From the IMG/VR virus record IMGVR_UViG_3300034150_000093, positions 1 through 38,216 of that record: DNA of 38,216 nt; one strand, 5' to 3'. How positions within the stretch are numbered: position 1 is the stretch's first letter; every line of letters begins with the position of its first letter. Made by a program: the position numbers and the translations under genes. Positions 1 to 38,216 of this stretch are shown in pieces. Under the pieces are notes generated by a model. It searched no databases. It had not been told where the DNA came from and saw only the letters and a program-made list of their open reading frames with translations. The DNA is from a virus. Its lineage: Duplodnaviria > Caudoviricetes.

Positions 1-717
1 ATTGTATATGCCATCCCTGGACTTGACATCCCGAACCGTGACCAAAGTTCCGTCTTCCCCATCACGTAAAATGACCACCGGATTCGCGCCCAAGGAAGGT
101 CCGATGACGTACGGGTTCGTGTAAACAGTGAAACCGCCCGTCCGGTTCGGCTGCCAGATCAGAGAAGCACCCTGAGCCAACTGATCCAACGCCTGGCCAG
201 GATCTTCCTCCCACACCAGACCTCCACCGATTGTTCCGGCACTCGCGTTGGAAGTGTCGACCCCCCACGTCGAATCTATCGACTGAATGATTCTTGTCAT
301 CTCCGCGCGTGCCAGAGTTCCCGCGGGACCGGCGGCCCAAGGGACTTCGAAAGATGCTCGGATAGCTTCCGCTCCACGAGACAGGAGGGCGCATTCAACG
401 CGTCCTTCTTCATCCGCTTCCCGGGCATCGACTCGCCCAGTGAAAATCGGCACCTGGAACCAGCCTTTGATACCGGTAGAGATGACCACTTGATCACTGA
501 GAGGGTTCAGTAAACCTTCGTCGATGATGTTCTGGTCGACTACCAGAAAACCATCACGACCTCCCTGGGTGGAAAAGGTCGCGTTAACACCGACGGTTAC
601 CTGATGTTCGTTCAAAGTTCCGAGATTGACGCCACCGCGCAAAACGGTGACGGTCGCTGACATTTCATGCGATCCGAGCAACGCGACTTTCTGGGCGTTC
701 GTGACAGGCCAAGCCAT
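1..717 (-). CDS. Minor tail protein (3'-truncated by the window edge)
   Basis: Not in the ORF track. ATG at 717 lies just after the upstream stop and the frame stays open to the window edge (MAWPVTNAQKVALLGSHEMSATVTVLRGG...). It is the second gene after the tape measure. Confidence 0.7.
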   Translation of the reverse strand, partial: MAWPVTNAQKVALLGSHEMSATVTVLRGGVNLGTLNEHQVTVGVNATFSTQGGRDGFLVVDQNIIDEGLLNPLSDQVVISTGIKGWFQVPIFTGRVDAREADEEGRVECALLSRGAEAIRASFEVPWAAGPAGTLARAEMTRIIQSIDSTWGVDTSNASAGTIGGGLVWEEDPGQALDQLAQGASLIWQPNRTGGFTVYTNPYVIGPSLGANPVVILRDGEDGTLVTVRDVKSRDGIYN

Positions 718-719
718 GA

Positions 720-2219
720 TCAGTATCCCACTCCCTGCGCGACCTGCTGGTAAGTTTCGCCTGATGCCGCAAGGGTGGTGTATGTGGTTCCGAGAACCGA
801 AGCGGCCAAAACCTCATATGTGGCATCCCCGCCTCCGATGCCGTTTCCACCGACCTGATTCTCAGATGTATCCCGTAGCGGGTACGCCAAACGGAACGGA
901 AGAGACCAAGTGCGCGCCGTGATGGTTCCATCGACCCCGATGATCTGATCGTCGGTGTCGAAAACTCCGATCCAGTCGGTGCCGTACGGTCGGCCGAAAT
1001 CGTATACCAAAGGCAGAGACAGTAGCAGAGGGCGGCCTGAACTCAGAATTCCTTCGACAGCGTCTTCGTCGTTGAATGTTTTTGTTACCAGAAGCATCGT
1101 GTCGCCGTACCGTTTGCGGGTCTGCGCCACCACCTGAATTCTTTGAGCGTCGATAATGTCGAACATCCCCGACGAATTCGAGTAATCCCGGCCACGGAAA
1201 CCACCGAAAACGACCTGATCAACGTCTTCTTCGCAGAAGTCGAACAGGTCGCCGGAGAAGTCGATGCGAACATTTCGCGAAGGCTCCAAAGGGTCCCTGA
1301 GCCATCCGTCACCAGCCGAATTCAAAGTGACCGTATTCGAAGTAGCCTCAACGATCAAGGAACAGTTCGATTTCAGTTCATAAAAAATTGGGGTATTGAA
1401 CGGTGCCTCATTGTCGTAGAACGTGGCGATGGCGGTAGGTGCGGCAGCGGAAGGTTCCTCTGTGCTACCTGGACTTCCACGCACCTCGGATCGGACACCG
1501 TCAGCTGTGACACGGTACAAACGGAAAGGGTTCCCGAGAGCGGCCACGAAATTGTCATCGACACACACGACCGGTAAACCGTTCGTGTTGCCGGTTGTCA
1601 GAAACTGCCGGGTTCCCGAACGTGTACCAGTCGTCAAGTCGCCGTCAACACCAGTGACGATCCAGTCAGGTTGGGTGACAGTGGAACGCCACGCACGTGC
1701 CCGCAACGTGGTGCCGCAGCATTGTGCTTCAATGTTCCAGGTGGCACCAGCCGCATGAACCTGACCAAGTGTGACAGCGGCGACCACAGTTGATGTGACA
1801 CCGAGAACAATTTTCCGCAACAACAACGTTGCCACACCGCCGGGAGCCAACGACAGCGTTGCCAAATAAGTGTTCGACGTGTCCGTGAACCGGAACATGA
1901 CCTCTTCGACAATCGGTTGTGTCAAAGCCGCTACCGGAACAGTCACCGTCCGCATCACCTGCATGTCGGCGTCGACAGCCGTGGCGATGTCGGTGTGACG
2001 TGGCACGTTGACGGTTCCGTTCGACACCAGACCCTGGGTGCCGTTCACCGAATAGTCGGCTGCCGCACCACCGGTAACCGTCCACAGTTGCCCGGTTGTC
2101 GCGGTACCCCAGTTCGCTGCCACCACACGGGTGAACAGGTCACGAACCTGGGTTGCTTCAACGTCGATCCGAACAGTTCCGGTCGCGTCGTCGTTGGTAG
2201 CCACCAGGGTTGCCATCAC
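720..2219 (-). CDS. Minor tail / distal-tail-like protein with a beta-rich insert
   Basis: 499 aa, directly downstream of the tape measure with overlapping stop/start; T/V/G-rich N-terminal half. Confidence 0.7.
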   Translation of the reverse strand: MMATLVATNDDATGTVRIDVEATQVRDLFTRVVAANWGTATTGQLWTVTGGAAADYSVNGTQGLVSNGTVNVPRHTDIATAVDADMQVMRTVTVPVAALTQPIVEEVMFRFTDTSNTYLATLSLAPGGVATLLLRKIVLGVTSTVVAAVTLGQVHAAGATWNIEAQCCGTTLRARAWRSTVTQPDWIVTGVDGDLTTGTRSGTRQFLTTGNTNGLPVVCVDDNFVAALGNPFRLYRVTADGVRSEVRGSPGSTEEPSAAAPTAIATFYDNEAPFNTPIFYELKSNCSLIVEATSNTVTLNSAGDGWLRDPLEPSRNVRIDFSGDLFDFCEEDVDQVVFGGFRGRDYSNSSGMFDIIDAQRIQVVAQTRKRYGDTMLLVTKTFNDEDAVEGILSSGRPLLLSLPLVYDFGRPYGTDWIGVFDTDDQIIGVDGTITARTWSLPFRLAYPLRDTSENQVGGNGIGGGDATYEVLAASVLGTTYTTLAASGETYQQVAQGVGY

Positions 2220-4168
2220 ACCATCCTCGGTCCTTGAGTCATTGTTCGTGCCGCCTGCTTGTTGACACCTTGAGCAACCCGGAACATACGTGCGTTCAGC
2301 TGCTCATTGCCGATGTACACGGCCACATTGGAACCGCCCATCATCCCCGCCAAAGGTGTCTGCGACAGCAACTTCATCGACCTTGCCGGGTTCGTCAACG
2401 GTAGCACCACCTCCTCCTTGTAGCCTTCACCGACACCGATGATCTGCGGGGAAGAGATGAAACCGCCATCGGCGTAGTGGGGGATGTTGACCGGTTGACC
2501 TGGTGCCCGAACTTTGATCGGAGTTCCGTTCAAGTTGATGAGCGCGTTCCTCGCCAAAATCAGGGCATGTTCGGCGGCATTCGCAGAACCTGCCAGGTTG
2601 TTCAGCTTCGGAGCAGTCGGTGGAATCCCGTTGATCGTGATCAGCAAACCGAAAATGCGGTCAAAGTCGGCGATGTTACCGCCGCGTGCTTTATGTTCCG
2701 CCCGGATACGTTTGATTTCCTTGTTGTAGAAAGTTTGCGCCTGCTCTTCCGTCAACTGGCCAAGCTTCAAACGGTCCTTTGTGTAATCACCCAACTTGTT
2801 GATCTCGTTCTGGATACCGGTGACAAGATCTCGCCCCTTCTCTCCACGAACATCCAACGTCGCAGACTTGTTGTCCTTGTAAACCTGGGTGACCCGGTCA
2901 ATGGACTCTTCGTAGTCGACGTTCGCGGAAATGATGTCGTTGATCAGCTTGTCCTGATCCGACAGCTGCCTGTTCAGTTCCTTGAGAGCTTTCTCCTGAT
3001 TCTTCGTCGCGGCGACAGAACCGCCCAGCGCACCACTGAAATTGTCGAAGTCGCGGACAATCCTGCGCCCCGTCTGCTCCTCATCGAATTCGTGGAAGGC
3101 CGCGAAAATGTTGTCGAAAGTGAAGTCCTCATTCAAAAGCAGAAAACCGGTGAAAGCCGCGCTCAGGTCGAACAAAGCATTCGTGGTATCCCTGACCGCG
3201 TCCAAGACCGGACGCAGAGCCATCCAGGCGTCAATGGACCAGTTGATGAATTCGCCACCGATGTCAACGATGTCGACGAGCGTGTCGAAAAGGTCAGACA
3301 ACGCGATGTCGGCATCCGGGTTTGACAGGATCTCGTCGAAAACATCACCGATCGCCACACCCAGATCGGTGAGTCCGTTGATCAGGGCGAACGTGAAACC
3401 TTCAAAGTCCAAACTTTCCAAGCCGTTGTTCAAACCGGTCAGGACACCTTCGACAAAGTTTATGGTCCCCTCTGTCAGCGGTTCCACAAACTTTGATGTC
3501 GTGTCGAAAATGGACTTGATCGTCGGGAGAATGGACTCCATCCGAAGTTCGATCTCGTCGAGACTGTCAAGAACCACGGGAAGGAAAGCCGACGCGGACG
3601 TGACGAGATCGTCACGCAGATTGTTGAGGAAAGGTGTCCAGCGGTCACGGACCTCATCAAACTGTGTCGACAAAGCTACACCGAGACCTGCGACGCCAAG
3701 GATTGTCGCAGCGGCGAAAGCACCTCCGATGAACGCCCCCGCAGGGACGACAAGCCCGAGAAGGCTTACGCCGATGGCAGCTTTCAACTCGGCGGGCAAA
3801 GCCGAGAAACCGTCTTCGAAGACGGAGACAACACTTCCTAACCAACGTTTGAGGCCGGACGAGAAAGACTGATTCTCTTCGCCCATTCCGTCGCTGAAAC
3901 TTTTACGGAACTTTTTGCTCGCTGACTTGCCGCCGCCAACGCCGACCCGGTCCAATTCTTTTTGAAGATCATCGGCAAGGGCTTTCGTCGACTCTTTGAA
4001 ACCTTCCGACGTGCCTTTGCCGACATTCGACCCGAGCCGCTTACCCAAATCCTGGCTCAGCGTCTTCTCGAACTTGTTCGTCAAAGCCTTCAGCTGAGCG
4101 TCGAGATCTTTGTTGAACCCTTTCAGGTCAGCGCGGACCTGAACATACGCTTCACCGAGCTTCGACAT
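2216..4168 (-). CDS. Tape measure protein
   Basis: N-terminal LGEAYVQVRAD, helical/hydrophobic middle, C-terminal YADGG...GEG..E.VLPL motif typical of tape measures; follows the chaperone pair. Confidence 0.9.
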   Translation of the reverse strand: MSKLGEAYVQVRADLKGFNKDLDAQLKALTNKFEKTLSQDLGKRLGSNVGKGTSEGFKESTKALADDLQKELDRVGVGGGKSASKKFRKSFSDGMGEENQSFSSGLKRWLGSVVSVFEDGFSALPAELKAAIGVSLLGLVVPAGAFIGGAFAAATILGVAGLGVALSTQFDEVRDRWTPFLNNLRDDLVTSASAFLPVVLDSLDEIELRMESILPTIKSIFDTTSKFVEPLTEGTINFVEGVLTGLNNGLESLDFEGFTFALINGLTDLGVAIGDVFDEILSNPDADIALSDLFDTLVDIVDIGGEFINWSIDAWMALRPVLDAVRDTTNALFDLSAAFTGFLLLNEDFTFDNIFAAFHEFDEEQTGRRIVRDFDNFSGALGGSVAATKNQEKALKELNRQLSDQDKLINDIISANVDYEESIDRVTQVYKDNKSATLDVRGEKGRDLVTGIQNEINKLGDYTKDRLKLGQLTEEQAQTFYNKEIKRIRAEHKARGGNIADFDRIFGLLITINGIPPTAPKLNNLAGSANAAEHALILARNALINLNGTPIKVRAPGQPVNIPHYADGGFISSPQIIGVGEGYKEEVVLPLTNPARSMKLLSQTPLAGMMGGSNVAVYIGNEQLNARMFRVAQGVNKQAARTMTQGPRMV

Positions 4169-4174
4169 ACCATC

Positions 4175-4180
4175 ATCATA
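4175..4180 (-). promoter_or_regulatory. -10 box TATGAT, 6 nt before the tape measure ATG (leaderless promoter)
   Basis: Minus strand reads tcaacTATGATgatggtATG; no Shine-Dalgarno. Confidence 0.65.
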
Positions 4181-4196
4181 GTTGATGAAGTTCGGG

Positions 4197-4712
4197 CTAC
4201 AGTCTCGCGAACGCTTCCAGTGCCGCCCGGTTCGACATAGACGATGCGGCTACACCGATATTTTTCGGTGGAAGCGACAGTCTTGCCTGGAAAGTGTTGC
4301 GTTCTTTCTCTTCCAAATGTTCGGACACGAACGTGTAAGCGGCATCCAGCCAGTCTGGCAACGTTTCCGTGGCCGCCCGGACTCCTTCACGGACAAGTCG
4401 ACCGTTGAGACTTGTCCAAGACCCGACAGCTTCGTTGATCATGTTGTGTGCCCACCACCATTCACGGCGTGCCGCACGACTTAAAGCTACTCGGGCCACA
4501 TTCGCGCATCGAAGTTCGGCATCCTCATGATCCTGCCACGCTTTCCACATGTCCCAACCGTCTTTATGGGAGATCATGCCGGGGAAGACAAGAGGAAAAG
4601 TGTTGTCTTCCCCGGCGCAGGCGTTGATCCATTCCAAAGCGTTGCGTCCAGGAAGAATCCAGGCACGACCTACAGCACGTACTCGAACATTACCGAATTG
4701 TCCGCTTGGCAT
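4197..4712 (-). CDS. Tail assembly chaperone, second ORF
   Basis: Lies immediately before the tape measure; ATG at 4712 preceded by AAGGAAGG. Confidence 0.6.
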   Translation of the reverse strand: MPSGQFGNVRVRAVGRAWILPGRNALEWINACAGEDNTFPLVFPGMISHKDGWDMWKAWQDHEDAELRCANVARVALSRAARREWWWAHNMINEAVGSWTSLNGRLVREGVRAATETLPDWLDAAYTFVSEHLEEKERNTFQARLSLPPKNIGVAASSMSNRAALEAFARL

Positions 4713-5178
4713 TGGCGACCTTCCTTGCGGCAACCTTCCTCGGTGCTTTCTTCTGCGGCACCACGGAAACCGGTGTCGCGTCATCGTCAGGTTCAGGGGA
4801 ATTGCCGAACAGGACATCGGAAATTTCGATCAGGTCCGTGTCGCCGACGAGGAGGGCGTTCGCGACATAAGACCTGTCGGACTCGTCGATGATCAAAGAT
4901 TCGACAAGCGCCAGGATAGCCATGTCAACATTGAACACTTGGTGGCTGGCCCGCTCATACCTGACCTTCTCATCCAAGCTCTTATCCTGCTGCAACCGCC
5001 GAAGTTCACGACTTACAGAATCCCGGACCCTCGACAAAGCCACCAACTGACCACGCGCGGGAGCTTTGAAACCTACCCGAAGGCCGCCGATGACATGAGT
5101 GTGAGCAGGCTGGACGGTGTCGACGACAACGACTTCTTCGTCGAACTCCACACCTTCTTCGTCGAACTCTTCGTTCAT
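4690..5178 (-). CDS. Tail assembly chaperone (putative)
   Basis: 162 aa; synteny two genes upstream of the tape measure. Confidence 0.55.
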   Translation of the reverse strand: MNEEFDEEGVEFDEEVVVVDTVQPAHTHVIGGLRVGFKAPARGQLVALSRVRDSVSRELRRLQQDKSLDEKVRYERASHQVFNVDMAILALVESLIIDESDRSYVANALLVGDTDLIEISDVLFGNSPEPDDDATPVSVVPQKKAPRKVAARKVANAKRTIR

Positions 5179-5669
5179 GGTTTCCCCCGTGAAATAGTGA
5201 CTTTGAAGTTTTGTTTCCTACCCAGCTGTGTCAACGGAACAGTCATGAAACCGTTTCGTTTCCGCAAGCCAGGATGTTTCACCTTTTTGAAAAAGAACAA
5301 ACCTTTACTGTTCGCGTACCGCGACAGTCTCGGCGACGCCAAACCTTTCTCCCAACGAAACACCAGAAACGGTTTCGTTTTCGGAACAATTCGGTGAGCT
5401 TTCGACCCCAACGCGTTTGTAGCCGCCCAGTTGGCGGTGTTGCGTATGGTACCCACCACCTCCGTTGAAGTGTTCACCACCGACGTGGTGAACGAGTTCT
5501 TCAACTTCGGTTCGGTGACACGACGACCTGAGCCGTGCAAATGGTTTCCGTCAGGTGCCAGGGTTTTCATTTCCCGAAGACTCGACCTCATCAGCTGCCG
5601 AACTTCCGACAACCCTTTCGCCCGTGCCACCTTCAGGCAGGCTACCTGATCCAAGTTTACTCTTGCCAC
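5175..5669 (-). CDS. Neck / tail-completion protein (HK97 gp10-like)
   Basis: Basic 164 aa protein with G-AH-I-PK...L.F.W...VKHPG pattern; synteny. Confidence 0.6.
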   Translation of the reverse strand: MARVNLDQVACLKVARAKGLSEVRQLMRSSLREMKTLAPDGNHLHGSGRRVTEPKLKNSFTTSVVNTSTEVVGTIRNTANWAATNALGSKAHRIVPKTKPFLVFRWEKGLASPRLSRYANSKGLFFFKKVKHPGLRKRNGFMTVPLTQLGRKQNFKVTISRGKP

Positions 5670-5868
5670 GGCTCACAACTTTCCGCACGACCATAGGAAC
5701 GTCAACACGACCACCGGAACCAGAATCGTCCACATCAGAAACCTCCACAGTAGTTGGAACAACTACTCGAACATACCCGGTACGCAGCAGCGGCGAATCC
5801 CCCGAAAGGAGGACACGCTGACCGGTCCTCAGGTTTCCGACACTTGCGACAACAACAACCTCGATCAT
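5551..5868 (-). CDS. Small hypothetical virion-module protein
   Basis: ATG at 5868 fills the gap after the 5883 stop, but the ORF overlaps the next gene by 119 nt. Confidence 0.4.
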   Translation of the reverse strand: MIEVVVVASVGNLRTGQRVLLSGDSPLLRTGYVRVVVPTTVEVSDVDDSGSGGRVDVPMVVRKVVSRGKSKLGSGSLPEGGTGERVVGSSAADEVESSGNENPGT

Positions 5869-5882
5869 GGTCGGTTCTTCTT

Positions 5883-6413
5883 TCAGCAGCAGCGGGGAAC
5901 ATGGACCTGAATGAGTCCAGTTGTCTGAATACAATTAGAATGTGGCCCGACCGGTGAAATGCTGATCACCTGATACAGGCGACCTTTCGGCAAAGTCTTC
6001 TCCCAGCAGCATATCGCGTTCTTCAACCGCACCATGTCCTCGGCATAATTGGTGGCAGCGGTCGTATGCTGCGCCGGGGTGGCCATCTCTGGCATTCCAC
6101 CAGGAACATAGCAGCGCAGAATACCGACTTCCAACTCTTGCGCCCAACCCGTAGGAAGACAACCGTTGCGCTTCAAAGCCGCATCGGGTTCCGGAAAATT
6201 CGACGAAGGATACGTGGAACCCATACGAACCCAGCCGAGTCCTTCGCAACACAGATCACGGCCGACGATAGGGTCGATATCTTCACTGATCGCCTCACCT
6301 GCACGAAGTGCGAAGTTCTTCGGCTTACCAGACACGCCGACGAATTCAGCTTCCAAGCAGGCCAAAAGACTGTTCGCCATCGTCAAAGCGGGATTCACTG
6401 ACATTACGGCCAC
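5883..6413 (-). CDS. Tail terminator-like protein
   Basis: 176 aa, Cys-rich, LEVGILRC motif; follows the adaptor. Confidence 0.55.
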   Translation of the reverse strand: MAVMSVNPALTMANSLLACLEAEFVGVSGKPKNFALRAGEAISEDIDPIVGRDLCCEGLGWVRMGSTYPSSNFPEPDAALKRNGCLPTGWAQELEVGILRCYVPGGMPEMATPAQHTTAATNYAEDMVRLKNAICCWEKTLPKGRLYQVISISPVGPHSNCIQTTGLIQVHVPRCC

Positions 6414-7192
6414 GTGACCATTCGGGGGTAGGAGATTTCGGGGGCGAACACTCTCAAAGGTGCTTTCAAACTGTTCGGGTTGTAAGCGGTGATGAGCATG
6501 TCCACCTCTTTCAAACCAGTCAAACCACGGGTGATCAACTCAACCGGGTTCACGAACTGGAAATCGGTGCCCTGCCTGGACATCGCCACCACCCACGACG
6601 ATAGACGGCACGACGAATCACCGGAACACGACTTCACCCATTCGCACGCCAACTTCGACGCGGCAACCAGCAAAGCGTCAGGAACAGGACGCCCACGAGT
6701 ATAGGTGACTTCGAAACCTTCACCTGGAACAGCGTTCATATCCGGGCACTCAGGCCAGCATTCGGTGGTGTCGGTTCGGACCAGCCACTGCTGATCCAAC
6801 ACGAAATAGGTGTCCGGATCGACAACGACACCATCGATCGTCACTTCGACAATCGAATTGACCGGACCATCCAAGCGAACAGCACAGTCCGGGATACACG
6901 AACACATGCCAGAACATCCGCAGACCGCGTTGTACCACAAACCGTTCAGAATGTACGGCTGCCACACGCTGCCGCCCCACGACCAACCCAACCATTCGAT
7001 ACCGGTGTCGCATCTCTTCCAACCGCAAGGACGGACGGTGATAGGACACAAACCAAACTGGCGACCAGTAGCCGCCCACAAAAATGTGGAAGCGAAATCC
7101 TGGGCGGCCACCTTCATCGCCGGATTCGCGGCATCCCAGCATTCCCGGCAACATACCGGTTCCGGCAACGTCCACGGGCAGTTCAAAGCCAT
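6404..7192 (-). CDS. Head-to-tail adaptor
   Basis: LWAATGRQFGLC..TVRPC, VTYTRG..VP, SRQG and TGL.EVD..I...NP motifs of actinophage adaptors; GGAGG RBS. Confidence 0.75.
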   Translation of the reverse strand: MALNCPWTLPEPVCCRECWDAANPAMKVAAQDFASTFLWAATGRQFGLCPITVRPCGWKRCDTGIEWLGWSWGGSVWQPYILNGLWYNAVCGCSGMCSCIPDCAVRLDGPVNSIVEVTIDGVVVDPDTYFVLDQQWLVRTDTTECWPECPDMNAVPGEGFEVTYTRGRPVPDALLVAASKLACEWVKSCSGDSSCRLSSWVVAMSRQGTDFQFVNPVELITRGLTGLKEVDMLITAYNPNSLKAPLRVFAPEISYPRMVTWP

Positions 7193-7244
7193 CAGTGCAC
7201 CTCCGTTGTCATCAGCATAGTCGATGATGTACTACGATCATCTC

Positions 7245-8849
7245 ATGGCTCTGGTGACAACGACAGTGAATGGCGAAATTCTCGCCCCGGTAACGAACGT
7301 TCCGGCAGTCGGCACTGTCACGTTCAAGATCCTCACAGAACTTCGCGACACGGTAACCAACATCGTCTACTCCCCGCAGACGTTCACGGCCACCCTCGAC
7401 CTGCTCGGACAGTTCAGCATTGTTTTGCCATACACCGACAACGCCGACATCACCCCCGTCGACTGGACGTACTGGGTGTACGTCGACACCGACGTGTGGA
7501 CCGAACTGTTCTACATCAGCTTGCCGACCACTTTGGGTGACCCCGTCGACTTCGCCGACTTGACACCGATCAGTTCAGGAGACGGCTCGGACTGCACCCC
7601 CGATGGGACAGCTTGCGCACCCATTTCGGTCGTCGGCCAGATCGCCGCCTTGCAAGCCGAACTTGACTCGTTGGAACTGATTGTTGCCGCGCTTCAAGTT
7701 GATGTTGCCGCGAACACCGCCGACATCATCATCATCCAAGGCCAGATCGTTGTCATCCAAGGCCAGATAGCAGCTTTGCAGGCAGCTGATATCGCACTCG
7801 ACCTGGCGAAAGTCAACCGGTCCGGCGACACCATGACCGGTGACCTGATCATCAACGCCGACCTGACCGTTACAGGCATCACCACCACCTCGTATGCCGG
7901 GATCACCGGCGACATCACCGAAATGATGTCAACAGCCTTAGGAACCGGAGTCATCTCCGGTGGTGTGCTGTCCATCAACGTCAACCCGACCCTGATCGAC
8001 ATCAGCGCCATGGTCGGCTACATCGTCGACTACAACTCATCCGCGCCGATCACACCTACCAATCCGAGCTTGGTCAAGGTCAGCACACCCGCTCAGGTCG
8101 GTTTGGCGTTGACCGGACCGCCGACACAGTTGGCGACGTGGTGGCTCGTCGACTCGGCTGGCACATTCATTCAGCAGGCGTTCGGGCCGACAAACATTCA
8201 AAACCGGACACACATCGTTCTCGGTGCGACACCACGGGTCGGTGGTGTCATCATCGTCGCCCAGTCGATCCCGACCGTCCTGTCGCAAATCCCGAATCAG
8301 CTCGTCGACCTGATGCAAGGACTTGGTCCGTTCTCGACGACAGGTAACATCCTGTCCGCGAACGGGGCAAACTTGACGGTCAACAAAACGGCCGGAACGT
8401 TGTTCATCCGAGCTTTCAGTCAGATATCCGCCTACCAGAATCCGAACGCGTCTACCCTCCCGGCGCAGATCCCTTGTACGTTTAGGCGCGCCACCGCCAC
8501 CACCGTTCTTGCCCCACTGCAAACGACCATCGATGTCGGCAACTACGATCCGGCTGGGTTAGGTGTTGTCACCCCAGTCGGTGGTGGAGCGAACACGTCA
8601 ACAAACTTCCGAATCTACGGATTCGGCACCGCCGGAATCACCGACCAGATCGCCGTCCAATACGGTCAGAATACTTATTCCAGCCTCGCGAACGCGGTAG
8701 CCGGAATCGGATCTGGCAACTACATTCCCAACCCGGCGTTCGCCGCCGGTGCCCTACTGGGATGGGTGACCGCAACCCGCACGGCGGTTGACCTTTCCAA
8801 CGTCACCCAGGCATTGTTCACCCCTGCCGCCAGATTTGCCGCCCCGTAA
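7245..8849 (+). CDS. Tail fibre / receptor-binding-like protein
   Basis: N-terminal beta domain, heptad coiled coil (IAALQAELDSLE...), GDTMTGDL fibre motif. Start moved to ATG 7245, which is 6 nt after TACGAT. Confidence 0.65.
   Translation: MALVTTTVNGEILAPVTNVPAVGTVTFKILTELRDTVTNIVYSPQTFTATLDLLGQFSIVLPYTDNADITPVDWTYWVYVDTDVWTELFYISLPTTLGDPVDFADLTPISSGDGSDCTPDGTACAPISVVGQIAALQAELDSLELIVAALQVDVAANTADIIIIQGQIVVIQGQIAALQAADIALDLAKVNRSGDTMTGDLIINADLTVTGITTTSYAGITGDITEMMSTALGTGVISGGVLSINVNPTLIDISAMVGYIVDYNSSAPITPTNPSLVKVSTPAQVGLALTGPPTQLATWWLVDSAGTFIQQAFGPTNIQNRTHIVLGATPRVGGVIIVAQSIPTVLSQIPNQLVDLMQGLGPFSTTGNILSANGANLTVNKTAGTLFIRAFSQISAYQNPNASTLPAQIPCTFRRATATTVLAPLQTTIDVGNYDPAGLGVVTPVGGGANTSTNFRIYGFGTAGITDQIAVQYGQNTYSSLANAVAGIGSGNYIPNPAFAAGALLGWVTATRTAVDLSNVTQALFTPAARFAAP
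7822..7853 (+). repeat. 32-bp exact direct repeat, copy 1
   Basis: ccggcgacaccatgaccggtgacctgatcatc, identical to 9157-9188. Confidence 0.95.
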
Positions 8850-8858
8850 GGATTATCG

Positions 8859-9878
8859 ATGGCTATCGAGGAAACCCACATCCACTGGGACGGATCGGCT
8901 GTTTCGACGCTTACTGTCGCAGGTCAAGAACTTGAACTGACAGCTGAAGTCAGCAATGCCGTCATCGTCCACGTCGACCCTATCGGCACCATTCGTGTCC
9001 GGCTCAACGGTTCGATTCTTACCGGACTTGCCATTCCCACGAACGGCTGGGAAGTGATTCCCGGAACCAGTCCGGTGCTGGAAGCGAACTCCGGTGGTTT
9101 CTACACCACCGGCTACATCCGCATCCGTGAAGCAAGCTCGCGTTTTGTGGAAAAAACCGGCGACACCATGACCGGTGACCTGATCATCTCCAACGCCTAC
9201 CTGCGGCAGAACCGAACTGTCGCGGCAGGTGCGGCAATCCCCTCACCGCTGCTTCAGATCGACTTCACGACTATTCCGTTGATCACCGACCCAAATATTT
9301 GGCAGGTTTCTGTCAACGGGTCGGCGGCAAACCTTTCCGGCTGGATCAACGAAGTCGGGCATTATCGGGCCGAGCAGCGCACCAACTACTTGTTCGACCA
9401 CAACATCACGTTGATCGCCAGTTTTGCTGTCGGCACCGGACGGCTGATCAGGTTCGAACGCCGTGATGGCGCGAACGTTCGGCAGATCACCGGCGGAATC
9501 GACCAGGACGGTCGACTTGAAACGTCTCTGTACGCGTTCACGACGATCACGAACATCGACCCAGGTGCTACCGGAAAGTACACAGCAGTTGTCGCCGGTG
9601 GTATCCCCACCATTTCGGTGCGTCGGGAATTCAACGACATCTGCCGGTTGCAGGGACGTATCGCCGTCACAGCGGCCGGAACAGTTTCCGGTGATGTGAT
9701 CATGGTCATTCCGGCGGGTTTCATTCCCAACAAAAACCGGTGGATGTCTGTGACAAGCTCAGGTGGTGCCGCTATTCCGTGTGAGATCATCAACGGTTCC
9801 GGTAATGTTGTCGCCCGCAGAACCCAGGCTGGTGCCGCCAACCTCGCGTTCGACGACTTCACCTACGTCACCAGCTAA
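8859..9878 (+). CDS. Second tail fibre-like protein
   Basis: KTGDTMTGDL motif; C-terminal ...VIPAGFIP... fibre-tip-like domain; AAGGA RBS. Confidence 0.65.
   Translation: MAIEETHIHWDGSAVSTLTVAGQELELTAEVSNAVIVHVDPIGTIRVRLNGSILTGLAIPTNGWEVIPGTSPVLEANSGGFYTTGYIRIREASSRFVEKTGDTMTGDLIISNAYLRQNRTVAAGAAIPSPLLQIDFTTIPLITDPNIWQVSVNGSAANLSGWINEVGHYRAEQRTNYLFDHNITLIASFAVGTGRLIRFERRDGANVRQITGGIDQDGRLETSLYAFTTITNIDPGATGKYTAVVAGGIPTISVRREFNDICRLQGRIAVTAAGTVSGDVIMVIPAGFIPNKNRWMSVTSSGGAAIPCEIINGSGNVVARRTQAGAANLAFDDFTYVTS
9157..9188 (+). repeat. 32-bp exact direct repeat, copy 2
   Basis: Identical to 7822-7853 and in the same codon phase. Confidence 0.95.
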
Positions 9879-10990
9879 CAGCAGGCGCTGTGCGCGTACA
9901 CGACATACATCATTGAGCGTGGAAGAACTGTGTCCGCAAGGATCGGGGATATATCCAAACCCAATTCCAGAAACATGGCAGAAACGATAGAGGTAGGCGC
10001 GGTCGATACGGAGGCGACGATCGGGACGTCCATGAACGCCACCTGCCCGAGAATGATCATGCCGTCAGCGCCGACTGTTGGTGCGACAATCGGTTCCAAG
10101 GTCAGAACTACTGGTTCTGGAATTAGTTCCAGCGGACCAGCTAAGAACGGTGCGGGAAACGGTGCGATGTCAGCTGTCAATTCAATGACTTGAATGCCGA
10201 ATGCGACCGGCGAACTGGTCGAAGATTCGGTGACAGTCAACTCCACCGACATTGACCCAGTGGTCATCGGTGAAGTGATCGCCGGACTGATCCCTGCCGT
10301 CAACTCCACCGACTCGGTGCCGAACGTCAGCGGCGACATGATCGGAGTGGACAAGGCGATGTCTAGGAGTGGTGCCAAAACCACCAAGGCGTTCAACGCT
10401 TGCGTTGAAAGCAAAGTTGTCGCCGTTTTCGAATACGTTCCAGCAACCACTGTTCCGTTTGTGTCATCGACGGCGTGACTGACATTCAACAGGATCAGTA
10501 GACCACCGGTCAGGTCTTGACGTTCGCTGTCACCCGCTGATGGAGTCCAGCCTAGGGCGAGAAGGTTTCGTCCGGTCCACGAACTGACCAGCCACGCGTT
10601 GTCGGGTGTTGTCAGGCTGGGTGTCGTATGCGATGTCAGCGACACCCCGTCAGCGTTCTGGGCTGCGTTGTAGACGACTCCGACACCACGGCCAGCCCAG
10701 CAGGTGGTGACGTACGCGGCCGATGTGAACGTCCACGTCCACGATGCCGGTTCACTGGACGCTGTTTTCTTGTACAGTCGGCATTGAAGGGTTGTTCCGA
10801 CGGTGTTGGTGCCAAGTGATTGTTCAACCCAACCGGCGGGTGCGGTGATGGTGCCGGTGTGGCCGATGGAAACGAACACCAGCAGCTGATCACCGTCGAC
10901 CACGCCGACCGGTTTGGTGACAACCGCTGATGTTCCTTGCGCTAAACCGTTGGCCACACCGGAAGAACCGACAAAGCTGATAGCGGCCAT
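9875..10990 (-). CDS. Virion accessory / minor tail protein
   Basis: 371 aa; KP.GVVDGD.LL...TAPAGW...EPASWTWT beta-rich N-terminus seen in phage structural proteins. Confidence 0.55.
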   Translation of the reverse strand: MAAISFVGSSGVANGLAQGTSAVVTKPVGVVDGDQLLVFVSIGHTGTITAPAGWVEQSLGTNTVGTTLQCRLYKKTASSEPASWTWTFTSAAYVTTCWAGRGVGVVYNAAQNADGVSLTSHTTPSLTTPDNAWLVSSWTGRNLLALGWTPSAGDSERQDLTGGLLILLNVSHAVDDTNGTVVAGTYSKTATTLLSTQALNALVVLAPLLDIALSTPIMSPLTFGTESVELTAGISPAITSPMTTGSMSVELTVTESSTSSPVAFGIQVIELTADIAPFPAPFLAGPLELIPEPVVLTLEPIVAPTVGADGMIILGQVAFMDVPIVASVSTAPTSIVSAMFLELGLDISPILADTVLPRSMMYVVYAHSACC

Positions 10991-10992
10991 GG

Positions 10993-11403
10993 CTAGGGGC
11001 AGGATCCGGCCAGCTGGTAGACAAACGTCGTGATCGCTACGTTAATATTTGTCCCATTCGGCAGTACTGGCAGACCGGCCATGGTGTCGATGTAGGCGAT
11101 CAGCCGGGAAGTAGCATCCACACCTGTGTGCCGGTACAAGATCAGCGCTTCGGACAGCGGACCAGCCACGCTCGGAAACACAAAAGGATCATGATCAAAC
11201 ACGCCGTCGACAATAGTCTTTCCCGAAACAGCGAGACTCACCGAAATTCTGGCCGGAGCAGCGACCGACGTCAGAAACTGGTGCGAAGAAGAGAACGCGT
11301 ACGACCCCGTATCAACCAGAATATATCGGCAATCATCGGAAGTCATATTGAACACACCGGTCAGAACACCATCGAGATATGGAAGATACAGCGAGTTGGC
11401 CAC
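10993..11403 (-). CDS. Putative structural protein
   Basis: 136 aa, GTG start with AAGGA RBS; coupled to the next gene. Confidence 0.55.
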   Translation of the reverse strand: MANSLYLPYLDGVLTGVFNMTSDDCRYILVDTGSYAFSSSHQFLTSVAAPARISVSLAVSGKTIVDGVFDHDPFVFPSVAGPLSEALILYRHTGVDATSRLIAYIDTMAGLPVLPNGTNINVAITTFVYQLAGSCP

Positions 11404-11474
11404 AGCCTGAATCCTTGCCGGTCACCCCCGTGTAGAACTGCGCCCATCATAGATCCTTTCCCGACACAAAGGAA

Positions 11475-11511
11475 GGGGCCTCCTGACCACGGGGATGAAT
11501 CAGGAGACCCC
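11475..11511 (-). terminator. Intrinsic terminator
   Basis: ggggtctcctga...tcaggaggcccc stem followed by ttccttt on the minus strand. A TATGAT box (11446-11451) follows it. Confidence 0.65.
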
Positions 11512-11548
11512 AGACTTCAGGATCGAATTAGCCTACGGCTTTCTCACC

Positions 11549-12124
11549 TTAGTACACGTAAACGTTCCCCGAAGTAGCGCCCGTCAACTGGTCGAAGAAC
11601 ACACCGGTCGCGGCACGCAAACCATTCGTGCCATAAGACACCAAGGCGGTTTCGTTCGCCGCCATGTTCCGGCACGCGATCTGGTTCGGTGCCGCAGCCG
11701 TGACAGCGTCGAACACCTGCCACTCGGCGGCAGCACCAGCAGTCTCAGCAGCCAAAATGCTGTCAACGGAAATCGCGCCGGTGTTCAGGAGAAGGTCGGC
11801 ACCCGCGAACGGAAGAGCCTTCAAGCTGCCGGTGCTGCCCAAAGTCACCGAAATGACAATGTCGCCACCGGTTGCCAGGACGGTAAGACCGGTAGCGAAC
11901 CGGATACCCATGTCCCAGTTGGCCTGGAAACTGCCGTTTGCAGCCAGGCGAACGGTAGCGATCAAAGCGCCTGATGCTGCCGTGTTCGCGAAGAACTCTA
12001 CAGTGACCGGGGCTGCGACAGCCGTCGTTTCGGACACTTCGATGTTGAACAAACCACCTGCGCCGGTACGGAGTGTGGCATTACCAGCAGCGGCGATGTT
12101 TGCGGAAACGTGCGAGAGAGCCAT
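11549..12124 (-). CDS. Structural/decoration-like protein with an internal duplication
   Basis: AAGGAG RBS before ATG 12124; two similar Ala-rich beta modules, ending GIRFATGL and GLRAATGV. Confidence 0.6.
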   Translation of the reverse strand: MALSHVSANIAAAGNATLRTGAGGLFNIEVSETTAVAAPVTVEFFANTAASGALIATVRLAANGSFQANWDMGIRFATGLTVLATGGDIVISVTLGSTGSLKALPFAGADLLLNTGAISVDSILAAETAGAAAEWQVFDAVTAAAPNQIACRNMAANETALVSYGTNGLRAATGVFFDQLTGATSGNVYVY

Positions 12125-12148
12125 TTGGTACTCCTTTGAGGGTGATGC

Positions 12149-12178
12149 GGGTGCCTCACCTGGAGAAGTGAGGCACCC
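12149..12178. other. Intergenic 11-bp hairpin after the major tail gene
   Basis: gggtgcctcac / gtgaggcaccc perfect inverted repeat. Confidence 0.7.
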
Positions 12179-12186
12179 TGAAATTT

Positions 12187-13128
12187 TTACGTGACGACGA
12201 TGTCGGCCGACGTGTAGGTAGGAGACGAGAAACCGGTCGGCGTGAACGTGGCATTGTAGGTGCCAGCCACATAGGTATGCGTCAACGACGTACCCGAGGT
12301 GACGATCACGTCGGCGGAAGCGTCTCCCCACGAAACTGAAGCCGGAAGGATCGGCGCGCCCTCATCGTCTAGTGGGAACGTCATCGTCCGCAGCACAGCA
12401 GCCAGACCAGTCAGCGGAAGAACCACCAGTACCGCAGGCAAAGCCTGGCAACCGCACACACCCTCAGGTGGGGCGAGGGTGGTCCAGAAGAACCTCTTAT
12501 GCACCTTCGGCCCGATCGACGTCAGCAGCGGGCCAGGAAGACCGGCATTAGCACCGGACTCGTTGATAAGCACATTGTACGGACCAACGCCCCACTGCGA
12601 GTTGCCTTTCGTGATCGCGTTGACCGTGAAAGTGGCGACCGCGTTCCCGAACGTCAAATCGGTGAGGACACCCTGACGCATGAACGGCAGAACACCATAA
12701 CCGTAGACGATGGAACCATCGTCGCACCCTTCGTCTTCGGTGCCGACCCAAAACTCCAAAGCGAAAAACGACAAATCCTGCGAACCGACTTCGGTGTCCC
12801 ATCCGACAGCTTCCGGAATTTCGGCGTCGTTGAGGACGATCGGGTCGGCGGTCATGATGTTCAACAGTTCCGGGTCAACCAGACAGAACTGTAGGTTGAC
12901 CTCGTACCACCGAAGGATCGGACCCTTCGGCTTGTCGACGCAAATGTTACCGTTCGCGGTCAGCTGCAAAGCATCCTGGCGGTCCTGGTTCACTTTCGTC
13001 AACGTGATGTCGACGAAACCTTCAGAGGTTGCCGAAACGCACGCCGATTCGACAACAACCCCACATTCGTCGAGGCGGGTCACCCGAACAGCTGGTGCCC
13101 GGACAACACTGTGGCACTGTGCGACCAT
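12187..13128 (-). CDS. Major tail protein with a C-terminal PKD/Ig-like domain
   Basis: RVTRLDECG, FCLVDP, FALEFW motifs; C-terminal VSWGD....THTY..GTY PKD signature. Confidence 0.8.
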   Translation of the reverse strand: MVAQCHSVVRAPAVRVTRLDECGVVVESACVSATSEGFVDITLTKVNQDRQDALQLTANGNICVDKPKGPILRWYEVNLQFCLVDPELLNIMTADPIVLNDAEIPEAVGWDTEVGSQDLSFFALEFWVGTEDEGCDDGSIVYGYGVLPFMRQGVLTDLTFGNAVATFTVNAITKGNSQWGVGPYNVLINESGANAGLPGPLLTSIGPKVHKRFFWTTLAPPEGVCGCQALPAVLVVLPLTGLAAVLRTMTFPLDDEGAPILPASVSWGDASADVIVTSGTSLTHTYVAGTYNATFTPTGFSSPTYTSADIVVT

Positions 13129-13382
13129 TACTGGCCCTCCACATTCTTCTTCGGGCGACCACGGCGAGGAACGGCGACGATAGTCGGGGTTTCCTCTTCA
13201 GTTGGCGCTACTTCGGTCCGGTTCGTGAATTCGACGAACCGGTCGTACAGTTCATCGGAGATCAGGAATCCAGGCTGTGGCCGGGAAACGTACTGAACTT
13301 CCGAAGGGTGAGCTGCCAGCAGCAGTAGATGCTGGGCGATGATGGTCAGGTTTCCCTGCTCCGGGACGATTGTTACGGCCAC
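13128..13382 (-). CDS. Small virion-module protein
   Basis: GTG at 13382 overlaps the upstream gene end; basic RRGRPKK tail. Confidence 0.55.
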   Translation of the reverse strand: MAVTIVPEQGNLTIIAQHLLLLAAHPSEVQYVSRPQPGFLISDELYDRFVEFTNRTEVAPTEEETPTIVAVPRRGRPKKNVEGQ

Positions 13383-14209
13383 AATGTCACCGTTTTCGCG
13401 AAGATGCCGCATTCGAACGCGACCACATAGGGACGTTCGACCAAGGTCATCATCTGGTTCGTGGTTCGGTTGAACACGCCTTCAACTGGCGCGTCGATGA
13501 TCTTCGAGTCGGGGCTGCGCCACACGGTCGTCTGACCTGTCGCATACATCCAGAACGTACCGTTAGCAGGGGCGACACCAACTGGACTCAAGTTCGCGTA
13601 ACAACCGGCGGAAACAATACTTCCCATCGGGGTGCGCCACCGCAGACCGTCGAACTCGATCAGGTGCTCAACCTTCAGCTCGTTCAAAACGGCCAACGGT
13701 GCGTGGATGTAAGCTTGCGGCCCGTAACTTCCGGTGCAGTACACGGCATTTTCCAACTCCGACAACACATCGCCGACCGTGACACCGCCACCTGCGACAG
13801 TGACCGCAGCGGCATTGTTCGCCAAAGACGGTGCCTGAGCGAACGTTCCGGCCGAGAAAATCTGCTCGACAACGGTCTGTTCGACAGAGAACAAACGTTC
13901 ACGAGCGAACCGGTTCTGTTCGGCGAAGTCGTAACCGACCGTCCCGCACTGAACGGTGGCGTAGACGACAAACGGAACGCCGACAACAGTGTTCAAGCCG
14001 GTACTGAACGTTTTCGAACCCAAACTGGTCAAACAGTTGACTTCGTATCCGAAACCTGGACCACAGACACCAGTCACATATCGCAAACCGCCGGTGATGG
14101 CGTGGTCCGGCAAATCCAAAGGCCCTACAGCAGCCTGAAGCAGTCCGTAGCGCAGCGGAAACTCAGGTGTCGGCTTGTCGATGAGCATCGGCGGCATGAT
14201 CGCTACCAT
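13373..14209 (-). CDS. Second capsid-type protein (possible capsid pentamer protein)
   Basis: 278 aa with GAGGAGG RBS, directly after the major capsid; resembles the two-capsid-gene layout of cluster-B-like actinophages (inference). Confidence 0.55.
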   Translation of the reverse strand: MVAIMPPMLIDKPTPEFPLRYGLLQAAVGPLDLPDHAITGGLRYVTGVCGPGFGYEVNCLTSLGSKTFSTGLNTVVGVPFVVYATVQCGTVGYDFAEQNRFARERLFSVEQTVVEQIFSAGTFAQAPSLANNAAAVTVAGGGVTVGDVLSELENAVYCTGSYGPQAYIHAPLAVLNELKVEHLIEFDGLRWRTPMGSIVSAGCYANLSPVGVAPANGTFWMYATGQTTVWRSPDSKIIDAPVEGVFNRTTNQMMTLVERPYVVAFECGIFAKTVTLWP

Positions 14210-14256
14210 TTTTGTTCCACCTCCTCGAAAAAGTGGGAAAGTAACTCGTAAAGAAG

Positions 14257-14285
14257 AGGAGCCCAGCCCAAAAAACTGGGCTCCT
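14257..14285 (-). terminator. Terminator/attenuator after the major capsid gene
   Basis: aggagcccag/ctgggctcct stem followed by cttcttt. Confidence 0.6.
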
Positions 14286-14297
14286 TCTCCTTACTTG

Positions 14298-16040
14298 TTA
14301 CGCGCAGGACACGAGACGCTGAGCGCCCGTGGAACCGCTCGGGCAGATCGGGACCGTGTACGCACGCGAGAACTGGCACATGCGCATCGGCTTGAAACCG
14401 TCCTCGACAAAAATCTGCGTCACCTTGTTCTGGGCCAGGTTCGTGCTGTCGTACACGAGGTCAAGACGGATAACCGACTGACGACCGACAACCCAGGTGC
14501 CCGGAAGGTAGATCAAGAACGCGACCGAGAACGGCAGCGACGTGATCGGGGTGGCGTTACCGGCCTGGTTCGCGGCTGCGAGAGCGCCCGGGTTGAACGC
14601 GTCCTGCCAGTCGTACACGAATTCGACGTTCGCGCCACGCTGGGAGAACATCGCCACCAGCTCGGAGTCCGCGATGTCGTTGTTCGCGCGGGCGTTCTCG
14701 CGAACGTAGTCGGCACGCAACTGGGCGAGAATCCAGTACGGCAACTTCACGTCGAACGACTGGTTCCGGTTGGTCCGGTACGCGTACCGAAGGTCCATCA
14801 CAGCCATCTCGACAGCTGACAGCAGCTGGGAAAGGACAGTGCCGTCCGACGTCCACGGGTTGACAGCTGCCAAAGGAACAGCGGTGGACCCAGTGACGAT
14901 CGCGTTGATGATCTCACGGTTGACGAGGTGAGCCATCGCATCCATGGCACCAGACACGAACGTGGACACGAACTCCGGGTAGCCACGGTTCTGCAAAAGC
15001 GAACCGGTCAAACACAGAGCGGCAACATTCAGTCGGTCATCGACAAACGTGGGACACGGAATGTCCAGGCACGTCTTCGCCGTACCCGAAATGACTTCGG
15101 CTTCGGTGAGGATGTTGTAGCCGGGGATCGGCAACACCAGGTCGTTGTTGAAGAAGTCCCCGAAGTCGAGCCCCTGGTTGTGGAGGAGTCCGCCACGGTT
15201 CAGGACCATCGACGGGAACGTCGCGATACCGTCAGCGGTGATCGGCGAACAGATCGAGTAGTCGGGCGGCGAAGGAGCACACCATCCGACGTTCGCAGCC
15301 TCCAGGGACTGGAGGCCGTTCGCGACAGCTTCCAGCTTGCTGAACGCCGACTCGTGGTCGTCGCGGGCAAGAATGGTGTGGGTGTCGGGGGCGTTGCGTC
15401 GGAACCGCGCGATAGTGTCCTGGGTACGAACCCGCGACACCTGCGACTTACCGGCATGCCCCATAGCCGCCTGGTCGATGGCGAGTCCAAGCTGCGCCCA
15501 GTCCATGACCTGGTTGTGGTCGACACGGTTGTGGTTATCGAGGATCAGAGGCGCGGCGGCGACGATCGAAAACTCTTCGAACGCCTTGCCGTCCTTGATA
15601 TCAACGTCAGGCTGGTACGGTGCCACGTCGGCAACACCAGGGGTCCGAGCGACCGTTGAACCGGCCGCGACAACGGTTGCGGAAACCAGGTCGGTAGCAC
15701 GGCCCTGCACGGACGGGGTCGTCACCGTGGACGCGGCGTCCTTGACACCGGTCTCGTCGAACTGGGGCTGCTCGACAGGGGTGTTGACGGCAGACGCCCG
15801 GACGGGGATCGGGGTGTTGAAACCGGTAGCGTTGGCTTCGCGGGCGTCAAGCTCGGCGTCGACATCGCCGATGAACGAAGCCAGCATGGTGATCTGCTCA
15901 ACCTGCTCAGCGGTGGCGGTCTCCTGGGTAGCGGACGCGCGGATAGCGACAACCTCAGCCTCAGCGATGTTGCGCAAGTCTTCGAGACCTGCGACACCGA
16001 ACTTGGACAGGTTGTCCTTGTCCGGGATGGTGAATGCCAT
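14298..16040 (-). CDS. Major capsid protein with a fused N-terminal scaffold-like region
   Basis: AAGGAG RBS before ATG 16040; GWCAPS, KTC..IPCP.F, GN/SLL.NRGYPE and YDST.L..N motifs; strong C/G-ending codon bias. Confidence 0.85.
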   Translation of the reverse strand: MAFTIPDKDNLSKFGVAGLEDLRNIAEAEVVAIRASATQETATAEQVEQITMLASFIGDVDAELDAREANATGFNTPIPVRASAVNTPVEQPQFDETGVKDAASTVTTPSVQGRATDLVSATVVAAGSTVARTPGVADVAPYQPDVDIKDGKAFEEFSIVAAAPLILDNHNRVDHNQVMDWAQLGLAIDQAAMGHAGKSQVSRVRTQDTIARFRRNAPDTHTILARDDHESAFSKLEAVANGLQSLEAANVGWCAPSPPDYSICSPITADGIATFPSMVLNRGGLLHNQGLDFGDFFNNDLVLPIPGYNILTEAEVISGTAKTCLDIPCPTFVDDRLNVAALCLTGSLLQNRGYPEFVSTFVSGAMDAMAHLVNREIINAIVTGSTAVPLAAVNPWTSDGTVLSQLLSAVEMAVMDLRYAYRTNRNQSFDVKLPYWILAQLRADYVRENARANNDIADSELVAMFSQRGANVEFVYDWQDAFNPGALAAANQAGNATPITSLPFSVAFLIYLPGTWVVGRQSVIRLDLVYDSTNLAQNKVTQIFVEDGFKPMRMCQFSRAYTVPICPSGSTGAQRLVSCA

Positions 16041-16145
16041 GATGGATTCTCCTTGATGGATGGGAAGTTTCGGGTCGCCGACTCCGAAGAGCCGGTGTTT
16101 TTCCGGTGTTCTTCGGGTAGGTTCGAAACACATCACCCAGGTGTA

Positions 16146-16167
16146 AACATAGCCGACTTGGTCGGCT
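16146..16167 (-). promoter_or_regulatory. Putative capsid promoter -10 (TATGTT) with an abutting palindrome
   Basis: aacata at 16146-16151; AGCCGAC-ttg-GTCGGCT at 16151-16167. Confidence 0.45.
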
Positions 16168-16236
16168 TTGTCGATCAACCTACAAAGTTGGTACTTCCCC
16201 CTTCCTCCAGGTGTCGGTGTGTGTTAGTGTTTAACC

Positions 16237-16407
16237 ATGGAGCTGAGTAAGGGGCACCTCGAAGTCGTCATGGAACTGCTGTTCGACGAGCGACACAGAC
16301 CGCAAGGCGGAGGCAACGCGTGTGGCAATGGAAAAACCCGCAAGGAGATGCTTGTCATGGTTGACGAGATCTACGACACCCTGTACTGCAAGTGGAAGAA
16401 GATGTGA
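16237..16407 (+). CDS. Hypothetical protein, 56 aa (leaderless)
   Basis: TAGTGT-ttaacc-ATG; MELSKGHLEVVMELLFDERH...; too short for the ORF track. Confidence 0.55.
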   Translation: MELSKGHLEVVMELLFDERHRPQGGGNACGNGKTRKEMLVMVDEIYDTLYCKWKKM

Positions 16408-16408
16408 G

Positions 16409-16552
16409 ATGGAAGTTCCAGAACTGGAGAAGAACTCGCAAGACCCGACATGGCCGGACACTTATTCACCGTGTGAAATGTACGGCCACAACTGGTATGA
16501 GGATGAGATACCTCACCGCTGCGCAGAATGTGGATATCAAGAAAGACTCTGA
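16409..16552 (+). CDS. Small Zn-binding-like protein
   Basis: C..GH.W...CAECG pattern; ATG 1 nt after the previous stop. Confidence 0.5.
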   Translation: MEVPELEKNSQDPTWPDTYSPCEMYGHNWYEDEIPHRCAECGYQERL

Positions 16553-16564
16553 AAGGAACGGAAA

Positions 16565-17086
16565 ATGAAACCACTGTGGTTACTCGACATCGACGGTGTC
16601 GTCAACGCGGTCCCGTTCATCCTCGACGACACACCGAACACGTGGCCTGAGAACTCCTGGATTCGCAAGGACGTATCCAACGAGTTCGGGACCTGGCCGA
16701 TCCTGGCAGCGAAGCCGGTGCTGGATTTCATCACCGAAATTCACGAATCCGGGTTGGCTGAGATCCGGTGGCACAGTTCGTGGCAGGAAGATTCCTTGGA
16801 CGTCGGTGACGCTCTAGGTTTGCCGACATTCCATATTCAGCCGTGCCTGGAAGCGATGAAAAACGAGAAATTTGGCTGGTGGAAGCTTCACACCGTGCTA
16901 CGGGAACTGGCAGATGATCGAACGGTCCTGTGGACCGACGATGATATCAATGTTGAAATTCCTGGAAAAACTTTGGACATGCTCGGATCAACTGTCGGAT
17001 TCAAGGTGGTCGTCCCGGCTTCTGCTACCGGTCTGACGCCGAACGATCTCGTAGATATCATATATTTCCTGGAGGAGAACCGATGA
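16565..17086 (+). CDS. HAD-family phosphatase (Swiss-Army-Knife RNA-repair-like HAD domain)
   Basis: LLDIDGVVN motif I, W.SSW motif II, WWK, WTDDD motif IV; AAGGA RBS. Confidence 0.8.
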   Translation: MKPLWLLDIDGVVNAVPFILDDTPNTWPENSWIRKDVSNEFGTWPILAAKPVLDFITEIHESGLAEIRWHSSWQEDSLDVGDALGLPTFHIQPCLEAMKNEKFGWWKLHTVLRELADDRTVLWTDDDINVEIPGKTLDMLGSTVGFKVVVPASATGLTPNDLVDIIYFLEENR

Positions 17087-17250
17087 TGTTCGTGGAAATG
17101 AGCGACTCGCAGGCTGATCTGCTACTCATTCTGGCCCGCGATGAGGCACGTAGCATCGAATCGGGGCACATCACTTACGACGAGCCCATGGAGGTCCTGG
17201 AGGATTTGTATGCCATCTTGGAGCAGCTGGCTAACGCGGGTGCGTCGTGA
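17083..17250 (+). CDS. Hypothetical protein, 55 aa
   Basis: GGAGGAG RBS; ATGA/GTGA overlaps at both ends. Confidence 0.55.
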   Translation: MMFVEMSDSQADLLLILARDEARSIESGHITYDEPMEVLEDLYAILEQLANAGAS

Positions 17251-17603
17251 CGGTCACCACATTGTCGACTTCTCCTCCGTGGTGCCCGAGAGGTCACTGT
17301 CACACGGAAATGGATGCGATGCTCGCCCTGGGCGAGGCGATCACGAAAGGTTACACAGTTACACCGGAAGTGTGGGAATGTGACTTGTGTGGCTGGTTTC
17401 ATTTCGGGGCCGTCCGCAGAATTCCGGACCGCTGCAAGTCGACGTCGAAGGTTCCTTTTCCTACCGAGGAAGATGCTCGTTCTGCTTTGGCCGCTAGGAT
17501 GCTGGCTGCGGCCAATGGAAATGTTCGACGCACCGAAAAGGGCATCTATCACTGCAGGTTCTGTAGCCGCTGGCATTTGACCAGCAACGAAGAGGGCAAA
17601 TGA
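17247..17603 (+). CDS. Protein with two Zn-ribbon-like repeats
   Basis: WECDLCGWFH and YHCRFCSRWHLTS. Confidence 0.6.
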   Translation: MTVTTLSTSPPWCPRGHCHTEMDAMLALGEAITKGYTVTPEVWECDLCGWFHFGAVRRIPDRCKSTSKVPFPTEEDARSALAARMLAAANGNVRRTEKGIYHCRFCSRWHLTSNEEGK

Positions 17604-17779
17604 GTCATGAGATGCGTAGCCGTCAGCACAGAGTTTCCGGGGGTCATCGACGGAACAATGGTGTTTACGGTACTCGCGGGAACCATGCTGCCAAACCGGG
17701 ATGCTTCCCCATCATTCTGATCATGATAGTTTTGCCGATCGTAATCGTGGCCGGTGGACTATACGCACTGAAAGGTTGA
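17600..17779 (+). CDS. Small membrane protein, 59 aa
   Basis: ATGA overlap; basic N-terminus, then GCFPIILIMIVLPIVIVAGG. Confidence 0.55.
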   Translation: MSHEMRSRQHRVSGGHRRNNGVYGTRGNHAAKPGCFPIILIMIVLPIVIVAGGLYALKG

Positions 17780-17955
17780 TGATGAAATTTATCAAAATTG
17801 GCTTATGGGCCATCGCTTACGCCGCAACATTCTACGCACTCTTCGGTGCCGCCCACATCGAAAACCCGTTCATCGCCGTCCCCGTCGTCGCGGTTCTCGT
17901 TGGTGTCGCATGGTGGATTCTCCGAAAGGCAGGAAAGGTCGCCAATGACGTATGA
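17779..17955 (+). CDS. Small two-helix membrane protein
   Basis: TGATG overlap; two hydrophobic segments. Confidence 0.6.
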   Translation: MMKFIKIGLWAIAYAATFYALFGAAHIENPFIAVPVVAVLVGVAWWILRKAGKVANDV

Positions 17956-18142
17956 ACCACTCAAGCCTCGCAAGCCCGGTAAGACCGGCGGAAGTGCTTA
18001 CAACAAAGTCAACCGGTCCACGCACGCGTCCGCGCGTGTGCATCAGAAAGCCAACAAGTCAGGTTGCCTCGGAATCCTCATCGTCTTCTTCGTGATTTCA
18101 GTCACGGTAGCCGGTGGAACTGTGGCCAGCCTGCTAAGCTGA
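17945..18142 (+). CDS. Small membrane protein, 65 aa
   Basis: Basic N-terminus, then GCLGILIVFFVISVTVAGG. Confidence 0.55.
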   Translation: MTYEPLKPRKPGKTGGSAYNKVNRSTHASARVHQKANKSGCLGILIVFFVISVTVAGGTVASLLS

Positions 18143-18216
18143 ACACATCAAACAATCACTTCGGTGAAAGTTCGGTCGTGCCAGACAGCCTCCAGAGATG
18201 GGGGCTGTTGTGGTTA

Positions 18217-18259
18217 AAAGAAGACCCCTGAGATCGGAAGAATTTCAGGGGTCTTCTTT
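18217..18259. terminator. Bidirectional terminator between convergent operons
   Basis: aaagaagacccctga...tcaggggtcttcttt; a second hairpin lies at 18185-18208. Confidence 0.8.
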
Positions 18260-18261
18260 GA

Positions 18262-18438
18262 TCATCGGGTGACGGTGTAGCCGACCTTCGAAGCGGCAGA
18301 CCTCATCGCCGCGTACACCTTGTCACGTTCGGCTTTCTCCTGCGCCGACGACATCACCGAAACCACGGTTCCGTCGGGCATCTTCGCGTCATAGGCACCG
18401 CTGACGCTTTTCACCTCATCCGGGCGACCACAACACAT
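18262..18438 (-). CDS. Small protein, 58 aa (MCCGRPDE...)
   Basis: TGATG overlap with the protease stop; ends at the terminator. Confidence 0.6.
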   Translation of the reverse strand: MCCGRPDEVKSVSGAYDAKMPDGTVVSVMSSAQEKAERDKVYAAMRSAASKVGYTVTR

Positions 18439-20498
18439 CACTTGCCCCTCTCGTCGAGCTTCTGTACTGCCTTGTTGAATTTTCGTGCGCGACCCTTCGC
18501 CAACAAACCTGACAGCAGCACATCCAGGTCGTTGACCATCCGGGTCATGTCTTCTTCTGCGGCGTTCAAGTTCTCGTTCGCGACCGCACCGTCAGCTAGA
18601 ACAACACCAGCGGCGGTGATCGAGTTTACCTCGCCAGTTTCCAACGATGCCAGGATCGGGAACCCTGGAACGTTCACGGCCAAAGCGGCAACCAGTTCCA
18701 GGCTTCCGTTGATCAAACGCCAATCCCCGGAAATGGGCGACCGGCGCAGTTCGGCGGCCTGAGCATCCGACAAGTCGGACACCAGAGCGCCAGCTGCCCA
18801 AATGCCGAACCTGTTCTCGCCGACGTTGACGACAGCGGACACGGTGCCGGTGTTGTCGTAGTGGTCCACGGCAGGCTGGTAACGCATCCGTGGACCGGCA
18901 TGACCGGTGCCCTGCGTGATCTTACCGACTTTGATCATGGAACCGTCGGCGGTCAAAACCTGACCATTTTTGAAATACTTATAGTCGGCCATCGTTCGGG
19001 GTGCCATCACACATTCGTTGCCGATACCGGCATGACACACACCGAAAGCGGCGATCAAACCTGCCACCCGACCATCCGGAAACACCGTGAACGGCATCCT
19101 GGCGTTCATCGTAGGCTCAGCGAACCAGGAAGCCGGAGGTGCGACGGGAGCGACTGAAGCTTCCACGGAGTCGTCTCCGTGCATCCTCGACTGGATGCGC
19201 TTCACAACCCCGGCAACCCGGTCCATGTCGGCATCAGGAATGTCGACACCGCCACGGGCACCACCAAGCACAGCGGCAACAGCGTTGACGGCGTGTGGAA
19301 CAATCGTCAACTCACCGTCGATGATGTCAGCGATCGGCAGCTTGTAGGAACCTTTCAACTCCGGCTGTGATGCGTCGAACCACAGGAAAGCTTTCCTGAA
19401 CTTGCCGAAATCGCCGTCTGCCCACGCGAACACCCGCGACTTCGCCGAACCGGAATCCCAGCTCCGATCATCGACGGCGATCGGCATCGAAGACCAGCCG
19501 GAAGAATTCACCGATGCCGTGACCACATCGAAAAAGTCCATGGACCATTCACCTTCCCCAACCGCCGAAGCGGTCACATCATCTCTATCATTTCCGCCAC
19601 GCAACCAAGGCGGAGTTGTGCGAGGGTCCCCGTACGCTTCCCGCAGAACATCATAAATGTCGGTGACGACACCTTTCAACACCAGCTTCTCTTCATCTCC
19701 GACAACACCAGCCAAACCTCCGTGCGCACCGGAAAGGATGGCGGCGGCAGAGAACACGGCATGCGGAATCATGGCCAGTTTTCCGTTGACCACATCAGCG
19801 ATCGGAAGACGGTACGAGTCAACGTTGTTCGCGGGACCTTTCGAGTTTCGCCACAGAAACGCCGAATTGAACTTGTCGACGGAAGGGCCAGCCCATTCTT
19901 TGATCCGCTCCACAGCGGCATCGGCGTTGAATTCGGTTTCCCGACCGGCGACCGGCATCTTCTTCCACGATGAAGAGTTCACCGACGCAGTTACCGTTGC
20001 CAAATTGGTTTCCCCAATGAAGGGGAAATCCATGTGGGCGTCGCCGAAATCTAGACGGACTCGGTCGAATATGACAGGTCCCATCCGATCCGTCAGACCT
20101 GCCATCGTCGACAGGTCGTCGGTATAGGCGACGGTCAGATGTGCCACCCAAGGTCTGTGTTGCGGAAAAATCTTCCCAAAACGATCATCGGCGATTCGGT
20201 GAATCCGGTCAACGCCCGCACCGGAAACTCCGAGAACGACGCAAGGATTCTCACTGTCGGGGTTGAAGAAGTTGACAGAGAAAACACTGCCGTCGACAGG
20301 GGAGAATTCGGAAACCAGTTGCCTGATCGACTCCGCGAAATGCTGCACCTGCGACGGCTCGTACATGTCGGCGTCGCCCAGAAACAGGAGGGTGACGTGA
20401 AGTTCGTCAGCTGGCAAACCTGATTCGACAGCTAGACGCTGAGCGTCTTCGACACGTGGAACCAGTGCGATCATCGCCCCAGTCTGTTCATCGGACAC
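18438..20498 (-). CDS. Fusion: 2H phosphoesterase + two repeated domains + capsid maturation protease
   Basis: HVTL and HLTV 2H motifs in the first ~160 aa; duplicated AFLW...SY.LPIAD...G.L...PHAV...A..L.GA.GG domain; C-terminal CH...HYDNT...SGDWR...LELVAALAVNVPGFP protease region. Confidence 0.8.
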   Translation of the reverse strand: MSDEQTGAMIALVPRVEDAQRLAVESGLPADELHVTLLFLGDADMYEPSQVQHFAESIRQLVSEFSPVDGSVFSVNFFNPDSENPCVVLGVSGAGVDRIHRIADDRFGKIFPQHRPWVAHLTVAYTDDLSTMAGLTDRMGPVIFDRVRLDFGDAHMDFPFIGETNLATVTASVNSSSWKKMPVAGRETEFNADAAVERIKEWAGPSVDKFNSAFLWRNSKGPANNVDSYRLPIADVVNGKLAMIPHAVFSAAAILSGAHGGLAGVVGDEEKLVLKGVVTDIYDVLREAYGDPRTTPPWLRGGNDRDDVTASAVGEGEWSMDFFDVVTASVNSSGWSSMPIAVDDRSWDSGSAKSRVFAWADGDFGKFRKAFLWFDASQPELKGSYKLPIADIIDGELTIVPHAVNAVAAVLGGARGGVDIPDADMDRVAGVVKRIQSRMHGDDSVEASVAPVAPPASWFAEPTMNARMPFTVFPDGRVAGLIAAFGVCHAGIGNECVMAPRTMADYKYFKNGQVLTADGSMIKVGKITQGTGHAGPRMRYQPAVDHYDNTGTVSAVVNVGENRFGIWAAGALVSDLSDAQAAELRRSPISGDWRLINGSLELVAALAVNVPGFPILASLETGEVNSITAAGVVLADGAVANENLNAAEEDMTRMVNDLDVLLSGLLAKGRARKFNKAVQKLDERGK

Positions 20499-21261
20499 GA
20501 CGTGCCTCCGTAAATTTGAGTCTGCACCGGCACGCGATGATATCGGCCGGGAAACCGTTGGGTGCTGCCGGATATCTTAGGGAAGATTTTCCCACACGAA
20601 ACAAAGAATTGACAGGAATTGTGGTGCCGTCGACTTGTCGGTGAGTCGAACGAACACGACTGTCTTCACGGTCTGTCCACGTTTTCAACATCACCTTCCC
20701 GGTGGTCGCCTGGAAACGTTGAACAGCTGACAAACTTCCGGCTTCACCGAACCTTCTCGATTCGGTTTCGGCTATGACAACACTCCGATTCGGCCAATTG
20801 ACAGTGCCGGTGATGCTCAGAATGTTGTTCACACGCGCAGAAATCTGAGCATTCGACTCGCCCCGATCTGTAGCGTCCGCCAAAGCTTTGATGACCATCC
20901 GATAAATTTCGTCGTCGACTTGGACAAGCAGGTTACGGGTCCGAGCCAACTGTTCGACCAGGATCGGGTCAGACGGGTTGAAGGGAATCCTCATACCCAA
21001 CTGGGTAGCTGTTTCTTCCCATCCTCGCCGTGCGGCACGCATCAAGTCGGGAAGAATGAGGTCGACTTCTTTCGCCCACTCCTGATCCAACGCTGACAGC
21101 ATTGTCAAAGACGGCTTCGGTGTGCCGAGAATGGCCGCCCTCGCTTTATCCAGCCACCTGGTCAAAGCCGCCAGAATCAGCGGTGCGGTAGCGGCGATAA
21201 TCGCGGCTATCGCACCTTCCGACAGTCCGGTAGCCGAAGTTTCGCCTTCTGGTTGTGTCAC
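20488..21261 (-). CDS. MuF-like minor head protein
   Basis: K.W....D.RVR.TH...DG...P....F and CRCR motifs; GTG overlaps the portal stop. Confidence 0.85.
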   Translation of the reverse strand: MTQPEGETSATGLSEGAIAAIIAATAPLILAALTRWLDKARAAILGTPKPSLTMLSALDQEWAKEVDLILPDLMRAARRGWEETATQLGMRIPFNPSDPILVEQLARTRNLLVQVDDEIYRMVIKALADATDRGESNAQISARVNNILSITGTVNWPNRSVVIAETESRRFGEAGSLSAVQRFQATTGKVMLKTWTDREDSRVRSTHRQVDGTTIPVNSLFRVGKSSLRYPAAPNGFPADIIACRCRLKFTEARRVR

Positions 21262-24071
21262 CGGATTCCTCGCTCGTCCAGGAACGCCGCCAAAAGTCCG
21301 CGACTGTGGACCACTTCCCGAACCAGCAAGGAAGCGGTGTACGTCTGAAGATGCGGAACGATTCCGTCGACATCCACATCCAAACCTTCGAATGAGTCTT
21401 CGGCGGTCGCCCACGCCGACGCCAACAACACGTTCGCGTGATCATGATCGTTCACTTTGATCCGGGTGTGCAGAACGGTCGGCGACACATCTCGGAACAC
21501 CGTCTTGTACGGTGCGGTGCGCAGTTTTCGACCAGCGACCGCCAAAGCCGCCAAAACGAGTGCGTTGGCGGCGGACACGACAGCAGACGGCTGCTCGGTC
21601 ATTGACGCGATCAGCTTAGAAGGCTGTGTCGGTGGTTCACCGATGGTCTTCTTCAATACCGTCCGGTCGGGAACCGGCGGTGGTGCGGCTCCAGGCTTAT
21701 CGAGGTCGCCAGGAAGGTCGGCTACCGCTGGAAGGAAGTTTGGAATGTCCAGGCCCAAGAATTCGCGGACACCTTCGGACTGCAACAAAGTCGGGTCCCG
21801 TTCGACGACCGCCCACATGTGACGTCGGTCGATTTCGTCTTGGCCAGGTGCTGCGGCATCGTTGAAGTTTCCAGCACGACGAACTTCTTCAGCCGAAATC
21901 AGTTCAGGACTCGTCTGGTACATGTTCAACGTGTCGACGAGTTTGTTCGCCGAGTTCGTCAACGGTGCCAAGTCGAAACTGAACGTGAACTTTGTCGGGT
22001 CCCGTCCGATAAGTTTCAAAGCCCTGTACAGGTAGGCGGTATTCAGGGCACCGCACACTCGGTTGAAACCGGGTGCGATCGTTTTGGTGGTGAATTCTTC
22101 GGTGCCCCACCACGCCGAGTTTCCGGTGAAGTACACTTTGCCTTCGTGTCGAGCAAGCCAGGTACGGTTTTCGGTGCTCGGACACCAGATCAAACCGGTG
22201 TGGGTCGCCCACTCCTTCTCGCATCCTCGCGCGGAGAAAGTGGTACGCGCGGTAGACACTCGTAGCCAGTGAAGCAGTTCGGTTCCGTAGCCGGTCTGCT
22301 GGTTGCGGATTCCGCGCGTGACTTTGAGACCGGCAATGATCGCCGCCTGCTCCAAAGCATTGAGGCGTTCCGGGTGAAGCTGGTAGAACATGTATCCGAA
22401 TTTGACCCGCACCCCATCCCCGATTTCGATCATGGACTCCAGGAGGAGTTTGGCCTGACTGAACGTCAGATCGTTGACGAAATCCCTGCTGATCGCCTTA
22501 TGGTCCTCGGTGTGCGCCAGGATATCTTGGGACTTGTACGTTCCGAGAACGAAAGCGACACCAGTTACGGTGCGGGTCGGGTGCACGTATTCAGCGAAGC
22601 CTTCCCGCCCAAAAACGTTGGTGAGGATGCGTCGCAGCTCGACGATTTCCCGCTCGTCAAATTTGGCGATACGGATATACGAAGTTCCGGATTTGCGGCG
22701 CAGAACAGTTCCGTCGCTGGTGAATGCCGCGATCAGGCGAACGAAGTCATCACTGAACTTGGCCTGCTCGGGAACATTCACACAGGGTGCGGCAACCTGA
22801 ATTGAGTCCTGGTTTCCGAAACCTTCTCCGGAGGTTGTCCATCCACGCGCAATGCCCGCCGTGATGATGGGCCAACGGTGCCCGGTGGTAGACAGGGACG
22901 AATGTGAAGCGGACTTCATGGACAGCATCGGCTCGTCGACAACGTCGGCGCGGTAGATGTTGTCGACTGGCTGCCACTGAGATGCGCCGGTTTCGTGGTC
23001 AAGCGTCAAAACGATGTCGCCAACGTTTAGCTGGTCCTGGGTGATCCATCCGCGATCCCGAGTGAAGATTTCCGTCTTGTCCGTTTTACACCAATGATTC
23101 ATGCCTTGCATAGCCGTGGAAGACAGTTGACCTGCGGGGACGTTCAAACCCCTGGCCATGTCTTCGATGAGTTCCCGGCGGTAGTCCATGGCCTTGTCGG
23201 ACAGTGGGGTGTCGAACCGGATCGGCTGGTCTTTCATCGCCTTGATCGATTCGACGGGCGCTTCGAAGATGATCGGTGCGATCTGTGCCGCTGTTCCGTA
23301 ACCGGAAATATTCGACGTCATCGCTTCGAAAATCAGCTGGGCGACTCCTGGCGCACCGGCCGGGACTCCGTTGTCGGCATCACCGGCGAACTTCAAATCG
23401 TCCGGTAGAGGATACAAGCAGCCGTTGGCGATTCGTGAGTTCAGTTCGGCGGACATGAACATTCGCAGCTTCTGCAGCTGGTTGAGTGTGATCAGCAAGG
23501 ATCGGGTGGCACTGTCGGCGAGAAGTGGCCGTGCCGGGTGCGGAGTCCAAATTCTCATGATCACATCGGTGGCCGGATTCAGGGTTTCCCACACCCCGGC
23601 ACCGAAGTCGACCTTGACCTTCCCTGCCCACTTTCGGACATACTGCGGGGCGACACACGTCCATTCATCTCCGGTGAACGTTCCGGAGCGTCCGATCAGA
23701 TACGTTTCACCGGCAACAGTGAATGAGCAGCCGATAGAACGCAGGACGTCGGCGCGCATCATCGGGCCGCCGACAGCTTTCGACGCGATAGCCTGAACTT
23801 CAGGATCGTCGATCACTTCGCCTTGAACAGCCCCGTTGTCGTCTACGTGGTTGACTGTCAACCGGACCAGGGAGTACGCGGAACCGACGTAGTCTCCGGC
23901 ATAGGACAGTTCACCGTTCGAGTCGTAGAATTCCCAAGCTTCCCGCTGCCAAGTTTCGTCGGTGTACCGGTGCATAGGGAACTGAGCTTCCGCCACGGTG
24001 ATCCGGGTGGCGGAAGCCACAATTGCCGAAGGTGCGACAACTGCCACTTCGGTGTTCTTTTTGAAAGCCAT
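21258..24071 (-). CDS. Portal protein containing an intein
   Basis: WQREAW.FY...GEL, RIW.PHP motifs; NHW/SAW motif restored after splicing; mature length 613 aa. Confidence 0.85.
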   Translation of the reverse strand: MAFKKNTEVAVVAPSAIVASATRITVAEAQFPMHRYTDETWQREAWEFYDSNGELSYAGDYVGSAYSLVRLTVNHVDDNGAVQGEVIDDPEVQAIASKAVGGPMMRADVLRSIGCSFTVAGETYLIGRSGTFTGDEWTCVAPQYVRKWAGKVKVDFGAGVWETLNPATDVIMRIWTPHPARPLLADSATRSLLITLNQLQKLRMFMSAELNSRIANGCLYPLPDDLKFAGDADNGVPAGAPGVAQLIFEAMTSNISGYGTAAQIAPIIFEAPVESIKAMKDQPIRFDTPLSDKAMDYRRELIEDMARGLNVPAGQLSSTAMQGMNHWCKTDKTEIFTRDRGWITQDQLNVGDIVLTLDHETGASQWQPVDNIYRADVVDEPMLSMKSASHSSLSTTGHRWPIITAGIARGWTTSGEGFGNQDSIQVAAPCVNVPEQAKFSDDFVRLIAAFTSDGTVLRRKSGTSYIRIAKFDEREIVELRRILTNVFGREGFAEYVHPTRTVTGVAFVLGTYKSQDILAHTEDHKAISRDFVNDLTFSQAKLLLESMIEIGDGVRVKFGYMFYQLHPERLNALEQAAIIAGLKVTRGIRNQQTGYGTELLHWLRVSTARTTFSARGCEKEWATHTGLIWCPSTENRTWLARHEGKVYFTGNSAWWGTEEFTTKTIAPGFNRVCGALNTAYLYRALKLIGRDPTKFTFSFDLAPLTNSANKLVDTLNMYQTSPELISAEEVRRAGNFNDAAAPGQDEIDRRHMWAVVERDPTLLQSEGVREFLGLDIPNFLPAVADLPGDLDKPGAAPPPVPDRTVLKKTIGEPPTQPSKLIASMTEQPSAVVSAANALVLAALAVAGRKLRTAPYKTVFRDVSPTVLHTRIKVNDHDHANVLLASAWATAEDSFEGLDVDVDGIVPHLQTYTASLLVREVVHSRGLLAAFLDERGIR
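22119..23090 (-). mobile_element. Intein (324 aa) with an in-frame LAGLIDADG-type endonuclease
   Basis: Starts CKTDKTEIFTRDRGW; block B TTGH; LIAAFTSDG and ESMIEIGDG motifs; ends FTGN/S. Confidence 0.9.
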
Positions 24072-24073
24072 GA

Positions 24074-24394
24074 CTACTGCTCACCTCGGTGGATCAGGAT
24101 GAAAGAAAGGTATGCGACTCCGAAGCTGACAGGAATCCAGGCACCCAAGGCGTCTACAACGCCCCACGATGGGGAGCTGTGAGCGACGGCGAGAACGAAA
24201 GCAAGGGTAGGGATTGGGGCTATCCACACCGAGGTGCATCGGTCGCAGTCTGTGGCGCGGGTCCAGAATCCGTACTGTCCGGACCATTTTCGAAGTCGAA
24301 CCCGGAAAGGCGCGGTGATTTCGTCTGTGGTCACCAAACGCGTCAAGGATGCGACGGTGGCGACCAAGGCGATATAAGCGACCAGGAAGATCAT
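24074..24394 (-). CDS. DUF1360-like membrane protein
   Basis: RL.T.D.IT.PFR and C..C.SVW with hydrophobic helices; TAACCT-N6-ATG. Confidence 0.7.
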   Translation of the reverse strand: MIFLVAYIALVATVASLTRLVTTDEITAPFRVRLRKWSGQYGFWTRATDCDRCTSVWIAPIPTLAFVLAVAHSSPSWGVVDALGAWIPVSFGVAYLSFILIHRGEQ

Positions 24395-24443
24395 GGATGA
24401 AGGTTAGCAGTGAAATGGTCGCGCATGGTAGCGGATGTGTTCG

Positions 24444-26678
24444 TCATAATCCAGCCACCTGAATACGCTGCGGGGAAAAGAATCTGACGGAGCGACGCTC
24501 ACCGGCCATCAGGTGTCGGCAGGCATGCACAAGCGCATCCAAGCGGTCTGGCGACTCTTTCGAAGATGTCGGGTCCCAAGCCACCATCTCATCTTCGAGC
24601 AACTCGAACCGACTCAAATGGTGAACGCGACGCTGCTCATAACGGAGAGCAACCGGTTCGGCTCGAAGCTTTTTACCGTGGTTTGAGTGGACCGTTTTGA
24701 TGGGCGGCGTCGTATGCTTCGGGAAGAACCCTTCCTCGATCATCTCCTTGTAGGTGTCGGTGAGAACCTTGACCAGCCACTGCTTTCCAAGGTTATCTTC
24801 CACCACGAGGGTGTCGGCGTTGTATCTGGCGAAGACGGTCCATGCATGACGGGCTGCTTCACCTCCGGAAAGCCGAACAGATGCGTCCTCGTGGACATAC
24901 ATGTGATCGTCGGTTCCGCGCGAGACGACGACGACGCCCATGAGGTCGCCGTCCTCAGCCCCGGTCAGGCAGGGGTCGACGCCTACGACTCGGTGCGAAA
25001 TGGTATCAGGTGCGGACTCTCGGCGAGCTTCGTTGATCCACATCTGATTGAAGAGGGGGCCTTCCATGTCGTCGAGAAGTTCGCCATCGATTTCCTGGCG
25101 ACCGATGGAAGTTCCGTCGTATTCCCTTTTGATCTCGGCGATGAAGTCTGCGGACAGGTTGGCGGCATTGTCGTAGGTTGATCCTCGAATAATCGAGACG
25201 AAGCCGTCTGTACGCTTGGACCACTCTTTGAGCAGTTTGATGGGCTTCGGGGTGGTCGTGACGAATGCTCGCGGCCTGTCGCCTGGAATGGATGCGCGAA
25301 GGGCTGGATAGATACCTTCCTTCCAAACAATGTCCGGGTTATCCCATTTTACGGGCTCATCACAGTTGTGGATCAAGATGCCTCCGGTGCCAGCACAGAA
25401 TTCGCTAGCACCGGAGACGGTAAGGTCGAACACATCAGTTGGCTGGTCGACCTTCTCGACGCGCAGCGCGACGGTCGGCCTGATCGATACGCTGGGCTTC
25501 TCGACGGCAGTCCGGCCCACACCACTTGGCCCGCATTCCGATAGAGAAATAGGGTTCTCCGCACTGCGCGCAGACAACACGCTTCGGCTCTCGAACTTCC
25601 CAGAATTTGATGAGCTTCTGCCGAGACTTCTCGCCTCGGCGAGTGGATTCGAGCCATCCCGGAAGTCCTCGCTCTTGTCGAGTGCGTTCCGCATGATCGG
25701 CACTGCTGAGCAATTCGAAGTTTTCGAGTCGCTGATCCCAGGTTTTCCTATTGACGTGGTGGATCTCGTGGCCGTCCGGGATGGGTCCATTTTCAGCGAT
25801 CCACATGCATCGGTGCAGCAGTGATCCGTCTCGACAGTAGTGATATCCCTTCTTCTTGTTGTAGTACCACCGCTCGTTGTCCCACTCGTAGTAAGCAGGG
25901 GCTTCGCTGGGAATTGCGGACTCAGGCATGAGTACAGGATATCATGTGGCTTGATATCGGAAGCCTGGACCCACCCGTAGCTGGTGAGAATTAGGTGCTC
26001 TGCGGTAACTTCCAAACTTCCTGATTCCGTGACAAGGCGTACGACACCGACGTTAGTCCTCGTCAAGTTGGAGCGCGAGACAGTCGCCCACCCCTTTCGC
26101 GTGACCACTTCGTCTCCGACGACGACATCCTCCACGGGAACTTCCCCACGAAGAGTCTGAATCACCTGACCTCGCGCTACACACCAGACGTCGGCCAAGT
26201 TCAGCCCACGAGTGGCATCTGGGGACGCGCCGGTAAAGTGGATTTTTGCCCCGGTTTCCAGCATGACGATGCGGGGCTTCGGTGAACGGACGTATTCGTA
26301 GTCCACATCCAGGCGATACCCCCGACGTTCAAGGACGCGAAGGATACCTGAGGGGCCTTCGATACACGTGGTTCGAGTGTCGGACAGGTTGTATGCCAGA
26401 ACACACCTTTCCGTGGGGAAGCCTGAGCTGTCGTAAGGGTATTCAAGTGTGCGTTCAACGATCCATTCAGCGCCTGCTTTAGTTTTCCCGAAACCTCTTC
26501 CGGACATCATTAAATGTACAGTCCAGTCCCCTTTGGGCGGTACCTGCTCAGGTCGTTGAGTAAACCACCACTCGTCCCGCGCCATCTGAATGATCATCTC
26601 CGGGTCGAGAGACGCCAGGATCAGTTCCCTCTCCTCCGGGTCCATCAGCTTCATCTTCTCTTTCAGGCTCATCCCCAT
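24444..26678 (-). CDS. terL: Terminase large subunit containing an intein
   Basis: Walker A GRGFGKT; Walker B VWCDE restored by splicing; TTTP; GVDP and SPDRLDA nuclease motifs; mature length 471 aa. Confidence 0.92.
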   Translation of the reverse strand: MGMSLKEKMKLMDPEERELILASLDPEMIIQMARDEWWFTQRPEQVPPKGDWTVHLMMSGRGFGKTKAGAEWIVERTLEYPYDSSGFPTERCVLAYNLSDTRTTCIEGPSGILRVLERRGYRLDVDYEYVRSPKPRIVMLETGAKIHFTGASPDATRGLNLADVWCVARGQVIQTLRGEVPVEDVVVGDEVVTRKGWATVSRSNLTRTNVGVVRLVTESGSLEVTAEHLILTSYGWVQASDIKPHDILYSCLSPQFPAKPLLTTSGTTSGGTTTRRRDITTVETDHCCTDACGSLKMDPSRTATRSTTSIGKPGISDSKTSNCSAVPIMRNALDKSEDFRDGSNPLAEARSLGRSSSNSGKFESRSVLSARSAENPISLSECGPSGVGRTAVEKPSVSIRPTVALRVEKVDQPTDVFDLTVSGASEFCAGTGGILIHNCDEPVKWDNPDIVWKEGIYPALRASIPGDRPRAFVTTTPKPIKLLKEWSKRTDGFVSIIRGSTYDNAANLSADFIAEIKREYDGTSIGRQEIDGELLDDMEGPLFNQMWINEARRESAPDTISHRVVGVDPCLTGAEDGDLMGVVVVSRGTDDHMYVHEDASVRLSGGEAARHAWTVFARYNADTLVVEDNLGKQWLVKVLTDTYKEMIEEGFFPKHTTPPIKTVHSNHGKKLRAEPVALRYEQRRVHHLSRFELLEDEMVAWDPTSSKESPDRLDALVHACRHLMAGERRSVRFFSPQRIQVAGL
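25365..26183 (-). mobile_element. Intein (273 aa) in the terminase Walker B motif
   Basis: Block A CVARGQVIQT, block B TAEH, block F VFDLTV, block G IHN/C. Confidence 0.92.
25435..25929 (-). CDS. HNH homing endonuclease in an alternative frame inside the intein
   Basis: LHR..W...NGPIP.G.EIHH.N....D.RLENF......H plus C-terminal CAQC...CGPDC; TATCCT-N6-ATG upstream. Confidence 0.85.
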   Translation of the reverse strand: MPESAIPSEAPAYYEWDNERWYYNKKKGYHYCRDGSLLHRCMWIAENGPIPDGHEIHHVNRKTWDQRLENFELLSSADHAERTRQERGLPGWLESTRRGEKSRQKLIKFWEVREPKRVVCAQCGEPYFSIGMRAKWCGPDCRREAQRIDQADRRAARREGRPAN

Positions 26679-26684
26679 TGATCA

Positions 26685-26690
26685 AGCATA
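26685..26690 (-). promoter_or_regulatory. -10 box TATGCT, 6 nt before the terminase ATG
   Basis: tcaacTATGCTtgatcaATG, sharing tcaacTATG.T with the tape measure promoter. Confidence 0.65.
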
Positions 26691-26717
26691 GTTGACTAAG
26701 TGTGCGAAAACCACCGC

Positions 26718-26747
26718 TTGCCATCACATGTGCGTAAGTGATAGTGT
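26718..26747 (+). promoter_or_regulatory. Sigma70-type promoter for the RNA cluster
   Basis: TTGCCA-N18-TAGTGT. Confidence 0.55.
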
Positions 26748-26801
26748 GTAACTCTAGGAAGAGGAGCTCCCAGCTAGGAGTAGCCTCCTCTCCCCGGTCA
26801 C

Positions 26802-26905
26802 GTGTGCGAGTTGTACCTCAGGTCGGTAGAGGACGGTAAGCCTAGTAGTAATGTCGTGAGACAGAGGACCCGCAGCCGGTGGTTCAAATCCATCCGCTCG
26901 TACAC
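26802..26905 (+). ncRNA. tRNA-like RNA with an expanded, non-canonical anticodon arm
   Basis: D arm CCTC-AGGTCGGTA-GAGG, T arm GGTGG-TTCAAAT-CCATC, long acceptor-like stem; no 7-nt anticodon loop. Confidence 0.65.
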
Positions 26906-26909
26906 GCAA

Positions 26910-26990
26910 GCCCCTGTGGCGGAATGGCAGACGCCGTTGATTCAAGATCAACTATCTTCGGATGTGCGAGTTCGAATCTCGCCAGGGGTA
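26910..26990 (+). tRNA. tRNA-Leu(CAA)
   Basis: Acceptor GCCCCTG/CAGGGGT-A, D loop GGAATGGCAGAC, anticodon arm GTTGA-TTCAAGA-TCAAC, long variable arm, GTTCGAATC; CCA not encoded. Confidence 0.92.
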
Positions 26991-27012
26991 CGAAAAGGAG
27001 AAATGGAAACGA

Positions 27013-27219
27013 ATGCGTAGACTTCAAGTGCCGGGAACAGACTTGATCGTCGTCGATGAAGGCAGTGAGTGGTGGATTTACCGAAACCAAGACGGCAAGG
27101 TGATTCTTTTCGACAGCGGCGTCGCCCGCACCCGTTTCGGAATGAAGTTCGCTGTTCTTCGCCGAATCGCCCCGCTCATGTTCAAAGACGAACACCAGAC
27201 CCATGCCACGACTTCTTGA
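27013..27219 (+). CDS. Hypothetical protein
   Basis: ATG 27013 after the tRNA; overlaps the methyltransferase start. Confidence 0.5.
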   Translation: MRRLQVPGTDLIVVDEGSEWWIYRNQDGKVILFDSGVARTRFGMKFAVLRRIAPLMFKDEHQTHATTS

Positions 27220-27871
27220 CCTGTTCTGCAAACAAGGTGGTGCCTCACACGGGTACCACCTTGCAGGCTTCCATGTGACCGGAGTCGACAGGGAACCGCA
27301 GCCACGTTACCCGCACGCGTTCATCCAAACCGATGTTCGAGATCTGGACCCGGCCTGGATAAGGAAAAACTTTGACGTGGTGACCGGTTCACCACCATGT
27401 TGGGCGCATTCGGATCTGGCGTTCAGATCTGGCAAAGAATATGAAGATTTCATTCCCGAATGCCGTCACCTGATGACCGAATCCGGTCTGCCTTACGTCA
27501 TCGAAAATGTGGAGAAGTCCCCACCCATCAACCCGCTGATGTTGTGCGGCACCATGTTTCCTGGACTTCGGGTGATCCGGCACAGACTGTTCGAGTCGAA
27601 TGTTTCGCTAGTCGCACCAGGCCCCCATGTTCGAAAGCATACGCTGGTGTTCACCATGGACAAACGTAAAGATCATTACGGGAGACTGAACGAATGGGAC
27701 GCGTTCGTTTCCGTGAACGGCGGTGGCAACTGTTCGAAGAAGGCTGCTGCTGACGCCATGGGCATCAACGAGCATTGGATGACGAAGGACGGCTTGAACC
27801 AGGCGGTCCCTCCGAAGTTTACGGAGTGGATCGGTCGACAGTTAATGAAAGGTTTTAACCATGTTTGTTAA
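27203..27871 (+). CDS. DNA (cytosine-5) methyltransferase, short form
   Basis: LDLFC..GG (motif I), SPPC (IV), IENV (VI), R.RLF (VIII). Confidence 0.85.
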   Translation: MPRLLDLFCKQGGASHGYHLAGFHVTGVDREPQPRYPHAFIQTDVRDLDPAWIRKNFDVVTGSPPCWAHSDLAFRSGKEYEDFIPECRHLMTESGLPYVIENVEKSPPINPLMLCGTMFPGLRVIRHRLFESNVSLVAPGPHVRKHTLVFTMDKRKDHYGRLNEWDAFVSVNGGGNCSKKAAADAMGINEHWMTKDGLNQAVPPKFTEWIGRQLMKGFNHVC

Positions 27872-28607
27872 GTTGCTTGCTGGAACTCAGATTTTCGATG
27901 CCGAGAGCTGGAATCCGGTGTGGAAGCCTGAGCCTGGCGTGTCGGACGCTGAAACACTAATCGAGTTTTCTGGCAGAAATTGTTACCAGTCGTGGGATCG
28001 CCCGAATCGGGCCACTGCCACGAACGCCGGATACATGAAGAATATTCTCGACGTGGGCCACTTTTCCGTCTTGGAACACAGTACGGCAACGTTCCTGTTC
28101 GGGGGCGTGTCGAGGTCGCTAAGTCATGAGTTTATCCGAAGCCGTCACCTTTCGTATTCAGAATTGTCGCAGAGGTTCGAGAACATGGAAGACGCCGAGT
28201 TGGTGACACCCCCCGCCTACTATCGACATTTTCCTTTGGATGCGATGATGGCGTGGCGTGGCAAGCGTTTCAATGAGATCAAGGAAAACTATGCGACTGT
28301 TGTCGACTTCCTAGTCGGGAAAGGTTTGACGCGTAAGCAGGCCCGTGAAGCCGCTCGCGCTGATCTTCCGAACGCCACACAGACTCGAATTGTCGTGACC
28401 GGTAATTTCCGAGCGTGGCGGCAGTTCATCGCGATGCGGGCTACCATCCACGCTGATGCGGAAATCTGTGCTGTGGCGGTGGAGGTGTTGCAGAATCTTC
28501 AGGTTCACGCGCCGAACGTTTTCGGTGATTTCGAGTTGTCGGTGTGGTCCGGTCCAGGTAGTGATGGTCGGACATACGCCCACTCTTCGGTGAGCGCTCC
28601 ATGCTAG
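27861..28607 (+). CDS. thyX: Flavin-dependent thymidylate synthase
   Basis: GH.SVLEH, RSRHLSYSELSQR, AREAAR..LP, GNFRAW..F...R....A..EI. Confidence 0.95.
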   Translation: MFVKLLAGTQIFDAESWNPVWKPEPGVSDAETLIEFSGRNCYQSWDRPNRATATNAGYMKNILDVGHFSVLEHSTATFLFGGVSRSLSHEFIRSRHLSYSELSQRFENMEDAELVTPPAYYRHFPLDAMMAWRGKRFNEIKENYATVVDFLVGKGLTRKQAREAARADLPNATQTRIVVTGNFRAWRQFIAMRATIHADAEICAVAVEVLQNLQVHAPNVFGDFELSVWSGPGSDGRTYAHSSVSAPC

Positions 28608-28636
28608 ACTGGTAAAGCTGCCCGACCTGGTGGTTT

Positions 28637-28674
28637 GTGGATCACGTGATTACAGTCGCGTGGTCCACTTTTTT
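28637..28674 (+). terminator. Intrinsic terminator after thyX
   Basis: gtggatcacgtga/tcgcgtggtccac stem followed by TTTTTT. Confidence 0.85.
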
Positions 28675-28689
28675 GTTCCTGCTTCACAC

Positions 28690-28718
28690 TTGACATCAAG
28701 TGTCGGTCCATGTAGGTT
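28690..28718 (+). promoter_or_regulatory. Consensus-like sigma70 promoter, leaderless
   Basis: TTGACA-N17-TAGGTT-N6-ATG(28725). Confidence 0.8.
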
Positions 28719-28724
28719 TGTGAC

Positions 28725-28979
28725 ATGAAGAAGATGGCAGCGGTAGCTACGGCGACGATCCTCCTCCTCGCCGGATGCAAAGAGACCGGTGATACCGGAC
28801 TCGGAACAGTTCAAGAAGTTCACAACACGAAGGCCGGTGGCGAACTGACCGCCGAATGCCGAATCCGTGTAGCGCCCGTTTCCGGCAAGCGCGGATCGTA
28901 CGGCAAGTGGTTCACTGTTCCAGCCGCCGAGTGCGAAAACTGGCATGTCGGCGACACCTACCCGAAGGAGAATTCGTGA
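28725..28979 (+). CDS. Small lipoprotein
   Basis: MKK + hydrophobic stretch + LAGC lipobox. Confidence 0.75.
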   Translation: MKKMAAVATATILLLAGCKETGDTGLGTVQEVHNTKAGGELTAECRIRVAPVSGKRGSYGKWFTVPAAECENWHVGDTYPKENS

Positions 28980-29416
28980 CTGACGTCGAAGTCTTGTGGT
29001 GTCCCCGCGATCCGATCTTCGACAGCGACGGAAACTGTTTGAGCGCTGTCGACTGGCTCGGACACCGTTTCTGGGTCGGCGACCAGGTCGTGTACTGCAT
29101 GAACGGTCCGGTGATGGGTGTCGGAATTGTTGTACGACTCAGATCTGAGCATCAGGAACGTTCCCGGACCGGTCGAACCGTGAAAGATGTCGACGAGTAC
29201 CGGTCGGCGTGGGACCTGATCAAAGTGTGGGTGTTACCAGTGAAGTCTTCCGGCCATAAAAAGTCGAAAGCTCAGACGGTCGAAGTGAAAGCTCTGACTG
29301 TCACCTGGATTCCCCAGGATTTTGAGGAGATGTGCCACCTGACCGACAACCTGAACCGGTGCGAAGGTGGTCCGATGGGCCCCAACCACAAGCACAAGTT
29401 TCCGTTCATCTACTGA
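28976..29416 (+). CDS. Hypothetical protein
   Basis: GAAGGAG RBS; GTGA overlap. Confidence 0.6.
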   Translation: MTDVEVLWCPRDPIFDSDGNCLSAVDWLGHRFWVGDQVVYCMNGPVMGVGIVVRLRSEHQERSRTGRTVKDVDEYRSAWDLIKVWVLPVKSSGHKKSKAQTVEVKALTVTWIPQDFEEMCHLTDNLNRCEGGPMGPNHKHKFPFIY

Positions 29417-29427
29417 AAGGCAAAGAA

Positions 29428-29628
29428 ATGACGTTTCGGCAGGTAAGGCTTGATCTTGACGAGCGTCGACTGTTCGCGGAAAGCGAACTGGATTACATTT
29501 GCGAAACGCTTCATCTCGACAAAGACGGAAAGCTACTTCTTGCGGCTTTCGCCAATGTTCTGATCACCTCTTCGTACAACAAAGGCTACGAGTTGGCGTT
29601 CAGGACCCTTGCGGGAATTGGTGAATGA
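29428..29628 (+). CDS. Hypothetical protein
   Basis: AAAGG RBS, ATG 29428. Confidence 0.55.
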   Translation: MTFRQVRLDLDERRLFAESELDYICETLHLDKDGKLLLAAFANVLITSSYNKGYELAFRTLAGIGE

Positions 29629-29822
29629 TGCCCGCCCAGTTGCCTGGCATGCTGTGGCGTGTTGTCATCCGCTACCCGAACGGTCCAAGCGTGTGGAATT
29701 CTCCGAAGTCGAAAACCTATTCCGATGAGTCGATGGCTTTGGCTGCGAAGCGATCCGCTGAGAAGTTCAACGGAGTCGCCAGGATCTTCGTTACGCACTG
29801 CGATTGGGTCGAGCAGCAGTAG
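29625..29822 (+). CDS. Hypothetical protein
   Basis: ATGA overlap with the previous gene. Confidence 0.5.
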   Translation: MMPAQLPGMLWRVVIRYPNGPSVWNSPKSKTYSDESMALAAKRSAEKFNGVARIFVTHCDWVEQQ

Positions 29823-30297
29823 GTCCACGCTGATTCTGGTATTTCGAGTCCAGTCTTTCGTGTCCGTAAGGATTGAGGGCTGGACTCGCCAGCTCCATGA
29901 TCACTAGCTGAGCGATCAGCATCCCAGGTTCGAGAAGGACCCTCTTCGGTCCCAGGTTGCACAACTCCAAGGTGATCTGACCGGAGAAGCCAGGGTCGAT
30001 CCAACCGGCAGTCTGGTGTACAGACAAGCCCAGTCGTGCCCACGTTGACTTCCCGGACACTTCCGCCACCAGGTCGGCAGGGATGGTCACGGTTTCGACG
30101 GTGGAGAACAAGGCGAAGTCGCCACGGCCGAGAGCGATGCTGTCGAACTTTTCCGGTTCGTCTTCGTCGATGTACCGGACGTAACATCCGAGCATCAGAT
30201 CGTAGGACGCTGGCTGAACCTGCTTCGTGTGGAACGGGTCGATCCCTACCCGTCCGCCGACGACAGCTCCGATGATGTCCACGTCGGAGAAGATCAT
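29791..30297 (-). CDS. dcd: dCTP deaminase
   Basis: QPASYDL, GKSTWARLGL, AGWIDPGFSGQITLE, KYQNQ.G motifs. Confidence 0.92.
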   Translation of the reverse strand: MIFSDVDIIGAVVGGRVGIDPFHTKQVQPASYDLMLGCYVRYIDEDEPEKFDSIALGRGDFALFSTVETVTIPADLVAEVSGKSTWARLGLSVHQTAGWIDPGFSGQITLELCNLGPKRVLLEPGMLIAQLVIMELASPALNPYGHERLDSKYQNQRGPTAARPNRSA

Positions 30298-30515
30298 CGC
30301 ATGACCTGATGGGCTGTTTCGAAGATGCCGGTGAGTTCCTGTGCGGAGGATTCAGCGGCAACCCACGAGTCGAACGGTCCGCAGGTTCCGGTGATCGTGG
30401 CCGCGTACGGAAGGTGGACATTGATTTCTATCCACCACGCGGTTTCCGGGATGGGCCACCACCAACGTCGGATGTGAGTGTCAGAATACACGCGTACACC
30501 TGTGCGAATGTCCAT
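30294..30515 (-). CDS. Hypothetical protein
   Basis: GGGGG RBS before ATG 30515; ATGA overlap with dcd. Confidence 0.5.
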   Translation of the reverse strand: MDIRTGVRVYSDTHIRRWWWPIPETAWWIEINVHLPYAATITGTCGPFDSWVAAESSAQELTGIFETAHQVMR

Positions 30516-30679
30516 GTTTCCCCCGTGAGGATCTGAGTCGCGGTGATCGGATTCGAACCATACCAGCATCCCAGGAAGGTCGCCACTGTTCCTGGTGAGA
30601 TGTTCGACACCGCCGGAACCGTTGGGACCGTCGCATCCTGCGGATATGCTTGAGGCACGACAAGGAAACGGGGAGGCGG

Positions 30680-31561
30680 ATGGCAAGTTCACCACTGTGC
30701 CGCAAGTGCGGAAAAATCCTCGATGTCAAACTGTACGTCGGCGGAGGATTCGAATATCACGTGTCGTGCGCACCTGATGATGTGCTGGTTCCGGGAACTG
30801 ATGAAACTTTCGGCGACCTCGGTTTGCGCGAGTCGATCGGGCAGATCATCCGTTGGGGTGCCCAGCAGTCTGAACGGTCGAAGCAGGTGGCGCTCGGATG
30901 TTCAGAGATCGGTGATCCGTGCGAACGGAAAATTGGTATGACAATGGTCGGGTTGGAAAAAACAAACTTCACCGCCGACCCGTGGCCTTCCATTGTCGGA
31001 ACATCCATTCATTCTTGGTTGGGCGACACGGTCAGCGCCTACCAGAAAAAGTTCGGTGACGAAGGTTGGATTTCGGAGTTGGAAGTTTTGGCTTCGGACT
31101 GGTTACCGGGTCATGTGGATTTGTATTACCGTGGAACGGTTTTGGATTTGAAGAACCCTTCACGGGCGAATGCCGCCAAAATGCGCAAGCATGGTATCGG
31201 CGATGTGTACGAAGCGCAGATCCAGGCGTACGGGCGTGGTGTGAAACGTTCCGGCCGTCCAGTTGATCGTGTAGGTGTTCTGATGTTGTCTCGTGACGGA
31301 AACTTGAAAGACATGTGGTGCAAGACGTGGCCGTATGATGACGAGTTTGTTGATCGGGCACTGCAGAGGGTCGTCGACATCGGCGACTTGTGCATCACCG
31401 CCGATGTGGAGAATCATCCAGAAAATTGGAAGATGATCCCGCCGTCACCTTCCAGGCTGTGCGGTTGGTGTGTGTTTTATGACAGCAACCTGTCAGCCCC
31501 GTCCGATAAAGGTTGTCCAGGTCGTTTCGACGACCCTATGGATGACATGTTCAGGAAATAA
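30680..31561 (+). CDS. Cas4-like PD-(D/E)XK exonuclease
   Basis: S.IG.PC.RK, GT.IH, GHVDL....VLDLK, Q...Y, C.WC......C Fe-S-type cysteines; GGGGAGG RBS. Confidence 0.85.
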   Translation: MASSPLCRKCGKILDVKLYVGGGFEYHVSCAPDDVLVPGTDETFGDLGLRESIGQIIRWGAQQSERSKQVALGCSEIGDPCERKIGMTMVGLEKTNFTADPWPSIVGTSIHSWLGDTVSAYQKKFGDEGWISELEVLASDWLPGHVDLYYRGTVLDLKNPSRANAAKMRKHGIGDVYEAQIQAYGRGVKRSGRPVDRVGVLMLSRDGNLKDMWCKTWPYDDEFVDRALQRVVDIGDLCITADVENHPENWKMIPPSPSRLCGWCVFYDSNLSAPSDKGCPGRFDDPMDDMFRK

Positions 31562-31581
31562 CCAACCAAAAGGAGCGCCCG

Positions 31582-32193
31582 ATGGGCATGTTCGACGACG
31601 ACAACACGTTCGACGAGTTCGAAGAGTTTTTCTCCGGCGGAGGCGGCCCGAAGGGCATCTCCTGGAAGCTGGCCCGGAAGGGAGACTCCGTTACCGGAAC
31701 GATCTTCGACATGGACATCCGTGACAAGATCGACCCGAACACGAAGGCCGTTCAGATGAACGACTACGGCAAGCCGAAGAAGGTTCTGATCCTGCACCTT
31801 CTAACGGACCTGCGGGACCCGGAGATCGAAGGTGACGACGGCACACGTCGAGCGTTCCTTCAGGGCAACGCGTTGTTCGAGTTCAAGAAGTTCCTGTCCG
31901 ACAACGGCATCGGAAGGCCGCTGCGCGGTGGACGTTTCTTCCAGCAGCTGACAGGTACGAAGCCGACCAACTTCGCTTCCCCACAGAACCTGTTCGTCTG
32001 CAAGTACGGTGCACCGACCACGGAAACACTGGCGGCAGTTGACGCGTACCTGGCGAAGAAGAAGGGCGTAGCAGTGAACACGCCCACCGATCCGTTCAAC
32101 GTTCCAGAGCCTACCCCCACCGCCCGTCCGACCACATTGAATTCGATGCGTGCCGGAGGCAACGGCGGTTTCGATGACAGCCCACCTTTCTGA
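31582..32193 (+). CDS. Single-stranded DNA-binding protein (putative)
   Basis: GDSVTGTI...L.TDLRDP....DDG.R pattern, acidic DDSPPF tail; AAGGAG RBS; followed by a hairpin. Confidence 0.7.
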   Translation: MGMFDDDNTFDEFEEFFSGGGGPKGISWKLARKGDSVTGTIFDMDIRDKIDPNTKAVQMNDYGKPKKVLILHLLTDLRDPEIEGDDGTRRAFLQGNALFEFKKFLSDNGIGRPLRGGRFFQQLTGTKPTNFASPQNLFVCKYGAPTTETLAAVDAYLAKKKGVAVNTPTDPFNVPEPTPTARPTTLNSMRAGGNGGFDDSPPF

Positions 32194-32201
32194 TTCTGAC
32201 A

Positions 32202-32249
32202 TGTCGGTCGAACGGTTCACCATGGGCCGTTCGACCGGCACCTTCCTCC
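32202..32249 (+). terminator. Hairpin/terminator after SSB
   Basis: tgtcggtcgaacgg/ccgttcgaccggca stem followed by a pyrimidine tract. Confidence 0.6.
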
Positions 32250-32273
32250 TGTCACAAATCGGAGAATAAGTCC

Positions 32274-32651
32274 ATGACCGAACATATCCTATGGATCAAA
32301 GACGAAGACGCCGACGAGCTGCGTTGGGACGACGACGACGAACCGATCGAATGTGAAACCGACGACGGTAGCCTTGCCATCTTGACCCATGTGGCCAGTG
32401 GGCTGAATCCGGAACGCGAACGTTGGGAGGTCATCTACGAAATGGTCGTCTGCGATCAGGAAGACCGCCTGTGGATGCGTGGATACTCCAGCCCGGCCAC
32501 CGAAGGGCAGGAGGGGCAGGATATCTGGACGTACGACACGAGATCGCGCGGCAAGTCGGAACATTCAGCCCCGTACTGGGTCGGTTTTCGACCCGCCAAG
32601 AAGATCACCAAGACTGTCATCGACTACATTTTCATCAAGGAGCACCAGTGA
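32274..32651 (+). CDS. Hypothetical protein (paralog A)
   Basis: GGAG RBS; similar to the next ORF. Confidence 0.65.
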   Translation: MTEHILWIKDEDADELRWDDDDEPIECETDDGSLAILTHVASGLNPERERWEVIYEMVVCDQEDRLWMRGYSSPATEGQEGQDIWTYDTRSRGKSEHSAPYWVGFRPAKKITKTVIDYIFIKEHQ

Positions 32652-33019
32652 ACGACAATATTCTGTGGATCGCCGACCACGACGCCGAGTTCCTGATCGG
32701 CGCTGACGGTTACCCGTACGACTGCGTATGCGACGATGGCACACCGGTCGTGTTGTACAACGTCAGCGACGACACGAAGCTTCGACACACTCCCGGTTCC
32801 ATTGTTCGTCTTCTCGTCATCGCCGATGAGAAGGGCGACTTGTGGGGCACTGAATGGTCAAGTCTGCGCAGCGGATATCCGGGCTTCCTGTGGAACGGTG
32901 GCATGACAAAGCACCGCAAGGATGACGACCGAGGAGACGTTCCCGTATGGGTCGGTTTCACCCCTGTCGAGGTTGAGGTTGTTCAGAAGACCGTTTACCG
33001 TTTAAAGGACGCATCATGA
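32648..33019 (+). CDS. Hypothetical protein (paralog B)
   Basis: AAGGAG RBS, GTGA overlap. Confidence 0.65.
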   Translation: MNDNILWIADHDAEFLIGADGYPYDCVCDDGTPVVLYNVSDDTKLRHTPGSIVRLLVIADEKGDLWGTEWSSLRSGYPGFLWNGGMTKHRKDDDRGDVPVWVGFTPVEVEVVQKTVYRLKDAS

Positions 33020-33267
33020 CAGAGTTGACGACCACCGACGTGGCCGAATGCTTGAAGGATCTTGAGCGCAACCTGCTTTTGGATGCTTTTTCCAAGCAGA
33101 AGCCGATCGAGGTGTTCGTGAAAAACTGGATGGGGCAGGGGCGTCTGGATTCCGGTGTCACGGTTGAGGAGATGATGGAAGCCGTGTCCCACATGGTCGG
33201 GGAACGTCTGGCACCCGCTCGAAACCGCCCGGTTCCCGTGGTGGAGTATCAGGCCCCAGTCGGGTAG
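33016..33267 (+). CDS. Hypothetical protein
   Basis: AAGGA RBS, ATGA overlap. Confidence 0.6.
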   Translation: MTELTTTDVAECLKDLERNLLLDAFSKQKPIEVFVKNWMGQGRLDSGVTVEEMMEAVSHMVGERLAPARNRPVPVVEYQAPVG

Positions 33268-33311
33268 GCTGAACTCCTCGCCGCTGATTCGACGGGGGTC
33301 AGCGGACACAA

Positions 33312-33355
33312 AAAGCAGGGCCGCCTGTGATCGACGAGATCGGCGGCCCTGCTTT
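33312..33355. terminator. Terminator before the primase gene
   Basis: aaagcagggccgcc/ggcggccctgcttt perfect 14-bp inverted repeat. Confidence 0.75.
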
Positions 33356-33393
33356 ATTCACAAAAACGAATATCCCCAGTATACGTGGGGTAG

Positions 33394-35916
33394 GTGGGAT
33401 GGTGCAAGTTGATCTCAGAAAATCCTCACCTCGAAGCGGCGCTCGCATGGTTCGACGCCGGATGTGCTGTGATCCCGGCAACAGCGGACGGCATCAAGAA
33501 ACCGGCCGTGAACTGGAAAGCGTACTACAAGTACGTCCCGCCGACCCGCGAGAAGACTATCGAGTGGTTCACCGAGCACCCGGAGTGGGGTGTCGGGCTA
33601 CTTCCGGGAAAATTTTCCAACGGCCTCGAAATGGCCGAAATCGAAGCATGTCGGATGGATTCTGACTATCTGGACAAGGTCCGAACTGAAATGTACAGCC
33701 GTGAAGTCGGTGCACTGTGGGATGATCTTCTCGAACTCGGCTACTGCGAATCGACACCGTCCGGCGGAATCCACATCCTGTACCGGATCGAAGGCGTCGA
33801 CATTCCCGGCAACCACAAGCTGGCCACCGACTCTACCGGCACAGTCACCTATGCTGAAACTCGCGGAACCGGCGGGTTCGTCATCGTCGCCCCGACGTCC
33901 GGAACTGTTCACCCGACAGGCGACTCCTGGTCTGTTCTCGCAGGAAACATCGGTGTTATTCCGGTGATCGGCTGGGATGAGCGTTGCGCCATCCACGAAG
34001 CTTTGACTGCCGCCCTCAACGAACGCGTACGCGAAGTACGCGAATTTCCCGCACCACGTGTCACACCTTCCGGAAAACCGGCGTCTCTGCGTCCTGGTGA
34101 CGACTTCAACGCACGCGGCGACTCCTGGTATGACCTGCTGACCCGCAACGGTTGGTCGTTTCATTCGATGTCCGGTGGTCAGGAATGGTTCACCCGACCG
34201 GGCAAGGACCCGCGTGACGGGCATTCGGCGGCTACGAACCACAACGGTCAGCCTGGACTGTATGTGTGGTCCGGCATGCCGCAGGAGCGGGCGTATGACA
34301 AGTTCGGCGCTTTGGTCGAGTTGGAGTTCAACAGCGACTTCAAAGCCGCTGTCAAATATTTGGCAGGTCAAGGCTACGGTGATCAGAAGGGGTTCGAGCC
34401 GGTGAGTGACATTTCCGACTGGGCGACGGTGGAACGTGTAGCTGTGGTTCTCGAAGCCCGTGATGTTCCGGAGCAGCAGACTTCACGCCCGTACGTGAAG
34501 GAGTACAACCACCTTGGAGTCGCCGCGTTCGCTCAAGCAACCATCGGTGACAAGTTCCGCCGGGTGTCGAAAGAGAACGCGTGGCGTTTCTACGAGGATG
34601 GCCGGTGGGCGGAAGACGACGACGACAAACTGTCTTTCCATCTCGACAAGGTCACCAATCACATCAAGGTCGCCAAGGACAAAGACTTGGTAGACGCCAA
34701 GGCTGGCGGGGACAAGGACGAGATCGCCTCCGCAAAAGCTTTGGCGGCGTTCGCGAACTCTTTGCGGATGAACAGGGGCATCAAGGATTTGATGGAAACT
34801 TTCGGCAGGCAGAAGGGAATCTCTGTTTCGCCGGAAGCTTTCGACGCACGCCAGGATCTTCTGGTGCTCGACAACGGCACTTTCGACTTGTCGTCGATGG
34901 CGTTGCGCGACCACGACCCGAAAGACATGATCACTAAGCGTATCGGCGTGTCGTACGATCCGGACGCTACATGTCCGCGTTGGGACAAGTACCTAACGGA
35001 AGCCCTTCCTGACCCTGAACAGCGCAAATACATTCAGCGGGCTGTCGGTATGACGATCCTGGCGAAGATGGACGATGCGGCATTCTTTGTTCTGCACGGA
35101 TTGACCGGGTGTGGGAAGTCGCAGTTCGTGAACGTGATGCGCGAAGCCCTCGGCGAATATGCCGCAGAAGCAGCACCGTCGACTTTTCAAGCATCCAGAT
35201 TCGGCGGTGCTGGCAACGGTCCTACCGACGACATCCACAGCCTCCGTGGGGTCCGGTTCGCTTCGGTGTCGGAAACTGAAGAGGGTGAGGTTCTGAAGGA
35301 AGCTCTCCTGAAGCGGGTGACTGGTGGCGACGAGTTGACTTCCCGCACGTTGCATCAGCGGAACACGACGTGGAAGCCGCAGTTCACGGTGTGGATGATG
35401 ACGAATCACAAGCCGAAGCTGTCGTCTACCGATGGGGCCATCTGGCGTCGCGTGAAGCCTATCCATTTTCCGATGAACTTTTCAGAGTCGGCGAGCCGCG
35501 AGCTTGGCTTGTCGAAGAAGATCGTCTCGACGGAGCTGGCGGGTGTGTTCAACTGGGTTCTGGAAGGTGTGCGCGAATACTTGCGCATCGGCTTGGCTGA
35601 GCCCGTCGAGACGACGGCGGCTATCGCCGACTACCGCGCCGAAGTCGACCCGGTTCAGACATTCCTGGCCGAAGCTGTCGATGAAGGGCGAATCATCCTC
35701 GACCCTGAGTCGAAGATCAAACCCGGAGAACTGCGCAGAGCATACCTGAGTTGGTGCGACAGCAACGGGGTAAAGCATCCGATCGGTGAGCGCAAGTTCA
35801 GCCAGCGGCTGGAAGAGTTGGGGTTCGAATCCGCACGCGGCAACGGTGGGGTTCGTCTGAGAGTCGGTATCCGAATCAATGACGCGTTCACCATGGGCGG
35901 TTGGCTGGCCCGGTGA
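33394..35916 (+). CDS. Bifunctional primase/polymerase fused to a D5-like SF3 helicase (start uncertain)
   Basis: TPSGGIH, ETRG.GG.V...P prim-pol motifs; G.TGCGKS Walker A; LK.VTGGD, TNHKP, AIWRR. Confidence 0.9.
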   Translation: MGWCKLISENPHLEAALAWFDAGCAVIPATADGIKKPAVNWKAYYKYVPPTREKTIEWFTEHPEWGVGLLPGKFSNGLEMAEIEACRMDSDYLDKVRTEMYSREVGALWDDLLELGYCESTPSGGIHILYRIEGVDIPGNHKLATDSTGTVTYAETRGTGGFVIVAPTSGTVHPTGDSWSVLAGNIGVIPVIGWDERCAIHEALTAALNERVREVREFPAPRVTPSGKPASLRPGDDFNARGDSWYDLLTRNGWSFHSMSGGQEWFTRPGKDPRDGHSAATNHNGQPGLYVWSGMPQERAYDKFGALVELEFNSDFKAAVKYLAGQGYGDQKGFEPVSDISDWATVERVAVVLEARDVPEQQTSRPYVKEYNHLGVAAFAQATIGDKFRRVSKENAWRFYEDGRWAEDDDDKLSFHLDKVTNHIKVAKDKDLVDAKAGGDKDEIASAKALAAFANSLRMNRGIKDLMETFGRQKGISVSPEAFDARQDLLVLDNGTFDLSSMALRDHDPKDMITKRIGVSYDPDATCPRWDKYLTEALPDPEQRKYIQRAVGMTILAKMDDAAFFVLHGLTGCGKSQFVNVMREALGEYAAEAAPSTFQASRFGGAGNGPTDDIHSLRGVRFASVSETEEGEVLKEALLKRVTGGDELTSRTLHQRNTTWKPQFTVWMMTNHKPKLSSTDGAIWRRVKPIHFPMNFSESASRELGLSKKIVSTELAGVFNWVLEGVREYLRIGLAEPVETTAAIADYRAEVDPVQTFLAEAVDEGRIILDPESKIKPGELRRAYLSWCDSNGVKHPIGERKFSQRLEELGFESARGNGGVRLRVGIRINDAFTMGGWLAR

Positions 35917-35931
35917 CGTGATCGAAACGAA

Positions 35932-35959
35932 AGCCCGTCAGGTTCAATCCTGACGGGCT
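35932..35959. terminator. Hairpin terminator after the primase gene
   Basis: agcccgtcagg/cctgacgggct. Confidence 0.7.
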
Positions 35960-35978
35960 ATTCGTGTACCTTGAATTG

Positions 35979-36104
35979 GTGATGAATAAGATTCGGACGA
36001 TGAGGCAAGTCACCGATCAGCATCTTGGGGTCGTTGACTTTCGAAACGCCCTTCTTGCTACGGGCGAAGATGTTGAGCGGGCGTTGGAGCCAGTACCCAA
36101 CTGA
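35979..36104 (+). CDS. Candidate 41-aa leaderless small protein
   Basis: TACCTT-gaattg-GTG; ORF sits between two hairpins. Confidence 0.4.
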   Translation: MMNKIRTMRQVTDQHLGVVDFRNALLATGEDVERALEPVPN

Positions 36105-36116
36105 GCTGGTGACACG

Positions 36117-36150
36117 AAAACAGCCCCGCAGATCGAAACCTGCGGGGCTG
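36117..36150 (-). terminator. Terminator of the right-hand leftward operon
   Basis: cagccccgcag/ctgcggggctg followed by TTTT on the minus strand. Confidence 0.8.
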
Positions 36151-36162
36151 AAAATCATATAC

Positions 36163-36456
36163 CTATAGTCCGGGTAGGATGCCCAGCCGTTCTCGTGCCA
36201 GAGCATCCATCGGTCGGGTCCAAACACCATGTGCGTTGATGTACAAGCCGATGTCTTCCGGGTTGACGCACCATCCGTTCTTCCGGTGTGCGTCAAAATT
36301 GCTGACCGTTCCAAAAGTTCCCGCGCAAACCGTACAATGTGCCTGATTCCCATTCGGCTTCCGGCAGCTGTTGTCGCAGCAGTTGCCGAGTGGAAGGTTC
36401 CTGGAAGTCCGCTTGGATGCAGGCGTCCGCCACGGGCGGTCGTGGTGTGCCATCAT
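36163..36456 (-). CDS. FDxHR-type zinc-binding protein
   Basis: AHCTVC..TF.....FDAHR..G.C..P. Confidence 0.7.
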   Translation of the reverse strand: MMAHHDRPWRTPASKRTSRNLPLGNCCDNSCRKPNGNQAHCTVCAGTFGTVSNFDAHRKNGWCVNPEDIGLYINAHGVWTRPMDALARERLGILPGL

Positions 36457-36761
36457 AGCCTGCTGGGCAACGCCACAGGAGACGTCATGACGGTGAACGT
36501 ACCCTCCAGTACCGGTTCGTCGTTTCGGCGCTCCTGACGCCACACGCACTCGGTGGAATGAGGCTTCTCCGGCATGTCTCCTGGTTCATCTCGGGTGATC
36601 GCCCAGACGGCCGCCCAGCACGGGATGCAGCAGAAGTTGACTTTGTCGCCGGGAAAAACGACCACTTTCGAATCGCAGTCGGGATTGGTGTCCCGGCCTG
36701 GACACCAAGTGAACTGTCGGTCTTCTACCGGATCGCCGCCGGGAAGATCGTACTTCGACAT
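36453..36761 (-). CDS. Cys-rich hypothetical protein
   Basis: GAGGAG RBS; C...C...CC..C...H...C. Confidence 0.6.
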   Translation of the reverse strand: MSKYDLPGGDPVEDRQFTWCPGRDTNPDCDSKVVVFPGDKVNFCCIPCWAAVWAITRDEPGDMPEKPHSTECVWRQERRNDEPVLEGTFTVMTSPVALPSRL

Positions 36762-36807
36762 GAGTTCTGCTCCTCGCTCGAAGAAACTGTCGGACCCGTA
36801 AGGGTGG

Positions 36808-37104
36808 TTAGCTTTCTTCATGATCGGATTCCTTGATCCACACGACACCCAGGCGGTCGGTCACGTCCGGCTTGATCATATAGCGGGTTCCGGTCAGCTC
36901 CGACCACTCGTCAACGTTCGTGCGCATGCTTCCGATGCTGATGTAGTCCCAGTCACCATCGGTGATCAGATGGCCGAACCGGATCAAACCAACCAGATCT
37001 GATCCTTCCGCCCACACAAAACCACAACCGCCGATCTGTGTCGGTTCCGACTTTCCAAGAACCAGCCAAGCTTGGGTCCCGGCCGGAAAGTCAATCGTCA
37101 ACAC
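36808..37104 (-). CDS. Hypothetical protein
   Basis: GGAAGAGG RBS; tight operon packing. Confidence 0.55.
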   Translation of the reverse strand: MLTIDFPAGTQAWLVLGKSEPTQIGGCGFVWAEGSDLVGLIRFGHLITDGDWDYISIGSMRTNVDEWSELTGTRYMIKPDVTDRLGVVWIKESDHEES

Positions 37105-37291
37105 CGGGAACCTCTTCCACGTCCACGCAGACGATAATGTTGTCTCTGTTCCGACTGAACTGCCGGACGAGCCGTTTACCGTCTTTGACGATCGGCAGTT
37201 CGGCTCGCCCGGTCATCGCCAAGTCGATCATCACCCGATGGTATTCCTGAGCCACCTGGCGGCGAACCTTCTCAATCTCGGCCTCATCCAT
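37091..37291 (-). CDS. Hypothetical protein
   Basis: GGGAGGAG RBS. Confidence 0.6.
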   Translation of the reverse strand: MDEAEIEKVRRQVAQEYHRVMIDLAMTGRAELPIVKDGKRLVRQFSRNRDNIIVCVDVEEVPGVDD

Positions 37292-37508
37292 CCGTCTCCT
37301 CCCGAAACACGGCCACCACCACCGGGGCGGTCAACGTGGAGCTTCCGGTCGAGAAAGACACTTCGACACCCATCCGCCCGTACATTTTGGCAAAGAAGTC
37401 GTGATTCTTCTTCGACTCGACAGCCGCTTCCTCCCTGGACAACCGGGAATCCAAGCCGAACGCCAGATGAATCTTGTCGCCACGCCGCAAAATGGTGGTC
37501 ACGAGCAC
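37284..37508 (-). CDS. Hypothetical protein
   Basis: GAAGGGGGAG RBS before GTG 37508. Confidence 0.55.
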   Translation of the reverse strand: MLVTTILRRGDKIHLAFGLDSRLSREEAAVESKKNHDFFAKMYGRMGVEVSFSTGSSTLTAPVVVAVFREETDG

Positions 37509-37939
37509 TCTCCCCCTTCGGCGTGGTCCATGTGGTCGCACGGGATGTACGGAGAAGTATCCGCTGCCGCGCGCAGCACGTCGGCGACATCGACGAGTTC
37601 CAGAAGAATCTTCATGTCCACGTCCTGTGCTGCCAGCCTGGATACCACATCCACGATCGTGTCGGCGTACACGCCGTCACTTTCGAGTCGTTCGGCTGCG
37701 ATTCCCCGCGCCATGTTCAGCTGAGCGACAAGGAACATGATCACCGTGGGGATGGCGGCAAGTGGCAAGTTGAAAATGATGCCGCTCACAGACATCGACA
37801 CTTCTGCCATCTTATCCTGATCGCCGCCCGCGTCACGGGCGACGTAGTCGATGTGGCAGAGAGTTTCAGTCAACTCTTCCAGCCTCGCGGACATCGCCTC
37901 CGGATCAAACGACATTCCAGGGTTTTCAGACATTTCCAC
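37499..37939 (-). CDS. Hypothetical protein
   Basis: AAGGAG RBS before GTG 37939. Confidence 0.65.
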   Translation of the reverse strand: MEMSENPGMSFDPEAMSARLEELTETLCHIDYVARDAGGDQDKMAEVSMSVSGIIFNLPLAAIPTVIMFLVAQLNMARGIAAERLESDGVYADTIVDVVSRLAAQDVDMKILLELVDVADVLRAAADTSPYIPCDHMDHAEGGECS

Positions 37940-38126
37940 TATTTACTCCTTCATCATCGTAACTTTCCACAACACCTTCAGTGTCACATTCCTGGCACGG
38001 ATGTTCCCAATCCTCTCTGCTTGGAACACCTACACTTTTCCATCCGACCCCTGAACATTTTTGACACCTGACCGGGTTGACCAGTCGAATCTTCGCCGGT
38101 CTTCCTCGACCGTATTTTCCGCTCAT
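37926..38126 (-). CDS. Small DnaJ-like zinc-finger protein
   Basis: CQKCSGVG...CQECDTEG; GGGGAG RBS. Confidence 0.6.
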   Translation of the reverse strand: MSGKYGRGRPAKIRLVNPVRCQKCSGVGWKSVGVPSREDWEHPCQECDTEGVVESYDDEGVNSGNV

Positions 38127-38216
38127 TGTCGAATCTCCCCGACTTGGCCCGGATGGTGCAGAGTCCACTCTCGCTTCCTCTTAGCCACAACTCTACCACG
38201 CACATACTTTCAAGTA

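Follow-up and report, generated by a model that had tools for sequence, protein, structure and literature searches.

The window, by which we mean the whole stretch of DNA analysed here (38,216 nt; IMGVR_UViG_3300034150_000093, Caudoviricetes, a linear virus record that is 65% complete), encodes an RNA with a tRNA frame (26806-26902) in which a 39-nt insert stands where the anticodon arm belongs. Our preferred, tentative interpretation is that this RNA is a maintained non-decoding tRNA mimic, whose likely role would be that of a decoy for host enzymes binding the acceptor/elbow half of tRNA. It is a singleton in sequence, yet it is part of a recurring and partly covarying class of RNAs in its phage family. 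The locus is composed of the following elements:

24444..26678, minus strand: terL with an intein, the divergent neighbour of the window RNA
26718..26747, plus strand: predicted promoter, divergent from terL (-35 TTGCCA at 26718-26723, 18 nt, -10 TAGTGT at 26742-26747)
26757..26794, plus strand: leader hairpin, present in the minimum free energy (MFE) structure (z -0.9, within chance)
26801..26813, plus strand: 5' strand of the acceptor; the canonical part (26806-26813) contains one bulged T, and 26801-26805 are paired to 26902-26906
26814..26833, plus strand: U8-A9, D arm and A26 (C10-G25 stem, A14, G15, G18 G19, A21)
26834..26872, plus strand: insert replacing the anticodon arm, 39 nt, with a firm GNRA hairpin (26852-26863) and two weak flanking helices
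26873..26877, plus strand: variable loop of 5 nt, in which C48 matches G15 (Levitt pair)
26878..26894, plus strand: T arm of 5 bp (GGTGG/CCATC, one G.U) with the loop TTCAAAT
26895..26906, plus strand: 3' strand of the acceptor (26895-26901) and discriminator, A26902 or, in a 9-bp register, A26904
26910..26991, plus strand: canonical tRNA-Leu(CAA), 52 bits
27013..28607, plus strand: downstream genes of a predicted shared operon (68-aa ORF, C5 DNA-methylase-like gene, thyX)

All 12 scored tRNA core features are present in the window RNA; several of them are required by our scanner, and U8, A21 and the 15-48 pair lie outside its requirements. The acceptor (26806-26813/26895-26901) has 7 bp, including two G.U pairs, with one bulged T, and five additional pairs lengthen it as far as 26801/26906, with pair probabilities of 0.82-1.0 over 26802-26811. 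The D stem CCTC/GAGG (26816-26832) closes a 9-nt loop with GG; its C10-G25 pair was found in only two of the 132 canonical type I tRNAs that could be parsed from 303 ARAGORN genes in the collected loci, and the exact D stem in none of them. The distance from the D arm to the T arm is 45 nt, versus 22-23 nt in canonical type I tRNAs, position 33 is a G, and the 5-bp anticodon stem and 7-nt U33 loop are absent. The D arm, the T arm, the bulged and extended acceptor and the 4-nt gap to tRNA-Leu(CAA) are all located where the original prediction, made by reading the sequence without database searches, had placed them. Its description of the insert stands as far as the replacement of the arm and the TGTC-GTGA-GACA hairpin are concerned, but the insert is 39 rather than about 37 nt long, and the two additional helices it proposed (CGG/CCG and CCT/AGG) are weak: they pair in the isolated arm, but with probabilities below 0.15 in the full-length ensemble, which leaves the hairpin (0.85-0.91) as the sole well-supported helix of the three. 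The insert can be described as a purine-rich internal loop with a GNRA hairpin.

The MFE structure is the cloverleaf, both for the window RNA alone and for the whole predicted transcript of leader, RNA and tRNA. The folding energy itself is unexceptional (z = -1.12 for the whole RNA), and the insert folds no better than its shuffled versions (z = +0.15). The elbow scanner reported two matches in the window, the RNA in question and tRNA-Leu, whereas 100 third-order Markov copies of the window, scanned on both strands, yielded two matches at a score of at least 16 and one at 17 or above, 17 being the score of the window RNA; in 1.42 Mb of shuffled loci, no matches were returned by a previous form of the scanner. 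This confirms that the frame is not a product of chance. Assembly error is excluded as well, because records from four other runs (X2, X3, X5 and X9) are identical to the window RNA over the parts they cover, although three 2020 sediment runs among them may represent one campaign; records from two more runs (X6 and X7) do not cover the RNA itself. Two changes in the RNA are seen in a variant record, X8 (151 nt at a depth of 5): one turns G.U into A-U at pair 1-72 if the partner, which lies outside the record, is the same, and the other affects the variable D-loop position 16; both are tolerated by the fold. ARAGORN and Rfam, suggested from the outset as a check, made no call for the RNA (Rfam at E <= 10), and the output of ARAGORN at a lowered threshold was noise. 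A 72-aa ORF that overlaps the RNA (26802-27020) reads on through tRNA-Leu and was considered spurious.

A promoter scan returned a single site, versus 0.3 expected, which it read with the -10 element at 26740-26745. Among the regions of close relatives, window included, 18 of 59 have the same motif at most 160 nt from the start of terL, compared with 5 of 308 control windows; in the window, the RNA comes first behind it. The neighbouring tRNA-Leu(CAA) is likely co-transcribed with the window RNA and matches the heavy use of TTG in the phage genes, where, across 12 genes of the window at 57% GC, this codon accounts for 159 of the 509 Leu codons. The loop of this tRNA carries U32 and G37. The minus strand of the window contains a tailed-phage morphogenesis block with terL, which encodes a Terminase_6-type protein, at its end, and the head and tail genes resemble those of mycobacteriophage cluster B-type phages. 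Uncultured relatives of terL number in the thousands, with a top identity of 83-84% (P0001/P0002); identity to cultured phages, mostly those of Gordonia, Microbacterium and Arthrobacter, is below 40%, and in the genome collection the top matches among those listed are from Streptomyces, Actinoplanes and Micromonospora (35-38%). From these relatives in cultured actinophages and actinobacterial genomes we infer that the host is probably actinobacterial.

Among the matches listed for terL, 121 related contigs have at least 400 nt upstream of the gene, and these reduce to 91 non-redundant regions, window included. A tRNA frame is present in 20 of them; the remaining 71, many of which are shortened by contig ends, have none. 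Once two mis-parsed rows (L141:63 and L141:1079) had been dropped, we counted 10 long-armed frames, with 38-112 nt between the D and T arms, in eight of the 91 regions (the window and seven others), i.e. in eight of the 20 that hold any tRNA frame, and zero on the terL strand. Without the window, nine long-armed frames with a dead anticodon remain in seven of the 90 listed related regions. Positions 15 and 48 match in all 10 long-armed frames (G-C in three, A-U in seven). Behind the promoter the content of the site varies from phage to phage, with tRNA arrays, Y-RNA-like RNAs accompanied by TROVE genes, or protein genes; long- and short-armed frames take the first or an early position there. 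The same arrays contain tRNA frames in which the anticodon loop is short or odd, with 4, 5, 6 or 8 nt:

L111 4228-4297, minus strand: odd-loop frame
L005 ~5800-5870, minus strand: odd-loop frame
L087, L092, L141, L326, L329 and L331: further odd-loop frames

Since such short or odd-loop frames occur too, the feature common to these RNAs is a top half that is kept and an anticodon that is dead, rather than the long arm as such.

Four of the long-armed frames form a family:

L005 4955-5041, minus strand: family member
L004 662-748, minus strand: family member
L083 4949-5035, minus strand: family member
L011 4966-5056, minus strand: family member

In the alignment of these RNAs 95% of the cells are paired, and 14 of the 27 pairs have changed on both sides, including six of the 11 pairs within the insert. 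The covariation exceeds that of 500 out of 500 shuffles and of all slid controls, in a model-fitted alignment of only four related sequences and with statistics that ignore their kinship. The insert of this family has the layout 4 bp - bulge - 4 bp - bulge - hairpin, and the family has been conserved in phages that share 55-69% identity with the window in the C-part of terL; its core pattern was found in five viral stretches from three lineages, all of them terL relatives. A covariance model of the family (R1) gives its members 90-100 bits by construction, 31-46 bits to the four non-family long-armed frames listed (two in L011 and one each in L111 and L141; L099 was not listed), 31.5 bits to the tRNA-Leu of the window, and 22 bits to the window RNA, whose membership in the family is ruled out by a score below that of the ordinary tRNA. 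In the three core lineages a DUF7275/DUF7277 gene, whose product we take to have an N-terminal nucleotidyltransferase-like motif, lies 20 nt to ~1.1 kb downstream of the RNA; tblastn found this protein neither in the window nor in any other collected locus. A general coupling of the gene to the RNA family was rejected, as the RNA is present at none of the four DUF7275 loci of cultured phages. Immediately (2-3 nt) before the family RNA of L004, the closest readable relative of the window, we observed a larger tRNA-like element (~750-920, minus strand) with a T arm and acceptor, an altered D arm and a middle part of ~80 nt, which is not homologous to the window RNA.

For the window RNA itself homologues were sought in several ways. 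A blastn search of GenBank phages returned tRNA matches only, an exact 20-mer had no match in viral contigs, and blastn against 160 terL loci, a search of the genome collection, model R1 applied to 100 sources, and alignment with the leader of the closest readable relative all revealed no homologue; the leader hairpin likewise had no homologue in that alignment. A pattern combining C10-G25 with a long arm had 38 viral matches (L283-L320), none homologous to the window RNA, and a pattern based on the internal loop of the insert had nine, all unrelated. An 8-mer common to the window RNA and an RNA of an unrelated phage (L295) was taken as chance. The 38 matches show the rare CCTC/GAGG D stem together with a long anticodon arm, which the pattern itself forced, in at least five unrelated families, most of them beside real tRNAs. 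The insert also has no exact match or complement of at least 9 nt elsewhere in the window, where an antisense target might lie. The original prediction had named as its refutation the lack of both homologues with compensatory changes and a stable transcript; the first of these is what the searches returned, and covariation is not demonstrable for the window RNA because a homologue of its insert was not found.

What argues for maintenance of this particular copy is the state of its frame. Compared with the nearest of the 132 canonical frames, 10 of 39 positions differ, all of them in stems, and all 16 frame pairs nevertheless form (three as G.U); the 10-25 pair has changed on both sides with pairing kept. 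The earlier suggestion of a maintained tRNA mimic is supported at the level of the class, given the nine further frames in seven of 90 regions and the covariation in the four-member family, and to a moderate degree for this copy, given its complete core and the 10-25 swap. Stem changes in the four-member family may, on the other hand, have been inherited from different parent tRNAs, and the window RNA is the most irregular among the 10 long-armed frames, being the only one with an acceptor bulge and the only one with a non-Watson-Crick pair in the T stem; it also has five extra acceptor pairs, versus 0-1 in the nine others. The alternative that we take most seriously, although we consider it rather doubtful, is that the RNA is a decaying pseudogene of a tRNA or once-functional mimic, broken by an insertion and drifting, but too near its origin to have lost the core. 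Such decay would agree with the lack of homologues in the searches, the weak fold and weak insert, the bulge and G.U pairs and the absence of an Rfam call at E <= 10; it is harder to reconcile with frame pairs and core bases that are intact despite 10 differences in the stems, with the recurrence of dead-anticodon frames in relatives, one family of which is conserved, and with the structure-neutral character of both changes in the variant (a single record).

It is also possible, but in our opinion unlikely, that the RNA is a natural tRNA scaffold, in which the frame ensures processing and stability and the actual work, the binding of a protein or RNA, falls to the insert. The engineered tRNA scaffold described in PMC3753655 shares this design: the acceptor, D and T arms are kept and the anticodon stem-loop serves as the insertion site, although in the window the RNA is natural and its acceptor is bulged and extended. 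In the four-member family the conserved and covarying insert, together with the DUF7275 gene nearby in three core lineages, points in the same direction, yet the family RNA is missing from all four cultured-phage DUF7275 loci, inserts across the phage family differ in length and sequence, some arms are too short to hold a cargo, and the insert of the window RNA is weakly folded, unique and without an exact match or complement in the window.

We regard it as very unlikely that the RNA is an interrupted, intron-containing tRNA that is spliced to a working one, as the original prediction had considered. In viral contigs, a long anticodon arm often turns out to be a genuine intron of tRNA-Tyr, and the phage encodes a 2H/LigT-like domain; this domain is, however, fused to the capsid maturation protease (18438-20498, minus strand), where it could by analogy act as a virion-borne anti-signalling enzyme. 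No contiguous excision from the window RNA yields a stem of 4-5 bp and a 7-nt loop with U33 and R37, which rules out a simple intron tRNA; the 5-bp version was obtained in none of the 11 other rows, and one row allowed 4-bp versions. Moreover, position 33 is a G, no bulge-helix-bulge was seen by eye, and the insert is too short for a group I or II intron and has no Rfam match. Finally, a packaging-related RNA analogous to phi29 pRNA, suggested by the divergent orientation relative to terL, is extremely improbable, as the phi29-type terminase differs from the Terminase_6 type, a pRNA would be expected in all phages sharing the motor while 71 of the 91 listed regions (many of them short) contain no tRNA frame, and the site is a promoter followed by variable content, being occupied in relatives by tRNA arrays, TROVE genes or other ORFs.

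The non-decoding mimic that we favour would act as follows. The RNA would be transcribed early along with tRNA-Leu, excised by the host's RNase P together with a 3' nuclease, and provided with CCA by the host, giving a product of ~100 nt. CCA would have to be added because it is not encoded, as in 28 of the 29 frames listed (among their trailers, one starts with ACCA and 11 with ACG). Charging identity depends on elements such as G3.U70, a long variable arm or G-1/C73; with none of these and no anticodon, the RNA would presumably stay uncharged and out of the ribosome, so that the phage could make much of it without miscoding. In the most speculative step, it would compete for defence enzymes that bind the acceptor end or elbow, such as toxSAS CCA pyrophosphokinases and nucleotidyltransferase toxins, and meanwhile the real tRNA-Leu would keep the TTG-rich phage genes translated. 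A stable product is plausible, since PMC3753655 also reports that E. coli processes tRNA bodies whose anticodon arm has been replaced and that these are stable. According to PMC11559606, toxSAS, among which there are prophage defences of actinophages, recognize the CCA end and the first five pairs of the acceptor; this would fit a decoy made of the top half. It counts against this reading that the window RNA has just two of the four acceptor determinants of FaRel2. The PARIS nuclease AriB has been modelled as gripping the anticodon loop (PMC12409363), so that the window RNA would be a poor lure for enzymes of this kind; with the loop they need missing, the decoy role suits acceptor-end enzymes better than anticodon nucleases. 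The extended acceptor is a difficulty for this reading: sequestered leaders block RNase P (PMC7897497), and the five extra pairs, by burying the leader and the 3' end, could do the same and hide the CCA end that a decoy needs. The trailer ACGCAA, which starts at 26904, follows three other frames too and would give a 9-bp acceptor; together with the extra pairs it suggests that processing may differ from that of a normal tRNA.

The window RNA appears to belong conceptually with T4 rnaC/rnaD and with YrlA, although the main features of each differ. rnaC and rnaD (species 1 and 2 RNAs) are small RNAs of the phage tRNA region, to which PMC9697503 and PMC3014915 assign no function, and like the window RNA they are non-decoding tRNA-like RNAs in a phage tRNA cluster. 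The computed fold of rnaC includes a closing stem, a T arm and an arm that has a 6-nt loop and does not decode, but a long hairpin replaces the D arm, whereas in the window RNA the D arm is canonical and the anticodon arm is replaced. A 12/13-nt match between window positions 26836-26848 and rnaC nt 25-37 (E 0.036, post hoc) recurs unchanged in three of four homologues of rnaC and is missing from the most divergent one, EnC15; we rejected homology, as the match is probably due to chance. YrlA (RF02553), as outlined in PMC4201824, is permuted, ends at the anticodon position and has a long Ro60-binding stem, whereas in the window RNA the order is that of a normal tRNA, the GNCGAA motif is absent and Rfam gave no match. 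YrlA-like RNAs with TROVE genes occupy the equivalent site in relatives of the phage; no TROVE/Ro60 gene was found in the 65%-complete window record. We also observed permuted YrlA-like tRNA frames at the terL-divergent site in L323 (~2100-2500, minus strand; a weak match of 25 bits versus a cut-off of 69), L005 (~5700-5800, minus strand), L086 and L132, and TROVE/Ro60 genes in L323, L086 and L132.

The T5 tRNAs active against PARIS and retrons (PMC12409363 and 10.1101/2023.03.15.532788) provide a precedent for RNAs of a tRNA region directed against tRNA-targeting defence; they are working replacements for the host's tRNAs, whereas the window RNA, which does not decode, could only compete. Allo-tRNAs and tRNA-Sec (PMC7609411) share with it a non-canonical cloverleaf and a lengthened acceptor, and the same paper reports that some allo-tRNA-like polycistrons are not aminoacylated; they keep, however, the anticodon arm and a long variable arm, where the window RNA has a 5-nt variable loop and a replaced arm, and RF01852 (tRNA-Sec) gave no match. 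A tmRNA was rejected: the window RNA has G3-C70, a D stem and no ARAGORN or Rfam call, whereas tmRNA has G3.U70, a tag ORF and no D stem. We found no description of long-armed, anticodon-less tRNA frames of phages in the open-access literature, and in the parts covered of a review of non-canonical tRNAs (PMC7609411) the terms "phage" and "extended anticodon" are absent. A narrow type I pattern matched ~2,400 viral stretches, of which 120 were inspected and proved to be a mix of intron-containing tRNA-Tyr, tRNA-Ile with a long variable arm, tandem tRNAs and many non-canonical long arms; the class would therefore not be rare, though many of those inspected are ordinary tRNAs.

Bacterial defences against phages have tRNA among their main targets, and the answer known from phages is to bring tRNAs of their own as replacements. 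A decoy that does not decode, if real, would be a second, RNA-only answer. A broader and more doubtful possibility is that phages, including a ~55-kb soil and sediment family resembling actinophages, use a strong early promoter to produce widespread and undescribed tRNA bodies with a dead anticodon as an RNA-only counter-defence, in which the top half would soak up toxSAS and nucleotidyltransferase toxins and the replaced arm would ensure exclusion from the ribosome and, in some families, carry a conserved cargo. If this were true, these RNAs would amount to naturally occurring tRNA scaffolds and to a tRNA-based equivalent of RNA anti-CRISPRs, and the decoy role would give a job to the "tRNA-Undet" genes of phages and, by analogy, to T4 rnaC/rnaD. 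Two such genes are annotated in Gordonia phage ClubL (L430 5877-5966 and 6228-6308), with perfect frames and without a 7-nt anticodon loop; as ClubL is a cultured phage, the question is open to genetics. ClubL (L430 ~6000-6220) and Yvonnetastic (L433 ~5930-6165) also have in common an unannotated structured sequence of ~230 nt, which directly precedes the tRNA clusters and whose Yvonnetastic copy has no Rfam match at E <= 1.

Two further genes in the window deserve mention. The terL intein holds an HNH endonuclease ORF (25435-25929, minus strand) in a different frame, and the terL frame stays open. The portal gene (21258-24071, minus strand, 937 aa) has no Pfam match and aligns with its family in two stretches, a pattern suggesting that it likely carries an intein as well.
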